Assembly: GCA_963716335.1 (NCBI GenBank)
Contig: OY970302.1
Span: 3,655,302 to 3,719,301, forward strand
Direction: 5' to 3'
Source of the DNA: an uncultured Pseudomonadota bacterium
Lineage (GTDB): Bacteria; Pseudomonadota; Gammaproteobacteria; Steroidobacterales; Steroidobacteraceae
DNA: 64,000 nt
Shown here: positions 1 through 64,000 of the stretch, in pieces
Layout of the letters: every line of letters begins with the position of its first letter
Position numbering within the stretch: the first letter of the stretch is position 1
Notes under the pieces: generated by a model
Told to the model about the DNA's origin: nothing
The model's database searches: none
Seen by the model: only the letters and a program-made list of their open reading frames with translations
Position numbers and translations under genes: made by a program

Positions 1-1
1 C

Positions 2-475
2 GATGCGCAGCAGCAGACACGCTCCTGGGAGAGCCTCAAGGCCGAGGAGCGCGCGGCGCTCGCCCGGACGCAAGATGCGCCGGACCACAGCGCGCTGGCG
101 CATGTTCCACAGGCACTGCCTGCCCTGGCGCGGGCGGCCAAGCTCGGTCGCCGCGCGGCGCGGGTCGGTTTCGACTGGCAGCAGCCGGCGCAAGTGCGCG
201 CCAAAGTGCTCGAAGAGCTCCACGAAGTGGACGCGGCGCTGACGCAGGGCGATGCAACGCACGTCGCGGAAGAAGTGGGCGACCTGTTGTTCGCGGTAGC
301 CAACTGGACGTTGCACCTGCAGATCGACCCGGAGGAGGCGCTGCGTGCCGCCAACCGCAAGTTCGAGCGCCGTTTTCGCCACATGGAGAGATTGGCGGGC
401 GCGCAGGGGCGGCCGCTGGAATCGCTCTCGGCGGCCGAGTGGGACGAATTGTGGAGTCGGGCCAAGAGTGGCTGA
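2..475 (+). CDS. mazG: Nucleoside triphosphate pyrophosphohydrolase MazG, C-terminal part (5' end lies outside the window)
   Basis: Frame 2 is open from the window edge. Translation ...RAARVGFDWQQPAQVRAKVLEELHEVDAAL...AEEVGDLLFAVANW...ANRKFERRFRHME matches the MazG repeat signature (EExxD plus KFxRRF). Confidence 0.85.
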   Translation, partial: DAQQQTRSWESLKAEERAALARTQDAPDHSALAHVPQALPALARAAKLGRRAARVGFDWQQPAQVRAKVLEELHEVDAALTQGDATHVAEEVGDLLFAVANWTLHLQIDPEEALRAANRKFERRFRHMERLAGAQGRPLESLSAAEWDELWSRAKSG

Positions 476-594
476 GCCGTTCAGGGCGCATTCACCGGCT
501 CGCCCATAGGCTCGTCGCAGAATGAGCGTGCCCGGCCTGCTGGCCTGTGCAAGGTTGCCGCCGTGTGCAGCGGATTCTACTCAAGGGACGTACA

Positions 595-900
595 ATGCCT
601 GACCGGCGCCTTCCACGCATCGCCTGGCTCGCAGCGCTTGCGGCCGTGGTGACGATCGCGTGGTTGCCGGAGGCAAGCGCACAGACTCCCGCCCAACAGA
701 TGCGTCCGGCTGCGCATTCTGCCGGCCCGATGACGCTGGACCAGGCGGTCAAAATGGCGGAGCAGCGCTTCAAGGCCCGCGTGGTGCGCGCGCAATCCCG
801 CAAGGACGACGGCCATACCACCTATGTCCTGAGATTGCTGAATGATTCCGGACGGGTGTGGACCGTGCGCATCAACGCAGCCAACGGCTCGGTGCTGTAG
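595..900 (+). CDS. PepSY domain-containing periplasmic protein
   Basis: Signal-like N-terminus MPDRRLPRIAWLAALAAVVTIAWLPEASA, then MTLDQAVKMAEQRFKARVVRAQSRKDDGHTTYVLRLLNDSGRVWTVRINAANGSV, a PepSY-like pattern. Lies directly upstream of a two-component pair. The ATG at 595 is preferred over the start at 547. Confidence 0.65.
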   Translation: MPDRRLPRIAWLAALAAVVTIAWLPEASAQTPAQQMRPAAHSAGPMTLDQAVKMAEQRFKARVVRAQSRKDDGHTTYVLRLLNDSGRVWTVRINAANGSVL

Positions 901-909
901 GGGCAGCGC

Positions 910-1596
910 ATGCGGGTGTTGGTGATCGAAGATGAGCAGACCCTGCGCGAGACGCTCAAGGCTCGCCTCGTGGATACCGGCTTCAGCGTCGATGATGCGA
1001 GCGACGGTGAGGAAGGGCTGTTCGCCGCACTGGAGTTGCCGCTGGACGTGGCGATCATCGATCTCGGACTGCCCAAGCTGTCCGGTCTGGAGGTGATTCG
1101 CCGGCTGCGCGCCAAGGGCAGGAGCTTCCCGGTGCTGATCCTGACGGCGCGGGATCGCTGGCAGGATAAGGTGGAAGGGTTGCAGGCGGGGGCGGATGAC
1201 TACGTCTCCAAACCATTCCAGTTCGAGGAAGTGCTGGCCCGGGTGCAGGCGTTGCTGCGACGCGCCGGCGGCTGGGCCAGCCCGGAGCTCAGTTGCGATC
1301 CGATCGTCCTCGACACGCGCGCTCAGACGGTGCGAGTGCAGGACGTCCCGGTCGAGCTCACCAGTTTCGAGTACCGGATCCTCGAGCACCTGATGCTGCG
1401 GGCCGGAGAGGTCATCTCCAAGACGGAGTTGACCGAGCGGCTGTATGACGAGGAGTCCGAGCGCGACAGCAATGTGATCGAGGTGCTGGTAGGAAGGCTG
1501 CGGCGCAAACTCGACCCGAACGATACCCTGCGGCCGATCGAGACGCTGCGCGGTCGAGGCTACCGCCTGGCGCTGGCGCGCACGGCGACTTCCTGA
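910..1596 (+). CDS. OmpR/PhoB-family response regulator
   Basis: MRVLVIEDE...DVAIIDLGLPKLSG...LILTARD...GADDYVSKPF receiver domain, followed by a winged-helix C-terminus (LTSFEYRILEHLM...ETLRGRGYRL). Confidence 0.92.
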   Translation: MRVLVIEDEQTLRETLKARLVDTGFSVDDASDGEEGLFAALELPLDVAIIDLGLPKLSGLEVIRRLRAKGRSFPVLILTARDRWQDKVEGLQAGADDYVSKPFQFEEVLARVQALLRRAGGWASPELSCDPIVLDTRAQTVRVQDVPVELTSFEYRILEHLMLRAGEVISKTELTERLYDEESERDSNVIEVLVGRLRRKLDPNDTLRPIETLRGRGYRLALARTATS

Positions 1597-1605
1597 AGCC
1601 GCTGC

Positions 1606-2957
1606 GTGCATTCACTTAGCCGCAGGCTGCTGGTTTCGGTATCGGTTCCCCTCGCGCTGTTCTTCGGCGTGATGATGCTGGTGCTCGACACGGGGTTCCG
1701 CGCCCTGTCGGAGCGTTCGCTGCGCGAGTTGCTCGATGCGCAGATGGTGGCGCTCATCGCGGCGGCCGAGCCGCAGCCCGGCGCCGGTTATGCGCCTCCC
1801 GCCGGTGATCTCGCCTCGCGGCTGCGCACTCCCGGATCCGGACTGTATGCGCAGATCCGCTCCGCCGGCGGCCGTTCCGTGTGGCGCTCCCCGTCCACTG
1901 CCGGAGCGCCCATCGATTTCGGCGGTGCCCTTGATCCGGGGGCGCGCAGTGTGCGTTATACGACGACCGACCATCAGCGCATTGCCATCGAGAGCCGTGG
2001 CATCCAGTTCGAGGACGCCGAGGGCACGTGGGAGTTCACCTTCAGTGTCGCGGCGAGCCTGACTCCGTATGAGCAGCAATTGTGGCGCTTCAGACGGCAG
2101 CTGTTCGGTTGGTTCATCGGGCTGATGCTGCTGCTGATGGTGACCCTGGCGGGGCTGCTGCGCTGGGTGCTGGCCCCGCTACGGCGCATGGAGCGGGAAA
2201 TCCATGCAGTCGAGGCAGGACGCAACGAGGTGCTCGGTGGTGGTTATCCGCGCGAGTTGACTGGCGTGGCGGACAATCTCAATACGCTGCTGGTCGGCGA
2301 GCGCGAACGCGTGGCCCGCTACCGCGACACGCTCGGCAATCTCGCGCACAGCCTGAAGACCCCGCTGGCCGTGATGCGTGCGGCGCTGAGCGGGGTCCAC
2401 CCCGGTGCGCAGGACGTGATCGGACCGGAAATCGATCGCATGAGCGGCATCATCGAGCACCAGCTCAGCCGCGCCGCCGCCTCCGGGGGCGCACTGCTCG
2501 GCCAGGCGCCGGTGGACGTCGCCCCGGTTGCCGCGGAGTTGCGGGTCGCGTTGCTCAAGGTATATGCGCGCAAGGACCTGTCGATCGAGATCGGCGTCGC
2601 GGCGGCCTGTCAGTTCATCGGCGATCGCACCGATCTCGTGGAGTTGCTCGGTAATCTGCTCGACAACGCCTGCAAGTGGTGTCGCAGTACCGTGCGACTG
2701 ACGGCCGACATCGATGCCAACCTTGCGACCCGCGAGCGACTGCAGATCACGGTGGAAGACGACGGTCCCGGAATTTCCGCCGAGAACCGGGCGCGGATCG
2801 GTCAGCGCGGCGTGCGCACCGAGGAAAGCGTGCCGGGCCACGGGATCGGGTTGTCCATGGTGCAGGACACCGTGGAGCTGTATCGCGGCTCGCTGCTCAT
2901 CGACCGCTCACCGCTGGGAGGCGCGCGCTTTGCCCTGCGGCTGCCCGGGCGGGAAGC

Positions 2958-2976
<19 letters not shown>
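1606..2976 (+). CDS. Sensor histidine kinase (PhoQ/QseC-like), two TM segments with a periplasmic loop
   Basis: GTG start 10 nt after the regulator stop. H-box [16 protein letters not shown]-box [13 protein letters not shown]-boxes EDDGPGI and GHGIGLSMV. Confidence 0.9.
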
Positions 2977-4492
<1,516 letters not shown>

Positions 4493-4496
<4 letters not shown>

Positions 4497-5665
4497 CGGA
4501 CCGCGACCTTCAACCGGCGCTGCGTGCCGGCCTTGCCGGAGACGACGATCTGCCCGGAGACATCTTTCGTGCCGCCGGGGGCATAGAAGCCTCCGAAGCG
4601 GTTCGCCAGGATGTCGGCAAGCCGGAACTGCTCCTGCGCGACGAAGCCGCTGTACCTGCCGCGATGCTCGAGGACGAGGTCCACAACGGCAGTGATGCCG
4701 GCGGCCGTGGTCACCTGGATCGCCGACCACAGCCGCCCGGCGATGACCTGCGGATACACCTTGTTCACGTAGTTTTCTTCGCGCAGCTCGCCGCCTTGTT
4801 TTCCGGTGACGGCGGCATACACGATCACCACATCCTGCAGGGTCTGTGGGACGGCGTTCTCCAGGATGCGTTTGAGGGTCCCGCGGTCCTTGTTGAGCTT
4901 CAGGTCATTCATCAGCAGGCGCATCTGCTCGCAGTGGCCTGGATAGCGGATGGTCTTGTAGTTCATCGACTCGCAATGCAGCCCCTTGGTCTCGGCAAGC
5001 GAGCCGAGGCCGCCCGAGGTGTTGAATGCCTCGTAGAGCGTTCCGTCGATCTCGATCTCCTCCAGACCCTCCAGCGGTGCGACATCGATCGTGCTGCCAT
5101 CGACGATCGCCTGGCAGGGATTGCCATACTCGTTGATGAGGCCTTCGGTCGACCAGGTGAGCGAGTACTTGAGGACGTTGTTGGGATGTTGCGGCAACGC
5201 GCCGACCCGCAGCTTCACCGCGCGCAGATCATCGAAATGGGTGATGAGCTCCGCGGCCGCGATGCTGATGAACCCCGGAGCAAGTCCACACTGCGGCACG
5301 AAGGCCTGCTGCGCGCCCGTCGAGATCGCCCGCACCGAGCGGGTCACTTCGACGTCCTCGGTGAGATCGAAGTAATGCGTGCCGGCCTGACGCGCCACCT
5401 CCGCGACCGCAACGTTGCAATAGAACGGCAGGCTGGAAATGACGGCATCGACCGGATGGGCCGCGAGGTGGCCGCCCAGTGCGCCGGTGCTGCTGGCATC
5501 CAGCTCGAAGGCACCGAGGTGCTCGGTACCGTGCGCCCGCACGACTGCCTCGGCCGCAGCGCCATCGACATCGGCGAGCTGAACCTGGTAACTGCCGGAA
5601 TCGGCAAGTAATCCGGAGATCAACGCGCCGATCTTGCCGGCGCCGAGAATGAGTACGCGATGCAT
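4493..5665 (-). CDS. Saccharopine dehydrogenase-family NAD(P) enzyme (lysine 6-dehydrogenase or saccharopine dehydrogenase-like)
   Basis: N-terminal Rossmann fold [21 protein letters not shown]; body ...[12 protein letters not shown]...[15 protein letters not shown]...IRYPGHCE is typical of the saccharopine dehydrogenase family. Its stop overlaps the ALDH7 gene start by 4 nt. Confidence 0.8.
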
Positions 5666-5683
5666 GGTGAGGCGTCGAATGCT

Positions 5684-5708
5684 GCGCAAAAGGGGGCGCA
5701 TTTTGCGC
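5684..5708. promoter_or_regulatory. 8-bp perfect inverted repeat GCGCAAAA-N9-TTTTGCGC in the divergent lysine-module/DAHP-synthase intergenic region
   Basis: Arms at 5684-5691 and 5701-5708, read directly from the sequence. Lies 19 nt upstream of the minus-strand start at 5665. Candidate operator or 5'-UTR hairpin. Confidence 0.35.
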
Positions 5709-5781
5709 CTTTGGAGTACCGGGACGCCAGTTGCGGCGGCGGCAGGTTGGGACAGCGGGACGGCAATGGTAGCATCGCCCG

Positions 5782-7155
5782 ATGCGAGCTCACGAGACCA
5801 CCTCCTGGCACAGCGCCAGCTGGCAGACCCGGCCGGCACAACAGCAGCCCACCTATGCGGATCCGCAGGCCCTCGAGCGCGCTGTGGCCCACCTGTCGCG
5901 CCTGCCGCCCATCGTCGTTTCCTGGGAGATCGATGCTTTGCGTGAGCGTCTGGCCGCCGCCCAGCGCGGCCAGGCCTTTCTGCTGCAGGGCGGGGATTGC
6001 GCCGAGACCTTTGCCGATTGCGCCTCCGACCAGATCGCCAAGAAGCTGAAGATCCTGCTGCAGATGAGCATCGTGCTGCTCCATGGCCTGAAGCGACCGA
6101 TCATCCGTGTCGGACGCATGGCAGGGCAGTATGCTAAGCCGCGCTCTGCCGATACCGAGACCCATGACGGTGTCACGTTGCCGGCGTATCGCGGCGATCT
6201 CGTCAACCGGCCGCAGTTCACCGCCGAAGCCCGGGCGGCGGATCCCGAGCTGCTGCTGCGTGGTTACGAGCGGGCGGCGCTGACGTTGAATTTCGTGCGC
6301 GCGCTGGTGGATGGCGGCTTTGCCGATCTGCACCACCCGGAATACTGGGATCTCGGCTTCGTCAAGCACGCACCGCTGAAGGACGCCTACCAGCGCATCG
6401 TGAGCGCCATCGGGGATGCGCTGGATTTCTTCGAAGGCATCACCGGGCAGTCCGTGCACGAGGCGCGGCTCGTCAATTTCTACTCGAGCCACGAGGGGCT
6501 GCACCTGCTGTACGAGCAGGCACAGACACGCTTCATTCCGCGGCAGAACCGCTGGTACAATCTGTCCACGCATTTCCCCTGGATCGGCATGCGCACGGCG
6601 AGCCTGGATGGGGCGCACGTGGAATATTTCCGTGGCATCTCCAACCCCGTGGCCGTGAAGGTTGGCTCGGCGATGGATGCCAGCTGGCTGCAGGGCCTCG
6701 TCACCACGCTAAATCCGCAGAACCAGCCGGGACGACTGACCCTGATCCATCGTTTCGGCGCCAAGGACGTCGAGGCCGCGTTGCCGCGCGCGATCGAGGC
6801 TGTGCGCCAGACCGGCCACAGCGTGCTGTGGATCTGCGATCCCATGCACGGCAACACCGAGACGAGCACTGGCGGACTCAAGACCCGTCGTTTCGAGAAC
6901 ATCCAGAAGGAGCTCGAGCTGGCCTTTCGCATTCATGCGGAAATGGGCTCCTCCCTCGGCGGCGTACACGTGGAGCTGACGGGCGATGATGTCACCGAAT
7001 GCACCGGAGGGGCCCGCGGCCTGACCGATGCGGACCTGCAGCGGGCGTATCGATCCAGTGTCGATCCGCGTTTGAATCACGAGCAGGCCCTCGAGCTTGC
7101 GATGCTGATCGCCGAGCACAGCCAGAGTCGCCGGGCCGCCCGCGCGGCGGGTTGA
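5782..7155 (+). CDS. Class II 3-deoxy-7-phosphoheptulonate (DAHP) synthase
   Basis: WHSASWQTRPAQQQPTYADPQALE...FLLQGGDCAETF...RMAGQYAKPRS...WICDPMHGNT... is the characteristic class II (plant/actinobacterial-type) DAHP synthase pattern. Length 457 aa. Confidence 0.92.
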   Translation: MRAHETTSWHSASWQTRPAQQQPTYADPQALERAVAHLSRLPPIVVSWEIDALRERLAAAQRGQAFLLQGGDCAETFADCASDQIAKKLKILLQMSIVLLHGLKRPIIRVGRMAGQYAKPRSADTETHDGVTLPAYRGDLVNRPQFTAEARAADPELLLRGYERAALTLNFVRALVDGGFADLHHPEYWDLGFVKHAPLKDAYQRIVSAIGDALDFFEGITGQSVHEARLVNFYSSHEGLHLLYEQAQTRFIPRQNRWYNLSTHFPWIGMRTASLDGAHVEYFRGISNPVAVKVGSAMDASWLQGLVTTLNPQNQPGRLTLIHRFGAKDVEAALPRAIEAVRQTGHSVLWICDPMHGNTETSTGGLKTRRFENIQKELELAFRIHAEMGSSLGGVHVELTGDDVTECTGGARGLTDADLQRAYRSSVDPRLNHEQALELAMLIAEHSQSRRAARAAG

Positions 7156-7183
7156 TTCCACGAAGCGTCGATCTCGAGCGGCA

Positions 7184-7897
7184 GTGGGCGCAACGGGCGC
7201 AAAATCCGCCTCCGGCACGGAGGCATCGTCGTGCGCGCGTCCGCCCAAGCCCGGGCGCACGCGCTGCTATGATCCGGACTGCACGCAATGCCCGCGGCTT
7301 GCCGAATTCCTGGCGGAAACCCATCAGCACTTTCCGGGCTACTTCGCACGCCCCGTGCCTTCCTTCGGGGATGCGGCGCCGCGCATTCTGATCGTCGGAC
7401 TCGCGCCGGGGATGCACGGCGCGAACCGCACGGGCCGGCCCTTTACCGGCGATCATGCGGGGATCCTGCTCTACGAGACGCTGCATGCGCTCGGACTGGC
7501 CAGCCGGCCGCAGTCGGTGAGCGCTGCGGATGGCCTCACGTTGCGCCACGTGCGAATCTGCAATGCGGTCAAATGCGTTCCGCCGCAGAACAAGCCCCTG
7601 CCCGAGGAGATCCGCCGCTGCAACGCTTACCTGCAGACGGAGCTGCAGGAGCTCGCCAGCGTGCGCGTCATTCTCGCCCTGGGCCGCATCGCCCATGAGG
7701 GCGTGCTGCTGGCATCGGGCCTGAAGCGCAGCGAGTTTGCCTTCGGGCACGGGCGCGAGCACCGCTTGGACGGGCAACGATGGCTCCTCGACTCGTATCA
7801 TTGCAGCCGCTACAACACCCAGACGCGCGTGCTGACGGGGGAGATGTTCAGGGCGGTGGTGGCGCGAGCTTGCGTGCGCGCGGGTTTGGCGGCTTGA
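7184..7897 (+). CDS. Uracil-DNA glycosylase superfamily protein (family 4/5, Fe-S type)
   Basis: CYDPDCTQCPRL cysteine cluster, ILIVGLAPGMHGANRTGRPFTGDHAG motif (GLAPxxHGxNRTGRxFTGD, family-5-like), and a late HCSRYN motif. GTG is the only in-frame start after the DAHP synthase stop. Confidence 0.75.
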   Translation: MGATGAKSASGTEASSCARPPKPGRTRCYDPDCTQCPRLAEFLAETHQHFPGYFARPVPSFGDAAPRILIVGLAPGMHGANRTGRPFTGDHAGILLYETLHALGLASRPQSVSAADGLTLRHVRICNAVKCVPPQNKPLPEEIRRCNAYLQTELQELASVRVILALGRIAHEGVLLASGLKRSEFAFGHGREHRLDGQRWLLDSYHCSRYNTQTRVLTGEMFRAVVARACVRAGLAA

Positions 7898-7941
7898 GGG
7901 GCCTGGTCGGAAGGAGACAACGGAAGGCTTGCGGCGATCGG

Positions 7942-9765
7942 ATGACTGCGAAAGGGTTCGATGCGAAGGAGTTCGTCGGTTCATTGCCGAGGCGCCCCGG
8001 TGTCTACAGGATGTACGACGCCATGCACGAGTTGCTGTACGTGGGCAAGGCGAGGAACCTGAAGGATCGTGTCGGCACGTATTTCGCTGCGAGTAACGTC
8101 AATCCGAAAGTGCACGCGCTCGTGCAGCAGATCGCCGCCATCGAAGTCACCGTCGCGAACTCCGAGACCGAGGCGCTGCTGCTCGAATACAACCTGATCA
8201 AGGCGCACAAGCCGCGGTTCAACGTCGTTCTGAAGGACGACAAGAGCTTCCCCTACATCCAGGTCTGTAGCGAGCACCCCTTTGCGCGCCTGGCGTTCTA
8301 TCGCGGCCCGCGCTCTGCGCCCGGACGCTATTTCGGGCCGTTTCCAAGCGCAGGTGCGGTGAAGGACACGTTGGGCCAGCTGCAGAAGCTGTTTCGCATC
8401 CGCAACTGCCGCGACACCTTCTTCGCCAATCGCAGCCGTCCGTGTCTGCAGCACCAGATCGGGCGCTGCTCGGCGCCATGCGTCGGACTGATCACCCAGC
8501 AAGCCTATGCCCAGGACATCGACTCGGCCGTGAAGGTACTGGAGGGCCGCGACGCCGAAGTGACCGCCGCGCTCGAGGAGCGCATGGAGGAGGCCGCCGC
8601 CAGACGCGAATTCGAGCGGGCGGCACAGATCCGGGACCAGCTCGCGGCATTGAAGCGGGTGTTGGCGCAGCAGATTGTGACGGCCGCAGGGGAACGCGAT
8701 GTCGATGTATTCGCGATCGCCGGTGATCCGGGCGAATACGCCATCAGCGTCATGTTGGTGCGGGGCGGGCGCAATCTCGGCACCAGCAACTACTTTCCGC
8801 GGGCAGCGCTTGCCGAGCCGCAGGAGGCGCTGTCCTCGTTCGTGATGCAATACTACGCAGCGCAGGAACCGCCTGCGGAAGTTCTGCTCGGCTGCAAACT
8901 GGAGGATGCAGCGGCGCTGGCCGAGGCGCTTGCCTCGCGGGTGGCACGGGCCATCGAGGTTCGTTGCCCGGTGCGCGGACTCGGCGTGCGCTACGTCGAG
9001 CTGGCGCGGGAAAATGCCACTCAGGCGCTGCGCATGCGGCTGGCGCAGCGCTTGGGGCTGGATGAGATGTTCGCAGATCTGGCCCGCGAGCTCGATCTGC
9101 CGGAGATGCCCGCGCGGGTCGAGTGTTTCGACATCAGCCACACCGGGGGCGAGGGCACCGTCGCCTCCTGCGTCGTGTTCGGGCCCGATGGTCCGCTCAA
9201 AAAGGAATACCGGCGCTTCAACATCAGCGGCGTGACGCCGGGAGACGACTACGGCGCTTTGCGGCAGGCGCTCGAGCGTCGCTACACCCGGATCAGAGAC
9301 GGCGAGATTCCCGCTCCGGATTTGCTGCTGATCGACGGTGGTCTGGGACAGATCAGTCAGGTGCACGCGATCCTGGAGGGGCTCGGCTTTGGCGATGTAA
9401 CCCTGGTCGGAGTTGCCAAGGGCCCGGATCGGCGCCCGGGGCAGGAGCGGCTCTTCATCCACGCAGTACCCGAGCCGGTCGTCCCGGAGGCGCATTCGCC
9501 GGCCTCGCGCCTCGTGCAACGCATCCGCGACGAGGCGCATCGGTTTGCCATTACCGGCCACCGGCGCAAGCGGGCGCGGCGCTACAACGAGTCCGTGCTG
9601 GAGGCCGTGCCTGGACTTGGCCCCGCAAAGCGACGGGCGTTGCTGCGGCATTTCGGCGGACTGCAGGGCGTGCTGCGCGCCGGCGTCGCGGATTTCGACA
9701 AGGTCGCGGGAATTGGCCCATCGCTGGCGCGAAGCCTTTATGATCACCTCCACCCGGGCGACTGA
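7942..9765 (+). CDS. uvrC: Excinuclease ABC subunit C
   Basis: LPRRPGVYRMYDAMHELLYVGKARNLKDRV (GIY-YIG domain), a UVR domain (EFERAAQIRDQL), an endonuclease domain and a C-terminal HhH2 (VPGLGPAKRRALLRHFGG). ATG at 7942 chosen; 607 aa. Confidence 0.95.
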   Translation: MTAKGFDAKEFVGSLPRRPGVYRMYDAMHELLYVGKARNLKDRVGTYFAASNVNPKVHALVQQIAAIEVTVANSETEALLLEYNLIKAHKPRFNVVLKDDKSFPYIQVCSEHPFARLAFYRGPRSAPGRYFGPFPSAGAVKDTLGQLQKLFRIRNCRDTFFANRSRPCLQHQIGRCSAPCVGLITQQAYAQDIDSAVKVLEGRDAEVTAALEERMEEAAARREFERAAQIRDQLAALKRVLAQQIVTAAGERDVDVFAIAGDPGEYAISVMLVRGGRNLGTSNYFPRAALAEPQEALSSFVMQYYAAQEPPAEVLLGCKLEDAAALAEALASRVARAIEVRCPVRGLGVRYVELARENATQALRMRLAQRLGLDEMFADLARELDLPEMPARVECFDISHTGGEGTVASCVVFGPDGPLKKEYRRFNISGVTPGDDYGALRQALERRYTRIRDGEIPAPDLLLIDGGLGQISQVHAILEGLGFGDVTLVGVAKGPDRRPGQERLFIHAVPEPVVPEAHSPASRLVQRIRDEAHRFAITGHRRKRARRYNESVLEAVPGLGPAKRRALLRHFGGLQGVLRAGVADFDKVAGIGPSLARSLYDHLHPGD

Positions 9766-9805
9766 ATCCTCGGTGTCTATGGAGACTGCGCCAAAAGCCG
9801 CCGCG

Positions 9806-10360
9806 ATGCCCTGGAACTGGCCGAATACGCTCACGTGGCTGCGTATCGCCGCGATTCCGCTGATCGCCATGCTGTTCTACATGCCATACCCGTGGGCGGA
9901 TCCGTCCGCCGGTGTGGTGTTCGCGATCGCCGGCATCACCGATTCATTGGACGGTTACCTCGCGCGCCGGCTCGGACAGACTTCACGGCTCGGGGCTTTC
10001 CTCGACCCGGTGGCAGACAAGCTGATCGTCGCAGTGGCGCTGGTGCTCATCGTGAGCCGCGATGCACGCGCACTCATTGCCCTCACCGCCGCCGTGATCA
10101 TCGGGCGGGAGATCACCATTTCCGCGCTGCGCGAGTGGATGGCGGAAATCGGTCAGCGGCGCAAGGTCGCCGTCTCGCAGCTCGGCAAGTACAAGACGAT
10201 CCTGCAGATCGTCGGCCTGTCATTGATGCTGTTCCGCATCGATCTGCTGGGATTGCCGATCTACAAGCTCGGGGTGGTGCTCACCGAGCTGGCTGCCGCC
10301 GCCACGCTCGTGTCCATGGTCGCCTACCTGCGCGCAGCATGGCCCGAGCTCAAGCGCTAG
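9806..10360 (+). CDS. pgsA: CDP-diacylglycerol--glycerol-3-phosphate 3-phosphatidyltransferase
   Basis: MPWNWPNTLTWLRIAAIPLI...AGITDSLDGYLARRLGQTSRLGAFLDPVADK carries the CDP-alcohol phosphatidyltransferase motif D-G-x2-A-R-x8-G-x3-D-x3-D. The N-terminus aligns with E. coli PgsA (MQFNIPTLLTLFRV...). Synteny with uvrC and the tRNA cluster. Confidence 0.92.
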   Translation: MPWNWPNTLTWLRIAAIPLIAMLFYMPYPWADPSAGVVFAIAGITDSLDGYLARRLGQTSRLGAFLDPVADKLIVAVALVLIVSRDARALIALTAAVIIGREITISALREWMAEIGQRRKVAVSQLGKYKTILQIVGLSLMLFRIDLLGLPIYKLGVVLTELAAAATLVSMVAYLRAAWPELKR

Positions 10361-10464
10361 CCACGACGGCACTCCGGACTGCTGCATGCTCAAGGACCAT
10401 CCAACAAGCCCGGCTAAGTGGCGGTGGCTGCTACCTTTTATTTCCCTCTCGCGGGGGACTTACC

Positions 10465-10492
10465 TTGACTTCACAGGGGGGGCACATACAAT
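10465..10492 (+). promoter_or_regulatory. Sigma70-type promoter for the tRNA-Gly/tRNA-Cys transcript
   Basis: TTGACT (10465-10470), 16-nt spacer, TACAAT (10487-10492). The -10 element ends 19 nt before the tRNA-Gly 5' end. Confidence 0.6.
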
Positions 10493-10511
10493 CCCCGTCC
10501 CTGCTCGAGAT

Positions 10512-10585
<74 letters not shown>

Positions 10586-10642
10586 AAGGTTCTCGACCGG
10601 AAGCCCCGTCGGACACGCCCGCCGGGGCTTCTTGGTTTGTAC

Positions 10643-10713
10643 GGCTAGGTGGCAGAGTGGTCATGCAGCGGCCTGCAAAGCCGCGTACAGCGGTTCGATT
10701 CCGCTCCTAGCCT
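10643..10713 (+). tRNA. cysT: tRNA-Cys (anticodon GCA)
   Basis: Acceptor GGCTAGG/CCTAGCC, anticodon arm GCGGC-CTGCAAA-GCCGC, T arm AGCGG-TTCGATT-CCGCT, discriminator T. CCA is not encoded. Confidence 0.93.
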
Positions 10714-10755
10714 CGCCTTCGATGCAACGCCTTTGATGCAATGCCGTGCGGGAAC

Positions 10756-11106
10756 TCAGCCGCTGCCGGAGTGTCCACCGCCTCGATCACCGTTGCGCTC
10801 GAGCTCGGTCTGGTTCACGACTCGCGTGACTCCAGGTACGGCCGCCGCGACTCGCTTGGCCTCATATAGAGCATCCGCGCTCCAGATGTAGCCGCTGAGA
10901 TACGTCACACCACCGTCAACGCGGACATCGACATGGCGGTAGTAGTAAACCGGATCGGCATTCAGCGCCGCATATACCCGATCTGCAGTGATCGCATCCG
11001 CTCGCGTCTGCTCTCTTGGCGCAGGCCAACTGCTTGCACAGCCGCCGCCCACCACAATTGCGAGCACCCCGGCGACGGCTGCACCCGATTTGGACAGGAC
11101 TGTCAT
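10756..11106 (-). CDS. BON domain-containing secreted protein or lipoprotein
   Basis: Signal-like MTVLSKSGAAVAGVLAIVVGGGCAS, then RVYAALNADPVYYYRHVDVRVDGGVTYLSGYIWSADALYEAKRVAAAVPGVTRVVNQ, a BON (OsmY-like) pattern. Confidence 0.75.
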   Translation of the reverse strand: MTVLSKSGAAVAGVLAIVVGGGCASSWPAPREQTRADAITADRVYAALNADPVYYYRHVDVRVDGGVTYLSGYIWSADALYEAKRVAAAVPGVTRVVNQTELERNGDRGGGHSGSG

Positions 11107-11162
11107 TTGCGCTCCCCAGAGGGCCTACGGGGCCCACACTTATAGGACGTGTTGCGGGAACG

Positions 11163-11714
11163 ATGGTTCCGGTACGGAGGGTGGAGCGCGTGAAGGTGAA
11201 GGACCGTTGGCAAAACACCGCGATCGATTGGGACGAAGCTGCCGTGCAGCCGGCGGCGGCAGCTCCCCCCGATCGGCTGTGCAAATCCCTTATGGCCCGA
11301 CAGCTGCGTTCACATATCGCCCGCGAGCTCTACGATGATTCCGGCGCGATCACCGACGGCACGGCGATCTATACGCTTTCCGATCCGCGGGACCTTCGCG
11401 CCGTGCGCTATGTGGGACAGACCAGCGCTCCTCGCCGGCGATTCCTGCAACACCTGAATACCGCTCGACTGTGGCTGCCGCAGGAGCGCCCCTGGTGGGT
11501 GAAATCGCCCCGGCTGCGGCCCCTGTACGACTGGATTCGCGAGCTGTACCGCGATGATCGGCGTCTGCCTACGATGGTGGTATGCGACTGGGTGCGCACG
11601 GCCGCCGAGGCGCGAAGAGCCGAGCGGAACCGCATCGTGGCCTGTCTCGCGTGCCAATTGCCGCTGCTGAACATCGAGGCCGAAATACTCGGCCGGCAGA
11701 TTCCGCTGCTCTGA
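11163..11714 (+). CDS. Free-standing GIY-YIG nuclease-domain protein
   Basis: AIYTLSDPRDLRAVRYVGQTSAPRRRFLQHL...PLYDWIRELY...AEARRAERNRIVACL...LLNIE matches the GIY-(10 aa)-YVG, Arg, and downstream Glu/Asn pattern of the GIY-YIG catalytic core. No recognisable DNA-binding extension. Start is ambiguous (11163 or 11292). Confidence 0.6.
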   Translation: MVPVRRVERVKVKDRWQNTAIDWDEAAVQPAAAAPPDRLCKSLMARQLRSHIARELYDDSGAITDGTAIYTLSDPRDLRAVRYVGQTSAPRRRFLQHLNTARLWLPQERPWWVKSPRLRPLYDWIRELYRDDRRLPTMVVCDWVRTAAEARRAERNRIVACLACQLPLLNIEAEILGRQIPLL

Positions 11715-11725
11715 GGGCGCTGCTT

Positions 11726-13186
11726 TCAGGATTTCGGCGCCGTCGCGCTGGCGGTCGTTCCGGCGCGGCTGAAGTCGAATTGCAGCAGCCAGTGCCGCGT
11801 GCTGTCATTGTCTGCCGGCACGAACTTCCATTTGTCGGCGGCCTCGCTCGCCAGACGCAGGAAATATTTGCTGGGGCCGGCGAGCTCGATGGTCTGGTCC
11901 GCCACGGCGCCCGCGCTATCGACGGACACCCGAATGAGTACCTTGATGTGACCGCGGATCGTGTCGCGCGCGCTCCGAGGGACGTTGGGGATCTCTTCGC
12001 GAACGACGGATGGCGAGCTGACCGGAGATGTAGTGGACAGCTGTTGAGGAGTAACCGGCGCAGCGACCGATGTCGATGCGGCGGGCGCAGGTTTCACGTC
12101 GGCGGCAGTCGGCGATGGCACGATTGCAGCAGCCGCGCCCGGGGGGTTCTCCGACACCGCTGCCGGTGCCGCAGGCTCGCGCGATGCCGGACGGGATGCC
12201 GAGCCGATCATGGCAGGCGGGCTTGCACGCAGCCGTAACAAGCGCAGGCCGGCCCATGCGCCCAGCAGAACGATCACCAATGCCAGGATGAGCGGAACGG
12301 CAGAGCGATGGCGTCGTGACCGGTCGACGTGCGCCACATGACGCTCGGTTGCAGCGGCCACCGAAGCAGCAGCGACCGCTTCAGCGGTTACGGGCTGTGC
12401 AGGGCGCTCGGACGCGGGTGATCGGCCTGCGAGCATGGTTTCCAGATCCGCAGCCGTCGGTCGACTGGCCGGATCGGCACTCAGGCATCGCTTGATGATC
12501 TTGACGAATGCCGGCGGCAGGTCGGCGGGAAGCGAGCGCAGCTCCAGACGACCCTCGTGGAAGAGCGGCTCCCGCTGGGTGATCGCCTGCACGAACGTGA
12601 TCCCGAGGGCCCAGATGTCGCCCGCACCCGATAGCGCGCCATGCTTCGCTTCCGGCGGATCGCCTGATTGCGACTCTGCGCTCACCGCTCTGGGTTCCCC
12701 TGCCGGCCGGATCGTATCGCTCGCAAGTGTCAGACGATCGTTTACGACCAGGACGTTGGCCGGCGTCAGATGACCCTGGACGAGATTCTGACGGTGCAGG
12801 AACTCAAGCGCCCCGAGAGTGGGCAGCAGCATCGCTCGCGCCTCCTGCGCAGTCAGCGGGCGCTGCGGAAGAATCTCCGCGAGCGTCTCCTGAGCGTATT
12901 CCATGACGACGAAGAGGAACTGCCGCTCGCCGAGCTGGCAGCGCCCGCAATCCAGGAGCCGGGTGAGGTGGGGGTGGGAGAGTGCGGCGGCCGTCTTCCA
13001 GTATGCGAGCTGGCGCCCTGCGAGCGCCTCAGGCGCTGTGATCAGTTTGATTACCGCGGCGTCGGGACCGTGCCCCTGGTGGTCGGTGAGGAAAACTGCG
13101 CTGTGTTCGCTTCCCCTCAAGAAACGACGTAATGGAAACACGCCGTTGACAAGCTGGCCTTCCCACCGCGTCCAGACCTCGGTCAT
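11726..13186 (-). CDS. Kinase-like (probably catalytically degenerate) domain - TM - Pro/Ala-rich linker - TonB C-terminal domain protein
   Basis: Hanks-type landmarks are present: AAVIKLI, VVMEYAQ, DIWALGITF, RPTAADL. The catalytic loop reads LVQGHLTPANVLV instead of HRDLKPxN, and the DFG position reads LASDT. TM segment AVPLILALVIVLLGAWAGL. C-terminus PNVPRSARDTIRGHIKVLIRVSVDSAGAV...LASEAADKWKFVPA is TonB_C-like. Good SD (GGAGGAAGGGGG) before the ATG at 13186. Confidence 0.75.
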   Translation of the reverse strand: MTEVWTRWEGQLVNGVFPLRRFLRGSEHSAVFLTDHQGHGPDAAVIKLITAPEALAGRQLAYWKTAAALSHPHLTRLLDCGRCQLGERQFLFVVMEYAQETLAEILPQRPLTAQEARAMLLPTLGALEFLHRQNLVQGHLTPANVLVVNDRLTLASDTIRPAGEPRAVSAESQSGDPPEAKHGALSGAGDIWALGITFVQAITQREPLFHEGRLELRSLPADLPPAFVKIIKRCLSADPASRPTAADLETMLAGRSPASERPAQPVTAEAVAAASVAAATERHVAHVDRSRRHRSAVPLILALVIVLLGAWAGLRLLRLRASPPAMIGSASRPASREPAAPAAVSENPPGAAAAIVPSPTAADVKPAPAASTSVAAPVTPQQLSTTSPVSSPSVVREEIPNVPRSARDTIRGHIKVLIRVSVDSAGAVADQTIELAGPSKYFLRLASEAADKWKFVPADNDSTRHWLLQFDFSRAGTTASATAPKS

Positions 13187-13260
13187 CGTTCCCCCTTCCT
13201 CCGCGTTCAGAACAGGATGACGCACCTGGTATGTGCATTCCAAGATACCACCAAGCGCGC

Positions 13261-14523
13261 TCAGAATACGAACATCGCGGCTCCCGCCGCAAACATCAGC
13301 ACCGTCGTGATTCCCACGACCGTGCGCGTGACGAGTGAGCTGATCTGCCCGCGCATGATCCGGCGGTCGCTTGCCACCAGCAGCACCGCCGACAGCAGGA
13401 AGGGCGCCAGCACCCCGTTGACGATGGCCGACCACAGCAGCGCCTTGATCGGATCCACGCGCAAAAAATCCAGCAGCGCGCCGGCAACCGTGGCGAGGAT
13501 GAACACCGAGTAGAACGAGACCGCATTGTGGAATTTCTCATCCAAGCCGTAAGCCCAGTCGAAAGTCTCCGCAAAGGCGTAGGCGGCGGAGCCTGCGAGC
13601 GTTGGAATTGCCAGCAGACCGGTGCCGATGATACCGATGGTGTACAGAAGGTAAGCGTGCTGGCCCGCCAGCGGTCGCAATGCTGCAGCCGCTTCCTTGG
13701 TCGTGGCGATATCGGTCACGCCGTGGCGATTCAGAGTCAGCGCGGTCGTGAGGATGATGAAGAACATGACGATGTTCGAAAAGAAAGTACCGACGCCGAC
13801 GTCGATGCGACGATCGGCAATCTCGCCCGACGTCGCGCCCTGGCGGTGCACCAGCAGCCGGCGGCCGCGGGCGCGCTCTTCTTCGACTTCCTGGCCGGCT
13901 TGCCAGAAGAACAGATAGGGGCTGATGGTCGTGCCGAGAATGGCCACCAGCGTGGCCCATGCCTGCGAGCCGTGGGGCCATGTCGGCAGGATCGTGTCAT
14001 GCAGCACGCGGTGCCAGTCGGGGTGTGCCAGGAATGCCGTCAGCACGTAGGCAAACAGCGCCACCGCCAACCACCTGAGCACGTTCGCGATCTGGTGGTA
14101 GCGCAGCAGCACGGTCGCAATGCAGATACCTACGCCGAAGATCCACACGTACGCATGCGAGGAACCCATGCCGAGCATCTCGGCGGCGTCCGCCATGCCG
14201 GCGAGGTCCGAGGCGATATTGATGGTGTTGGCGACGAGCAGGGAGACTGCGATCAGCCCTACGATCCAGCGCGGAAATTTTTCGCGCAGCGCGCCGGCGA
14301 GCCCACTGCCGGTGACCATGCCGATGCGCGCGCACATCATCTGCACGCAACCCATCAATGGCCAGGTGATCAAGGCCGACCACAGGAAAGCAGTACCGTA
14401 CTGTGCCCCTGCGACCGAATACGTGGCGACACCCGACGGGTCGTCATCGGCGGCGCCCGTCGTGACGCCTGGACCCAACGCGCGCAGCACGCGCTTCGCA
14501 CCGGAAAGAACCCTGAACATCAC
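13261..14523 (-). CDS. mntH: NRAMP-family divalent metal (Mn2+/Fe2+) transporter
   Basis: GPGVTTGAADDDPSGVATYSVAGAQYG...MGCVQMMCARIGMVTG shows typical NRAMP N-terminal motifs. About 11 hydrophobic segments; 420 aa. Confidence 0.88.
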   Translation of the reverse strand: MMFRVLSGAKRVLRALGPGVTTGAADDDPSGVATYSVAGAQYGTAFLWSALITWPLMGCVQMMCARIGMVTGSGLAGALREKFPRWIVGLIAVSLLVANTINIASDLAGMADAAEMLGMGSSHAYVWIFGVGICIATVLLRYHQIANVLRWLAVALFAYVLTAFLAHPDWHRVLHDTILPTWPHGSQAWATLVAILGTTISPYLFFWQAGQEVEEERARGRRLLVHRQGATSGEIADRRIDVGVGTFFSNIVMFFIILTTALTLNRHGVTDIATTKEAAAALRPLAGQHAYLLYTIGIIGTGLLAIPTLAGSAAYAFAETFDWAYGLDEKFHNAVSFYSVFILATVAGALLDFLRVDPIKALLWSAIVNGVLAPFLLSAVLLVASDRRIMRGQISSLVTRTVVGITTVLMFAAGAAMFVF

Positions 14524-14615
14524 GAGACCTGTTTCATTCGCAGGTTATGTTTTTGATTTCACTTGCCCCAGCCGACCGTGCTGACGGCGGTGCGACAGTG
14601 GGCGCTGCGGATGGA

Positions 14616-15683
14616 TCAGCTCATGTGATGAGTCTCCAGCGCACAGTCGACATGTTCATCCACTTCCACCTGGATGGTCGCGTGAGCGATGCCAAAGCGC
14701 TCGTTGAGGCTTTGCGCCAGTCTCACGAGTGAATCATCGCCCGGGTGGCCGCCGGGCATGAGACAGTGACAGGTGAGGGCCGTCTCCGTGGTGCTCATCG
14801 CCCAGATGTGCAGGTCGTGAATGGCCGTCACACCGGCTTGCTCTGCGATGAATGCGCGCACTTCCGCCAGTTTGAGCTCAGCGGGCACGGCATCGAGCGA
14901 CATCCCCAGCGCATCACGCAGCAACGCCCAGGTGCCCAGCAGGATGACCACCGACACGGCCAGACTCACGAGCGGATCGATCCTGGTCCATCCCGTCAGC
15001 ACGATCGCCGCTCCCGCCACCACGACACCCAGCGAGACCAGTGCGTCGTAGGCCATGTGCAGATAGGCGGCGCGTAGATTGATGTCGCGCTTGCGCCCGG
15101 ACGCAAACAGCCACGCGGTCGTCCCGTTGATCACGATGCCGATCGCAGCCACGAAAATCATCGTGATGCCGGCAACCGGCGCAGGGTGCAGCAGGCGCCG
15201 GATGGCCTCGATGGCGATCGCCCCCACAGTCAGCAGCAGCAGTACCGAATTGGCGAGCGCCGCGAGAATGGTGCCGCGCTGCAAGCCGTACGTGTACGTT
15301 TCGCAGGGCGCGCGGCGGGCGAGAACCGCGGCAACCCACGCCAGCAGCAGGCCGAGAACATCGGCCAGGTTGTGCCCGGCATCCGCCACGAGGGCGATGG
15401 AATTCGAAAACAGACCGTAGGCAATTTCCACCCCGACGAAGCCGAGATTGAGTGCCGTGCCGATGGCAAAGGCCGTACCGAAGCTTTTCGGCGCGTGCCC
15501 GTGCGCATGGTCCGCATGCGAATGCGACCCCGCATGGTCATGCGGGTCGGCGCCGTGCCCGGAATGGGCATCCTGCTGCGCATGGGAATGGGCGTGCGGA
15601 GCGCTGTGCGCAGAATCGTCAGGGGCACGAAGGTCAGATGGCATGGAGGCGTCTCGGTGCAAATCGAAGGAGCCGACGGTCAT
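14616..15683 (-). CDS. czcD: Cation diffusion facilitator exporter (CzcD/ZitB-like) with a His-rich N-terminal tail
   Basis: N-terminus HSAPHAHSHAQQDAHSGHGADPHDHAGSHSHADHAHGH, then CDF signature ...NSIALVADAGHNLADVLGL..., HMAYDALVSL, and C-terminal domain AIHDLHIWAMS. The alternative start at 15644 is also possible. Confidence 0.9.
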   Translation of the reverse strand: MTVGSFDLHRDASMPSDLRAPDDSAHSAPHAHSHAQQDAHSGHGADPHDHAGSHSHADHAHGHAPKSFGTAFAIGTALNLGFVGVEIAYGLFSNSIALVADAGHNLADVLGLLLAWVAAVLARRAPCETYTYGLQRGTILAALANSVLLLLTVGAIAIEAIRRLLHPAPVAGITMIFVAAIGIVINGTTAWLFASGRKRDINLRAAYLHMAYDALVSLGVVVAGAAIVLTGWTRIDPLVSLAVSVVILLGTWALLRDALGMSLDAVPAELKLAEVRAFIAEQAGVTAIHDLHIWAMSTTETALTCHCLMPGGHPGDDSLVRLAQSLNERFGIAHATIQVEVDEHVDCALETHHMS

Positions 15684-15711
15684 GAATCGACGATGCTTGG
15701 GTGGCTGGCCG

Positions 15712-15993
15712 TCATCGCTTCAGGTACTGATGGACTATCTCGACGAGCTCCTCGGCGGCCGCGGCGCGCGGATCATCACGCCCGGCGCGCTGATCGACCA
15801 TGTGCTCGCGAATGTGATCCTCGATCACCTCGGCGATGAATCCGTCCAGGGCGCCGCGGCAAGCGGTGGCCTGCTGCAGTACGTCGGCGCATTCCTCGCC
15901 GGACTCGACCGCCCGCCCGATCGCCTCGATCTGCCCGCGCAGCCGCTTCACCCGATTGAGCAGCTTTGCCTTTTCGTTCGCCACATGTCCCAT
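15712..15993 (-). CDS. CsoR/RcnR/FrmR-family metal-sensing repressor (RcnR-like H-C-H-H fingerprint)
   Basis: 93-aa MGHVANEKAKLLNRVKRLRGQIEAIGRAVESGEECADVLQQATACRGALDGFIAEVIEDHIREHM..., a DUF156-type helical bundle with His3, Cys35, His60 and His64. Lies 28 nt upstream of the CDF gene. The 174-aa ORF extension is rejected. Confidence 0.85.
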   Translation of the reverse strand: MGHVANEKAKLLNRVKRLRGQIEAIGRAVESGEECADVLQQATACRGALDGFIAEVIEDHIREHMVDQRAGRDDPRAAAAEELVEIVHQYLKR

Positions 15994-16033
15994 GGTGCTG
16001 CGCTCTCCTGCCGCGACGCTCGGGTGTGATGGG

Positions 16034-17401
16034 TCAGATCTGCGCATGCACGCGCACTGTGAAGATCGAAATCGGACCGCGATCCTCGTTGTACGCCGGA
16101 TTGCGCACCCACTGGTAGTCCATCGTGAGGCGCACGGCGCCGAGGATCGCCAGCTCATAATACGTCTCCAGGATCTGCTCCGACCCGGGGTGTGGCAATT
16201 TGCCATCGCCGACGAGGATGCCCAGTCCCCCGGCATTCAGAAAGCGTTGACGCTGTGTCGAGATGCCATTCACGATTCCGGCGACACCAACCTTGTCTTG
16301 CGCGCGGCCCCAGCGCGAGCCCTTGAGGGCCAGTCCGGCAGTAACCGTCCGGTCCACGTCCGTGAATTCGTAGACCTCGACGTTGCCTGCAGCCCATCCT
16401 GCCCGCGCGAACATCCCGAGGTCCGTCGCGATGTCCTGCTCGAGGTTCACATCCACTCCGATTCGTCCCCGATACTGCCGCACCGCACTGACATCAACCG
16501 TTTGCCCCGTCTGCTGCGCAAGTCGCACCGCGGCATCCAACGCTCCCATGCGCCCGCGCGAGTCGAAGGCGGTGAGCAGGAGCCTTCCCGAACGTCCCCA
16601 CAGCTCGTGACGCCTTTCCAGCTCCGCCAGCAGCTGAAATTCGTGGAAGCCGGGATCCAGGTGCACACTGTTGGGCACGGTGGACAAGTCGAAAGCACCC
16701 CCGCGCAGCGTCCACGGCCCCTGATACCACTCGAGCGCAATGCCGACGGTGTAACCCCACGCGTCCGCCGCATAGTCGAACGTGCCCGCATCGACCGCGG
16801 TCCAGTTCAGGAAGTCATCCCGGGGATCGTGCGCGTACTGGTTGGTGTCGAAAATATCGGTGACGCTGAATTTCCCGATGGTCCACACCAATCGATTGGA
16901 GCTGCGCTCGCTTCCGAGCTGCAACAGATCCGGCGGGACATCTTCAGTGGTGCCGCCCAGATCGTGGCTCTGCCGAATGAACAGCCGCGGTAGGCGCAGA
17001 TAGGGCTTGTTCCTGCCGACTTTGTAGGCCTCGCCGCTCGGGAAGCCCGCGAGTCCGAGCGTATCGTCCAGACCGAATCCCTGATCGATTTCGGGCACGA
17101 TCCAGCCTTCGGCACCGGGCCACAAGCGCGCCCCCAGATAGAGAGTGGCATCCGTGGTCTCGCGTCCGCGATCGGGGGTGAGGCTGTTGGGGCCACGGTA
17201 GGGGGCCCGGAAATTCGAGGCTTCCTGCTCCACGTAGGTGAATTGACCATGCACGGCGAAACGTCCGGGATCCTGCTGCTCATCCGCCGACGGAGTCTCG
17301 GCCACGACGATGCGCGAAGCCGCGCCGCCAACGAACAGCGCAGCCCAGAACCAGAACCAGGACCAGGACGCAGGTCGTAATCGTGTGCTCGGCAAGCGCA
17401 T
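16034..17401 (-). CDS. Carbohydrate-selective porin, OprB family
   Basis: Signal MRLPSTRLRPASWSWFWFWAALFVGGAASRIVVA, then GQFTYVEQEASNFRAPYRGPNSL...YLGARLWPGAEGW..EIDQGFGL...AGFPSGEAYKVG...RLFIRQ is the hallmark OprB N-terminal region. Ends in an aromatic-rich beta-barrel terminus. Confidence 0.85.
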   Translation of the reverse strand: MRLPSTRLRPASWSWFWFWAALFVGGAASRIVVAETPSADEQQDPGRFAVHGQFTYVEQEASNFRAPYRGPNSLTPDRGRETTDATLYLGARLWPGAEGWIVPEIDQGFGLDDTLGLAGFPSGEAYKVGRNKPYLRLPRLFIRQSHDLGGTTEDVPPDLLQLGSERSSNRLVWTIGKFSVTDIFDTNQYAHDPRDDFLNWTAVDAGTFDYAADAWGYTVGIALEWYQGPWTLRGGAFDLSTVPNSVHLDPGFHEFQLLAELERRHELWGRSGRLLLTAFDSRGRMGALDAAVRLAQQTGQTVDVSAVRQYRGRIGVDVNLEQDIATDLGMFARAGWAAGNVEVYEFTDVDRTVTAGLALKGSRWGRAQDKVGVAGIVNGISTQRQRFLNAGGLGILVGDGKLPHPGSEQILETYYELAILGAVRLTMDYQWVRNPAYNEDRGPISIFTVRVHAQI

Positions 17402-17580
17402 CGCATTCCGTCTCGTCGGTCGCGGCAAATATACCATGGGGGAGTATAGTACTACAACGAAAAAGCAGGCACCGGCGGCGGGCGGCTACTGCGGTGCGCT
17501 TATCTGCCGCGGCAGCGGCGCGGTTGGCGTAAAATGTGCGGGCCTCGCCAGGGCCTGATCCTGATCGCGCGGCGTGCAGC

Positions 17581-18132
17581 ATGACCACGCCCGACGAACC
17601 AACGCTCGAAAATTCCCACCCCGGCCCACCGCGCAAGCCGGTGGTTCTCACGTTGGTTGTGGGCATCGTCATACTCGCGCTCGTCGGCGTGGGCGGCTAC
17701 GCTCGCCGGCTCTCACAGCAGCGGGCCCAGCTCCGGGGGCAGCTCATCGCGCAGGAACGTGCCAACGTCGAATTGCGCGAGCAGCTCACGAAAGCGGAAG
17801 TCGCCGTACAGGAAAAGGCTGCCGCGCTTGCCTCGCGCGAGAGCGCATTGGCCGATGCCACGCAGCCGGAATTGCCCGTGCGCGTGTCGTTCCGGCCCGC
17901 CTGGATGGGGCAGGGAATGGTCGCCACGTTTCAGAACGTGGGTTCGCGGGAGCTCAATCTGATGGTGGAGTTTCGTGACGCCAACGCCCATGCCGAACGC
18001 GACTTTGCGTTGGTAGTGGCCGCGGGCGCCACCGCCGAAGTAGGCCACGCCCAGGGGTGGCTCGTCAGCTCCGGACAGAGCGTACACGTTGCTGCGAGTG
18101 GCTACCGCAGCGTGACGGCCTTCGCCCCGTGA
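17581..18132 (+). CDS. Hypothetical single-pass membrane protein with a coiled-coil and a C-terminal beta-rich domain
   Basis: ATG at 17581; TM VVLTLVVGIVILALVGVGGY; heptad-like QRAQLRGQLIAQERANVELREQLTKAEVAVQEKAAAL. High GC3 codon bias in this frame. No family recognised. Confidence 0.6.
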   Translation: MTTPDEPTLENSHPGPPRKPVVLTLVVGIVILALVGVGGYARRLSQQRAQLRGQLIAQERANVELREQLTKAEVAVQEKAAALASRESALADATQPELPVRVSFRPAWMGQGMVATFQNVGSRELNLMVEFRDANAHAERDFALVVAAGATAEVGHAQGWLVSSGQSVHVAASGYRSVTAFAP

Positions 18133-18230
18133 GGCCTTCGCCCGTGAACCCCGACGCCATAGTGCTTCTCTTCGCCCCCGTAGCCATATTACGATCCAGC
18201 CTTCGGGGCCTGCGATCGGGAGCGCAGATC

Positions 18231-18530
18231 ATGAAAAACCTTGCCGTCATTGTCTCGTCGGCCATTCTTCTCATGTCACTGTCCGCGCACGCGGACAACT
18301 CGCAGCAGGACCGGATGAAGGATTGCAACGCCCAGGCGAAGAGCCAATCGCTCAGCGGCGATGCGCGCAAGTCCTTCATGAAAACCTGCCTGTCGGGCCA
18401 GTCTGCAGCGGCGGAGCCGAAACTCAATTCCCAGCAGTTGAAAATGAAGCAGTGCAACGCGGATGCCAAGGCGAAAGGACTCAGCGGCGATGCGCGCAAG
18501 AGCTACATGAGTTCCTGCCTGAAGGGATAG
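18231..18530 (+). CDS. psiF: PsiF-repeat protein (phosphate-starvation-inducible PsiF-like), secreted
   Basis: Signal MKNLAVIVSSAILLMSLSAHA plus two PsiF repeats (MKDCNAQAKSQSLSGDARKSFMKTCLSG and MKQCNADAKAKGLSGDARKSYMSSCLKG). Confidence 0.8.
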   Translation: MKNLAVIVSSAILLMSLSAHADNSQQDRMKDCNAQAKSQSLSGDARKSFMKTCLSGQSAAAEPKLNSQQLKMKQCNADAKAKGLSGDARKSYMSSCLKG

Positions 18531-18644
18531 CGGCCGCGGCGGGCGCCACCCTGAGATAATGCAGGCGCCAGCCGGGGCGCGTTGCTCTGGTGAGTTGCCG
18601 GACCTACACTGGCCCGGCATCTGTTGCTCAGCGACGGAATAAGA

Positions 18645-18938
18645 ATGAACGATTTGGCCAAGTATTTCGGCCGGACCCTGCACCACAAGCGGCTCAGTGA
18701 TTCCACCGGTGCGATCGCGGGTTTGGCGAGCGGCGTGTCGGTACTTTGCGGACTCATCGCTGCGCACTACGCACCGCGGGGCGTGCACCGGCTCGCGGTT
18801 TTCGTGCACCTGGGCAAGCAACCGCTGCTCGTGAAGCTGGCACCGCTGGTGGCGGGGGTCGCGGTGGCGTTTGCGATGGCCGCCGGCCTGATTCACTTCT
18901 ACTCCTGGTGCAAGGACCGCGAGGCGCACCTCGACTGA
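18645..18938 (+). CDS. Hypothetical small membrane protein
   Basis: Two hydrophobic segments (AIAGLASGVSVLCGLIAAHY and LAPLVAGVAVAFAMAAGLIHF) and reasonable GC3 bias. No family recognised. Start uncertain (TTG 18624 or ATG 18645). Confidence 0.4.
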   Translation: MNDLAKYFGRTLHHKRLSDSTGAIAGLASGVSVLCGLIAAHYAPRGVHRLAVFVHLGKQPLLVKLAPLVAGVAVAFAMAAGLIHFYSWCKDREAHLD

Positions 18939-19057
18939 GCCCGATAATGCCGCGCGGTCGCGTCGCTGGCTGCCCGGCGGCTTCAGCCGAAAGGTTGGGT
19001 TACGAGCGCGGGCCTGATCCTTGCTGAGCGCAGACCGGCAGATTCCGCACCGGTGCC

Positions 19058-19336
19058 ATGATGGACCTCGAAGACACGCTCAACCTCGAGCTGCCCGCCT
19101 ATCGGGTGGAGCGCCTGCGGGTCGCAGGCGGCGCGAGCTTTCGCGCCCGCCTTCGCGAATACCCACAATGCACCGGCTTTGGGGAAACTCCCGCAGAGGC
19201 GGTGCGCGCGGCCCGACATCAGCTGACGCATTTACGCGACGCGCAGGCGGCGGTCGCGGTCTGTGAGCTGCAGGACGAGACGTCCGACCGACTCCGCGAG
19301 GCCATTCGGACCCTCGTAATCCGCGCATTGGTTTAG
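19058..19336 (+). CDS. HicB-like (UPF0150 fold) small protein, possible orphan antitoxin
   Basis: SFRARLREYPQCTGFGETPAEAVRAARHQL fits the HicB N-terminal pattern (xPGCxxxGxTxEEAxxxxxEAL). No HicA-like ORF is adjacent. Confidence 0.5.
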   Translation: MMDLEDTLNLELPAYRVERLRVAGGASFRARLREYPQCTGFGETPAEAVRAARHQLTHLRDAQAAVAVCELQDETSDRLREAIRTLVIRALV

Positions 19337-19407
19337 CCTTGGGGTTCCGCTCCCGTAAACCCGTGCGCTCCGTCCTCGGGCGCACGGGTTTTCCGTCATG
19401 GAATTGC

Positions 19408-19866
19408 TCAGCGGCCGTGTCGTCTGTCCCGCAATGCCTTCTCCGTGGCATGCATCGCAGCATCGACATGTCCGATCGCGCGATTGCGCAGTCCCTTCGT
19501 CATCGGATCATCCTCTTCGCGCGCCACGTCGGAATGCGCCTCGCGCAGCAGCTCCAGCGCTTTGTGCAACCGCCCGGGCCGATCGTCGGGTCCGGCTTTG
19601 GGATGATCGTGGAGATCCTTGCCGTCGTCGATCGCTGCGCGTTTCATCTCACCGATCGCCGCATCGATTTGCGTGACGGCTGCGTCCTCTTCGGCAGTCA
19701 CCGCTGCATCCCCGGGACGATGCTCGAGCATCCAGCGCGCGGTACGCAGATCGGACAGGGCATGCAGATAGAACGGATGCTTACCCGGTGCATCGGCATT
19801 GGCGGCAAGCGGTGCCAGCGCCAACAGCAATCCAGAGAGCGCCAGCTTGTATCTCAGGTTCATCAT
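19408..19866 (-). CDS. Secreted hypothetical protein (helical, His/Asp-rich)
   Basis: Clear signal peptide MMNLRYKLALSGLLLALAPLAANADA. Consistent codon bias. No family recognised. Confidence 0.65.
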   Translation of the reverse strand: MMNLRYKLALSGLLLALAPLAANADAPGKHPFYLHALSDLRTARWMLEHRPGDAAVTAEEDAAVTQIDAAIGEMKRAAIDDGKDLHDHPKAGPDDRPGRLHKALELLREAHSDVAREEDDPMTKGLRNRAIGHVDAAMHATEKALRDRRHGR

Positions 19867-20074
19867 CGGTTCCTCGTTGAATGGGTCAAGATGAGGGGCG
19901 ACACGCGGCCAGTATCGAGTGCGGAAGTTAACCGCGAGCTGAACGTCGGGCTGCCGGCATTATGACAACGATGCTTTCCGCCTCAGAGAATTTGCCTGCA
20001 CGGACCATATCGACGATGGCGTTGGATGCGGCGGTGAGTCCGTCGGATTCATCGTCGACGCAGTTCCGTGGCCC

Positions 20075-20374
20075 TTACTGGGGCCCCTTCGATGGCGTCT
20101 TCCAGGAGCTCTCCACGAGGTGAACGTTGTGTAGGAGGGCCCGCTTGCTTGGTTTGCTTTCCTGGGGATCTCTCGTTTTCCGATCGCTGAACAGGCGATC
20201 GAGGTCGGCGTCGATCGCGATGAGATTCTCCCGCGCCGTCTGACAGGTAGTCCCCGCTTGCAGGGCCCGAACAAGTGCACGCGCCTTCTGCAAAGCGGCG
20301 GGGTCCTCGCCCGGCCCTAAGACAATCATCCGGCGCAGCTGACCACACAGTCGTACAGCGGCCTCCCGGTCCAT
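20075..20374 (-). CDS. Hypothetical protein (weak call)
   Basis: ORF MDREAAVRLCGQLRRMIVLGPGEDPAALQKARALVRALQAG... lies immediately downstream of the tRNA-Leu 3' end. Codon bias is only moderate, the composition is atypical, and there is no motif. Confidence 0.3.
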   Translation of the reverse strand: MDREAAVRLCGQLRRMIVLGPGEDPAALQKARALVRALQAGTTCQTARENLIAIDADLDRLFSDRKTRDPQESKPSKRALLHNVHLVESSWKTPSKGPQ

Positions 20375-20472
20375 TCCCGCTCCCCGTGAAAAGCCCGATG
20401 CACGATCCAAATGCTGCCAGGAACGCTGAGTTCCCATGAGGGCGCGCCGAGGAGCGCGGCGAGGGAAATAAA

Positions 20473-20806
20473 TGGTGCCCGGGGCCGGAGTCGAACCGGC
20501 ATGGGGTTGCCCCCGAGGGATTTTCGTACCCGCTACAGCTTTCGCTGCTGCACGCGGCAGCGTGCATTTGGGGTCTGGACTTTACCTTTGCCGTGTCACG
20601 GCTGCGCTCGAGCCGCGAGGTAGGCAGGGGCCGTCAAGTCTCTACACTTTCCCGCAGCCCGCAGGCGCTGTCGGGCTTAGCTCGGTATTGCAGCCACCCT
20701 GACGTGCTGCTGGTTCACCGACTTTGACCCCATTCACACCGGCCGTTTCCGCCCCGGGTGCTCAATTGTTCAAGTCCCTTGCGTCTACCGATTTCGCCAC
20801 CCGGGC
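20473..20806 (-). tRNA. leuZ: tRNA-Leu (anticodon UAA), split gene: 5' exon 20806-20772, 3' exon 20524-20473, interrupted by a group I intron
   Basis: The joined exons GCCCGGGUGGCGAAAUCGGUAGACGCAAGGGACUU + AAAAUCCCUCGGGGGCAACCCCAUGCCGGUUCGACUCCGGCCCCGGGCACCA give an 87-nt class II tRNA. It has acceptor GCCCGGG/CCCGGGC, D stem GCG/CGC, anticodon stem AGGGA/UCCCU, loop CUUAAAA, variable arm GGGG-GCAA-CCCC, T arm GCCGG-UUCGACU-CCGGC, discriminator A and an encoded CCA. Confidence 0.9.
20525..20771 (-). ncRNA. Group I intron (IC3-like, ORF-less, 247 nt) inserted between U34 and A35 of tRNA-Leu(UAA)
   Basis: P1 can form as exon CUU + intron GA paired with UUGAG, with a U.G wobble at the 5' splice site. 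The intron ends in G directly before the 3' exon. Core strings GUGUAGAGACUUGACGG, GGUAAAGUCCAGA and CAGCAGCGAAAGCUGUAGCGGGUACG closely resemble (from memory) the P7/J8-7/P9 core of the Anabaena/plastid trnL(UAA) intron. Confidence 0.85.
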
Positions 20807-20996
20807 ATCGGGTGCGCAGTGATTCTACTAAAAGGGCGCCGCCGCAGAACGCCCTTCCAGCCGAGCCCGCGTACTCGGTCAAGCCGGGCTCCCGCGCAGG
20901 ACATCCGGACCGCGTTCACGTCCCGAAGCGTGAGTGGTAGCGCTAAGCCACTGAATTTGCGAGACTCGCGCGCCTCCATTGCCATCGTCGGGTCCC

Positions 20997-21614
20997 ATGA
21001 CCGAGCGTTCCCTGCAAGCCGAAAACCTGCATTTGTGGCGCGGGGATCGGCACGTTCTGCGCGGCCTCGAGTTTTCGGTGCATCCGGGGGAGTGTCTGCA
21101 GGTGACCGGGGCCAATGGCTCGGGCAAGACGAGCTTGCTGCGGACACTGAGCGGACTGATGTACCCGGAAGAGGGCGCCGTGTGCTGGGGGGGGGTCGAC
21201 ATCCGCAAGGATCTGGTGACCTTCTGCCTCGATCTTGCCTATATCGGCCATGAACCCCCACTGAAAGTGGATCTTTCGGCGCGCGAGAACCTGCATTACT
21301 GGGTAGGTCTGCGGCGGGCGCTCTCGAGGCACGAGATCGACTCGGGCCTCGATCGCGTCGGGGCACAACAATGGGGCGCACGACCCGTGCGCACGCTGTC
21401 TGCCGGACAGAAGCGACGGGTGGCCTTGGCCGGGCTGGCTCTCATGGGCGCGCCCCTCTGGCTTCTGGATGAGCCCAACACCAACCTCGACTCGGAGGGA
21501 CAGCATCTCATGACCTCACTCATCTGCGAACACGTTGCAGGCGGCGGAGTGGTCGTCGCGGCGGTTCATCAGCCGTTGGCGCTGAGCGCCAGATCGCTGG
21601 ACCTGGGCGTCTGA
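20997..21614 (+). CDS. ccmA: Heme exporter ATP-binding protein CcmA
   Basis: Walker A GANGSGKTSLLR, signature LSAGQKRRVAL, Walker B LWLLDEP. First gene of the ccm operon. Confidence 0.93.
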   Translation: MTERSLQAENLHLWRGDRHVLRGLEFSVHPGECLQVTGANGSGKTSLLRTLSGLMYPEEGAVCWGGVDIRKDLVTFCLDLAYIGHEPPLKVDLSARENLHYWVGLRRALSRHEIDSGLDRVGAQQWGARPVRTLSAGQKRRVALAGLALMGAPLWLLDEPNTNLDSEGQHLMTSLICEHVAGGGVVVAAVHQPLALSARSLDLGV

Positions 21615-21618
21615 GCGG

Positions 21619-22329
21619 ATGGGTGCCTCCATCCTCGAAGTGGGTCGGACGGGTGTCTCGCCCATCGCTGCGGCACAGCGGATGGTCGCCCGCGATTTGC
21701 GCCTCGCCTTCCGCAAGCGTGGACAACTCGTACAGCCGCTCGCCTTTTTCGCCATCGTGACGACGTTGTTCCCGCTCGCGGTGTCGCCGGAACTGTCGCG
21801 CTTACGCGACGTCGCTCCCGGCGTGATATGGGTCGCCGCCCTGTTGTCTTCATTGCTGGGGCTGGAGTTCCTGTTTCGCGACGACGCGCACGACGGGACG
21901 CTCGAGCAACACGTCCTCTCGGGTCAATCCCTGGGCTGGCTGCTGTTCGCCAAGGCCGTTGCTCACTGGCTCGTCACCGGTGTGCCGCTTGCGTTGATGG
22001 CGCCGTGCGCGGGCCTGGCGCTGGGCGTGCCGCTGGCTTCGATCGGCGGAATCGTCGCCTCCGTCGCACTGGGCAGCGTGACATTGAGTATGATCGGGGC
22101 CATCGGTGCGGCCCTGACCCTGGGGGTCCGGCGCAGCGGCGCGCTGCTTTCCCTGCTGACTTTGCCGCTATCGATGCCCGTGCTGATCTTCGGGGCACGC
22201 GCCACCGAGCTGGCGGTCAAAGGACTGGGGTTCGCGCCACCCCTGTACCTACTTGCGGCCCTGGCGGTGCTCGGCGTCACCCTCGCGCCACTGGCAGCCG
22301 CCGTAGCCGTACGGATCAGTCTGGAGTGA
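21619..22329 (+). CDS. ccmB: Heme exporter permease CcmB
   Basis: ...VTTLFPLAVSPE...APGVIWVAALLSSLLGLEFLFRDDAHDGTLEQ... aligns closely with E. coli CcmB (IIWVAALLSSLLALERLFRDD). Confidence 0.92.
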   Translation: MGASILEVGRTGVSPIAAAQRMVARDLRLAFRKRGQLVQPLAFFAIVTTLFPLAVSPELSRLRDVAPGVIWVAALLSSLLGLEFLFRDDAHDGTLEQHVLSGQSLGWLLFAKAVAHWLVTGVPLALMAPCAGLALGVPLASIGGIVASVALGSVTLSMIGAIGAALTLGVRRSGALLSLLTLPLSMPVLIFGARATELAVKGLGFAPPLYLLAALAVLGVTLAPLAAAVAVRISLE

Positions 22330-22345
22330 AGTGAGCGAGCAAACA

Positions 22346-23083
22346 ATGGCCTGGACCTGGTTTCATCGGTTGGGCTCGCCGCCGCACGTGTACGCAATCG
22401 CGCGCCGGCTGACACCCTGGTTCGGCTGGGCCGCCGCGGTTGCGATCGTGGCCGGGCTGTACGGCGGACTGCTGTTGGCGCCTCCCGATTACCAGCAGGG
22501 GGACGACTTTCGCATCATCTACGTCCACGCGCCGAGCGCGTGGATGTCGCTGATGGTGTACACGACGATGGCGGTATCCGCGGCGGTCGGCTTGATCTGG
22601 CGCATGAAGGTCGCGCATGCCTTCGCGGCGAGCTGCGCCCCGATCGGCGCATCGTTCACATTCGCAGCGCTTGTGACCGGCTCGCTCTGGGGCGAGCGCA
22701 TGTGGGGCACGTACTGGGAATGGGATCCGCGGCTCACCTCGGAGCTCATTCTCCTTTTTCTCTATCTGGGGTACATGGGTTTGCGCTCGGCAGTGGGTGA
22801 TATCCAGCGGGCGGACCGTGCGAGCGCAGTCCTGGCTGTAGTGGGGATCGTGAACGTGCCGATCATTCATTATTCGGTGCTGTGGTGGAACTCCCTGCAT
22901 CAGGCGCCGTCTGTCATGCAGCTCGGCAGGCCCACGATGCCTGCGGCCATGCTCGTGCCCTTGCTGATCATGCTGCTCGGATTCACGTTGCTGTTCGTAG
23001 CTTTGCTGCTCGTGCGCGTCCGGGCCGAGATCCTCGACCGGGAGCGCGCGGCGAGCTGGGTTGCCGAGGCAGTGGCATCGTGA
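22346..23083 (+). CDS. ccmC: Heme exporter / heme lyase subunit CcmC
   Basis: MAWTWFHRLGSPPHVY... aligns with the E. coli CcmC N-terminus. WGxxWxWD tryptophan-rich motif (WGTYWEWDPRLTSE) and conserved IHYSVLWWNSLHQ. A GTG at 22331 is an alternative start. Confidence 0.92.
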   Translation: MAWTWFHRLGSPPHVYAIARRLTPWFGWAAAVAIVAGLYGGLLLAPPDYQQGDDFRIIYVHAPSAWMSLMVYTTMAVSAAVGLIWRMKVAHAFAASCAPIGASFTFAALVTGSLWGERMWGTYWEWDPRLTSELILLFLYLGYMGLRSAVGDIQRADRASAVLAVVGIVNVPIIHYSVLWWNSLHQAPSVMQLGRPTMPAAMLVPLLIMLLGFTLLFVALLLVRVRAEILDRERAASWVAEAVAS

Positions 23084-23241
23084 GCGGATTTTTCGAAATG
23101 GGCGGCTACGCCGCGTACGTGTGGCCCTCGTACGGACTCACGTTGGTCGTCATCGTGCTGAACATCCTGGGCGCGCGGCGACTGCTCGCGAAATCGCGCG
23201 AAGCGGCGCGACAGCGCTGTGCCATGCGGAGTGAACGATGA
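23080..23241 (+). CDS. ccmD: Heme exporter small subunit CcmD
   Basis: 53-aa VSGFFEMGGYAAYVWPSYGLTLVVIVLNILGARRLL... matches E. coli CcmD (FFAMGGYAFFVW). GTG start in a GTGA overlap with the ccmC stop; ATGA overlap with the ccmE start. Hidden inside the longer 119-aa ORF of the track. Confidence 0.85.
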   Translation: MSGFFEMGGYAAYVWPSYGLTLVVIVLNILGARRLLAKSREAARQRCAMRSER

Positions 23242-23684
23242 CTGCCCGCAAGCGGCGCATGATCCTGGTGTTCGGCATCCTTGCCGGAGTGAGCGTTGCC
23301 GGGGCGCTGGCCCTGACTGCATTCCGGCAGAACGTCACCTTCTTCTTCGATCCGAGCCAGGTCGCCGCCGGTCAGGTTTTGGCGGGCGAGCGCTTTCGCC
23401 TCGGCGGCATGGTGACCAAAGGCAGTGTGCAGCGCGCGCCCGGAAGCCTCGAGGTGCATTTCGTCGTCACCGACTTCAAGCACGACATCCCCGTGACCTA
23501 CACGGGCGTGCTGCCGGACCTGTTTCGCGAAGGTCAGGGCGTGATCGCCCATGGGCGAATGCAGGGGTCTACGTTCGTTGCGGACGAGGTCCTGGCCAAA
23601 CACGACGAGAAATACATGCCGCCCGCGGTGGCGCGATCGCTGAAACAGAGGCCCGCCGCAACGACCGGCAGCGCAGGCATGTGA
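23238..23684 (+). CDS. ccmE: Cytochrome c-type biogenesis heme chaperone CcmE
   Basis: TM anchor, RLGGMV, and the heme-binding His context LAKHDEKYMPP (H130-DENY-like). Confidence 0.93.
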   Translation: MTARKRRMILVFGILAGVSVAGALALTAFRQNVTFFFDPSQVAAGQVLAGERFRLGGMVTKGSVQRAPGSLEVHFVVTDFKHDIPVTYTGVLPDLFREGQGVIAHGRMQGSTFVADEVLAKHDEKYMPPAVARSLKQRPAATTGSAGM

Positions 23685-25669
23685 TGCTCCCGGAACTGGG
23701 CCATTTCGCTCTGATCCTGGCGCTGCTGCTCGCCGGGTTACAGGCGTTTTTCGGCATCGCAGGCCCCGCGACGGGACGTGAGCGCTGGTGCGCCGTGGTT
23801 GTGCCTGCAGTCGCCGGTCAGTTCGTCATGATCGGCACCGCCGTGGCCTGCCTCATTGCCTCGTTCATCGCGAATGATTTCTCGGTCACCTACATCGCGG
23901 AGAATTCCAACTCGGCGCTGCCACTCTTCTATCGCATCACGGCGATGTGGGGCGCGCACGAAGGCTCGCTGCTGCTGTGGATCTTCCTGCTGAGCTGCTG
24001 GACGGTGGCCGTTGCCATCAGCGCCTCGCGACTGCCGCCGCGCTTTGCCGCCCGCGTGCTGGGCGTACTGGGGCTGGTGAGCTTCGGCTTTCTGCTATTC
24101 ACATTGGCCACCTCGAATCCGTTCCTGCGTCTGGAGCCGCCCGCAGCCGATGGCCGCGACCTCAATCCGATCCTGCAGGACCCGGCGCTCGCCATTCATC
24201 CGCCGATCCTGTACACCGGCTATGTTGGTTTCGCGGTCGCCTTTGCATTTGCCTGCGCCGCGATGCTGGAAGGGCACCTGGATCAGATGTGGGCGCGCTG
24301 GACGCGTCCGTGGACGACGGCCGCGTGGGCATTCCTCACGATCGGAATCTCGCTGGGGAGCTGGTGGGCGTACTACGAGCTTGGCTGGGGTGGCTACTGG
24401 TTCTGGGATCCGGTGGAGAATGCCTCCTTCATGCCCTGGCTTGTGGGCACTGCGCTCATTCACTCCCTCGCCGTGACGGAGAAGCGCGGATTGTTCAGAA
24501 GCTGGACCCTGCTGCTCGCCATTCTCGCGTTCTCACTGAGCTTGCTCGGCACCTTCCTGGTGCGTTCCGGCGTGCTGGTCTCGGTGCACTCGTTCGCCGC
24601 CGATCCCACGCGGGGCATCTTCATTCTGGCGTTCCTGATCATCATGATCGGCGGGGCGCTCACGCTGTACGCGTGGCGCGCGCCGCTGCTGAAATCCTCC
24701 GCAGGATTCGATCTGGGCGCGCGCGAGTCGTTTCTGCTTTTCAACAACATCCTGCTGGTGATCGCAGCGGCCACGGTGTTCGGCGGCACCCTGGCGCCGC
24801 TCATCTCCGACTCGCTGAAACTTGGCACGCTCTCGGTCGGGGCCCCGTATTTCAATCCGACGTTCATGCTTTCCATGCTGCCGCTGCTGGCGCTGCTGTC
24901 CGTGGGAATTCATGCCTCCTGGAAACGGGGCCGGCTCAGCGACAAGCGCCGCGTGCTGCTGCTGACGCTGGTGGCCGCCGGCATCGCCGCCGTAATCCTC
25001 GTATACGTCGTTTACTCACATGCCAAGGTGCTCAGCCCGGTTGGCGCAGCGCTCGGTGTCTGGATCATCCTTTCCTCGCTCATCGAGCCGATCGACCGTC
25101 TGCGCCGCCGGATCGCGCTTCCCAGGGGAATGCTCGGAATGACGCTCGCCCACATCGGGCTGGGCATTTTCGTCATCTCCCTGACCACGGTGGAGTCGTT
25201 CACGGTGGAGCGCGATGCGGCGCTGGCCCGGGGAGAGCGCGCCGTGGTCGGCAATTACGAGTTCCGTTTCGATGGGGTCAGAAACATCGAGGGCCCGAAT
25301 TACGGCGGTGTGGAGGGCACCATCGTGGTGACACGGCACGGCAAACCGACGAGTACCCTGTATCCGCAGAAGCGCCAGTACTGGGTGCAGCGCTCGGTCA
25401 CGACCGAGGCCGCCATCGAGATGCATCACGGCAGCAATCTGTTCGTGGCACTGGGCGAACAGCTCGGCGCGGGCAAGTGGAGCATCCGCTTTCAGGTACG
25501 ACCGCTCGTCAATTTCATCTGGCTCGGCGCCCTGATCATGGCCATCGGCGGCGCAGTCGCCGCAAGCGATCGGCGTTACCGCGCGCTCGCTGAGGCCGCA
25601 AGCGTGCGTGCCGCCCCGGCGCCAGCGGACGCCACCCCTGCCACACCTGCCGGTGAGGCGGCGAGATGA
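23684..25669 (+). CDS. ccmF: Cytochrome c heme lyase subunit CcmF
   Basis: MLPELGHFALILAL... N-terminus, WGAHEGS, and WWAYYELGWGGYWFWDPVENASFMPW (WWD motif). 661 aa. ATG overlaps the ccmE stop by 1 nt (TGATG). The 816-aa extension is rejected. Confidence 0.93.
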   Translation: MLPELGHFALILALLLAGLQAFFGIAGPATGRERWCAVVVPAVAGQFVMIGTAVACLIASFIANDFSVTYIAENSNSALPLFYRITAMWGAHEGSLLLWIFLLSCWTVAVAISASRLPPRFAARVLGVLGLVSFGFLLFTLATSNPFLRLEPPAADGRDLNPILQDPALAIHPPILYTGYVGFAVAFAFACAAMLEGHLDQMWARWTRPWTTAAWAFLTIGISLGSWWAYYELGWGGYWFWDPVENASFMPWLVGTALIHSLAVTEKRGLFRSWTLLLAILAFSLSLLGTFLVRSGVLVSVHSFAADPTRGIFILAFLIIMIGGALTLYAWRAPLLKSSAGFDLGARESFLLFNNILLVIAAATVFGGTLAPLISDSLKLGTLSVGAPYFNPTFMLSMLPLLALLSVGIHASWKRGRLSDKRRVLLLTLVAAGIAAVILVYVVYSHAKVLSPVGAALGVWIILSSLIEPIDRLRRRIALPRGMLGMTLAHIGLGIFVISLTTVESFTVERDAALARGERAVVGNYEFRFDGVRNIEGPNYGGVEGTIVVTRHGKPTSTLYPQKRQYWVQRSVTTEAAIEMHHGSNLFVALGEQLGAGKWSIRFQVRPLVNFIWLGALIMAIGGAVAASDRRYRALAEAASVRAAPAPADATPATPAGEAAR

Positions 25670-26205
25670 ACCGGTTCATCGTGCCGCTGGGGGTGTTCGC
25701 GCTGCTCGCCATCGTACTGGCGATCGGCATCAAACATTCCCCCGACAAGGGTGCGATCGCCTCGCCGCTGATTGGCAAGCCTGCGCCGCAATTCGCTCTG
25801 CCGGTACTGACGGATGCGCGCCGGACCTTTCGTTCGACGGAGCTGAAGGGCCGCTGGTACGTCTTCAACGTCTGGGGCACCTGGTGCGTCGCCTGTCGCG
25901 AAGAGCACAACGTGCTGCTGAAAATTCGCCAGACGGGGCTCGTTCCCGTCATCGGACTCGACTGGCGCGACCAGGACGCCCAGGCGCTCGACTGGCTCAC
26001 GCAGTCCGGCAACCCCTACGAGGTCGTGGCCGTGGATCGAGACGGCCGCACGGCAATCGATTGGGGCGTGTACGGAGCGCCGGAGACCTTTCTGGTCGAC
26101 CCGCACGGCATCGTCGTCTACAAATTCATCGGTCCGATGACCCTGGATGTGTGGCAATCCGAATTTGTCCGGCGGGTGCGGTCGGGCAAGGCGACGAACT
26201 CGTGA
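25666..26205 (+). CDS. ccmG: Thiol:disulfide interchange protein DsbE/CcmG
   Basis: TM anchor, thioredoxin motif NVWGTWCVACREEH and GVYGAPETFLVD. ATGA overlap with ccmF. Confidence 0.93.
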   Translation: MNRFIVPLGVFALLAIVLAIGIKHSPDKGAIASPLIGKPAPQFALPVLTDARRTFRSTELKGRWYVFNVWGTWCVACREEHNVLLKIRQTGLVPVIGLDWRDQDAQALDWLTQSGNPYEVVAVDRDGRTAIDWGVYGAPETFLVDPHGIVVYKFIGPMTLDVWQSEFVRRVRSGKATNS

Positions 26206-26687
26206 GTGTTGGCACACGGTGGCATCTGGCGAACGCATACCGGGCAGTGATTCCTAGATCATTGGCATGTCTAGCGGTCACATTGCTGGTGATCTCGCCC
26301 GCACACGCCATCGACACCACGCAGCTGCCCGATCCTGCGCTGCAGGCCCGGTATCTGCAGCTGACGCACGAGCTGCGCTGTATGCAATGCCAGAACGAAT
26401 CGATCGCGGACTCGCCGGTGGATCTTGCCGCGGACCTGCGACGCGAAGTGCGCGAGATGCTGCTCGCCGGCAAGTCCGACGACGATGTGCGCAACTTCAT
26501 GGTGGCCCGCTACGGGGAGTTCATTCTGTTCCGACCGCGCTTTTCGCCCCGCAATGCATGGTTGTGGCTGACCCCCGGGGTTCTGCTGCTCACCGGTGTA
26601 CTCATCGCCGTGCGCATTCTGCGGCAGCGCGCTGCACTCGTCGGTAAGGAGGACGAGCCGCTCGAAGAGGATCTCGGCTCCTCATGA
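26202..26687 (+). CDS. ccmH: Cytochrome c-type biogenesis protein CcmH (CycL)
   Basis: LRCMQCQNESIADS (LRCxxC motif) followed by a TM segment. GTG start in a GTGA overlap with the ccmG stop. Confidence 0.88.
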   Translation: MSVGTRWHLANAYRAVIPRSLACLAVTLLVISPAHAIDTTQLPDPALQARYLQLTHELRCMQCQNESIADSPVDLAADLRREVREMLLAGKSDDDVRNFMVARYGEFILFRPRFSPRNAWLWLTPGVLLLTGVLIAVRILRQRAALVGKEDEPLEEDLGSS

Positions 26688-27742
26688 TCACCTTCGTGTT
26701 GCTCGCCGCCGCGCTCACCGCTGCCGGCGTGGCCCTTGTGGCCGTGCCCTTGTTGCGGCGCGGTTCGGGGCCATCTTCGCCAGCCCCATGGGCCGCCGTG
26801 GCGGCGACCGGTGTGCTGGTCGTCGGCTCGACCGTGCTGTACGGCTTGTGGAGCAACTGGCACTGGAGCACCGCGCCGGCGGCCGACAGTCCGCAAACGA
26901 TGGTGGCGCGACTTGCGCGCAAGCTCGAAAGTAACCCGAACGATCTGAGCGGCTGGCTGATGCTCGGCCGTTCCTACATCGTTCTGCAGCAATATCCGCT
27001 GGCGGGCCGCGCTTTCCGTCGGGCCGATCAACTCGCCGGGGGTAGAAGTGCCGATGCGCTGATCGGGCAGGCCGAAGCGCTCGCCATGGCGGATGAAACC
27101 GAGCTCGATCGGCGCGCCGGCCGCCTCGTCGAGCAGGCACTCGCACTGGATCCCAAGTCCGGCAAGGCGCTGTTCTTCGGTGCTGCGGTGGCACTGCACC
27201 GCAACGATCTGCCGCTGGCGCGCGATCGGTTCGCCCGGCTCCTGGCCCTCAATCCCCCCGACAACATCAAGCCCATGCTGCAGCAGCAGATTGCCGCCCT
27301 GGACCGGCAGATCGCCGCAAACGCATCCGGGAATCGCGCACCGTCGACCGTTGCTGGCAGCCCGATCCCGGCCGCCGCCGCCAGTGGGCCCAACGCTGCG
27401 GCTGCGACCGTCCGCATCAACGTCGTGTTGGCGCCTGACCTGTCGGGATCGGTAGCCGGCGGCGCGCCTCTTTTCGTCTTCGTGCGCGATCCGGCCCGAC
27501 CTGGGCCACCGCTCGCGGTAAAGCGGCTGCAGAGTCATTTCCCACAGACGGTGGAGCTCTCGGCGGCCGATTCCATGCTGCCCGGGCGCGCCATCGCCGC
27601 CGGACAGAAAGTGCAGGTCGTCGCGCGCATCGCGCGCTCCGGCAATCCCGTCGGTGCCACGGGGGATCCGTTCGGCGAGATCCCCTATCTGGTCGGACAC
27701 GATGGACTCACCAACATCGTCATCGACCGACTCACCCCGTGA
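26684..27742 (+). CDS. ccmI: c-type cytochrome biogenesis protein CcmI (CycH), TPR protein
   Basis: Two N-terminal TM segments, then TPR-like LSGWLMLGRSYIVLQQYPLAGRAFRRA... ATGA overlap with ccmH. Last gene of the operon. Confidence 0.85.
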   Translation: MITFVLLAAALTAAGVALVAVPLLRRGSGPSSPAPWAAVAATGVLVVGSTVLYGLWSNWHWSTAPAADSPQTMVARLARKLESNPNDLSGWLMLGRSYIVLQQYPLAGRAFRRADQLAGGRSADALIGQAEALAMADETELDRRAGRLVEQALALDPKSGKALFFGAAVALHRNDLPLARDRFARLLALNPPDNIKPMLQQQIAALDRQIAANASGNRAPSTVAGSPIPAAAASGPNAAAATVRINVVLAPDLSGSVAGGAPLFVFVRDPARPGPPLAVKRLQSHFPQTVELSAADSMLPGRAIAAGQKVQVVARIARSGNPVGATGDPFGEIPYLVGHDGLTNIVIDRLTP

Positions 27743-27820
27743 GCCCGGGGGAAGACGGCGCGCTGCGCCGCTTCGGTGCCTGCGCTGGCGATTCGAAACC
27801 GGAATGATAGAGTCGCCCGC

Positions 27821-28705
27821 ATGCCTGGTCCGGTACGGTTGAATTTCGCCTCGGCCCCGCCCATCTGGCCGGCGTATCTGAAGATCCTGTTGGCACGCAA
27901 GCCGGCATTCGTGCCCGAGAGCGTGCCGCGCATCGATGCCGTGCTCGAGCGATTCGCGATCGACCGTTGCCATCTTGCCCGTTATCGGGCGATCTGCGGT
28001 GAGCGGGAAGCCGCTGTGCTTCCCATCGCCTACCCGCACGTCCTGGCGACGCCGATACACCTTGCCATGATCGCATCCGATGCATTCCCACTGAGCCTGC
28101 TTGGGGTCGTGCACGTGCGCAATCGCATCGTGCAGCACCGGCCGTTACAGGTCGATGACAATGGCCAGATTCATGCATGGTTGGAAGGACACCGCGAAAC
28201 CGCCCGGGGCCAGGAGCTCGATCTGCAGACGGAAGTTCGGGTGCGCGGCGAGGCCGCGTGGGCCGAAACGTCCACATTCCTTGCCCGCACGGACGCGCGC
28301 CGCCGTGCGCCCCGCAACGGCGCCCCCTTGGCCAATCTCGTAATGCCACCGCGCGGGAGCGTCACTACCCGTACTTTCGTGGTGGATCCGGGCGTCGGGC
28401 GGCGCTATGCGCGCGTTTCCGGCGATTTCAATCCGATCCACATCGCGAACCTGTCGGCACGTCTTTTCGGCCTCAAGCGGGCTATCGCGCACGGCATGTG
28501 GTCGCTGGCCCGCTGTGCCGCCGAAATCGGCTCCGGCGCGTTCGCGCACCCCTGCACGCTGGATGTATCATTCAAGCGCCCCGTTGCATTTTGTGCCCGG
28601 ATGGTGCTTGAAAGTTGGATGGCCGCGGGGGATGTGGGATTCAGCTTGCGCGATTCGCAGGCCGAGCGCGGACATCTCGTGGGACGGGTGCTGCGTTCGA
28701 CTTGA
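27821..28705 (+). CDS. MaoC-like (R)-hydratase / hot-dog fold protein, double hot-dog
   Basis: YARVSGDFNPIHIANLSARLFGLKRAIAHGMW is the MaoC dehydratase motif ([YF]-x-x-[LVI]-[ST]-G-D-x-N-P-[LIV]-H). The N-terminal half resembles a degenerate hot-dog. Confidence 0.8.
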   Translation: MPGPVRLNFASAPPIWPAYLKILLARKPAFVPESVPRIDAVLERFAIDRCHLARYRAICGEREAAVLPIAYPHVLATPIHLAMIASDAFPLSLLGVVHVRNRIVQHRPLQVDDNGQIHAWLEGHRETARGQELDLQTEVRVRGEAAWAETSTFLARTDARRRAPRNGAPLANLVMPPRGSVTTRTFVVDPGVGRRYARVSGDFNPIHIANLSARLFGLKRAIAHGMWSLARCAAEIGSGAFAHPCTLDVSFKRPVAFCARMVLESWMAAGDVGFSLRDSQAERGHLVGRVLRST

Positions 28706-28818
28706 ATCGGCAGGTTTCGGCCAGATTATCCGTAGAGGGTGCTCGGCATGGCTCTTGCTGCATCTGCGATGCTCGCCAGCGGACGCGAGCCCGAAGCATT
28801 TAATGGAGGAGAGTACTA

Positions 28819-29202
28819 ATGGCTCACGTACCTACACAGGATGGCCGCACGTCGAATCGCGGATTTGCATCCATGAACCAGGAAAGGCAGCGTCAGATCG
28901 CCAGTATGGGCGGCAAGGCGGTGCCGGACGAGAAGCGCAGCTTCTCGCAGAATCGTCGCCTCGCCGCCGAAGCCGGCCGCAAAGGCGGACAGAGCGTCCC
29001 GGGCTCGAAGCGCAGTTTCTCGCAGAACCGCCAGCTTGCAGCCGTTGCCGGACGTAAGGGCGGCCAGAGTGTTCCGGATGAGAAGCGCAGCTTCTCGCAG
29101 AATCCGGAGCTGGCAGCCGAGGCCGGCCGCAAGGGCGGACAGGCCAGCCACGGCGGACATGCTGCGGAGCATGCACGCACGACCCAGCAGGACGAAGCCT
29201 GA
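28819..29202 (+). CDS. KGG-repeat general stress protein (YciG-like)
   Basis: Repeated ...KRSFSQNxxLAAEAGRKGGQ... units (stress-induced KGG motif). Strong SD GGAGGAG 6 nt upstream. Confidence 0.85.
   Translation: MAHVPTQDGRTSNRGFASMNQERQRQIASMGGKAVPDEKRSFSQNRRLAAEAGRKGGQSVPGSKRSFSQNRQLAAVAGRKGGQSVPDEKRSFSQNPELAAEAGRKGGQASHGGHAAEHARTTQQDEA
28927..29151 (+). repeat. Three in-frame tandem 75-nt (25-aa) repeats inside the KGG gene
   Basis: DEKRSFSQNRRLAAEAGRKGGQSVP / GSKRSFSQNRQLAAVAGRKGGQSVP / DEKRSFSQNPELAAEAGRKGGQASH. Units at 28927-29001, 29002-29076 and 29077-29151, with a degenerate fourth copy upstream. Confidence 0.85.
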
Positions 29203-29389
29203 TAACGGCGCCCCGGCGGCCCCGCACGGGGCTGCCGAGGGCACGCAAGCACCCCCGGCCGGCACTGGAGCGCCGGAGGGGAAGGGGTGCCTTTGAAAAG
29301 TTTACCTTGGGCTTTGCAGAAGTTTCCGCTGTGGCCCCCGGTCCCCTGGATCCCGCTTACGCGCAGGCCGGCGGCGGCGAATGTCTGCG

Positions 29390-29839
29390 CTAGATGCGCA
29401 GCGTGACGAGCCAGGCCCCCGCGGCGATCAGGGCGATACCGGCCCAATTGATCGCCGACAGACGCTCGCCCAGAAATACGACGCTGAACACCGCGACGAG
29501 CACCACGCTCAGCTTGTCGATCGGGGCGACACGCGCGGCATCCCCGGCGTGCAGTGCGCGGAAATAACATAGCCACGACCCGCCGGTGGCAAGTCCGGAG
29601 AGGACGAGAAAACCATACGCGCGGCCCGAAGTCAGGCTGACCAGCCGGAATTTCTGCGTGACGAGCAGCATGATCGCCAACACGGTGAGGATGACGAGCG
29701 TGCGTGCGAACGTTGCGACGTCCGGATCCAGATCCTCGACACCAACCTTGGCGAACACGGCCGTCAGTGCGGCGAAGCATGCGGACAACATCGCCCACAT
29801 GAGCCACGCTGGCATCCAGGAAGCTGCGTCGGTATTCAT
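29390..29839 (-). CDS. EamA/DMT-superfamily half-size transporter
   Basis: 149 aa with about 5 hydrophobic helices: AWLMWAMLSACFAALTAVFAKVG...LATGGSWLCYFRAL...APIDKLSVVLVAVFSVVFLGE..., an EamA domain pattern. ATG at 29839 chosen. Confidence 0.75.
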   Translation of the reverse strand: MNTDAASWMPAWLMWAMLSACFAALTAVFAKVGVEDLDPDVATFARTLVILTVLAIMLLVTQKFRLVSLTSGRAYGFLVLSGLATGGSWLCYFRALHAGDAARVAPIDKLSVVLVAVFSVVFLGERLSAINWAGIALIAAGAWLVTLRI

Positions 29840-30078
29840 TGCAATTCTCACCTGTAAAGCCTGCAACTCGAGCCTGCGATGATTTTCGTGAAGCGCACAC
29901 TGCATCGCAAGGTTCGCGAAAGGGGTATGAAAGCGCACGGAAACCTTACCGAATTACACTGCGCGGTCGAACTTGCGCACACCGGACGGAACGTGCCAGC
30001 TGATTTCTTCCCGCGCTCTGGTGCGCTTCCGATCCGCTGCCATCGCGCGCCGGCCACTCTCAGGTATACACGAGCGAC

Positions 30079-31290
30079 ATGGACCCGACGAATCATTCCC
30101 TGGAGCGGCGCGCGCTGCCGGTACGCCGGCAGGCGCATCTGCTGCTGCTGCTTGCCGCAGCCGCCGCATTCGTCTTTACACTCGGCTGGGGTACCTCGCG
30201 ACTGCTTGCCAGACCATCCGCAGACCGTCCCACCGCCATTGCGCGCAATGCGGATGAGGTGCACCTGAGTGAGGCCCAACTTGCCACCCTGACGATCAAA
30301 GCGGTAACCGCGCTCGACTTTCACTCGGAGCGGGTGGCGGATGGCAAGATCGCACTCAACAGTGACACCGCGACACAGGTATTCTCACCGTATTCCGGAC
30401 GCGTCATCCGTCTGCTCGCCGGGTTGGGCGAGCACGTCGCGCGCGGAGCCCCGCTGTTCAGCATCGATGCTTCCGAATTCGCACAGGCCCAAAGCGATCT
30501 GCTCAATGCGAGTTCGCAGCTCAAGCTTGCCCGCATCAGCGAGCAGCGTCGCCATGCAGCTTACGACAGCAAGGGTGGCTCGTTGCAGGACTGGCAACAG
30601 GCGCAGGCTGAGCTCGCCGCTGCCGGGAATGCACTGAGCTCGGTACGCAACCGGCTGCGGATCCTCGGCCAGTCCGCCGCCCAGATCGCTGCGCTCGAGC
30701 AGCAGCAAACGCCCAATCCGATCACGAACGTGGTGGCGCCCATCGATGGGATCGTGACCGACCGGCAGGTGGGCCCCGGCCAGTATCTGCAGGCGGGCAG
30801 CTCCACCGCGGTCTATACGATCGGCAACCTGAGCTCGGTGTGGCTCGTGGCGGATGTCCGCGAGGTCGATGCGCCGCTGATCGAAGTCGGACAGGAAGTG
30901 CAGGTGCGCGTGCTCGCGCTGCCGGGAAAGATTTTCCACGCGAAACTCGCTTCCGTCGGCGCAACGGTAGACCCGGTCACGCGGCGCGTGCCGGTGCGCG
31001 CCACCCTGGAAAATCCCACCGGTAAGCTCAAACCGGAGATGTTTGCATCCTTCAGCATCATCACCAGCCCCGACACGACAGCGCCCGCGGTGCCCGAAGA
31101 GGCCGTGGTGCGCGAAGGGGTTGCCGCACACGTCTGGGTCGTGCGAGCGGATAACGGACTGGTGCTGCGCGCGATCCGCACGGGACGCATTCACGATGGC
31201 ATGGTCGAGGTGCTCGGCGGGCTGAAGTCCGGCGAGCGCATCGTCACGCGCGGCAGCCTGTTCATCGACCGCGCGGCGCAGCCGGGATGA
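30079..31290 (+). CDS. RND efflux periplasmic adaptor (CzcB/CusB-like membrane fusion protein)
   Basis: TM anchor, then lipoyl/hairpin/beta-barrel pattern (SPYSGRVIRL...GAPLFSIDASEF...VAPIDGIVTDR...GMVEVLGGLKSGERIV). Precedes the RND pump. Confidence 0.88.
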   Translation: MDPTNHSLERRALPVRRQAHLLLLLAAAAAFVFTLGWGTSRLLARPSADRPTAIARNADEVHLSEAQLATLTIKAVTALDFHSERVADGKIALNSDTATQVFSPYSGRVIRLLAGLGEHVARGAPLFSIDASEFAQAQSDLLNASSQLKLARISEQRRHAAYDSKGGSLQDWQQAQAELAAAGNALSSVRNRLRILGQSAAQIAALEQQQTPNPITNVVAPIDGIVTDRQVGPGQYLQAGSSTAVYTIGNLSSVWLVADVREVDAPLIEVGQEVQVRVLALPGKIFHAKLASVGATVDPVTRRVPVRATLENPTGKLKPEMFASFSIITSPDTTAPAVPEEAVVREGVAAHVWVVRADNGLVLRAIRTGRIHDGMVEVLGGLKSGERIVTRGSLFIDRAAQPG

Positions 31291-31321
31291 TGCGGCACGC
31301 GCGCCGCGACACGGCAGCAGC

Positions 31322-34300
31322 ATGATGAACGGCGTCATCGCCTTTGCGCTCAAGCAGCGCAAGTTCCTGGCTGTGCTGCTGCCGCTGGTACTCATAGTGG
31401 GCTTCGTAGGTTTCAGAAGCCTCAACATCGAGGCATACCCCGATCCGGTGCCACCGTTGGTGGACATCGTCACGCAGAATCCGGGGCAGTCGGCCGAGGA
31501 GATCGAGCGCTACATCACGATACCGATCGAGATCCAGATGGCGGGTATTCCGCACGTCGCGACGGTACGCACGATCTCGCTCTTCGGTCTTTCCGACGTC
31601 AAGGTTCAATTCACCTATGACTTCACCTACGTTCAGGCAGAGCAGTGGATCATCAACCGCCTCTCGCAGCTGCCCCCGCTCGCCAACGGCGCGCAACCGC
31701 AGATCTCGCCGACGAGTCCCATCGGGGAGATCTACCGGTACCGCATCGTGGGCCCTCCGGGCTACTCCGTCACGGATCTGAAAACGCTCGAGGACTGGGT
31801 ACTGGAGCGGCGTTTCAAGGCCGTGCCCGGCGTGATCGACGTCACTGGCTGGGGCGGTAAGACCAAGACCTACGAGATCAGCGTCGATCAGCGGCGCCTC
31901 GTGCAATACGGCCTGTCGCTGTCGCAGGTGCTGCAGGCGTTGAACAACAGCAACCTCAACGTAGGCGGTCAGACGGTCAACATCGGGCCGCAGGCCGCCG
32001 TGGTGCGCGGTGTCGGCCTGATCCACTCGATCGATGACATCAGCCGCACGATGGTCAGCTCGACGCGCGGCATCCCCGTGGTGATCGGCGACCTGGCCAG
32101 CGTGCAGGTTGGGCACGAGCCGCGTCTGGGCATTGCCGGCCAGGATGACGACGACGACATCGTCGAGGGAATCGTACTCATGCGCAGAGGCGAGCAGAGC
32201 ATGCCGACCATCTCGCGCGTCAAGGCGGAAGTACAGTCCATCAATGTCTCCGGCGTGTTGCCGCCGGGCGTGCGCATCGAGCGCATCTACGACCGCTCCG
32301 ATCTCATCCGGGTAACCACCCAGACAGTGCTGCACAACGTGATCGCCGGCGTCCTGCTGATCTTTCTGCTGCAGTGGGCATTCCTCGGCAACCTGCGCAG
32401 CGCGCTCATCGTCGCCTGCACCATTCCCTTCGCGCTGGCGTTCGCGATCGCACTCATGATCCTGCGGGGCGAATCGGCCAATCTGCTGTCGGTGGGCGCG
32501 ATCGACTTCGGATTGATCGTGGATGCATCGGTGATCATGGTGGAGAACATCTTCCGCCATCTGAGCGAGAGTGCCGAGGCACGCCGCTCCGGACCGCCGC
32601 TCATGCATTTCGTGCGCGGCAGTAGTATGTTCCGCGGCAAGTTCGCCGTGATCGCCAATGCCGCGACCGAGGTGAACCAGCCGATTCTGTTCGCCGCGGC
32701 GATCATCATTGCCGGCTTCGTACCGCTGTTCACGCTCAGCGGCGTCGAAGGTCACATCTTTGGCCCGATGGCCAAGACCTATGGCTACGCGATTGCCGGG
32801 GGCCTGATCGCAACGTTCACGATTTCCCCGGCACTCAGTGCGCTGATGCTGCCGGACACCGTCGCCGAGAACGAAACACTGGTGGTGCGCGCGCTGCGCA
32901 GGGTCTATGAGCCGGTCGTGGAATTCACGCTTGCCAACCGCGTTCTGACCCTTGGCGCATTCGCCGCGTTGCTGTTGCTCGCCGCACTGGCCATGCGCGG
33001 GCTTGGACTCGAGTTCCTGCCGAAGCTCGAGGAGGGTAACTTCTGGATCCGCGCAACGCTTCCCGAGTCGATCTCGCTCGAAGAAGGCAATGCGTACGTG
33101 AATCGCATGCGACGCGTGATCCGCAGTTTCCCCGAAGTCGTGACCGCGATCTCCCAGCACGGACGCCCCGATGACGGCACGGATGCGACCGGGTTTTTCA
33201 ACGCGGAATTCTTCGTGCCCCTCAAGCCCGCCTCGAGCTGGCCGCGGGGGGTGACCAAGGCTCGTCTGACGAATCAGCTCACGCAGCGCCTCGGGCAGCA
33301 GTTCCCCGGAGTCGAATTCAACTTCTCGCAGTACATCCAGGACAACGTCGAGGAAGCCGCCTCGGGTGTGAAGGGCGAGAACTCGGTCAAGCTGTTCGGC
33401 AATGATCTGCAGACGCTGGAGTCCACGGCGCAGAAGATCCGCAACGTGCTGCAGGGCGTTCGCGGAATCACCGACCTCGCGGTATTCAATCCGCTGGGCC
33501 AGCCGACGGTGCGCATCGATATCGACCGCGCCCGCGCGGCGCGCCTGGGGCTCACCCCCGGTGATATCAACGCCACCTTGCAGGCTGCCATCGGCGGCCA
33601 GCCGGCCGGTGATCTCTACGAGGGTGGCAGCGACCGTCACTTCCCGATGGTCGTGCGACTCTCTGCGGGCTACCGCGCCGATCCGGATGCGATCCGCCGC
33701 ATCACCATCGGTGCAGCGGATCCCTCCGGCAATGGGGCAATTGTGCAGGTACCACTCGGGGATGTGGCCGACGTGCAGCTGGTTTCCGGGCCCTCGTTCA
33801 TCTATCGGGAGCAGCAGGAGCGCTATGTCCCGATCAAGTTCAGCGTGCGCGGGCGCGATCTCGGCGGCGCCGTACTCGAGGCGCAGGGCAAGGTGAACCG
33901 GCAGGTATCCATCCCGGGCGGCTATCACCTCGATTGGGTCGGGGAATTCGGCAACCTGCAGCAGGCCCTGCATCGACTCGCGATCGCCGTGCCCGCAAGC
34001 CTGGCGCTCATCTGTGTGCTGCTGTTCATCAACTTCGGCTCCCTCACCGACGTGCTGCTGGCGGCGAGTGTCATTCCAATGGCCCTCATCGGCGGGGTGT
34101 TCGCACTTGCCATCACCGGGACGGCCTTCAGTGTCTCGGCCGCCATTGGCATGGTGGCGCTGTTCGGTATCGCCACCATGGACGGGATCATCGTGCTGTC
34201 GTACTACAACCTGCACATCGAGGGGGGACTCGATCGCGTGAGCGCGATTCTGCAGACCTGCCGGGTGCAGATGCGACCGGTCCTGATGACCTGCGTGGTG

Positions 34301-34498
34301 GCCTGCGTGGGGCTCGTGCCCGCCGCGGTCTCGACGGGCATCGGCTCCCAGGTGCAGCGTCCGCTTGCACTGGTGGTCGTCGGCGGGATGCTGCTGACGC
34401 CGGTGCTGGTGCTGCTGGTGCTGCCGGTGCTGATCCTTTTATTCTCGCGCCGCTCGCCCGGTATCCAGTCAGTCGCCGCGGCGCACGGCACACCATGA
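31322..34498 (+). CDS. Heavy-metal-efflux (HME) RND transporter, CzcA/CusA family
   Basis: 1058 aa with the 12-TM, two-large-loop architecture. N-terminus MMNGVIAFALKQRKFLAVLL...AYPDPVPPLVDIVTQNPGQSAEEIERYITIPIE and GAIDFGLIVDASVIMVENIF are typical of the CzcA/CusA family. Confidence 0.92.
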   Translation: MMNGVIAFALKQRKFLAVLLPLVLIVGFVGFRSLNIEAYPDPVPPLVDIVTQNPGQSAEEIERYITIPIEIQMAGIPHVATVRTISLFGLSDVKVQFTYDFTYVQAEQWIINRLSQLPPLANGAQPQISPTSPIGEIYRYRIVGPPGYSVTDLKTLEDWVLERRFKAVPGVIDVTGWGGKTKTYEISVDQRRLVQYGLSLSQVLQALNNSNLNVGGQTVNIGPQAAVVRGVGLIHSIDDISRTMVSSTRGIPVVIGDLASVQVGHEPRLGIAGQDDDDDIVEGIVLMRRGEQSMPTISRVKAEVQSINVSGVLPPGVRIERIYDRSDLIRVTTQTVLHNVIAGVLLIFLLQWAFLGNLRSALIVACTIPFALAFAIALMILRGESANLLSVGAIDFGLIVDASVIMVENIFRHLSESAEARRSGPPLMHFVRGSSMFRGKFAVIANAATEVNQPILFAAAIIIAGFVPLFTLSGVEGHIFGPMAKTYGYAIAGGLIATFTISPALSALMLPDTVAENETLVVRALRRVYEPVVEFTLANRVLTLGAFAALLLLAALAMRGLGLEFLPKLEEGNFWIRATLPESISLEEGNAYVNRMRRVIRSFPEVVTAISQHGRPDDGTDATGFFNAEFFVPLKPASSWPRGVTKARLTNQLTQRLGQQFPGVEFNFSQYIQDNVEEAASGVKGENSVKLFGNDLQTLESTAQKIRNVLQGVRGITDLAVFNPLGQPTVRIDIDRARAARLGLTPGDINATLQAAIGGQPAGDLYEGGSDRHFPMVVRLSAGYRADPDAIRRITIGAADPSGNGAIVQVPLGDVADVQLVSGPSFIYREQQERYVPIKFSVRGRDLGGAVLEAQGKVNRQVSIPGGYHLDWVGEFGNLQQALHRLAIAVPASLALICVLLFINFGSLTDVLLAASVIPMALIGGVFALAITGTAFSVSAAIGMVALFGIATMDGIIVLSYYNLHIEGGLDRVSAILQTCRVQMRPVLMTCVVACVGLVPAAVSTGIGSQVQRPLALVVVGGMLLTPVLVLLVLPVLILLFSRRSPGIQSVAAAHGTP

Positions 34499-36018
34499 TC
34501 GGCCTGCGCCACAGCCTGCTTTGCCTGCTCACGGCCCTGATGGGTGCCTGCGCAGTCGGCCCGAACTTCAGACGACCGGCTTCCCCCGCCGTGCCGGGCT
34601 ATCTGCCCGCGTCGGCGCCGGCCGAATCCGGCTCGCCGCCAACACAGGCACTGGATACGCAGCAACTGCTCGAGGGTATGGCCATTCCCGCGCAGTGGTG
34701 GACCCTGTTTCGTTCGCAGCCACTGGATGAGCTCATCCGCCGGGCGCTGCGCAATAACCCCACCACGCAGGCGGCACAGGCTGCCCTGCGGCAGGCACAG
34801 GAGAACTACTACGCGCAGCTCGGAACGCTGCTGCCCACCGTGCAGGCCGACTACTCGTTCGAGCGGCAGCGCAACGCCACCGGGACGCTGGCGCCCACCC
34901 TGAGCTCCGGGCAGTCGCTGTTCAACCTGCACACCGCACAGGTCAGCGTTTCCTACGCGCTCGATGTATTCGGTGGCAACCGACGCGCCGCCGAATCGTT
35001 GCACGCAGCGGCCGAGGCGCAAAAATATCAACTGGAGGCCACCTATCTCACGCTGGCTGCCAACGTCGTCACCACCGCGATCCAGGAAGCTTCGGTGCGC
35101 GCGCAACTTACCGCCACGAACGATATCGTGCGCAGCGAACGCGAGGCGCTGCAGATCCTCAGACGGCAATACCAGCTCGGCTCGATCGCCATGACCGACG
35201 TGATGGCTCAGGAAGCCACGCTCGCCACCACGGAGGCCGGCGTCCCGGGGTTGCAGAAGCAACTGGAGCAGGCGCAACACGCTCTGGCCGTTCTGGCCGG
35301 GTCCTTCCCGAACAGCGAGCCGCAGCAGCAGTTCCAGCTCCCGGGGCTCTCGCAGCAGCCCGGTGCCGCCATCGCTGCCGCACCCATACCCGCTGCATTG
35401 CAACTGCCGCTGGCGCTGCCGCTCAGTCTTCCATCGCAGCTGGTGCGCCAGCGGCCGGACATTCTGCAGGCCGAAGCGAACCTGCACGCCGCGACCGCCG
35501 AGGTCGGCGTGGCGATTGCCAACATGCTGCCGCAGTTCGATCTCACCGCCCTTGCCGGCAGCGCCGCGACACAATTCGCGCAGCTGTTCGCCGCCGGCAA
35601 CCGCTTCTGGAGCGGTGGCGCCTCGCTGACGCAGACACTGTTCGAGGGCGGCACACTGCTGCATCGTGTGCGAGCCTCGCGCGCGGCGATGGATCAGGCG
35701 GGAGCGCAATATCGCAGCGTGGTGCTGAGTGCCTTCCAGAACGTTGCCGACACCCTGAGCGCATTGCGTCTGGATGCGCAAGCGGTCGAGGCCAGCAGCC
35801 GTGCGCAGCAGGCGGCCGAGCAGAACCTGTTGACGGTGCGTCGAAACGTGGAGCTCGGCTCGGTCGGCTACCTGGCGCTGCTCAACGCGCAGCAGACGTA
35901 TCAGCAGGCGGTGCTGGGACTGGCACAAGCCCAGGCGAACCGCTATTCGGATACGGCTGCACTGTTTCAGGCGCTGGGCGGGGGCTGGTGGAACCGGAAG
36001 GACCCTGCCGCGGATTAG
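34495..36018 (+). CDS. RND efflux outer-membrane factor lipoprotein (NodT family)
   Basis: Lipobox LLTALMGACAVGPNFRRP, two OEP repeats, C-terminal ...ALFQALGGGW. ATGA overlap with the pump gene. The 694-aa extension is rejected. Confidence 0.9.
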   Translation: MIGLRHSLLCLLTALMGACAVGPNFRRPASPAVPGYLPASAPAESGSPPTQALDTQQLLEGMAIPAQWWTLFRSQPLDELIRRALRNNPTTQAAQAALRQAQENYYAQLGTLLPTVQADYSFERQRNATGTLAPTLSSGQSLFNLHTAQVSVSYALDVFGGNRRAAESLHAAAEAQKYQLEATYLTLAANVVTTAIQEASVRAQLTATNDIVRSEREALQILRRQYQLGSIAMTDVMAQEATLATTEAGVPGLQKQLEQAQHALAVLAGSFPNSEPQQQFQLPGLSQQPGAAIAAAPIPAALQLPLALPLSLPSQLVRQRPDILQAEANLHAATAEVGVAIANMLPQFDLTALAGSAATQFAQLFAAGNRFWSGGASLTQTLFEGGTLLHRVRASRAAMDQAGAQYRSVVLSAFQNVADTLSALRLDAQAVEASSRAQQAAEQNLLTVRRNVELGSVGYLALLNAQQTYQQAVLGLAQAQANRYSDTAALFQALGGGWWNRKDPAAD

Positions 36019-36095
36019 CGCTTGCGCGCACCCCTGGCGGCGATGGGTATACTTGCGTCCGTGGCGCATTGCCGCGCCGTGGAAATTTGCAAAGA

Positions 36096-37610
36096 ATGGC
36101 TGATCGTCCGAATCTTCTGCTGCTGATGGCCGATCAGCTCACACCGCGGGTGCTGAGCGCGTATGGCGGCCGCGCCCGCACACCGAACCTCGATGCTCTC
36201 GCCCGGCAGGCGGTCGTCTTCGATTCCTTCTATTGCAACAGCCCGCTGTGCGCCCCCTCGCGCTTCTCCTTCATGGCCGGGCAGCTGCCCTCGAAGATCG
36301 GCGCCTATGACAATGCCGCGGAGTTCCCGGCGCAGACACCGACCTTTGCCCATTATCTGCGCAGCGCGGGATACCAGACCGCACTGAGCGGCAAGATGCA
36401 TTTCTGCGGTCCCGATCAGCTGCATGGATTCGAAGAGCGGCTCACGACCGACATCTATCCGTCCGATTTCGGTTGGACGCCGGATTGGAGCCGCTTCGGG
36501 GAGCGCCCGGGTTGGTATCACACGATGGATTCGGTGACGCAGGCCGGCGCCTGTACACGCACCAATCAGATCGACTTCGATGACGAAGTGGTGGTCGCCG
36601 CGCGCCAGAAGCTGTTCGATATCGCCCGCGGCCGGGACCGCCGGCCATTCTGCCTGGTCGTCTCCATGACCCATCCGCATGACCCCTACGTCACGCCGCA
36701 GGCGTACTGGGACCGTTATCGGGATGAGGAAATCGAGATGCCGCGCGTTGCGGATCTGCGCGAGGGCGAGGATCCGCATTCGACCCGGCTGCGCCATGTC
36801 ATCGGGCTCGGAAGTGTCACACCCACCTCGACGCAGGTGCGCGCGGCGCGCCGTGCGTATCACGGCTCGGTTTCGTACGTCGACGATCAGATCGGCGCGC
36901 TGGTCAAAACGTTGCGCGAGGCCGCGCTCGAGCGCAACACGATCATCGCCGTTCTGGCCGACCACGGCGACATGCTGGGCGAGCGTGGCCTGTGGTACAA
37001 GATGAACTTCTTCGAGCCCGCGTGCCGCATTCCCTTCATCGTGCATGCCCCCGGACGGTTTACGCCGCATCGGGTGCGGGGCTCAGCCTCGCTGCTCGAT
37101 CTGCTGCCGACTTTTGCAGCGCTCGCGCACGGTGGCAGCGAGCCCGACTACGCCGTACAGCTCGACGGACACAGCCTGCTCCCAGTGCTCAACGGGGCGG
37201 AAACCCGCGATGAGGTGCTCGGGGAGTACCTTGCCGAAGGTGCCATTGCCCCGATCGTCATGATCCGTCGGGGTTGCTTCAAGTTCATACATTCACCCGC
37301 CGATCCAGACCAGCTTTACGACGTCGCCGCCGATGCGGATGAGCGCGTCAACCTCGCAGCGCACCGCAGTCATGCCGATACCCTGTCTGCCTTCCGCGCG
37401 GAGGTGGCACAACGCTGGTCACTGCAGCAACTGCACCAGGCAGTGCAGGCGAGTCAGCAGCGCCGTCACTTCGTGTACGCAGCGCTGCGTCAGGGTCACT
37501 TCCAGCCGTGGGATTATCAACCGATCCGCGACGCCGCCCGGCTGTATATCCGCAATGACCAGGAGCTCAACGATCTCGAAAGCATGGCACGCTTTCCGCC
37601 GCTCGCCTGA
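36096..37610 (+). CDS. betC: Choline-sulfatase
   Basis: MADRPNLLLLMADQL...FYCNSPLCAPSRFSFMAGQLPSKIGAYDNAAEF..., a sulfatase C-x-P-S-R formylglycine motif in the context typical of BetC. 504 aa. Confidence 0.85.
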   Translation: MADRPNLLLLMADQLTPRVLSAYGGRARTPNLDALARQAVVFDSFYCNSPLCAPSRFSFMAGQLPSKIGAYDNAAEFPAQTPTFAHYLRSAGYQTALSGKMHFCGPDQLHGFEERLTTDIYPSDFGWTPDWSRFGERPGWYHTMDSVTQAGACTRTNQIDFDDEVVVAARQKLFDIARGRDRRPFCLVVSMTHPHDPYVTPQAYWDRYRDEEIEMPRVADLREGEDPHSTRLRHVIGLGSVTPTSTQVRAARRAYHGSVSYVDDQIGALVKTLREAALERNTIIAVLADHGDMLGERGLWYKMNFFEPACRIPFIVHAPGRFTPHRVRGSASLLDLLPTFAALAHGGSEPDYAVQLDGHSLLPVLNGAETRDEVLGEYLAEGAIAPIVMIRRGCFKFIHSPADPDQLYDVAADADERVNLAAHRSHADTLSAFRAEVAQRWSLQQLHQAVQASQQRRHFVYAALRQGHFQPWDYQPIRDAARLYIRNDQELNDLESMARFPPLA

Positions 37611-39411
37611 GCTGCTCATCGCGGCGCTGGCGGGGCTCGGGCTCATCGGGGCGACAGCACCGGCGAGCGCCGTTGCCGCGCCCGAGCCGGCGGCCTGTCG
37701 CGTGGTGCGGCTGGCCGATGTCGGCTGGACCGATGTCACGGCGACCACGGCGCTGTTGAGCGAGGTATTGCGGCGCATCGGCTATGAGCCACAGACGACG
37801 CTCCTGTCGGTGCCGGTCACCTATGCCGTCATGAAGAACGGCAACATCGATGCCTTCCTTGGCAACTGGATGCCTGCGCAGACCAAGGATCGGGCGCCGT
37901 ACCTGCAGGACCACTCGATCGAGATCGTCCGCCAGAATCTCTCCGGTGCCAAATACACGCTCGCAGTCCCCGCCTATCTGTACGCGGCCGGCCTGCGCGA
38001 CTTTGCCGATATCCAGCGCTTCGCGTCCCAGTTGCACGCTACGATCTACGGGATCGAGGCCGGCAACGACGGCAATCGCCACGTGCTCGAGATGATCCAG
38101 CACAACGAGTTCGGGCTCGGCGGCTTTCACCTGGTCGAGTCGAGCGAGCAAGGCATGCTGGCGCAGGTGGCACGTGCGTATGCGGCACGAGCTCCCATCG
38201 TATTCCTCGCGTGGGACCCGCATCCCATGAACATGCAATTCGATCTGCGTTATCTTGCGGGCGGGGACGCGGTTTTCGGCGCCAACTTCGGCGGCGCCTC
38301 GGTCAATACGCTCGTGCGCACCGGCTATCTGCAGCAGTGCCCGAACGTCGGACACCTGCTGCGCAATCTGTCGTTCACGACCCGGGGTGAGAGCGAGATC
38401 ATGCGCGCGATCATTACCGGACACGTGGCACCGGACGCTGCGGCCGCGAAATGGCTCAGCGCCCATCCGGCGGTCCTGCAGGAGTGGCTGCAGGGCGTCA
38501 CCTCGTTCGATGGCCGAAGCGCGCTCGGTCACGCGGCGACCGCGCGCGGACAGCCGATGACGCAACAGTTCGAGACCTGGCTCACCGCGCACAAGCTGCC
38601 GGTAGGGAATGCCGTCGCGGTAGGCATCGAGTGGATCAAGCTGCACGGTGCCGGCGGTTTTCGCCTCACGGGATCGAGCCTGGGCGGTCTGATCGCTGCG
38701 GTCTACGCCGCGCTGCGCGCCGTTCCACCGATTCTGCTCATCCTGGCATGCGCCGTGTTCGCCTGGCGCATGCAGCGCTCGTGGATGCTCGCCACATTCG
38801 TGATCCTGGCGCTGTTGCTCATCATGAACCAGGGCTACTGGCAGCAGACGCTGGAGACGCTCGCCCTGGTGCTGGTCGCGACGCTCGCGGCGACGATCAT
38901 TGGCGTGCCGCTCGGAATCGTCTGTGCCCACAGTCCGACGTTCGCCGCCGCCGTGCGTCCGGTGCTCGACATGATGCAGACGCTGCCGACCTTCGTCTAT
39001 CTCATCCCAACACTCGTGCTGTTCGGTCTGGGAGTCGTACCGGCGCTGATTTCCACGGTGATTTTTGCGCTGCCGGCCCCGATCCGCCTCACCCAGCTGG
39101 GAATCGCCGGGGTGCCACGGGCGCTGGTCGAGGCGGGCGAGGCATTCGGCGCCACCCGCTGGCAGATGCTCTTCAAGGTGGAGCTTCCCGGCGCCGCACC
39201 ACTCATCCTCGCCGGCATCACCCAATGCATCATGTTGAGTCTGTCGATGGTGGTGATCGCAGCGCTCGTGGGGGCCGGCGGTCTCGGTGTTCCGGTGGTG
39301 CGCGCGCTCAATTCCGTGCAGGTCGGCATGGGCGTCGAAGCCGGAATCGCCATCGTGCTGCTCGCCGTCATCCTCGACCGGATCACCCGCGTTCCGCGTC
39401 CTCGGCAATGA
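37555..39411 (+). CDS. Fused glycine-betaine/choline-type ABC transporter: substrate-binding domain (N) + permease domain (C)
   Basis: Signal-like ELLIAALAGLGLIGATAPASAVA; OpuAC-type binding domain (VRLADVGWTDVTATTALL...NIDAFLGNWMP...IYGIEAGNDGN); then a ProW/OpuAB-type permease with EAA loop (EAGEAFGATRWQMLFKVELP). The only canonical start is ATG 37555, which overlaps the betC 3' end by 56 nt. Confidence 0.8.
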   Translation: MTRSSTISKAWHAFRRSPELLIAALAGLGLIGATAPASAVAAPEPAACRVVRLADVGWTDVTATTALLSEVLRRIGYEPQTTLLSVPVTYAVMKNGNIDAFLGNWMPAQTKDRAPYLQDHSIEIVRQNLSGAKYTLAVPAYLYAAGLRDFADIQRFASQLHATIYGIEAGNDGNRHVLEMIQHNEFGLGGFHLVESSEQGMLAQVARAYAARAPIVFLAWDPHPMNMQFDLRYLAGGDAVFGANFGGASVNTLVRTGYLQQCPNVGHLLRNLSFTTRGESEIMRAIITGHVAPDAAAAKWLSAHPAVLQEWLQGVTSFDGRSALGHAATARGQPMTQQFETWLTAHKLPVGNAVAVGIEWIKLHGAGGFRLTGSSLGGLIAAVYAALRAVPPILLILACAVFAWRMQRSWMLATFVILALLLIMNQGYWQQTLETLALVLVATLAATIIGVPLGIVCAHSPTFAAAVRPVLDMMQTLPTFVYLIPTLVLFGLGVVPALISTVIFALPAPIRLTQLGIAGVPRALVEAGEAFGATRWQMLFKVELPGAAPLILAGITQCIMLSLSMVVIAALVGAGGLGVPVVRALNSVQVGMGVEAGIAIVLLAVILDRITRVPRPRQ

Positions 39412-41002
39412 GCGCGGCGCCCTTCTCGGCGACCATGATGGTCGGCGCGTTCGTGTTGCCGGAGGTCACTGTTGGAAACACGGACGCATCGACGATTCTC
39501 AGCGCTTCGATCCCATGCACTTGCAGGCGGGCATCCACCACACAGGTGCGTGGATCCGGTCCCATCCGACAGGTTCCCACGGGATGAAAAACCGTGCCGC
39601 CGCGCTCGCGGAAATCCTGCAGCAGCTGCGCGTCGGTCTGCTTGTCGGTGCCCGGCAGCATCTCGGATTGCACGAAGCCGGACAGCGGGGCGGTCGAGGC
39701 GATCCGGCGCAACAGCCGCACACCTGCGATCACCTCCGCGATGTCGTGCTCGGTGGCAAGGGAATTCGGATGGATGGCCGGGGCGAGGCCGGGATCCGTC
39801 GAGCGCAGCTCGATGTGGCCCCGACTCGTCGGGCGGCACGGATTGAAGGAAAGCAGGAAGGCGGGGAAGGGGTCTGGGTTGAGGAGGCGGCGGTTCGCCC
39901 CCTGGGCCGTGGTGTAGCTGATGGGATTGAAATACAGCTGCAGGTTCGGCCGCGCCTGCGAGGGGTCGCTTTTCACGAACCCGCCCCCCTGATTCACGCT
40001 CATAGCCAAGGGACCCCGGCGCGTCAGCAGATACCGCAGGCCTACCCGGATACGACCCATCAGCGGCAGCAGGACATCGTTGAGTGTGGGGACCGTCGAG
40101 CGATAGAAGTACGAGACCGCCAGATGGTCCTGCAGGTTGCGCCCGACTGCCGGGCTGTCGGCCACCACGGGAATGGCCAGACGCTCGAGCAGCGCGCGGT
40201 CGGCCACCCCCGAAAGCTGTAGCAGCTGGGGTGAGTTGATCGCTCCGCCACATAGAATGACGGCGCGCGCTGCGTATGCTTCGAGCGTTTGCGCGCGGTG
40301 CACGTAGCGCACACCCACGGCACGCCGGCCTTCGAAAAGAATGCGCACGACCTGCGCATGCAGTCGCAGATCGAGGGCATGGCCGCGCATTGCGGGAGCG
40401 AGGTGGGCACGGGCGGTGGATTCGCGCAGGCCGTCGCGCGTGGCGATCTGGTAGATCCCGACCCCCTCGTGCTGCGGACCATTGAAGTCCGGCGTGACCG
40501 GGAATCCCAGCGCGCGGCAGCTTTCCACAAAGCGCTGGCAAAGCGGATGGGCGTCGGCGCCGACATCCGTGATCCGGAACGGGCCACCGCGGCCCTGCAG
40601 CTCATTGTCGGCGGTCGGATGGTCCTCGGCCCGGCGGAAGTAGGGCAACACGTCGCGGAAGCCCCAGCCTGGATTGCCCAGATCGCGCCAGCCATCGAAA
40701 TCGGCGGGCAGTCCGCGGATGTACACCATGGCGTTGATCGAGCCGGAGCCGCCGAGCACCTTGCCCCGCGGCCAGAAGCCACGCCGGCCGCCCAGGCCGG
40801 CATCCGGCTCCGCCTCGTACATCCAGTTGACCGCGGGGCTGTTGAACGTGCGTCCGTAGCCGATCGGCAGCTTGACCCAGATGCGCCGGTCGGAACCACC
40901 GGCCTCGAGCAGCAACACGCGGGCGCCGCCGCCGGCCAGGCGGCTCGCCACCACGCAGCCAGCCGTACCGGCGCCGACGACCACGTAATCGAAGCCTCCC
41001 AT
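39383..41002 (-). CDS. GMC-family FAD oxidoreductase (choline dehydrogenase-like)
   Basis: MGGFDYVVVGAGTAGCVVASRLA (GxGxxG), GKVLGGSGSINAMVY, and C-terminal HPVGTCRMG...DASVFPTVTSGNTNAPTIMVAEKGA. The ATG at 41002 overlaps the stop of the upstream gene by 1 nt. The 708-aa extension is rejected. Confidence 0.88.
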   Translation of the reverse strand: MGGFDYVVVGAGTAGCVVASRLAGGGARVLLLEAGGSDRRIWVKLPIGYGRTFNSPAVNWMYEAEPDAGLGGRRGFWPRGKVLGGSGSINAMVYIRGLPADFDGWRDLGNPGWGFRDVLPYFRRAEDHPTADNELQGRGGPFRITDVGADAHPLCQRFVESCRALGFPVTPDFNGPQHEGVGIYQIATRDGLRESTARAHLAPAMRGHALDLRLHAQVVRILFEGRRAVGVRYVHRAQTLEAYAARAVILCGGAINSPQLLQLSGVADRALLERLAIPVVADSPAVGRNLQDHLAVSYFYRSTVPTLNDVLLPLMGRIRVGLRYLLTRRGPLAMSVNQGGGFVKSDPSQARPNLQLYFNPISYTTAQGANRRLLNPDPFPAFLLSFNPCRPTSRGHIELRSTDPGLAPAIHPNSLATEHDIAEVIAGVRLLRRIASTAPLSGFVQSEMLPGTDKQTDAQLLQDFRERGGTVFHPVGTCRMGPDPRTCVVDARLQVHGIEALRIVDASVFPTVTSGNTNAPTIMVAEKGAALIAEDAERG

Positions 41003-42198
41003 CAAAGACCCGGAAGCACCGGCCGACCCGCCATCTCCAGATGCAGCATGGTACCCGTGTAGGGATGCTTCCCGAGGAGCGCTTCGTTCAACTCGATCCC
41101 CAGACCGGGCTCGGTGGGTGGGATGACGAAGCCATCCTCCCAGCGAATGGGCTTGCACAGAATGTCCGCGTGAAAGCCGTCCCAGCGCTCGATGCCCTCG
41201 AGGATGAGAAAGTTGGGACTGCAGGTGGCCAGCTGGATATTGGCGGCTCCGACTACCGGCCCGCAGTACAGGTGCGGGGCGATCTGCACATGATGCACTT
41301 CGGCCATGCCGGCGATCTTCTTTGCCTCGAGCAGTCCACCGACGCGCCCGAGATTCATCTGCAAGATGGCCGCCGATCCGGCTCGCAGCAGCCGCGCAAA
41401 CTCGTACTTGGTGGCGAGCCGCTCGCCGGTGGCGATCGGAATGCTGGTGGCGCGCGCCACTTTCGCCATTTCTTCCGGAGCATCCGGCGGCACGGGCTCC
41501 TCGAACCACAATGGATCATACGGCTCGAGGCGCCGCGCGAGCCGGATCGCACCCGCCGCGGTCATCTGCCCGTGGGTGCCGAACAGCAGGTCCGCTTTCG
41601 TGCCCACCGCCGCACGCAGCTGACGAACGAATCGCTCGCTGCGCGCCAGATCTTCAAGACCGAGCTGACGTCCATCGAAGGCGCTGTACGGGCCGGCTGG
41701 ATCGAACTTGATGGCGGTGAAGCCCTGTTTCACGTATTCGACCGCGCGCTGCGCCGCCAGATCCGCATCTGCATACACATCCGTGCGGTCCTGCGGGCGC
41801 GCATAGATGTACGTGTAGGACCGCAACCGCTCGTGCACGCGACCGCCCAGCAGCTTGTAGACCGGTTGGCCCGCCTCCTTGCCGATGATGTCCCAGCAGG
41901 CCATCTCGAGGGCGCTCAACACGCCCATCAGCGTCAGATCCGGGTGCTGGGTGAATCCTGCGGAATAGGTCCTGCGCCAGAATCGCTCGATGTCGTGCGG
42001 ATCCTCGTTCAGCAGGTACCGCACGAACACGTCCTCGAGCAGCTGCGCGACCAGGTGCGGATCGAAAGGCACGCAATACGCCTCGCCGATCCCCGCGACG
42101 CGCCCGTCGGTAATCAGCTTGACGAAGACGAAGTAGCGGCCGCCGTTGTGGGGGGGCGGATTGCCGACGACGAAAGTCTTGATCTCTGCAAGTTTCAT
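41002..42198 (-). CDS. Enolase-superfamily enzyme (mandelate racemase / muconate lactonizing enzyme family; acid-sugar dehydratase-like)
   Basis: MKLAEIKTFVV...GIGEAY...ALEMACWDIIGK...AIKFDPAG...DPLWFEEPV...PIATGERL... carries metal-ligand motifs (KFD, FEEP, ATGE) typical of the family. 398 aa. Confidence 0.85.
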   Translation of the reverse strand: MKLAEIKTFVVGNPPPHNGGRYFVFVKLITDGRVAGIGEAYCVPFDPHLVAQLLEDVFVRYLLNEDPHDIERFWRRTYSAGFTQHPDLTLMGVLSALEMACWDIIGKEAGQPVYKLLGGRVHERLRSYTYIYARPQDRTDVYADADLAAQRAVEYVKQGFTAIKFDPAGPYSAFDGRQLGLEDLARSERFVRQLRAAVGTKADLLFGTHGQMTAAGAIRLARRLEPYDPLWFEEPVPPDAPEEMAKVARATSIPIATGERLATKYEFARLLRAGSAAILQMNLGRVGGLLEAKKIAGMAEVHHVQIAPHLYCGPVVGAANIQLATCSPNFLILEGIERWDGFHADILCKPIRWEDGFVIPPTEPGLGIELNEALLGKHPYTGTMLHLEMAGRPVLPGL

Positions 42199-42215
42199 GG
42201 TTCGCGGCTGCGTCT

Positions 42216-43097
42216 TCAGGTGGCGATGGGGGGCGGGACCGGCTTCGCTCGCGAGCTGCCGCGCATGAGCGCGAGGGCAAGCGCGGCCGAAGCCAGCATC
42301 AGGAACAGGCTCACGGCATTCAACACGGGAGTCGCCCCTTCGCGCATGCGGCCGTACATCATGATCGTCAGCGGCGGATCTGCGCCGACTAACATCAGGG
42401 TCGTGTTGAAATTCTCGAACGACATGAGAAAGGCAATGGCCGCCGAGCCGATCAGGGCCGGGCGCAGGTAGGGAAAGGTGATCGTTCGCAGTACGGCCGC
42501 GTGCGAGGCGCCCAGGTTCAGGGCCGCCTCCTCGAGCGTGCGGTCGAAACGCTTGAGGCGCGCACTGATCATCAGCGTGGCGATGGTAGCGATGTAGGAG
42601 AACTGGCCGAGCACCACCAGCGGCAGTCCCGGGCGCAGAAAGTCCAGCTCCAGCCCGAAGGCGCCATCGAGAAACTCGGCAAGCCGGCTGGATAGCGACA
42701 GAATCGAGATGCCGAGAATGACACCCGGTATGACCAGCGGCACGAGCATCAGCATGGACAATGCCTGCTTGCCGGGAAACTCGTACCGCTCCATGAGGAA
42801 GGCATTCGCGGTGCCGATCAGCACCGCAAGCCCGGTGACCCACGAGGCGACGAGCACGCTCGTCCAGATGCTGCCCAGCAGCTCTGCATCGTGGAACAGG
42901 CCGGTGCGGCCGGATGCGCCGTTGCCGAAGAACCAGTCCAGCGTGAAGCCATGCCACGGGGGCGCAGGGTAGGGGGCATCGTTGAAGGCGAATACGGCCA
43001 CGGTCACCAGCGGCAGGAACAGGAACACCAGAAATGCGGTGACGTAGAGCACCGTCGCGGCGCGCAGCCAGCCCGGCCGGGGAAGCGATGCGATCAT
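42216..43097 (-). CDS. ABC transporter permease (PotC/PotI-like)
   Basis: Six hydrophobic segments and EAA loop LEEAALNLGASHAAVLRTITFPYLRPAL. Confidence 0.85.
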   Translation of the reverse strand: MIASLPRPGWLRAATVLYVTAFLVFLFLPLVTVAVFAFNDAPYPAPPWHGFTLDWFFGNGASGRTGLFHDAELLGSIWTSVLVASWVTGLAVLIGTANAFLMERYEFPGKQALSMLMLVPLVIPGVILGISILSLSSRLAEFLDGAFGLELDFLRPGLPLVVLGQFSYIATIATLMISARLKRFDRTLEEAALNLGASHAAVLRTITFPYLRPALIGSAAIAFLMSFENFNTTLMLVGADPPLTIMMYGRMREGATPVLNAVSLFLMLASAALALALMRGSSRAKPVPPPIAT

Positions 43098-43123
43098 GGA
43101 CAGAACACCCGCGGCATTTCGGA

Positions 43124-44017
43124 TCAGGAGCGACGCATGACATCGACGAAGCGCTGCCCGCTCAGGCGCAGCCCCACCGCCACGATCGCCGTCGACAGGC
43201 CCAGCAGCAGGAAGCCGAACGCTGCACCCTGCTCCCAGTTGAAGCGAACGATGAACTGGGTGTAGATGAGCTCGGTAAACCACTGCGAGTTCTTGCCGCC
43301 GAGCAGATTCGGCGTGAGATAGTTACCGAGTGTCAACATGAACACGACGATGCATCCGGCCGTGATGCCAGGGGCAGCATGCGGGATGACGATCTTTCTG
43401 AGGATCGCCGCCCCGCTGGCACCTAGATCATAGGCTGCCTCGATAAGGGAGTCGTCCAGGCTCTCGAGGCTACTCACCAGCGGCACGACCATGAATAACA
43501 GGGAGGTGTAGATGAGGCCGGTGAGAATGGTTGCATCGTGATACAGAAGCTCGACCGGTACGGCGGTCACCCCGAGCTTGACGAGCAGCGTCGGCAGCAC
43601 GCCCGACTCGCGCAGTAGGATCAGCCAGCCGAGCGATCGCACCGTCTCACTCACCCAGAAGGGGATGAGACAGACGACGAACAGCAGCGTGCTTTCCTGC
43701 TCGCGCGCCACTTTGGTGATCACCCAGGCGATCGGAAAGGCCACCAGCAGCGTGAGCGCGGTCGAGATGACCGACATCATCGCGGTGCGCACGAACACAT
43801 GCCAGTACAGAGGCTCGGTGAAGAACGTGCGGTACTGGGCAAGGCTTGCCTGATACTCATGCGGGGCGATGTGCTCCCGAAATGACAGCAGCGCGAGCTC
43901 GATGTGCGGCAGCACGATCAGTGCGAACAGCCACAGCAGCGCCGGGGCCACCAGCACGATCACGATGAGGCGTCGGCGCAAGATCGGCGAGCGCGGCAAT
44001 GTCGTGCCGTCAGCCAT
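43124..44017 (-). CDS. ABC transporter permease (PotB/PotH-like)
   Basis: EAA loop LIEAAYDLGASGAAILRKIVIPHAAPGI. The ATG at 44017 overlaps the ATPase gene end by 8 nt. Confidence 0.85.
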   Translation of the reverse strand: MADGTTLPRSPILRRRLIVIVLVAPALLWLFALIVLPHIELALLSFREHIAPHEYQASLAQYRTFFTEPLYWHVFVRTAMMSVISTALTLLVAFPIAWVITKVAREQESTLLFVVCLIPFWVSETVRSLGWLILLRESGVLPTLLVKLGVTAVPVELLYHDATILTGLIYTSLLFMVVPLVSSLESLDDSLIEAAYDLGASGAAILRKIVIPHAAPGITAGCIVVFMLTLGNYLTPNLLGGKNSQWFTELIYTQFIVRFNWEQGAAFGFLLLGLSTAIVAVGLRLSGQRFVDVMRRS

Positions 44018-45149
44018 GGCCGGCCGCATCCTCTGCCGCGCGGGCCGCGAAGCAGATTGCCCGCTGCGGGTCGAAGCTGAAGGCCACCCGCTCACCGACC
44101 TTGAGATCGGCAAGGCGGCCGGTCTGGGGCAACGCCACGCGGAATTCGCAGCCGCTGGCCGCCTCGTTGAGCAACACCGCGGAGTTGGCCCCATCGAACA
44201 GCAGGCTCTGCACGATGCCCGCGTGGTGTGGATGCTCGACGGGCAGATCGGCCGGGTTGCGCTCGATGTCGACGATCTCCGGCCGTACGAATGCCTCGAC
44301 GGGCGCGCCGGCCGCGAGCGCGCCGCGCTGGCGGGCACGGATCAGCCACCCTGAAGGCGACTCGATGAGAGCAATCTCACCGTCGAGTGAGGACAGGCGG
44401 CCGGCAATCCGGTTGTTGGCCCCCACGAAGCCGGCCACGAACGCACTCGACGGCTCGTAATACAGTTGCTGGGGAGTGCCGAGCTGCTCGAAGCGGCCCC
44501 GGTTCATCACCGCGACATGGTCCGAAAGTACCAGCGCCTCCGACTGATCGTGGGTGATGTAGACGAAGGTGGTGCCGAAGGCGGCCTGGAGCTGCTTGAG
44601 CTCGATCTTCATGTGCTCGCGCAACTTCAGATCGAGGGCGCCGAGGGGCTCATCGAGCAGCAGCAGGGTGGGCTCGAGCACGAGGCTGCGCGCGATCGCG
44701 ACGCGCTGGCGCTGGCCTCCGGAGAGCTGATCGATGCGTTTGTCGGCGGCACCGCTCAGTCCCACCCGCTGCAGCATCGCCTGGGCGCGTCGCCGCCGTT
44801 CGGCTGTGCCGACACCGCGTCGCGCCAGCCCGAACGCGACGTTCTCCGCGACGCTCATCATCGGAAAGAGCGCCAGCTGCTGGAACACCATGTTGACGGG
44901 CCGCCGGTTCGGTGCGACATCGCGCATGCTGCGGCCGCCGATGAGGATGTCGCCCGCATCCGGTACCGTGAAGCCGGCAATCATTCTGAGTAAGGTCGTC
45001 TTGCCGCAGCCGGAGGGGCCGAGGATGGAGAAGAAGCTGCCGCGCTCGACGGCGAACGACAGGCCATCGACGGCTCGATAGCCCGCGAAGTGCTTGACGA
45101 TGCCGCTCGCCGCAAGATCCGGCAGGGCCGCTGTCGCGGTGCTGCTCAA
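44010..45149 (-). CDS. ABC transporter ATP-binding protein (PotA/PotG-like)
   Basis: Walker A GPSGCGKTTLLR, Q-loop VFQQLALFP, signature LSGGQRQRVAIAR, Walker B LLLLDEPL, H-loop ITHD, plus a TOBE-like C-terminus. Start inferred as TTG 45149, overlapping the SBP stop (ATTGA). No in-frame ATG is nearby. Confidence 0.82.
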   Translation of the reverse strand: MSSTATAALPDLAASGIVKHFAGYRAVDGLSFAVERGSFFSILGPSGCGKTTLLRMIAGFTVPDAGDILIGGRSMRDVAPNRRPVNMVFQQLALFPMMSVAENVAFGLARRGVGTAERRRRAQAMLQRVGLSGAADKRIDQLSGGQRQRVAIARSLVLEPTLLLLDEPLGALDLKLREHMKIELKQLQAAFGTTFVYITHDQSEALVLSDHVAVMNRGRFEQLGTPQQLYYEPSSAFVAGFVGANNRIAGRLSSLDGEIALIESPSGWLIRARQRGALAAGAPVEAFVRPEIVDIERNPADLPVEHPHHAGIVQSLLFDGANSAVLLNEAASGCEFRVALPQTGRLADLKVGERVAFSFDPQRAICFAARAAEDAAGHG

Positions 45150-46210
45150 TCGGCCGCCTTGATGCGATCGAGGATGCGCCCTTCCATCTCCTCGAGCCCC
45201 GGCGGGATCGCGGGATACCACTTGATCCCCTTGAATGCACCCTCCGGAAAGCTCGCGTTGTACTGCGCGCGCATTTTCTGATCCACCAGCTGCTCCGTGC
45301 CGCGCGCGGCCGTCCAGTTGCCGACGTTGCGCGTGATGCGAGCGGCAATGTCGGGCCGCATGGTGAAATTGATCCAGGCATAGGCGCCGGCATCGTTGCG
45401 CCCGCGGGCCGGCAGCGCAAAGGTGTCGAGCCAGCCCAGCGCGCCGGACTTCGGCACGATGAACTGGATATCCGGATTCTGCCGATTGAGCGTCCAGCCA
45501 CCGGTGTCCCACATCATTGCCGCTACGATCTCACCGGAGCGCATGCCATTCAGCAGCTGATCCTTGTTGTCGAAGAAGAAACGCACGTTCTTCTTGCACG
45601 CGGCGAGCGTGCGACCGACGCTCTCCATGAGCGCAGTGTAGGCCTTGGGATCGTCGTACAGCGCGAATGGATCCTTGCCGGCGGCAAACGCGAATGCCAT
45701 CAATGTCGGGCGACGCAGGCGCATCGAGGTCTTACCCTTGAGATCCGGACGGCACAGATCCGGGTAGTCGCTCACGCGGGCGCGCTTGGTGTTGGCCACG
45801 AGACCTTCTGCGCCCCACAGATAAGGCAAGCCGTAGAGCTTGCCTTTGAGGGTGGCGATGCGGCGCGTGATCGCGAGGATCTCCGGCCGGAACTGCTGGA
45901 TTTTGACCTTGGATTCATCGATCGGCTTGTACAGGCCGAACTCGCTCTGCACACCCGTGATGCGGTCCTGCGAGGGCTGCGCCAGGTCATAACCGGCGCC
46001 GCCGGTGGCGCGCAGCTTGGAGATCATCTCTTCATTGTTGGAGAGTGTCAGCTCCACCTGGATGCCGGTTTCCATCTTGAACTGCGCGGCCACATCGGCC
46101 GGCACGTAGTCGGCCCAGGTGATGATGCGCAACTTTTTGGCATCATTCGCGAGGGCGGTTCCCGTGAGGAGCAGGCCGATCAGCAGCACGCGGACGAGGG
46201 CGTTTTTCAT
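45146..46210 (-). CDS. ABC transporter periplasmic substrate-binding protein (PotD/PotF polyamine-type family)
   Basis: Signal MKNALVRVLLIGLLLTGTALA, then KKLRIITWADYVPADV...YDLAQPSQD...GLPYLWGAEGL...FIVPKSGALGWLDTFALP, a PotD/PotF-like pattern. 354 aa. The 777-aa ORF extension is rejected. Confidence 0.82.
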   Translation of the reverse strand: MKNALVRVLLIGLLLTGTALANDAKKLRIITWADYVPADVAAQFKMETGIQVELTLSNNEEMISKLRATGGAGYDLAQPSQDRITGVQSEFGLYKPIDESKVKIQQFRPEILAITRRIATLKGKLYGLPYLWGAEGLVANTKRARVSDYPDLCRPDLKGKTSMRLRRPTLMAFAFAAGKDPFALYDDPKAYTALMESVGRTLAACKKNVRFFFDNKDQLLNGMRSGEIVAAMMWDTGGWTLNRQNPDIQFIVPKSGALGWLDTFALPARGRNDAGAYAWINFTMRPDIAARITRNVGNWTAARGTEQLVDQKMRAQYNASFPEGAFKGIKWYPAIPPGLEEMEGRILDRIKAAD

Positions 46211-47565
46211 TCGGTCTCCATGATCGAAGTACGCAGCTGCTTGCAGCTGAAGCTGGCATTGCCAATCGCCCGCGCCTGATCGTGCTGCAGCGTGCGGGTG
46301 CACCACAGCAGATGGAATGCCGACCAGAAACCAGTCGGTGCCAGGCACAGCAGCGCCAGGCGCAGCGAGGCGGCATTGGCGATGTGTCCGGGCGCAAACA
46401 GATCGCTCAGCAAGCCGATCAACTGCGGCGCGATGATGAGATTGCCGACATTGGCCACGAGCAGTGTCGCGGCGCAGAACTGTGCCCGCATGCGTGGCGG
46501 CGATAGATTGTTCAGCACCCCGTAGCAGGGTCCGATATAGAAATAGATCGACGGAATGAAGATCCAGAACATCGCCTTGGTCAAGGGCAGCGAATGCGTC
46601 GCAAAGATGATGATCGAGGGGATGGTGGCGAAGGCGATTCCGCCGCCCAGCAGCCAGAGGATCCGGCGGGGGTCGTGCATGCACGGCCTCCCCAGAAGCC
46701 AGCCCGTAAACACCGTCGCACCGATCCCCGCATACAGATGGATCGGACCGGTGATCGAGCCGGCCTGACCTGCCGATATGCCGTAGCTGCGCATCAAAAA
46801 CGCCGGCGTCCACCAGGTCAGCCCCCAACCCCACAGTGCGGTGATGGCGCTGCCCAGCATCAGGTGGCAGGCCGAGCGCTGGCTCCAAAGAAATCTGGCG
46901 GTTTCTGCAAGGCTGGGGCCAGTTCCAGTGCCGACGGCGTCGAGTTGACCGCGTCGCGGCTCGCGCACCGTGAAGTACACGATGGCACCCAGGAGCACGC
47001 CCGGCAAACCCAGCGCCAGGAACACGGCGCGCCAGCCAAATGCATCGGCGATCTCGCCGGCGATCTGCGCACCGACCCACGCGCCGATCGGCGCGCCGAG
47101 CGAAAAGACGGTGAGCGCCATCGGCCGGCGCAGGGGCGGAAAGTAGTCGGCGATGATTGAGGTGGCGGCAGGCGTACCGCCGGCTTCGCCGATGCCGACC
47201 CCGATTCGCGGAAACAGCAGCTGCCAGTAGCTGGCGGCGCGCCCGCACAGGATTGTCATCGTCGACCAGGCGAGCAGCGAGAGCGCAATCAGGTTGCGGC
47301 GGTTGAGTCGATCGGCGAGCAGCGAAAGCGGGATGCCGAAGGACACATAGAACAGTGACAGAGATACGCCAGTCAGGAATGCGACACCCGAATCGGTGAG
47401 CCGCAGCTCCAGACGGATCGGTTCGAGTACGGTCGAGATGACATATCGGTCTGCTATGCTGACCGTATAAACCATGCACATTGCGAGCAACACGTACCAG
47501 CGTACGGCCGCCGAGGCCGCCGCCGGCACCGGCATGGCTTCGAGCGCTGCCGCCCCGGCCGTCAT
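46207..47565 (-). CDS. MFS transporter
   Basis: 12 predicted TM segments. MFS motif A-like LADRLNRRNLIALS and GVGIGEAGGTPAATSIIADYFP. Its stop overlaps the SBP start (ATGA). Confidence 0.85.
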   Translation of the reverse strand: MTAGAAALEAMPVPAAASAAVRWYVLLAMCMVYTVSIADRYVISTVLEPIRLELRLTDSGVAFLTGVSLSLFYVSFGIPLSLLADRLNRRNLIALSLLAWSTMTILCGRAASYWQLLFPRIGVGIGEAGGTPAATSIIADYFPPLRRPMALTVFSLGAPIGAWVGAQIAGEIADAFGWRAVFLALGLPGVLLGAIVYFTVREPRRGQLDAVGTGTGPSLAETARFLWSQRSACHLMLGSAITALWGWGLTWWTPAFLMRSYGISAGQAGSITGPIHLYAGIGATVFTGWLLGRPCMHDPRRILWLLGGGIAFATIPSIIIFATHSLPLTKAMFWIFIPSIYFYIGPCYGVLNNLSPPRMRAQFCAATLLVANVGNLIIAPQLIGLLSDLFAPGHIANAASLRLALLCLAPTGFWSAFHLLWCTRTLQHDQARAIGNASFSCKQLRTSIMETE

Positions 47566-47627
47566 GCGTGGCAGCGCGGGCTCGCGGTCCGGTCCACGAC
47601 TTCTCTCATCAGATGTCTCCCCCTCTC

Positions 47628-48611
47628 ATGAACAATAGCAAAATCGGCTTCATTGGCCTCGGCAACGTCGGCGGCAAGCTCGCCGGTAGCCTCGCCAGAC
47701 ACGGGCTGTCACTCAGCGTGCGCGATCTCGACCCGGTGCTCGAGGAGGGTTTCGTCCGCCAGGGTGCCTCACGGGCCGCGTCCCCGCGTGAAATGGCCGA
47801 GACCTGCGATATCGTCATCACCTGTCTGCCGTCCCCGGTCGCCTCCGCGGCGGTGCTGGAGCAGCCGGACGGCATTCTAGCCGGCTTCTCCCCCGGCAAG
47901 GTCTGGCTGGAAATGAGCACGACCGATGCGGGCGAAATCCGCCGGCTTGGGGCCCTGGTTGCCGCTCGCGGGGCGTTGGCGCTGGACTGCCCGGTCTCGG
48001 GCGGCTGTCATCGGGCCGCCACCGGCAATATATCGATCTTCGCCGGGGGCAGCCGCGAGGCCTTCGAGCGCGTGCTGCCCGTGCTGAAAATTCTCGGGCG
48101 GCGGATTCTGCATACCGGCGCGCTCGGGTCCGCCTCCATCCTGAAGGTGATCACGAACTATCTGTGCACGGTGCATCTGGCGGCGCTCGCCGAGGCGCTG
48201 TCCGTCGCCAAGCTCGCCGGCATGGACATGAACACCACCTATGAGGCAATCCGCATCTCCTCCGGCAACTCGTTCGTGCACGAGACGGAGTCGCAGGTCA
48301 TCCTCAATGGCAGCCGGGACATCAGTTTCACGATGGACCTCGTCATCAAGGATGTCGGACTGTTCGATTCCCTCGCCCGCGCTCTGCACGTTCCCGTCGA
48401 ACTTTCGCCGCTCGTGCTCGAGATCTTCCGGGATGGGCAGCGTCGCTACGGCCCCCGCGAGTTCTCACCCAACATCATCCGGCGTCTGGAGGAGGCCTGC
48501 GGCATCGAGATACTGGGCGAGGGCTTCCCGGCGCAGATGGTGGACGAGGAGCCCGAGGCGCCCGGGTTCGAAGTACGCCCCCGCGCAGCTCGCACGACGA
48601 CAGCTAGCTAA
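47628..48611 (+). CDS. NAD(P)-dependent beta-hydroxyacid dehydrogenase (3-hydroxyisobutyrate/6-phosphogluconate dehydrogenase-like family)
   Basis: MNNSKIGFIGLGNVGGKLAGSL Rossmann motif, ...LDCPVSGG..., ...ILKVITNY... Divergent from the MFS operon with a 62-nt spacer. Confidence 0.85.
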   Translation: MNNSKIGFIGLGNVGGKLAGSLARHGLSLSVRDLDPVLEEGFVRQGASRAASPREMAETCDIVITCLPSPVASAAVLEQPDGILAGFSPGKVWLEMSTTDAGEIRRLGALVAARGALALDCPVSGGCHRAATGNISIFAGGSREAFERVLPVLKILGRRILHTGALGSASILKVITNYLCTVHLAALAEALSVAKLAGMDMNTTYEAIRISSGNSFVHETESQVILNGSRDISFTMDLVIKDVGLFDSLARALHVPVELSPLVLEIFRDGQRRYGPREFSPNIIRRLEEACGIEILGEGFPAQMVDEEPEAPGFEVRPRAARTTTAS

Positions 48612-49043
48612 AGACATCGGCCGGGGGTTGCGCGGCATGGCGCACGGCCTGCATGGCCGCAGCAACGCATCGACTGCTTCCGATCCGGATTATGTTCGAT
48701 CGTGACTTGGCGGCGTGATCGCACATGGGGTTGCCCGCGGGGAGTTGACTTGGACACGCCAGCGCGTTGCTCGCCTGCCAAGCGAGTGTAAATTCATCCG
48801 ACACGAAGCCGCAGAAGTGTGTTCCACCGTGGCGCCGCTCGGACAGCCTCGACGCAAAAAAAAAATAAACACGCGGCAGATGCGCTTTTCCTCTTGCGAT
48901 ATGACATGTGGTTGTGGTCAAGTTCCATCCACAAGTCGTGATCCGACCGCTTGCGCGTAAGACTGGATTGTGCTGCGACTGCAGACCGACAAGATCGCCA
49001 AGGCTGGAACGATCACACAAAAAGTCGAAGGGGAGAGACTCTC

Positions 49044-52000
49044 ATGCTACGCGCCGTTTTCCTGACCGGTTGTATTTCCGTGCTCGGATTGTCCCTTGCG
49101 GACAGCAGCGTGCCGAGCTCGCTGACGCCGCAGCAGGCGCAGCAGATGGCCCAGGGCCAGCAGAGCAAAGTCATCGTGATCATGCGCGATCAGTTGCCGA
49201 ACTCGCCGCCACTGCGCAGCACCATGGCCTCGCGCATCGCCGCCGTCGCCGCCGCACAGGCGCCAATGGCCAGTCAGCTGCTGCACGCGCGTTCCCGTCC
49301 GTTTCACTCCTTCGGCCTGATCAATGCATTTGCCACCAGCGTGTCGGCAAAGGAAGCGGCCTATCTCGCCTCCCATCCGCTGGTGCAGGCAGTGGTCCCC
49401 GATATGACGATCCGTGCGATCCGCCGCTCCAAAGCCCCCGCGAGCAGCACGGGCGTCAGCCAGGCAGTAAGCCCAAGCGACAGTACCTCGGACAACGGCC
49501 TGTGTGGCACGCTCGAGCCCGAGGCCCTGCAACTGACCAACGCCGCTTTCCTGGACAGCTCCATCCCGCAGGCGCAGCAGGTGAGAGACGGCAACGGGCA
49601 GACCGTGACGGGCAGAGGAGTCAAGGTTGCCTACATCGCTGATGGCCTCGATCCAAAGAATCCGGGGTTCATCCGCCCGGACGGGCAAAGCGTTTTCTTC
49701 GATTACCAGAATTTCTCCGGTGATCCGGCCGGCACCCCCACCGCAGGCGGTGAGGCCTTCGGGGATGCCAGCTCCATTGCCGCCCAGGACGATCCAAACG
49801 GGAAGTTGCTGACGTTCGACATCAGCAAGTTCGTCAACCCCGCGCATCCGCTGCCGACTCCCTGCAATATCCACATTCGCGGTATGGCCCCTGGTGCCTC
49901 GCTGGCGGGGCTCGACGTATTCTCCAGTCTCGGGTTTACGACCACCTCCACTTTCGTGCAGGCCATCGAGTGGGCGGTCGTTCACGATAACGTCGACGTC
50001 ATCAACGAGTCATTTGGCGGCAATCCGTTCCCCGACCAGGACAACGATCCGATCTCGCTGGCGGATCATGCCGCCGTGCGTGCTGGCGTCACCGTCGTCG
50101 TCAGCACCGGGGATGCGGGCAGCAATGGGACGCTCGGCTCGCCTTCGACGGACCCCTTCGTCATCTCGGCCGGCGCCAGCACCCAGTTCCGCCTGTATGC
50201 GCAGACCGGTTACGGCGCCCAGGCGCTCGCGAACGGATACCTCAGTAACAACATCTCCTCATTGAGCTCGGGCGGTTTCGCGCAACTTGGTGCACGCACC
50301 GTCGATGTGGTGGCCCCCGGTGATCTGGGCTGGGCGCTATGTTCCACCAACACGACCCTGTTCGCCGATTGCACCGATTTCAAGGGCGCCCCGACACCGG
50401 TACAGGCTTTCGGTGGGACGAGTGAAGCCTCGCCGCTGACTGCCGGCGAGGCGGCACTCGTCATTCAGGCGTACCGCAGCACGCATCGCGGCACCAGTCC
50501 CTCCCCCGCGCTGATCAAACAGATCATCATGAGCACCGCGACCGATCTCGGTGCCCCGGCGGATGAGCAGGGAGCAGGGCTCATCAACGCACTGGCTGCG
50601 GTGAACGCGGCGCTGTCGCTGGACGATGGCTACGGCTCGCCCCAGGGCCGTGGCGACTCGTTTGTTTCGAATCCGACGAGCTCGGACGTCCGCGCGGAAC
50701 CGAACACGCACCAGACGCTTGCCTTCCAGATTACCAACACGGGTGCGCAGGAGCGGCACCTGGCGGCATCGCTGGTGAAGCTGGGCGCACCGATCGCCGG
50801 TGCGACGCTCGATGTCACTCTGAACCCGGCGACGGACCCGACCTTCCTCAACCCAACGGGCGCGCCGCGCTCGTACGTCAAGCGAACGTTCCACGTACCG
50901 GCGAATGCGCAGCATCTCGATGCGGCGATCGCCTGGAAGAATGCGTTCAACGACCCCAACACGCCGATCGTCTATATCGGACTGCTGGATCCGTCGGGGC
51001 GGCAGGCGGCCTACAGCATCCCGCAGGGACTTGGCAGCGGCTACGGGCATGTCGACATCGTCTCGCCGGCGGCCGGTACGTGGACAGCACTCATCTGGAC
51101 GCGTCCGTCCGGAACGGGTAGCTACACGGGGGGTGTGCACTTCACATGGGCGGCAGAGCGCTATGTATCTTTCGGTTCGCTCTCCCCGAGCCATCTGGAT
51201 CTTGCGCCCGGCGCATCGGCTTGGGTGACCGCCCAGTTCGCCATGCCCTCCGAGCCAGGCGACTCCTCTGCTGCCATCCACTTCACGCGACTGAACGATG
51301 ACAGCGGCACCGCGCCCTCGCAGATTCCGATCAGCTTGCGAACGCTCATTCCCGTCAACGGCTCAGGCGCAAACTTCTCCGGCACCGTGAGCGGCGGAAA
51401 TGGGCGTCCTGCGGCAGGGCCCACCCAGACCTTCGAGTTCGACGTGCCGAGCGGACAGAAGAACATGAGCCTCGCGTTCGATCTCGGTGACAAGGGCGAT
51501 CTGCTCGAGGGACTGCTCGTCGATCCGAACGGCATGCAGCTCAGTGTGCAGCCGAACTTCGACGCTAACGGTAATCTCGGGCAGGTTCTGCAGCTTTTCC
51601 GCGAATATCCGCAGTCGGGGCGCTGGAAGTTCGTGCTGCTGCTGAACTTCTCGTATGCGGGCAACGCGACCTCCGTGCCCTTCAATGCGCAGATCCGCTT
51701 CAACACGGCCGACATCTTCGCATCGGGTTTGCCGAACAATCCGAACACGAAGATCTCTGCCAGCGGCGGCGGTCTCACCGCAAAGATCAGTGTGAAGAAC
51801 GGCAGCGCGTTGACTACCGATTACTTTGTTGATGCGCGGCTGCAAGCCGTCGGTGTCCTCGGACTCGCCACGCAACCCTGCTCGGTAAGCTCGACGTTGC
51901 CGGGATTCTGCAGCGCATACTTCCTGCCGACGCAGGTGAGCAGCATCCAGTTCACGGCGCAGTCGACCGCCCCCATCAACATGGATGCGTTCAACGATGT

Positions 52001-52445
52001 GGGCTACAACGTGGGCTTTACGGGTGCTCCGGACCTGTGGGCGACGCAGGTCACCGCGAACACCGTGGTGGCCTCTCTCACGGAACCGGAAATCCCGTAT
52101 GGCCTGTGGATCGTGGAGCCATCACTGGTCGGACCGTACGGTGCGTCGGGCGCACCGACCAAGCCGATCACGACGAGCGCCTTCGCCCTGATGCAGCTGT
52201 TCGACACGACGGTGTCTTCCACCAATGGGGATCTGTGGCAGGACATCACCCTTGGAACGAACACCTTCAAACCTCTGGTGCTCAGTCCGGGGGCGAGCGG
52301 CAGCATCAAGGTAACGATCAAGCCCGATGCGAGCCTGATCGGCCAGACGATCTCGGGCTACCTGTACATCGATACGTTCAATGCGACCGTACAGACGGGT
52401 GACGAAGTCGTGCGGCTGCCCTACACGTATACGGTCACGAAGTAG
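49044..52445 (+). CDS. Large secreted clan SB (S8/S53) serine peptidase with N-terminal propeptide and about 600-aa C-terminal extension
   Basis: Signal MLRAVFLTGCISVLGLSLA; I9-like prodomain (VIVIMRDQ...FGLINAFATSVSAKEAAYLASHPLVQAVVPD); Asp motif GVKVAYIADGLD; INESFGG; Ser motif GGTSEASPLTAGEAAL. SD GAAGGGGAG lies upstream. 1133 aa. Confidence 0.85.
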   Translation: MLRAVFLTGCISVLGLSLADSSVPSSLTPQQAQQMAQGQQSKVIVIMRDQLPNSPPLRSTMASRIAAVAAAQAPMASQLLHARSRPFHSFGLINAFATSVSAKEAAYLASHPLVQAVVPDMTIRAIRRSKAPASSTGVSQAVSPSDSTSDNGLCGTLEPEALQLTNAAFLDSSIPQAQQVRDGNGQTVTGRGVKVAYIADGLDPKNPGFIRPDGQSVFFDYQNFSGDPAGTPTAGGEAFGDASSIAAQDDPNGKLLTFDISKFVNPAHPLPTPCNIHIRGMAPGASLAGLDVFSSLGFTTTSTFVQAIEWAVVHDNVDVINESFGGNPFPDQDNDPISLADHAAVRAGVTVVVSTGDAGSNGTLGSPSTDPFVISAGASTQFRLYAQTGYGAQALANGYLSNNISSLSSGGFAQLGARTVDVVAPGDLGWALCSTNTTLFADCTDFKGAPTPVQAFGGTSEASPLTAGEAALVIQAYRSTHRGTSPSPALIKQIIMSTATDLGAPADEQGAGLINALAAVNAALSLDDGYGSPQGRGDSFVSNPTSSDVRAEPNTHQTLAFQITNTGAQERHLAASLVKLGAPIAGATLDVTLNPATDPTFLNPTGAPRSYVKRTFHVPANAQHLDAAIAWKNAFNDPNTPIVYIGLLDPSGRQAAYSIPQGLGSGYGHVDIVSPAAGTWTALIWTRPSGTGSYTGGVHFTWAAERYVSFGSLSPSHLDLAPGASAWVTAQFAMPSEPGDSSAAIHFTRLNDDSGTAPSQIPISLRTLIPVNGSGANFSGTVSGGNGRPAAGPTQTFEFDVPSGQKNMSLAFDLGDKGDLLEGLLVDPNGMQLSVQPNFDANGNLGQVLQLFREYPQSGRWKFVLLLNFSYAGNATSVPFNAQIRFNTADIFASGLPNNPNTKISASGGGLTAKISVKNGSALTTDYFVDARLQAVGVLGLATQPCSVSSTLPGFCSAYFLPTQVSSIQFTAQSTAPINMDAFNDVGYNVGFTGAPDLWATQVTANTVVASLTEPEIPYGLWIVEPSLVGPYGASGAPTKPITTSAFALMQLFDTTVSSTNGDLWQDITLGTNTFKPLVLSPGASGSIKVTIKPDASLIGQTISGYLYIDTFNATVQTGDEVVRLPYTYTVTK

Positions 52446-52473
52446 GGCGGCGGACCGCAACGCTGCGCCAAAG

Positions 52474-52503
52474 CCTGGCCTGCCGGCAAATCGGCAGGCC
52501 AGG
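52474..52503. terminator. Bidirectional stem-loop terminator between convergent genes
   Basis: 12-bp perfect stem CCTGGCCTGCCG / CGGCAGGCCAGG (52474-52485 and 52492-52503) with loop GCAAAT. Lies between the peptidase stop (52445) and the minus-strand gene stop (52520). No strong U-tract. Confidence 0.55.
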
Positions 52504-52519
52504 GCAGGGTCTGAAGGGG

Positions 52520-53239
52520 TCAATCCGCTCGGATGGTGCGAATCTCTTCGGTGACGAATGGCTGTTGCGGGCTCGTCAACGCAAGCGTGCGGCCTTCGGG
52601 ACTCACGATCCAGCCTCGTCCGCCAAAGATTCCCGCGCCCCGATTGGACGAGAGGCTGAAGGCACCGGCGAGTGCAGCATCATCCGCCGCCATGCGAAGC
52701 CATCGGTCGTGATCCCCCGCCGGTGAGGCACGGGGCGTAATCAGCATCGCCACTCCCTCCTCGCCATAGCATCTTGCCTGCTCGCGGTCCCACAGCTCCA
52801 TACCGACCAGCAGCCCTACCAGCACGTCGCCCACGTGGGCGGGGGTGAATTCCGGCGGCGCGGGCACATACCACACCTGCTCCCAGGCGCCTTGCTCATT
52901 TCTCGCGCAGGAGCTGGTATGCACGGAGCGCAATCCCGTGGCGGCCTCCCAGATGAACGCGGAGCTCACCCGCTCATCACCAAAGGTGAAGGGACCGGTA
53001 GCAACGATCGCCGCGCCGTGCGCCTCTGCCAGGCGGCGCTCCCATTCCCGGTGTGAACTCTCCGCGGCGCTCCAGCGCTGACCGTCGAAATGTCGGCTCG
53101 CGGGCAGCCAGGGACCGAAGGGCATTTCCGGGAGCACCACGAGCTCGCTCGATTCGGCACGCACGTGCCTCACCAGTGCATCCCAGGCGCTCTCGATGTC
53201 ATCCGCCGCATCCGGCCACTCGCAAACCGTCACGCGCAT
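52520..53239 (-). CDS. Carbon-nitrogen hydrolase-like protein
   Basis: MRVTVCEWPD...SELVVLPEMPF...AIVATGP...GLLVGMELWDREQAR...AMLITPRAS...FSLSSNRGAG..GRGWIVSPEG follows the CN-hydrolase fold pattern (LPE glutamate, alternating beta strands). The canonical Lys and Cys could not be located by eye. Confidence 0.5.
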   Translation of the reverse strand: MRVTVCEWPDAADDIESAWDALVRHVRAESSELVVLPEMPFGPWLPASRHFDGQRWSAAESSHREWERRLAEAHGAAIVATGPFTFGDERVSSAFIWEAATGLRSVHTSSCARNEQGAWEQVWYVPAPPEFTPAHVGDVLVGLLVGMELWDREQARCYGEEGVAMLITPRASPAGDHDRWLRMAADDAALAGAFSLSSNRGAGIFGGRGWIVSPEGRTLALTSPQQPFVTEEIRTIRAD

Positions 53240-53383
53240 GTCCTGCTCCTTCCGGTGCCTGCGCACTGCACCAGCTTGCGGCGCAATTCACGTACCAGCT
53301 GCGGCGAGACTTGAACGCAGCCGTTGCGGCGGACGAAAAATCGGTTGCATGCTAAGGTGGCGCACCGGATACGCTCGAGCCAC

Positions 53384-54211
53384 ATGAACGCCCAGCTCAG
53401 CTCGGTCGATCAGATACGCAATACCGCCCTGGACCTGGCGATCCGCTTCGGACCGAAGGTGCTGGTAGCGATCATCATCCTCCTCGTGGGAGGTTGGGTG
53501 AGCGGCTGGGTGAGTCGCCGGCTGGCACAGTCGCTGCTGCGCATCGAGCTCGAACCACCGGTGCGCCAGTTGCTGGCGCGCATCGGCTGGCTGCTCACTT
53601 TCATCCTGTTCGCGATCCTCGCCCTGCAGAACCTGGGCGTGGAGCTGTTGCCACTGATCGCAGGCCTTGGGGTCGCAGGCGCCGGGCTGGCACTCGCCAC
53701 GCAGGGTGTGCTGAGCAATCTCGTGGCCGGTCTGTCCATCATCTTCGCCAAGCCGTTTCGCGTCGGCGAGTACATTTCCATCGTCGGTGAGGAAGGGCGC
53801 GTGGATATCATCACCCTCTTCAGCACCACGCTCACACACACGGACCAGTCGCGGATCGTCATCCCGAATCGCAAGATCGTCGGGGAAATCCTCCACAACT
53901 ACGGACGCATCCGTCAGCTCGATATCCGCGTCGGTGTCGCCTATGACACCGACATGAGTGGCGTGCTGTCGCTGATCGCCGCGATCCTCGCGGAAAATCC
54001 ACGCGTCCTGAAGGAGCCTGCCGCCGTGGTGCAGACCGTGTTACTGAAGGATTCGACGGTGGAGATCGCCGCTCGCCCATGGGTGCTGATCGAGGAATAC
54101 GTCCCGGCGGTAGGCGAGATCAACCGCACCGTGCTGGCAGGTTTGCGCGACAGTGGTATCTCGCTACCGTTTCCCCAGCGCGAGGTTCGCTTGATCGGCG
54201 GCGGCGCCTGA
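53384..54211 (+). CDS. mscS: Small-conductance mechanosensitive channel (MscS family)
   Basis: Three TM helices, then GLALATQGVLSNLVAGLSIIFAKPFRVGEYISIVGEEGRVDIITLFSTTL.T.DQSRIVIPNRKI, the classical MscS pore-helix/beta-domain signature. Confidence 0.9.
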   Translation: MNAQLSSVDQIRNTALDLAIRFGPKVLVAIIILLVGGWVSGWVSRRLAQSLLRIELEPPVRQLLARIGWLLTFILFAILALQNLGVELLPLIAGLGVAGAGLALATQGVLSNLVAGLSIIFAKPFRVGEYISIVGEEGRVDIITLFSTTLTHTDQSRIVIPNRKIVGEILHNYGRIRQLDIRVGVAYDTDMSGVLSLIAAILAENPRVLKEPAAVVQTVLLKDSTVEIAARPWVLIEEYVPAVGEINRTVLAGLRDSGISLPFPQREVRLIGGGA

Positions 54212-54279
54212 GGCGGCTCGCTGCCGATGCGCATCTTCGGACGAGCGCACGTGCCGCGGCGGTTCTCAGCGCAGCCCCG

Positions 54280-54429
54280 TCAGATTTTCGGCGCAGGAGG
54301 CGCGGTGAACTGGGCGAGGTCGGCAAAGCCCAGGTCCTGCTCGATTGCGCCGATCTGCCTGACCGCATCCTCGTAGCCGTCGCGGCCGAATTGCTGCTTC
54401 TCGATCGCCGCCAGGATGTAATCCGTCAC
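54280..54429 (-). CDS. Small ORF not in the supplied track (49-71 aa depending on start)
   Basis: The minus-strand frame is open from 54492 to stop 54282-54280 and reads PLSLYAAYIDVLTAQHNRGREVTDYILAAIEKQQFGRDGYEDAVRQIGAIEQDLGFADLAQFTAPPAPKI, with consistently G/C third positions. The first canonical start is GTG 54429. A CTG lies at 54489, and an ATG (54496) sits in the adjacent frame. Confidence 0.4.
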   Translation of the reverse strand: MTDYILAAIEKQQFGRDGYEDAVRQIGAIEQDLGFADLAQFTAPPAPKI

Positions 54430-54518
54430 CTCGCGACCGCGATTGTGTTGCGCGGTCAGGACATCGATGTAGGCGGCGTATAGGCTCAGTGGTCATCTCG
54501 TGTGCTCGCTGCGAGGCT

Positions 54519-54686
54519 TTATCGCTGCCACGCCGCTTCGTTCTTGCGCTCGTAATCCTGAAAGGCTTTTGCCAGACCACCAAGCACCTCTGCGGAGGTC
54601 TCGAACATGGCCTTGAGCTGTGGCTCATCGACCTTCTCGATATCCTCGCGCAGGTGTTCGATCGTCTCATGCAGTCGATGCCGCAT
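54519..54686 (-). CDS. Small helical hypothetical protein (55 aa)
   Basis: MRHRLHETIEHLREDIEKVDEPQLKAMFETSAEVLGGLAKAFQDYERKNEAAWQR. Good codon bias. Lies directly downstream of the GMC oxidoreductase gene on the same strand. Confidence 0.55.
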   Translation of the reverse strand: MRHRLHETIEHLREDIEKVDEPQLKAMFETSAEVLGGLAKAFQDYERKNEAAWQR

Positions 54687-54717
54687 GTTTCGGGTGTGAT
54701 AGCGCGGATCGCGCCGC

Positions 54718-56286
54718 TCAGGAGCGCAAACGCTGCTTGATCGCGTCCGCCACACGCAAGGCATTCGCGATGATGGTCAATGTTGGATTCACCGCACCGA
54801 TCGACGGGAAGAAACTCGCGTCGGCAACATAAAGATTGTCGAGCTCGTGTGCCTTGCAGTCGAGGTCCAGCACCGAGCTCGTCGGATCGGTACCGAAGCG
54901 CGCGGTTCCGGCCTGGTGAGCCGTGCCGCCGATCGGAATATCCTTGCCCAGGTACAGGCTTCTTTCAAACAGCGTCGGATGCCCATCGCGCGCGCGGACG
55001 AGCTGCTCGAGTTTCGCCCGCAGGCGATGCTGCGCTTCCATGTTGCCTGCCGTGATGTCGAGCACCACCCGCTCGCCGTCATAGTAGATCCGGTTCTGCG
55101 GCCGGGGAAGATCTTCGCTCGACAACCAGAAATTCATCGCGTGGCGCGCCATCACGTCGAACGGCTTCTTCGGCAGCCATTCCAGCCATGTGGGCAACTC
55201 CTCACCGCGGATCTGGGCGCCGGCTGCCGTTGCGCACATCTGGATCAGGCCGAGCGGATAGTCCCAGTCCGGAGCGTTGAAATAGAAGTCGCTCCAGGCG
55301 AGCGTTTTTTGAAAGACGGTGTCGTTCGGTTCGCGCATCAGCGCCATCAGAATCGACTGATTGTGCCGCATGTAGTTACGCCCCAGCTGATCCGAGCCGT
55401 TGGCGAGTCCGCGCGGATGCCGATCATTTGCGGAACGCAGCAACAGCAGTGCGGAGGACAGGGCCCCGCAGGCCACTACGATGATATCGGCGCTGTACCA
55501 TTCGTCGTTGCCGTTGCGCGTCACGCGTACGCCCGTGACGGATCCGCCCGCCGCGTCGGTTTCGAGTTTCGCGGCGTACGCGCCGGTCAGCAACGTCAGA
55601 TTCGGGTGTGCCGCCAGCGCCGGATCGACACAGATCACCTGCGCATCCGCCTTGCCGTTGAGCAGGCACGGGAACCCATCGAAAGCATCGCAGCGGATGC
55701 AGATGCTCGTCGGTGTCGGTTTGCCGTGCTGCTCATCGAGCAGGATGCCCAACGGCAGATGAAACGGATGCAACCCGTCTTTCTGCAGACTGTCGCTGAG
55801 CGCCTGGATCCGCGGCTCGTGCGACACCGGCGGATAGGGGAAGGCACCGCTCGCCCGGGGCTCGGTCGAGTCCTCGCCCCGCAGTCCATGGACGTGGAAG
55901 AGTTTTTCCGCCTCGGCGTAGTAGGGCTCGAATGTATCGTACTTCAACGGCCAGGCGGGCGAGATGCCATCCTTGTGGTGAAGCTGCTCGAAATCGCGCT
56001 CGCGCAGGCGGAGCAGGGCGGCGCCGTACATTTTCGAATTGCCGCCGACGTAATAGTGCAGTCCCGGGCGAAAGGTGCGGCCATCGCGGCCGTACCAGGT
56101 CTCCTTCGCCTGGTAGGCGCCATCCACGAACACCGTCTGCGCATCCCAGTTGGCGCGTGTGCGCGTCAGATAATCGCCCCGTTCGAGCAACAGAATCCGC
56201 TTTCCTGTCGGTGCCAGTCGGTGGGCAACCGAGGCTCCGCCGGGGCCACTGCCGATGACGATGACGTCGTAATGTGCTTCCGGCAT
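54718..56286 (-). CDS. GMC-family FAD-dependent oxidoreductase
   Basis: YDVIVIGSGPGGASVAHRLA (GxGxxG), ...YYVGGNSKMYGAALLRLRE..., and C-terminal GGTAHQAGTARFG...LYVADASFFPSIGAVNPTLTIIANALR. Confidence 0.88.
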   Translation of the reverse strand: MPEAHYDVIVIGSGPGGASVAHRLAPTGKRILLLERGDYLTRTRANWDAQTVFVDGAYQAKETWYGRDGRTFRPGLHYYVGGNSKMYGAALLRLRERDFEQLHHKDGISPAWPLKYDTFEPYYAEAEKLFHVHGLRGEDSTEPRASGAFPYPPVSHEPRIQALSDSLQKDGLHPFHLPLGILLDEQHGKPTPTSICIRCDAFDGFPCLLNGKADAQVICVDPALAAHPNLTLLTGAYAAKLETDAAGGSVTGVRVTRNGNDEWYSADIIVVACGALSSALLLLRSANDRHPRGLANGSDQLGRNYMRHNQSILMALMREPNDTVFQKTLAWSDFYFNAPDWDYPLGLIQMCATAAGAQIRGEELPTWLEWLPKKPFDVMARHAMNFWLSSEDLPRPQNRIYYDGERVVLDITAGNMEAQHRLRAKLEQLVRARDGHPTLFERSLYLGKDIPIGGTAHQAGTARFGTDPTSSVLDLDCKAHELDNLYVADASFFPSIGAVNPTLTIIANALRVADAIKQRLRS

Positions 56287-56334
56287 GACTCACCGCAGCT
56301 GCATCAGCGCTGCCGTCGCGACCATCCCAGCTTC

Positions 56335-57171
56335 TCAGCCACCGGTCGCAAACCCTGGATACAGCGTCATCCCCCCGTCGATGAACAAGGTCGTGCCCAC
56401 CACGTAATCCGAATGATCCGAAGCGAGCCAGACCGCTGCGCGCGCAATGTCCTCCGGCTCGCCGATTCGGCCATACGGAATCAACGTCATGAGCGCGTCA
56501 TAGGCCTCTTTCGTATTCCACGCCGAGGTGTTGATCGGTGTACGGATGGCACCGGGGGCGATGGCATTGACGCGGATGTGATGGGGGGCGACTTCCTGCG
56601 CAAGGCTTTCCATGAGCAGGCGGATGCCTCCTTTGGAGGTGGCATAGTTGGCATGGCCGCCCCACGGGATTTCCTGGTGCACGGAGCTCATGCAGATGAT
56701 CTTGCCGGCGGCGCAGGAGACCGCCGGAACGATGCCGCGACGCAGGAATTCGCGCACGGCTTGGCGCGCACACAGGAACTGTCCGGTCAGATTGACCCCG
56801 AGCACCGTGTTCCAGTCGGCCAGCGTCATCTGTTGGAAAGGGGAGTCCCGCTGCAGGCCGGCATTGGCGACCAGGATGTCAATCGTGCCGAATCGCTCGC
56901 ACATGTTCTTGAACATGTCGATGACCTGCGGTTCCGAGGAAACATCGGCCTTGCAGGCAAAAGCCTGCGAGCCGCCGCGCAGGATCTCAGCCACGACCGC
57001 GTTCGCGGCATCCGCATCGACCACGTAATTCACGACCACATCGGCCCCGGCGCGGCCCAGGGCGATCGCCACACCCCGTCCGATACCGGAGTTCGCACCA
57101 GTCACGAGCGCTTTCTGGCCGATGAGCAGCTTCTGTGGTGGCAGTTGCGGTGCGGTCGATTCGTTTGCCAT
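56335..57171 (-). CDS. SDR-family oxidoreductase (glucose 1-dehydrogenase-like)
   Basis: ALVTGANSGIGRG (TGxxxGxG), NAG motif LVANAG, and catalytic S...YATSK (YxxxK). Confidence 0.9.
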   Translation of the reverse strand: MANESTAPQLPPQKLLIGQKALVTGANSGIGRGVAIALGRAGADVVVNYVVDADAANAVVAEILRGGSQAFACKADVSSEPQVIDMFKNMCERFGTIDILVANAGLQRDSPFQQMTLADWNTVLGVNLTGQFLCARQAVREFLRRGIVPAVSCAAGKIICMSSVHQEIPWGGHANYATSKGGIRLLMESLAQEVAPHHIRVNAIAPGAIRTPINTSAWNTKEAYDALMTLIPYGRIGEPEDIARAAVWLASDHSDYVVGTTLFIDGGMTLYPGFATGG

Positions 57172-57345
57172 TGAAGCTCTCTGTCAGCAGTTCGCTGTAG
57201 CCCGGGTGCATTTCACTGCGCAAGGCGCGTTACACTAGCAAACGGCGATCCGCGAATGTGCGGGGTCTACGCTCTGCATCGGTGCCGGCTATTCACCGCG
57301 TCGGAATTTCAGTCGCGTCGCGCAAGCGCGCCAGAGTGAGTCGTG

Positions 57346-57843
57346 ATGAGCATCGTCGGGATTTTTGCTGTGCGCATCGTGATCTTTGCAGTGCGCGGAC
57401 TGCTTGTCGTGCTGTTCCTACCATTCAGCGCGCTCGATAAAATCTTGAACTTTAACGAGGCAGTGGGTCAGGCTTCCCAGGCCACTTCCATGCGGTGGCT
57501 CGCGATGAGCCTGATCGGGGCGGGGCTATTCATCGAGATCACGATGTCGCTGCTCGTGCTGACGGGGATCGCGGATCGTCTCGCGGCCTTCATCCTCGCG
57601 GGCTACTGCATCGCGACGGCGCTACTGTGGAAGCGTTTCTGGAAGGGCGGTGACTTTCGGCTCAAGGGTCCCAGCAAGGCCCGCGAGACATTCTGGGATT
57701 TCCTGAAGAACCTGGCGGTTGCCGCCGGATTTCTCCTGATTACTTTTGGAACGACTGCCGTAGGAGTGCAGCAGTTTCTGCACGATCCACTCGCCTCGAC
57801 GCATCCGTATACGCTGCCAGCTGCCGAGACGATGCATGAGTAA
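57346..57843 (+). CDS. DoxX-family membrane protein
   Basis: Four hydrophobic helices: VRGLLVVLFLPFSALDKI..., MSLIGAGLFIEITMSLLVLTGI..RLAAFILAGYCIATALLW, a DoxX-like pattern. Confidence 0.7.
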   Translation: MSIVGIFAVRIVIFAVRGLLVVLFLPFSALDKILNFNEAVGQASQATSMRWLAMSLIGAGLFIEITMSLLVLTGIADRLAAFILAGYCIATALLWKRFWKGGDFRLKGPSKARETFWDFLKNLAVAAGFLLITFGTTAVGVQQFLHDPLASTHPYTLPAAETMHE

Positions 57844-58285
57844 CGAAATGCCGCGAGTGCCGTATTGGCACCTGTACACCGATGCAGCCGGCGTCACGCA
57901 CCAGAAGCAGTGCTTGATGAGCGAGTTTCAGCTCAAGTCGATGCGCGAACCCGCAGCCCCCCAATGGCTCGGGAGGAAAACCCGGGGCACCATGACGGTG
58001 TTGGTCACCGTTCAGCCGGTGGGTTGGGTCGGCACCTGGCACGAGAACCCCAGGCCACAATGGATCGTGCCCTTGAGCGGACGCTGGTTTGTCGAATCGA
58101 TGGATGGCACGCGCGTCGAGATGGGTGCAGGCGAATGCTCCTTCGGCGGGGATCAGAATTCCCGCGAGCAGGCTGGCAGGCGAGGCCATCTGTCGGGCAC
58201 GATTGGCGCTGTGCCAGCGGTGCTCATGGTCATTCAGTTCGAGGACGCGCCGCCCGCGCCCTACGCGCCCTGCGCGTTTCGCTGA
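57836..58285 (+). CDS. Cupin-domain protein
   Basis: WHENPRPQWIVPLSGRWFVESMDGTRVEMGAGECSFGGDQ fits the cupin motif 1/2 spacing. Overlaps the DoxX gene end by 8 nt. Confidence 0.65.
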   Translation: MSNEMPRVPYWHLYTDAAGVTHQKQCLMSEFQLKSMREPAAPQWLGRKTRGTMTVLVTVQPVGWVGTWHENPRPQWIVPLSGRWFVESMDGTRVEMGAGECSFGGDQNSREQAGRRGHLSGTIGAVPAVLMVIQFEDAPPAPYAPCAFR

Positions 58286-58289
58286 ACGC

Positions 58290-59192
58290 ATGGACGGATT
58301 CGACATCCGCGACCGGCGCTTCGCGCATTACATCCTGCCCAATGCACCGCTGGAGGAGCTCGCCACCGGCTTTCGCTGGATCGAAGGCCTCGTGTGGATC
58401 GCCGATGCCGGCTGCCTGCTTTTTCAGGACCTGCCCCGGGACCGTACGATGCGCTGGATCGAGGGTGCGGGCGTCTCGCTCTACCGGGCACCTTCGGGCT
58501 ACGCAAATGGGCAGACGCGCGATCGCCAGGGGCGGCTGATTGCCTGCTCACATCGCGAACGTTGCGTGTTGCGCACTGAGCTCGACGGAACGATCACGCG
58601 GCTCGTGGACCGCCATGCGGGACGGCGGTTGAATTCCCCCAATGATGTCGTGGTGCAATCCAACGGGTGGATCTGGTTCACCGATCCGCTCTATGGAATC
58701 CAGAGCGATTACGAGGGCGGCCGCCAGCTATCCGAACAACCGCCCGCGTTGTATCGCTTCGATCCCGTCAGCGGCCGGATCGAGATCGCTTCCGACGAGT
58801 TCGATGGTCCGAATGGTCTAGCCTTTTCGCCCGACGAGAAACGGCTGTACGTCGCGGAGACCGGCGAGCAGAGCGCTGACCAACCGAAACAACATATTCG
58901 CGTCTTCGACGTCGGCCCCGATGGCCACTTGAGTCCAGGCGAGGAGTTTCACAAGGTCGAGCCCGGCTATGCCGACGGCATGCGCGTGGACGAGGACGGT
59001 AATCTCTGGACCAGCGCCGCCGACGGCGTTCACTGCATCGATCCCGGCGGCATGCTGCTGGGCAAGGTATTCGTGCCGCATCGTGTTTCGAATCTCGCCT
59101 TTGGCGGACCTGCCCGGAACCGGCTGTTCATCGGCGGTTCGCACACGCTTTACGCGATCTTCTTGAATCGACGCGGGGCAGGCTGGCCGTGA
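58290..59192 (+). CDS. SMP-30/gluconolactonase/LRE-family protein
   Basis: ...GFRWIEGLVWI...LLFQDLPRDRTMRW...ANGQTRDRQGRLIACSH...LNSPNDVVVQSNGWIWFTDP...GPNGLAFSPDEKRLYVAET...ADGMRVDEDGNLW shows six-bladed propeller lactonase motifs. Confidence 0.88.
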   Translation: MDGFDIRDRRFAHYILPNAPLEELATGFRWIEGLVWIADAGCLLFQDLPRDRTMRWIEGAGVSLYRAPSGYANGQTRDRQGRLIACSHRERCVLRTELDGTITRLVDRHAGRRLNSPNDVVVQSNGWIWFTDPLYGIQSDYEGGRQLSEQPPALYRFDPVSGRIEIASDEFDGPNGLAFSPDEKRLYVAETGEQSADQPKQHIRVFDVGPDGHLSPGEEFHKVEPGYADGMRVDEDGNLWTSAADGVHCIDPGGMLLGKVFVPHRVSNLAFGGPARNRLFIGGSHTLYAIFLNRRGAGWP

Positions 59193-60067
59193 TCGAGGAG
59201 CCCATCATTGGACTGTGCCGCCTGGTGCAGTTCAGCCTCACGACCGCCAAGCTCTTCGCCTTGCGAGCCTTTTACGAGAGCGCCTTGGGTTTCCACTGCC
59301 TCGCACGCCAACGCCATTCGGGCAGCGAATTCGAGCGACTGATGGGCGTTGCAGGCGGCGCTATCGGTATCACGCTCATGCTCGGGGACGAACGACTCGA
59401 GCTGTTGGAATTCGATCACCCCGGCGCGCCATATCCGGCAGGCTCGACTGCCGCGGATCTGGATTTTCAACACCTGGCGCTCGTCACCTCTGATATGCAG
59501 ATGGCGTATCGGCAGCTGCTCGGCGTGGACGGCTGGGAGGCCATCTCGACCCACGGCCCGCAGCAGCTACCGGACTCCTCCGGTGGCGTCACCGCGTTCA
59601 AATTTCGTGATCCGGAGGGCCACCCGCTCGAGCTGCTGGAGTTTGCCAAAGGCAGAGCGCCGTCTCGGTGGGCGTCTGCCTGCAAGGATACTCCCTGCCT
59701 GGGCATCGACCATTCCGCTATAAGCGTCCGCGACACGGCTAGGAGTGTCGCGTTCTACCGAAAGTTGGGACTGCATCTGAGCCAACAGACACGCAACAGC
59801 GGTTTAGCGCAGCAGCGTCTCGATGGGTTGCTTGATGCGGATGTGGAAGTCAGCGCGCTCGAGTTATCTGCAGGCCCCCACGTCGAGCTGTTGGGCTACC
59901 GGAACGCGAAGTCTGCCGCGACCCCGAGCGCATCGCAGCGTGACGTCGCCGCGAGCCGTATGGTGTTCGAGAGGAAGTTATCTCAAGCAATTGATTCTTC
60001 AGGAATTACTTCGCTGAGTGTGCTTGATCCGGACGGCCATCATCTGCTGATCGTCGCGCCCGCATGA
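59189..60067 (+). CDS. Two-domain VOC (glyoxalase/bleomycin resistance/extradiol dioxygenase) family protein
   Basis: Two modules, each ending in an ...F.DPDGH.LE.. type motif (FKFRDPEGHPLELLEF and LSVLDPDGHHLLIV). GTG start in a GTGA overlap with the lactonase stop. Confidence 0.78.
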   Translation: MIEEPIIGLCRLVQFSLTTAKLFALRAFYESALGFHCLARQRHSGSEFERLMGVAGGAIGITLMLGDERLELLEFDHPGAPYPAGSTAADLDFQHLALVTSDMQMAYRQLLGVDGWEAISTHGPQQLPDSSGGVTAFKFRDPEGHPLELLEFAKGRAPSRWASACKDTPCLGIDHSAISVRDTARSVAFYRKLGLHLSQQTRNSGLAQQRLDGLLDADVEVSALELSAGPHVELLGYRNAKSAATPSASQRDVAASRMVFERKLSQAIDSSGITSLSVLDPDGHHLLIVAPA

Positions 60068-60660
60068 CCGCGCGTATGTGCCCGTCGCCCCGCGCACGGT
60101 GCCTTCGCTGGCGCTGTGACTTGCATCCTTCGGTATTGACGTTTGCAGCAACGAGCTACAGTTGACGAACGCGATTCCGTGTGGTGCCTTCATGCCGACA
60201 AAGATGGGCACGATCACACCGGTCGTGGTGTTGGTCTCGAGCAGGGTGCCTTGCCCTGCACTGTCGGCTTGGCTGGGGGCGAAACCTCCCGGGGGAGTCG
60301 ATTCGGTAGACGATCAGCTGCGGATGACCGGGGACATCGAAGGTTTGCAGAGGGTTGCCATTCAGATCGAGCTCAGTCACCGCGCTGTGCGCGGCGCCGA
60401 TACCGGGCGGCAGAGTTCCGTCTGCGAGATTGTTGTTGTCCTGGTAAACGATAAAAACAGCGCTTCCCCCTTGCAGGACATCATCCGGGCGCAGAGGCCC
60501 CTGAGCTTGCGCGAACACCGACAGCGAATAGCTGCCACTTGTGAGCTGCACGGAGGAGGGACTGTTCGTCACCGGGGCGCCGGCAGTCACCCCATCGCCG
60601 CCGCAGGCGCAAGGGTGTCAATGCGAACGCGATCGCCATGAAGAAAGATGGACGCTTCAT
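59999..60660 (-). pseudogene. Frameshifted gene for a secreted protein or lipoprotein (at least two frameshifts)
   Basis: Three consecutive minus-strand frames each carry a protein-like segment. Segment 1: signal peptide MKRPSFFMAIAFALTP (from ATG 60660). Segment 2: CACGGDGVTAGAPVTNSPSSVQLTSGSYSLSVFAQAQGPLRPDDVLQGGSAVFIVYQDNNNLADGTLPPGIGAAHSAVTELDLNGNPLQTFDVPGHPQLIVYRIDSP. Segment 3: PGGFAPSQADSAGQGTLLETNTTTGVIVPIFVGMKAPHGIAFVN... The second shift coincides with a C5/G5 run at 60291-60295. The 3' end is uncertain. Confidence 0.55.
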
Positions 60661-61072
60661 TATTTTCCCGCGCCCGTAGGCAACCACCGTAGCAATACCG
60701 GATGACGGTTAATGAAGATCAAGGGCCCGGTCGTGCGGGCTTCGACGCCCATCGCGCGCGCATCGGCGGATGCGTGCAGCACTGACAATAACGCGGGAGA
60801 ACGCAGCGATCGACATCGGGGCTGGGGCCCCACACCGAGCTCAGGAACAGTAGTTGCTTTGAGTCCGGCAGAGCCCTGATCCGTAGGCGACTGAGCGAGT
60901 GCGTGATGCGGTTCTCCCGCAGGATCGAACCTCAAGCAGCGTAAGTGGGGCGTACAGCACGCGTGCGGCCAGGGAGAAGCATGAACGAGTGGTGGAGTTT
61001 TCGAACGACGTTGAAGAGTCCTGTCGTCCACGGTCGACCACGGTTGCGCCAGTGCTCCGCTAGAGTCGCCAG

Positions 61073-61990
61073 ATGAGGTCATCCAGGCGCGATGGACAAA
61101 TCGCCCGAAAGTCTGCAAGACGCACCCAAGGGCGCAACGTAGCGCGTATTCTGCCTTTCCTCGGGCTGCTGTCGCTCGTCCTGCTCGGCGGCTCCGTCCG
61201 TCCCGCCCAGGCGCAAACGCCGTCTCCGCTGCAGGAATGGCAGTACTCCGGCGGCATCATCCTCGCACGGCTGTTCGAGCCGAATCTGCCTGAATGGCGG
61301 GTAATTCTCGGCCCGGCGGCACAGGTGCAACCGGTGTACGACGGCTCGCGGGCCTACCGGGTGCAAGGCGGACCGGTGATCAATATCCGCTACTCCGATA
61401 TTGCCTTCTTCTCCACCGGAGAAGGGCTCGGATTCAACTTCCTGCGTGGCGATCACTACCAGGTCGGCGTTGCGGTGACCTACGACCTCGGACGGCAGGA
61501 AAAGGAGGACTTTGCCAACCTGCGAGGCATGGGCAACATCTCAGCGGCACCCGTCGGCAAGCTGTACGCCTCGTACGTCCTGTCGAGAAAATTCCCGATG
61601 ATCTTGCGGGTGGACGCCCGGCAATTCGTCGGTGGCGCCGAAGGCGCGGTGGGCGATGCAGGCGTCTATATACCGTTACCGGGCAGCTCGAAGACCTTCG
61701 TCATGTTCGCCGGTCCATCGATCACCTTCGCCGACAATCACTACTTGCAAACGCTCTATGGTGTGACTCCAGCCCAGTCGGCAGCATCAGGCCATCCCAT
61801 CTACGAGATTCCTCATGCCGGCACGACCGCGGCCGGCGTGGGTTTCAGTGCGACCAAGTTCGTGACCGACCACTTGCTGCTCAACGCTGATGCCGCGATC
61901 AATCAAATCAGGGGGAGTCCTGCACATAGCCCCTTGATAGAGAGACGGACGCAGCGCGTGCTGGCCTTATCGATCGATTATAACTGGTGA
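61073..61990 (+). CDS. MipA/OmpV-family outer-membrane protein
   Basis: Signal ...ILPFLGLLSLVLLGGSVRPAQA, then EWQYSGGIILARLFEP...GPAAQVQPVYDGSRAYRVQGGPVINIRY....FFSTGEGLGFNF...GVAVTYDLGR...; ends ...LALSIDYNW (aromatic C-terminus). Confidence 0.82.
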   Translation: MRSSRRDGQIARKSARRTQGRNVARILPFLGLLSLVLLGGSVRPAQAQTPSPLQEWQYSGGIILARLFEPNLPEWRVILGPAAQVQPVYDGSRAYRVQGGPVINIRYSDIAFFSTGEGLGFNFLRGDHYQVGVAVTYDLGRQEKEDFANLRGMGNISAAPVGKLYASYVLSRKFPMILRVDARQFVGGAEGAVGDAGVYIPLPGSSKTFVMFAGPSITFADNHYLQTLYGVTPAQSAASGHPIYEIPHAGTTAAGVGFSATKFVTDHLLLNADAAINQIRGSPAHSPLIERRTQRVLALSIDYNW

Positions 61991-62203
61991 AGCCCAGCGA
62001 TTGACACTTGACGAGTCGCGCTCGCGTGGATGCGGATACTCGCCGGACGAAGCGCCATGCCATCCCCGTCAGGCCCGGGCGAAAGTGAACCTTCCATCTG
62101 GAAACGCGTAACGCGTCAATCCGGCACGCGAATCAGCCAGCCTGCAGGATCCCCGACTATGTCAAGTTTCCATCCAAGTTCGGTTGGGGCCGAGCGAGTG
62201 CGT

Positions 62204-62232
62204 TTGCTACGAAGTGCTACATGTGCTACAGT
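62204..62232 (+). promoter_or_regulatory. Candidate vapBC promoter with direct-repeat operator
   Basis: TTGCTA (62204-62209), 17-nt spacer, TACAGT (62227-62232). The spacer and -10 region contain the direct repeat GTGCTACA-T-GTGCTACA (62214-62230). The -10 element ends only 6 nt before the vapB ATG. Confidence 0.4.
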
Positions 62233-62238
62233 GAGTCC

Positions 62239-62487
62239 ATGGACCGAATCATCACCCAGCGGGAACTTCGCAATCAGTCCGCAGCAGTTCTTCGCGAGGT
62301 GGAGGCTGGGCGGACCATCATCGTCTCCCGTAACGGCACACCGGTGGCGGAGCTTCGGCCGATCCGACCACGCCGGTTCGTGCCCCGGGCCACCCTGGCC
62401 GAAGCAGCGTCTCGAGCACCCCGCATCGATGCGGCCCGCTTCCGAGCGGATCTTGATGTTGTAATCGACCAGCGTATCAATGACTGA
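62239..62487 (+). CDS. vapB: Type II antitoxin (Phd/YefM-type, VapB partner)
   Basis: MDRIITQRELRNQSAAVLREVEAGRTIIVSRNGTPVAELRPI is a typical Phd/YefM N-terminal DNA-binding fold. Overlaps the PIN toxin gene by 8 nt. Confidence 0.85.
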   Translation: MDRIITQRELRNQSAAVLREVEAGRTIIVSRNGTPVAELRPIRPRRFVPRATLAEAASRAPRIDAARFRADLDVVIDQRIND

Positions 62488-62881
62488 TCCGACACGCGGA
62501 CTGCTCGATACGTCCGTGGTGATCGATCATGACGTGATCGATCCCGGGCTGCTGCCTGATCAGTCGGCGATCGCCGCCATAACCCTTGCGGAGCTGGCGG
62601 CAGGTCCGCACGCCACTGAAGACAAAGACGAACGGGCTCGACGCCAGGATCGACTGCAGTGGGCGACAGCCACGTGGGATCCGCTGCCCTTTGATGCCGA
62701 AGCCGCGCGGACGTATGGCCGAATGTTTGCGGCAGCGCGTGCTGCTGGACAGAAGGGCCACTCACGGTTGGCGGACTTGCTCGTTGCTTCGACGGCCGCC
62801 GCCAACAGCCTGCCGGTCTACACCCGCAATCCTTCCGACTTTGATGCGCTAAAAAGGATTATCAAGGTGGTGCCTCTCTGA
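62480..62881 (+). CDS. vapC: PIN-domain ribonuclease toxin VapC
   Basis: GLLDTSVVI (first acidic residue), ...ITLAELAAG..., ...ADLLVASTAAANSLPVYTRNPSDF (third and fourth acidic residues, TRN-x-xDF motif). 133 aa. Confidence 0.88.
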   Translation: MTDPTRGLLDTSVVIDHDVIDPGLLPDQSAIAAITLAELAAGPHATEDKDERARRQDRLQWATATWDPLPFDAEAARTYGRMFAAARAAGQKGHSRLADLLVASTAAANSLPVYTRNPSDFDALKRIIKVVPL

Positions 62882-63224
62882 CGAGGGTTTCTACGCATAA
62901 TTTCTCCGCACCATGGCGTCGTCATCGCTTGAGCGGGATCGACGCGCCGGAACACAAACATGTTTCCGGACATATGCTCGGGCTGCATGTTCTGTGAGCG
63001 CTTCTTCCAGATCTCTCCGGTTGTCGAGAAGAAGTCACGAATCGCGCTTTAAAGCACGCTACGGACTCATACGACCGCGACCACTGCATATTCGCCGTTT
63101 ATTCAGTTCTAATGCGGTCGCATGCAGCGAGCTATGGAACTAGGGGTAGGCCCAGCTGATTGGATCATGGCGACTCGAGCGCAAACTGAATTCAACTTAC
63201 TTCTAATTCTGAGGCGACAATTTT

Positions 63225-64000
63225 ATGTCCAAGATCAAATATTTCGCAGCCGCTCTCATTTTCACAGCCTGCGCCGGAAATGTATCGGCGATCAACGCGA
63301 ACGCCGCTAACACGGCTGCAAAAGCCGCTCCGGTTCCACCTGCAAAGGATGCACTCGTAACGCTCGAAAAGAGTGCATACGAGGCTTGGAAGTCCAAGGA
63401 CGCGAAGTTCTGGGACGCATTTCTTTCGGACAAGTTTGTCGGCTATGGTTCGTCCGGCAGGCTCGATAAGGCATCAGCAACAAACGAGTACACCGGCGCT
63501 GATTGCGAGATCAAGAGTTACGCCCTGTCCGACGAGCACATGAGACCGCTCGGTAATGATGCGGCATTGCTCACGCACAAGACGACCGTCGACGGCACAT
63601 GCGGCGGACAAAAGGTCCCGGCTAATAGTCGGGCGGCGAGCATATTCGTTCGCGACGGCGATACGTGGAAAGGAGCCTTTCACGCCGAAGCTCCGATTGT
63701 GGATCCAAAAGCGGCTCCCGCAGGACCAGCCGTCAAGAAGGAAACTGCAAAAAAGGGCGAGGCCAAACCAGTCGCTCCGGATGCCGACACCGACGCGTTG
63801 GTGGCGGCGGAAAAAGCCGTGTGGAAAGCTTGGAAAGAACACGATGCCAGAAAGCTTGAGCACCTGACAGCCAGGGATGTTTCATTTGTCGATGACTTCG
63901 GCAATTACTTCGCAACCAAGGCCGATACTATCAAGGACTGGACCGGGCCCGGATGCGATGTCAAGCGCGTCAGCATCACCGACGGCGTGGGCACAATGCC
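63225..64000 (+). CDS. Secreted tandem DUF4440/SnoaL-like (NTF2-fold) protein, 3' end outside the window
   Basis: Not in the ORF track because there is no stop in the window; translated by hand. Signal MSKIKYFAAALIFTACAGNVSA, then ALVTLEKSAYEAWKSKDAKFWDAFLSDKFVGYG...ANSRAASIFVRDGDTWKGAFHAE. A Lys/Pro-rich linker follows, then a second copy ALVAAEKAVWKAWKEHDARKLEHLTARDVSFVD... GC content and GC3 are visibly lower than in the rest of the window. Confidence 0.7.
   Translation, partial: MSKIKYFAAALIFTACAGNVSAINANAANTAAKAAPVPPAKDALVTLEKSAYEAWKSKDAKFWDAFLSDKFVGYGSSGRLDKASATNEYTGADCEIKSYALSDEHMRPLGNDAALLTHKTTVDGTCGGQKVPANSRAASIFVRDGDTWKGAFHAEAPIVDPKAAPAGPAVKKETAKKGEAKPVAPDADTDALVAAEKAVWKAWKEHDARKLEHLTARDVSFVDDFGNYFATKADTIKDWTGPGCDVKRVSITDGVGTM

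Follow-up and report, generated by a model that had tools for sequence, protein, structure and literature searches.

In an uncultured Steroidobacteraceae bacterium the gene for tRNA-Leu(UAA) is interrupted within its anticodon by a group I intron, and we consider it very probable that the locus is a functional tRNA gene with a resident, ORF-less intron of the bacterial tRNA type IC3, class Leu.3Ug. Exons, boundaries, a fold backed by covariation, family membership, conservation among homologues and distribution (at least 59 homologous introns) all agree on this assignment. The intron is real, but the class to which it belongs is already known. Its catalytic activity and splicing in vivo are inferred. 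In the following, the window denotes the whole 64-kb stretch of DNA that was analyzed.

The split tRNA-Leu(UAA) gene

How is the gene organized? ARAGORN in intron mode calls a tRNA-Leu(UAA) on the minus strand as Leu(taa) i(36,247), that is with an insert of 247 nt at gene position 35/36 that splits the anticodon between U34 and A35. The 5' exon (20772..20806, minus strand, 35 nt) has CUU at its 3' end, the final nucleotide of which, U-1 at 20772, is U34 of the anticodon. The 3' exon (20473..20524, minus strand, 52 nt) begins with AAAAUCCCU and provides the variable arm, the T arm, the discriminator A and the encoded CCA. The spliced class II tRNA of 87 nt has an acceptor stem of 7 bp, an anticodon stem of 5 bp with CUUAAAA as its loop, a long variable arm, A as discriminator and CCA. 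The intron therefore follows the third nucleotide of the anticodon loop of a tRNA-Leu(UAA) (CUU/.../AAAA), which is the site of the class Leu.3Ug. The exon-intron junction is confirmed by the syntenic relative L122, whose tRNA-Leu(UAA) gene is uninterrupted and reads ACUU.AAAAUCC across the predicted junction. The original prediction, made by reading the sequence, had placed the boundaries, the 87-nt class II tRNA-Leu and the U34/A35 site exactly where the intron-aware ARAGORN search that it had proposed now puts them, together with the 247-nt intron.

Neither ARAGORN with default settings nor the Rfam tRNA model calls the split gene in the window, and the ORFs that overlap the locus (20049-20567 and 20785-21381) have no Pfam match, which fits the expectation that gene callers would mis-annotate it. 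A simple scan found no consensus sigma-70 promoter and no intrinsic terminator around the gene. By eye, a weak TTCTGC-16-TAGAAT can be read upstream of the tRNA, below the threshold of the scan. UUA makes up 3 of the 252 leucine codons in the genes of the 64-kb window; this codon use we count in favor of a need for tRNA-Leu(UAA), and the host presumably depends on splicing for UUA decoding.

Identification of the intron

The intron (20525..20771, minus strand, 247 nt) is free of ORFs, ends with omega-G at 20525 and was identified by profile search, covariance model and covariation. An nhmmer profile made with 14 bacterial tRNA group I introns from the literature matched once in the 64-kb window (108.2 bits, E = 5.4e-33, model positions 5-226 of 227). 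A covariance model (CM R1), built from only 12 published bacterial tRNA introns, also had a sole match in the window, which scores 147.4 bits with E about 9e-48, takes in the full model (positions 1-230 of 230), covers 20774-20525 and runs from the exon CUU to omega-G. These single end-to-end matches show that the intron at the locus is not a chance match.

Rfam RF00028 (Intron_gpI) gave no match in the whole window at its gathering threshold (50 bits) and none on 20350-20950 even at E <= 10. In a positive control with eight loci containing verified homologues, the same model missed six and scored the other two below threshold (39.2 and 30.7 bits). The absence of an RF00028 match thus reflects the model's limits and is no argument against membership in the family, and the reading that no RF00028 match means no intron was rejected. 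None of the Rfam seeds was bacterial (Williams, 2020, bioRxiv 10.1101/2020.01.27.920355). The original prediction had regarded a missing RF00028 match as refuting; the match is indeed missing, but with six of eight verified homologues missed as well this yardstick is invalid.

Secondary structure of the intron

A single-sequence minimum free energy fold (z = -1.8) did not recover the pseudoknotted core; as such folds are uninformative for group I introns, comparative analysis was used instead. P1 to P9 were drawn by hand and scored over 46 homologues in a MAFFT alignment. Overall, the structure is 89.2% paired as compared to 31-44% in controls with slid partners, and both sides have changed at 26 pairs. 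All elements lie on the minus strand.

P1 (20761..20774) is formed by CUUGA (20774-20770; exon CUU and intron GA) and UUGAG (20765-20761) with the loop ACAA and places a U-1.G wobble at the 5' splice site. It is paired in 100% of the 46 sequences, the splice-site pair being U.G in 43 and C-G in 3. The P2 hairpin (20737..20760) carries a GAAA tetraloop (L2) that is kept across most of the intron family; in the MAFFT alignment 78% of its stem is paired, and 6 pairs have changed on both sides. The 5' strand of P3 (GGGGUC, 20726..20731) pairs with its 3' strand (GGCCCC, 20627..20632), forming together with P7 the P3-P7 pseudoknot. P3 is 100% paired in the 46 homologues, with both-side changes at 3 pairs (CG, GC, AU, UA, GU). 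The P4-P5 domain (20682..20721), adjoined by the conserved J3/4 (AAA) and J4/5, consists of P4 (UCGGUG/UACCGA, 20721-20716 with 20687-20682; 98.6% paired in the 46 homologues) and the P5 hairpin (20712-20691). P6 (GCU/AGU) and its extension P6a (CCCG.../...CGGG) occupy 20646..20681 and are paired in 98.6 and 93.5%, respectively, with compensatory changes in both.

The 5' strand of P7, G(A)GACUU with a bulged A (20636..20642), pairs with AAGUCC (20577..20582), just before which lies the conserved J8/7 (AAGGUA). P7 is 99.6% paired, and three of its pairs switch both sides between clades (ACUU/AAGU, AGCA/UGCU, ACUA/UAGU) while G(A)GAC.../...GUCC is invariant, as are the outer three pairs in the 46 sequences. 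By analogy with the Azoarcus intron, P7 is the putative guanosine-binding site. P8 (UGCC/GGCA) and a variable distal hairpin lie at 20589..20626, P8 being 99.5% paired in the 46 homologues with both-side changes at 3 pairs. The P9 domain (20528..20574) comprises P9 (ACCC/GGGU), the P9a hairpin and P9b (GCAGC-GAAA-GCUGU, 20548-20535), after which ACG leads to omega-G. P9b is 86% paired over the 46 homologues and its GAAA tetraloop is invariant (L9 is GCGAAAGC); the low pairing of P9 (46%) stems from a one-column register shift of MAFFT at the 3' end and not from structural failure. Both L2 and L9 are thus GAAA tetraloops, and their docking into helical receptors as clamps of the Azoarcus type is predicted. 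The intron ends ...GGUACG/AAAAUCC with G as last base (omega-G), the conservation of which in the retrieved set is partly due to construction, since the scan pattern required a G before AAAAUCCC.

At each of the 68 columns in which the other 45 sequences show no variation, the window copy has the common base. Among columns conserved to at least 90% it departs at only two, and these belong to a single P5 pair that has changed from C-G to A-U on both sides. Judging from this comparison the core appears undecayed, which we count in favor of a functional intron. The structural claims of the original prediction held up well. P1 is present with CUUGA/UUGAG, a 4-nt loop and U.G at the splice site; the last intron base is G; the motifs cited for the core are found at the locus; and the core helices P3, P4, P6, P7 and P8 could be drawn and are 98.6-100% paired in the 46 homologues. 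Its overall description, a group I intron free of ORFs in tRNA-Leu(UAA), with a U.G pair at the 5' splice site and an omega-G, is supported in every part, as is the remark that the intron is GC-rich like its host (63.2% for the intron, 64.5% for the window).

Proposed splicing mechanism

How would the intron be removed? By analogy with the established group I pathway, the pre-tRNA would be transcribed with the intron inside. The intron RNA would adopt a P1-P9 core that includes the P3-P7 pseudoknot, and the GAAA tetraloops of L2 and L9 probably clamp this fold as they do in Azoarcus. The phosphate 3' of U-1, which is held in the U.G wobble of P1, would then be attacked by an exogenous guanosine that occupies P7. 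Subsequently, omega-G would take the place of the guanosine in P7, and the 3'-OH of U-1 would attack the 3' splice site, so that ligation of CUU to AAAA restores the anticodon loop CUUAAAA. As no P10 is evident, the exons are probably aligned by the anticodon stem of the tRNA, as for the Anabaena pre-tRNA-Leu.

Inheritance of the intron and alternative explanations

The window intron groups in a clade (clade A) with introns of Steroidobacter flavus, Peristeroidobacter soli and MAGs of Steroidobacteraceae, Rariloculaceae and Azotimanducaceae. Within clade A, identity is 75-84% for introns and 91-99% for exons; over conserved columns the Steroidobacterales copies are 80-84% identical to the window intron. 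Seven related loci, from Steroidobacter, Peristeroidobacter and allied MAGs, retain the divergent arrangement of tRNA-Leu and ccmA-F. Since clade A follows the taxonomy of its hosts and remains syntenic with the ccm operon, the comparison suggests that the lineage of the window intron was mostly inherited vertically, consistent with the resident, vertically kept ribozyme of the original prediction, to which the host-like GC content also conforms. In other Gammaproteobacteria the split gene lies at the canonical position of the Gly-Cys-Leu tRNA cluster, which argues for the main copy and not a spare. A metagenome sample anchored on CcmB was aimed at the frequency of intron absence in close relatives, for which the sampled relatives, at most 60% identical, were too distant: 79 of the 80 loci lacked the tRNA-Leu/ccm synteny, and the only informative one was L122, syntenic, more distant and with an uninterrupted gene.

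Alternatively, the intron could have arrived recently by homing or by recombination at the tRNA locus and would then not be vertical in the Steroidobacterales. The wider family is mobile in places, as two relatives (L028 and L086) contain an antisense HNH endonuclease ORF inside introns of about 695 nt. In a second clade (clade B), introns from Beta- and Gammaproteobacteria stand side by side at 90-95% identity, and a clade B intron also occurs in one MAG of the Steroidobacteraceae (L115). Such an arrival would also agree with the intron-free gene of L122. The window intron, however, has the GC content of its host and contains no homing endonuclease ORF, its 247 nt falling among the lengths of the copies that lack an ORF; blastn against plasmid and phage collections gave no match to it; and the deep divergence of clade A along host taxonomy, with exons far more similar than introns, together with the conserved ccmA-F synteny makes recent arrival very unlikely. 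At the opposite extreme, clade A could be an old vertical lineage spanning several gammaproteobacterial orders and share with the cyanobacterial and plastid intron a single insertion before the phyla split, rather than go back to later site-specific transfers. We regard this as a speculative and unlikely scenario; if true, UUA decoding in clade A hosts would have been ribozyme-dependent for a very long time.

A further alternative is a decaying relic, in which splicing of the intron has ceased, the interrupted gene has become a pseudogene and UUA and UUG are decoded by another copy of tRNA-Leu(UAA). The window represents 64 kb of the genome, so that a second copy may be located elsewhere, no consensus promoter was found and Rfam does not recognize the intron. 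A relic is nevertheless highly improbable, as none of the 68 invariant columns is violated, the two departures from highly conserved columns form one compensatory pair, all core helices pair, the exons give a perfect tRNA with encoded CCA, the split gene is retained at the syntenic site in seven relatives and it takes the canonical Gly-Cys-Leu position in other Gammaproteobacteria. Some group I introns in other systems require protein cofactors, and the window intron could likewise adopt the group I fold and yet splice efficiently in vivo only with the help of a host protein, as chaperone or cofactor. This need seems very unlikely to us: the core is complete, the high GC content should favor a stable fold, and the GAAA tetraloops of L2 and L9, typical of the robustly self-splicing IC3 introns of Azoarcus and Anabaena, would be expected to stabilize it. 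A functional gene with a resident intron thus remains the preferred reading.

Distribution and significance

At least 59 homologous introns were found in species-representative genomes, about 50 of which ARAGORN calls in tRNA-Leu(UAA) at the same site. Their hosts are Gamma-, Beta- and Alphaproteobacteria, including Xanthomonadales/Lysobacterales, Steroidobacterales, Salinisphaera, Pseudomonas, Burkholderiales and Bradyrhizobium. At three Bradyrhizobium loci, ARAGORN calls of Phe and Ser were rejected, as the exons are tRNA-Leu(UAA) on inspection; the boundary was mis-set because the intron begins with AA. Vepritskiy, Vitol and Nierzwicki-Bauer reportedly described an intron of group I in the tRNA-Leu(UAA) gene of a deep-subsurface gamma-proteobacterium in J Bacteriol in 2002, which would be a direct precedent for the gammaproteobacterial host range. 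Leu.3Ug is one of four classical bacterial classes, a related type, Leu.3Cg, occurs only in Proteobacteria, and thousands of such introns had already been mapped in the 2020 survey (Williams, 2020, bioRxiv 10.1101/2020.01.27.920355). As the same intron type is common at this site in Proteobacteria and is catalogued, the window intron belongs to a known class and is ordinary within it. The rarity in Proteobacteria that the original prediction had assumed is contradicted by these numbers, and its view of the trnL(UAA) intron as a cyanobacterial and plastid lineage marker does not survive the range of proteobacterial hosts. Its guess of "Xanthomonadales-like" relatives came close, but the host is a Steroidobacteraceae bacterium.

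There is accordingly nothing new in kind here, given the survey of 2020. The distribution nevertheless corrects the textbook view of the trnL(UAA) intron as a cyanobacterial and plastid feature, which a review of 2014 (PMC4033280) still stated. Mainly, the finding is of practical use, for the annotation of split tRNA-Leu(UAA) genes. Since standard tRNA finders and RF00028 miss the gene, genomes of Steroidobacterales and of many Xanthomonadales/Lysobacterales and Burkholderiales appear to be without tRNA-Leu(UAA), and false ORFs may be annotated across the locus in these genomes. Furthermore, clade A, ORF-less and congruent with taxonomy, and clade B, promiscuous and sometimes with an HNH ORF, offer a contrast that could serve to study persistence against mobility of an intron.

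Comparison with known systems

Within clade A the introns share gene, site, architecture and the variants of P7, P3 and P6, and the Steroidobacterales loci also share the divergent ccmA-F. They differ from the window intron in the peripheral loops of P5, P6a, P8 and P9a, which vary in length and sequence. To our knowledge, the clade A copies (Steroidobacter flavus, Peristeroidobacter soli and the MAGs) have not been described individually.

Classical examples of Leu.3Ug are the trnL introns of Anabaena/Nostoc and of plastids (Xu et al., 1990, as cited in PMC3984707). They resemble the window intron in the tRNA-Leu(UAA) gene, insertion between U34 and A35, the U-1.G wobble and omega-G, in the IC3-type core with its J3/4, J6/7-P7-P3' and J8/7 segments and the P9 GCGAAAGC hairpin, and in a length of about 220-250 nt with no ORF. 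In contrast to the cyanobacterial introns, the window intron resides in a gammaproteobacterium, is GC-rich (63%) and pairs ACUU/AAGU in the inner part of P7 in place of ACUA/UAGU. The cyanobacterial representative Sel1 is 55% identical to it over conserved columns and separate in a rough neighbor-joining tree. The closeness to the Anabaena intron core that the original prediction had seen does not amount to a special affinity, as identity with the Steroidobacterales copies is 80-84%.

The Azoarcus tRNA-Ile(CAU) intron (PMC13168695), an IC3 intron of solved structure, is listed as 'Aol6.Ile2.5Ug' in the Williams seed alignment. It has in common with the window intron the compact IC3 core, the P3-P7 pseudoknot, the bulged A of P7, the GAAA tetraloops of L2 and L9 and the joining segments. 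Identity to the window intron is 77% in the pairwise-aligned columns and 52% in those conserved across the multi-sequence alignment. It differs in residing in another tRNA, in its insertion after position 5 of the loop instead of 3 and in a shorter P9. Finally, the Leu.3Cg introns (Bordetella tumbae L005, L076 and L102), which fall inside clade B, have the same tRNA-Leu anticodon-loop position and a homologous core. In these introns C-1 replaces U-1, so that the splice-site pair of P1 is a Watson-Crick C-G and the mature tRNA would have the anticodon CAA, whereas the window intron has the canonical U-1.

The split tRNA gene and its intron-less allele

The original prediction that two exons join to a perfect class II tRNA-Leu(UAA) around a 247-nt insert was borne out by ARAGORN in intron mode, which called an 87-nt tRNA-Leu(taa) whose 247-nt intron lies at gene position 35/36, with the same boundaries (exon 1, 20806-20772; intron, 20771-20525; exon 2, 20524-20473, all on the minus strand), and direct reading of the minus strand of 20300-21000 recovered all sequences quoted for the locus. 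The joined exons yield a clean class II tRNA-Leu with a 7-bp acceptor stem, a long variable arm, a 5-bp anticodon stem (AGGGA/UCCCU), the loop CUUAAAA, discriminator A and an encoded CCA. As predicted, the GC content of the intron is like that of the host (63.2% vs 64.5% for the window). Default ARAGORN and the Rfam tRNA model left the gene undetected and listed no tRNA genes except those for Gly and Cys at 10.5 kb, and a Pfam search of the ORFs overlapping the split locus gave no match.

The predicted insertion between U34 and A35 is confirmed by an intron-less allele of the syntenic locus. The closest relative in a CcmB-anchored metagenome sample, which is unbiased as to the intron, is L122 (Ga0268386_10005025, 65% GC; CcmB 60% identical). 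It carries an uninterrupted tRNA-Leu(UAA) (294-378, minus strand) at the same divergent position beside ccmA (1501-2028), with the junction sequence GGGGACUU.AAAAUCCCC. Presence of the intron varies among more distant relatives.

Identification as a group I intron

The proposed search with RF00028 (Intron_gpI) found no match in the window at the gathering threshold, nor at E <= 10 over a 601-base region. This miss reflects the poor sensitivity of the model for the clade of the window intron, since in a positive control on eight loci with verified homologues RF00028 detected two of the eight proteobacterial tRNA-Leu introns (39.2 and 30.7 bits, both below the gathering score of 50 bits) and missed the other six. 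The control loci, run with Rfam 15, were L033, L109, L111, L005, L013 and L075 versus L011 and L031. No bacterial sequence is among the Rfam seeds, according to a paper that also offers a curated set of aligned group I introns from bacterial tRNA and tmRNA genes (Williams 2020, bioRxiv 10.1101/2020.01.27.920355). A profile HMM from 14 published introns of this alignment matched the 64-kb window only once (at 20770-20526; 108.2 bits, E = 5.4e-33; model positions 5-226 of 227), and a covariance model, R1, made from 12 published introns with the window and its relatives excluded, gave one match in the window (20774-20525; 147.4 bits, E about 9e-48, model 1-230 of 230), which extends from CUU of the exon through the last G of the intron. 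Proteobacterial tRNA-Leu introns, and with them the tRNA-Leu(UAA) genes that they interrupt, will systematically escape standard annotation pipelines, and the main value of the window intron lies in annotation.

Structure and conservation

P1-P9 were drawn on the minus strand by homology with the published intron alignment. P1 (CUUGA/UUGAG) contains the U-1.G wobble, P2 is a hairpin with a GAAA loop, P3 pairs GGGGUC with GGCCCC and P4 UCGGUG with UACCGA, P5 is a hairpin, P6 (GCU/AGU) is accompanied by P6a, P7 (G(A)GACUU/AAGUCC) forms a pseudoknot with P3, P8 is UGCC/GGCA, and P9 comprises hairpin P9a and a further hairpin, the invariant GCGAAAGC, followed by ACG with omega-G last. In A1, a MAFFT alignment of 46 homologous introns, pairing of the drawn structure is 89.2% vs 31-44% with the 3' partners slid by 1-3 columns. 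Both-sided changes occur at 26 pairs, A1 consisting of two main clades and many of these changes being common by descent. P7 appears among the homologues as ACUU/AAGU, AGCA/UGCU or ACUA/UAGU, and a single P3 pair varies among five types. The predicted P1 with U.G wobble and omega-G is upheld by complete pairing of P1 across the 46 homologues and by the R1 match to the terminal G, and the predicted group I core by pairing of 98.6-100% in the P3-P7 pseudoknot and P4, P6 and P8 (P3 100%, P7 99.6%, P8 99.5%, P4 and P6 98.6%); P6a is paired to 93.5%, and the low value for P9, 46%, is due to a one-column MAFFT end-gap shift. The window intron agrees at all 68 columns invariant in the other 45 sequences and differs at 2 of the 38 columns conserved to at least 90%, which are the two sides of one P5 pair (C-G to A-U); nothing in it points to decay. 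Folded as a single sequence, the intron gives an unremarkable MFE structure that lacks the pseudoknot, as expected.

Predicted splicing

How would such an intron be removed? For the window intron, with its observed fold, splice-site features and conservation, we infer catalysis from the pathway that is well established for group I introns. Guanosine, bound in P7 as cofactor, would attack after U-1 of P1, omega-G would next take the same P7 site, and the freed 3'-OH of U-1 would attack the 3' splice site, restoring the anticodon loop. No P10 is apparent. For Anabaena pre-tRNA-Leu, alignment of the exons by the anticodon stem is attributed to Zaug et al. (1993) as cited in PMC3984707, and by analogy the same alignment is likely in the window pre-tRNA-Leu. 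In the window's genes UUA accounts for 3 and UUG for 30 of 252 Leu codons; if this is the sole tRNA-Leu(UAA) gene, UUA decoding would need splicing.

Genomic setting

The tRNA-Leu gene sits upstream of, and points away from, a complete operon for system I cytochrome c maturation, ccmABCDEFGH (20979 to about 27100, plus strand; ccmA, B, C, D, E and F, a thioredoxin-like gene, ccmH and a TPR CcmH/CycH gene), which starts 173 bp away on the opposite strand, with the divergent intergenic region in common. Intron and divergent arrangement recur in L031 (S. flavus), L092 (P. soli), L033, L067, L072, L081 and L086. The CcmB encoded in the window shares a 90%-identity cluster with a protein annotated as from a Steroidobacteraceae bacterium. 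The window tRNA-Gly(GCC) and tRNA-Cys(GCA) (10512-10714, plus strand) are 10 kb from tRNA-Leu on the other strand, and this separation, with tRNA-Leu beside ccm, suggests that a rearrangement took place in the Steroidobacterales lineage.

Elsewhere, among others in loci from Lysobacter, Pseudomonas and Thiotrichaceae (L109 2613-3405, L111 2413-3220, L019, L055, L028), tRNA-Gly and/or tRNA-Cys immediately precede the split tRNA-Leu(UAA), an order that resembles the Gly-Cys-Leu tRNA cluster of E. coli (glyW-cysT-leuZ). S. flavus L031 has, about 1.4 kb downstream of its split gene, a match to the int-alpA RNA (RF02996; 4502-4567, plus strand; 46.9 bits, above its gathering score in Rfam), which may mark an integrated element adjoining the tRNA gene.

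Distribution

Species-representative genomes were scanned with a pattern that reaches from the P9 hairpin across omega-G into the first bases of exon 2. Among the 120 matches listed, at least 59 loci hold real introns according to the published-seed profile, and ARAGORN calls at least about 50 as tRNA-Leu(taa) with an intron at the identical site. The hosts among the matches listed are Xanthomonadales/Lysobacterales (Pseudofulvimonas, Dokdonella, Rhodanobacter, Pseudoxanthomonas, Lysobacter concretionis, a Xanthomonas MAG), Steroidobacterales (Steroidobacter flavus, Peristeroidobacter soli, MAGs), further Gammaproteobacteria (Salinisphaera, Pseudomonas jinjuensis, Ectopseudomonas guguanensis, Thioploca), among Betaproteobacteria many Burkholderiales (Bordetella, Achromobacter, Cupriavidus, Variovorax, Hydrogenophaga, Xylophilus, Pararobbsia, Lautropia), as well as Bradyrhizobium, one Planctomycetia MAG and one Lewinellaceae MAG. 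ARAGORN called Bradyrhizobium L029, L051 and L094 as tRNA-Phe(aaa)/tRNA-Ser(aga), mis-setting the boundary because the intron begins with AA; the exons are clearly tRNA-Leu(UAA) (…GGGACUU, intron AA…G, AAAAUCCCU).

An intron of this kind was reportedly found in a gammaproteobacterium by Vepritskiy and colleagues (J Bacteriol 2002). The structural reading of the original prediction was accurate. Its claim of rarity in Proteobacteria was not, as at least 59 homologous introns occur in Gamma-, Beta- and Alphaproteobacteria and Leu.3Ug counts as one of four classical classes of bacterial tRNA intron (Williams 2020, bioRxiv 10.1101/2020.01.27.920355); the type is already known and widely distributed. 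The reading of the trnL(UAA) intron as a cyanobacterial/plastid marker is not supported; this framing is out of date and is explained by a 2014 review (PMC4033280) in which the intron is still called cyanobacterial/plastid.

The 72 Leu.3Cg introns come from Proteobacteria only, and a splicing test of this class was flagged as needed (Williams 2020, bioRxiv 10.1101/2020.01.27.920355). The type is found in L005 (3886-4133, Bordetella tumbae), L076 and L102, in which exon 1 ends in CUC, giving C-1, a mature anticodon CAA and a Watson-Crick C-G in P1 at the 5' splice site. Enlarged homologous introns of 289-404 nt (L019 1984-2387, L055 6505-6905, L072 about 1005-1466, L093, L067) have their extra sequence in peripheral loops and contain no ORF of 100 aa or more.

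History and relation to known introns

In a NJ tree the homologous introns form two clades. Clade A (window, Steroidobacterales, Rariloculaceae, Azotimanducaceae, Foliamicus and others) branches in step with host taxonomy and has deep divergences, its introns being 75-84% and its exons 91-99% identical to those of the window. In clade B (L109, L032, L089, L013, L075, L060, L115 and others), Beta- (Hydrogenophaga, Variovorax, Cupriavidus) and Gammaproteobacteria (Lysobacter, a Xanthomonas MAG, Salinisphaera) are intermixed at 90-95% identity in A1, and the Steroidobacteraceae MAG L115 has a clade B, not a clade A, intron; this pattern implies horizontal transfer, locus replacement or mis-binning.

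The homologous tRNA-Leu(UAA) introns of L028 (about 7050-7800, uncultured gammaproteobacterium) and L086 (about 6040-6790, Salinisphaera sp. PC39) measure about 695 nt. Each contains an ORF of 154-167 aa, antisense to the tRNA and with HNH endonuclease domains (PF13392, PF01844), which probably encodes a homing endonuclease.

The window intron had no match to plasmid and phage sequences. As an insert in tRNA-Leu(UAA) it is a genuine group I intron of the IC3 type, both intact and resident, and is without special affinity to a cyanobacterial trnL intron, with which it shares 55% identity over 206 conserved columns.
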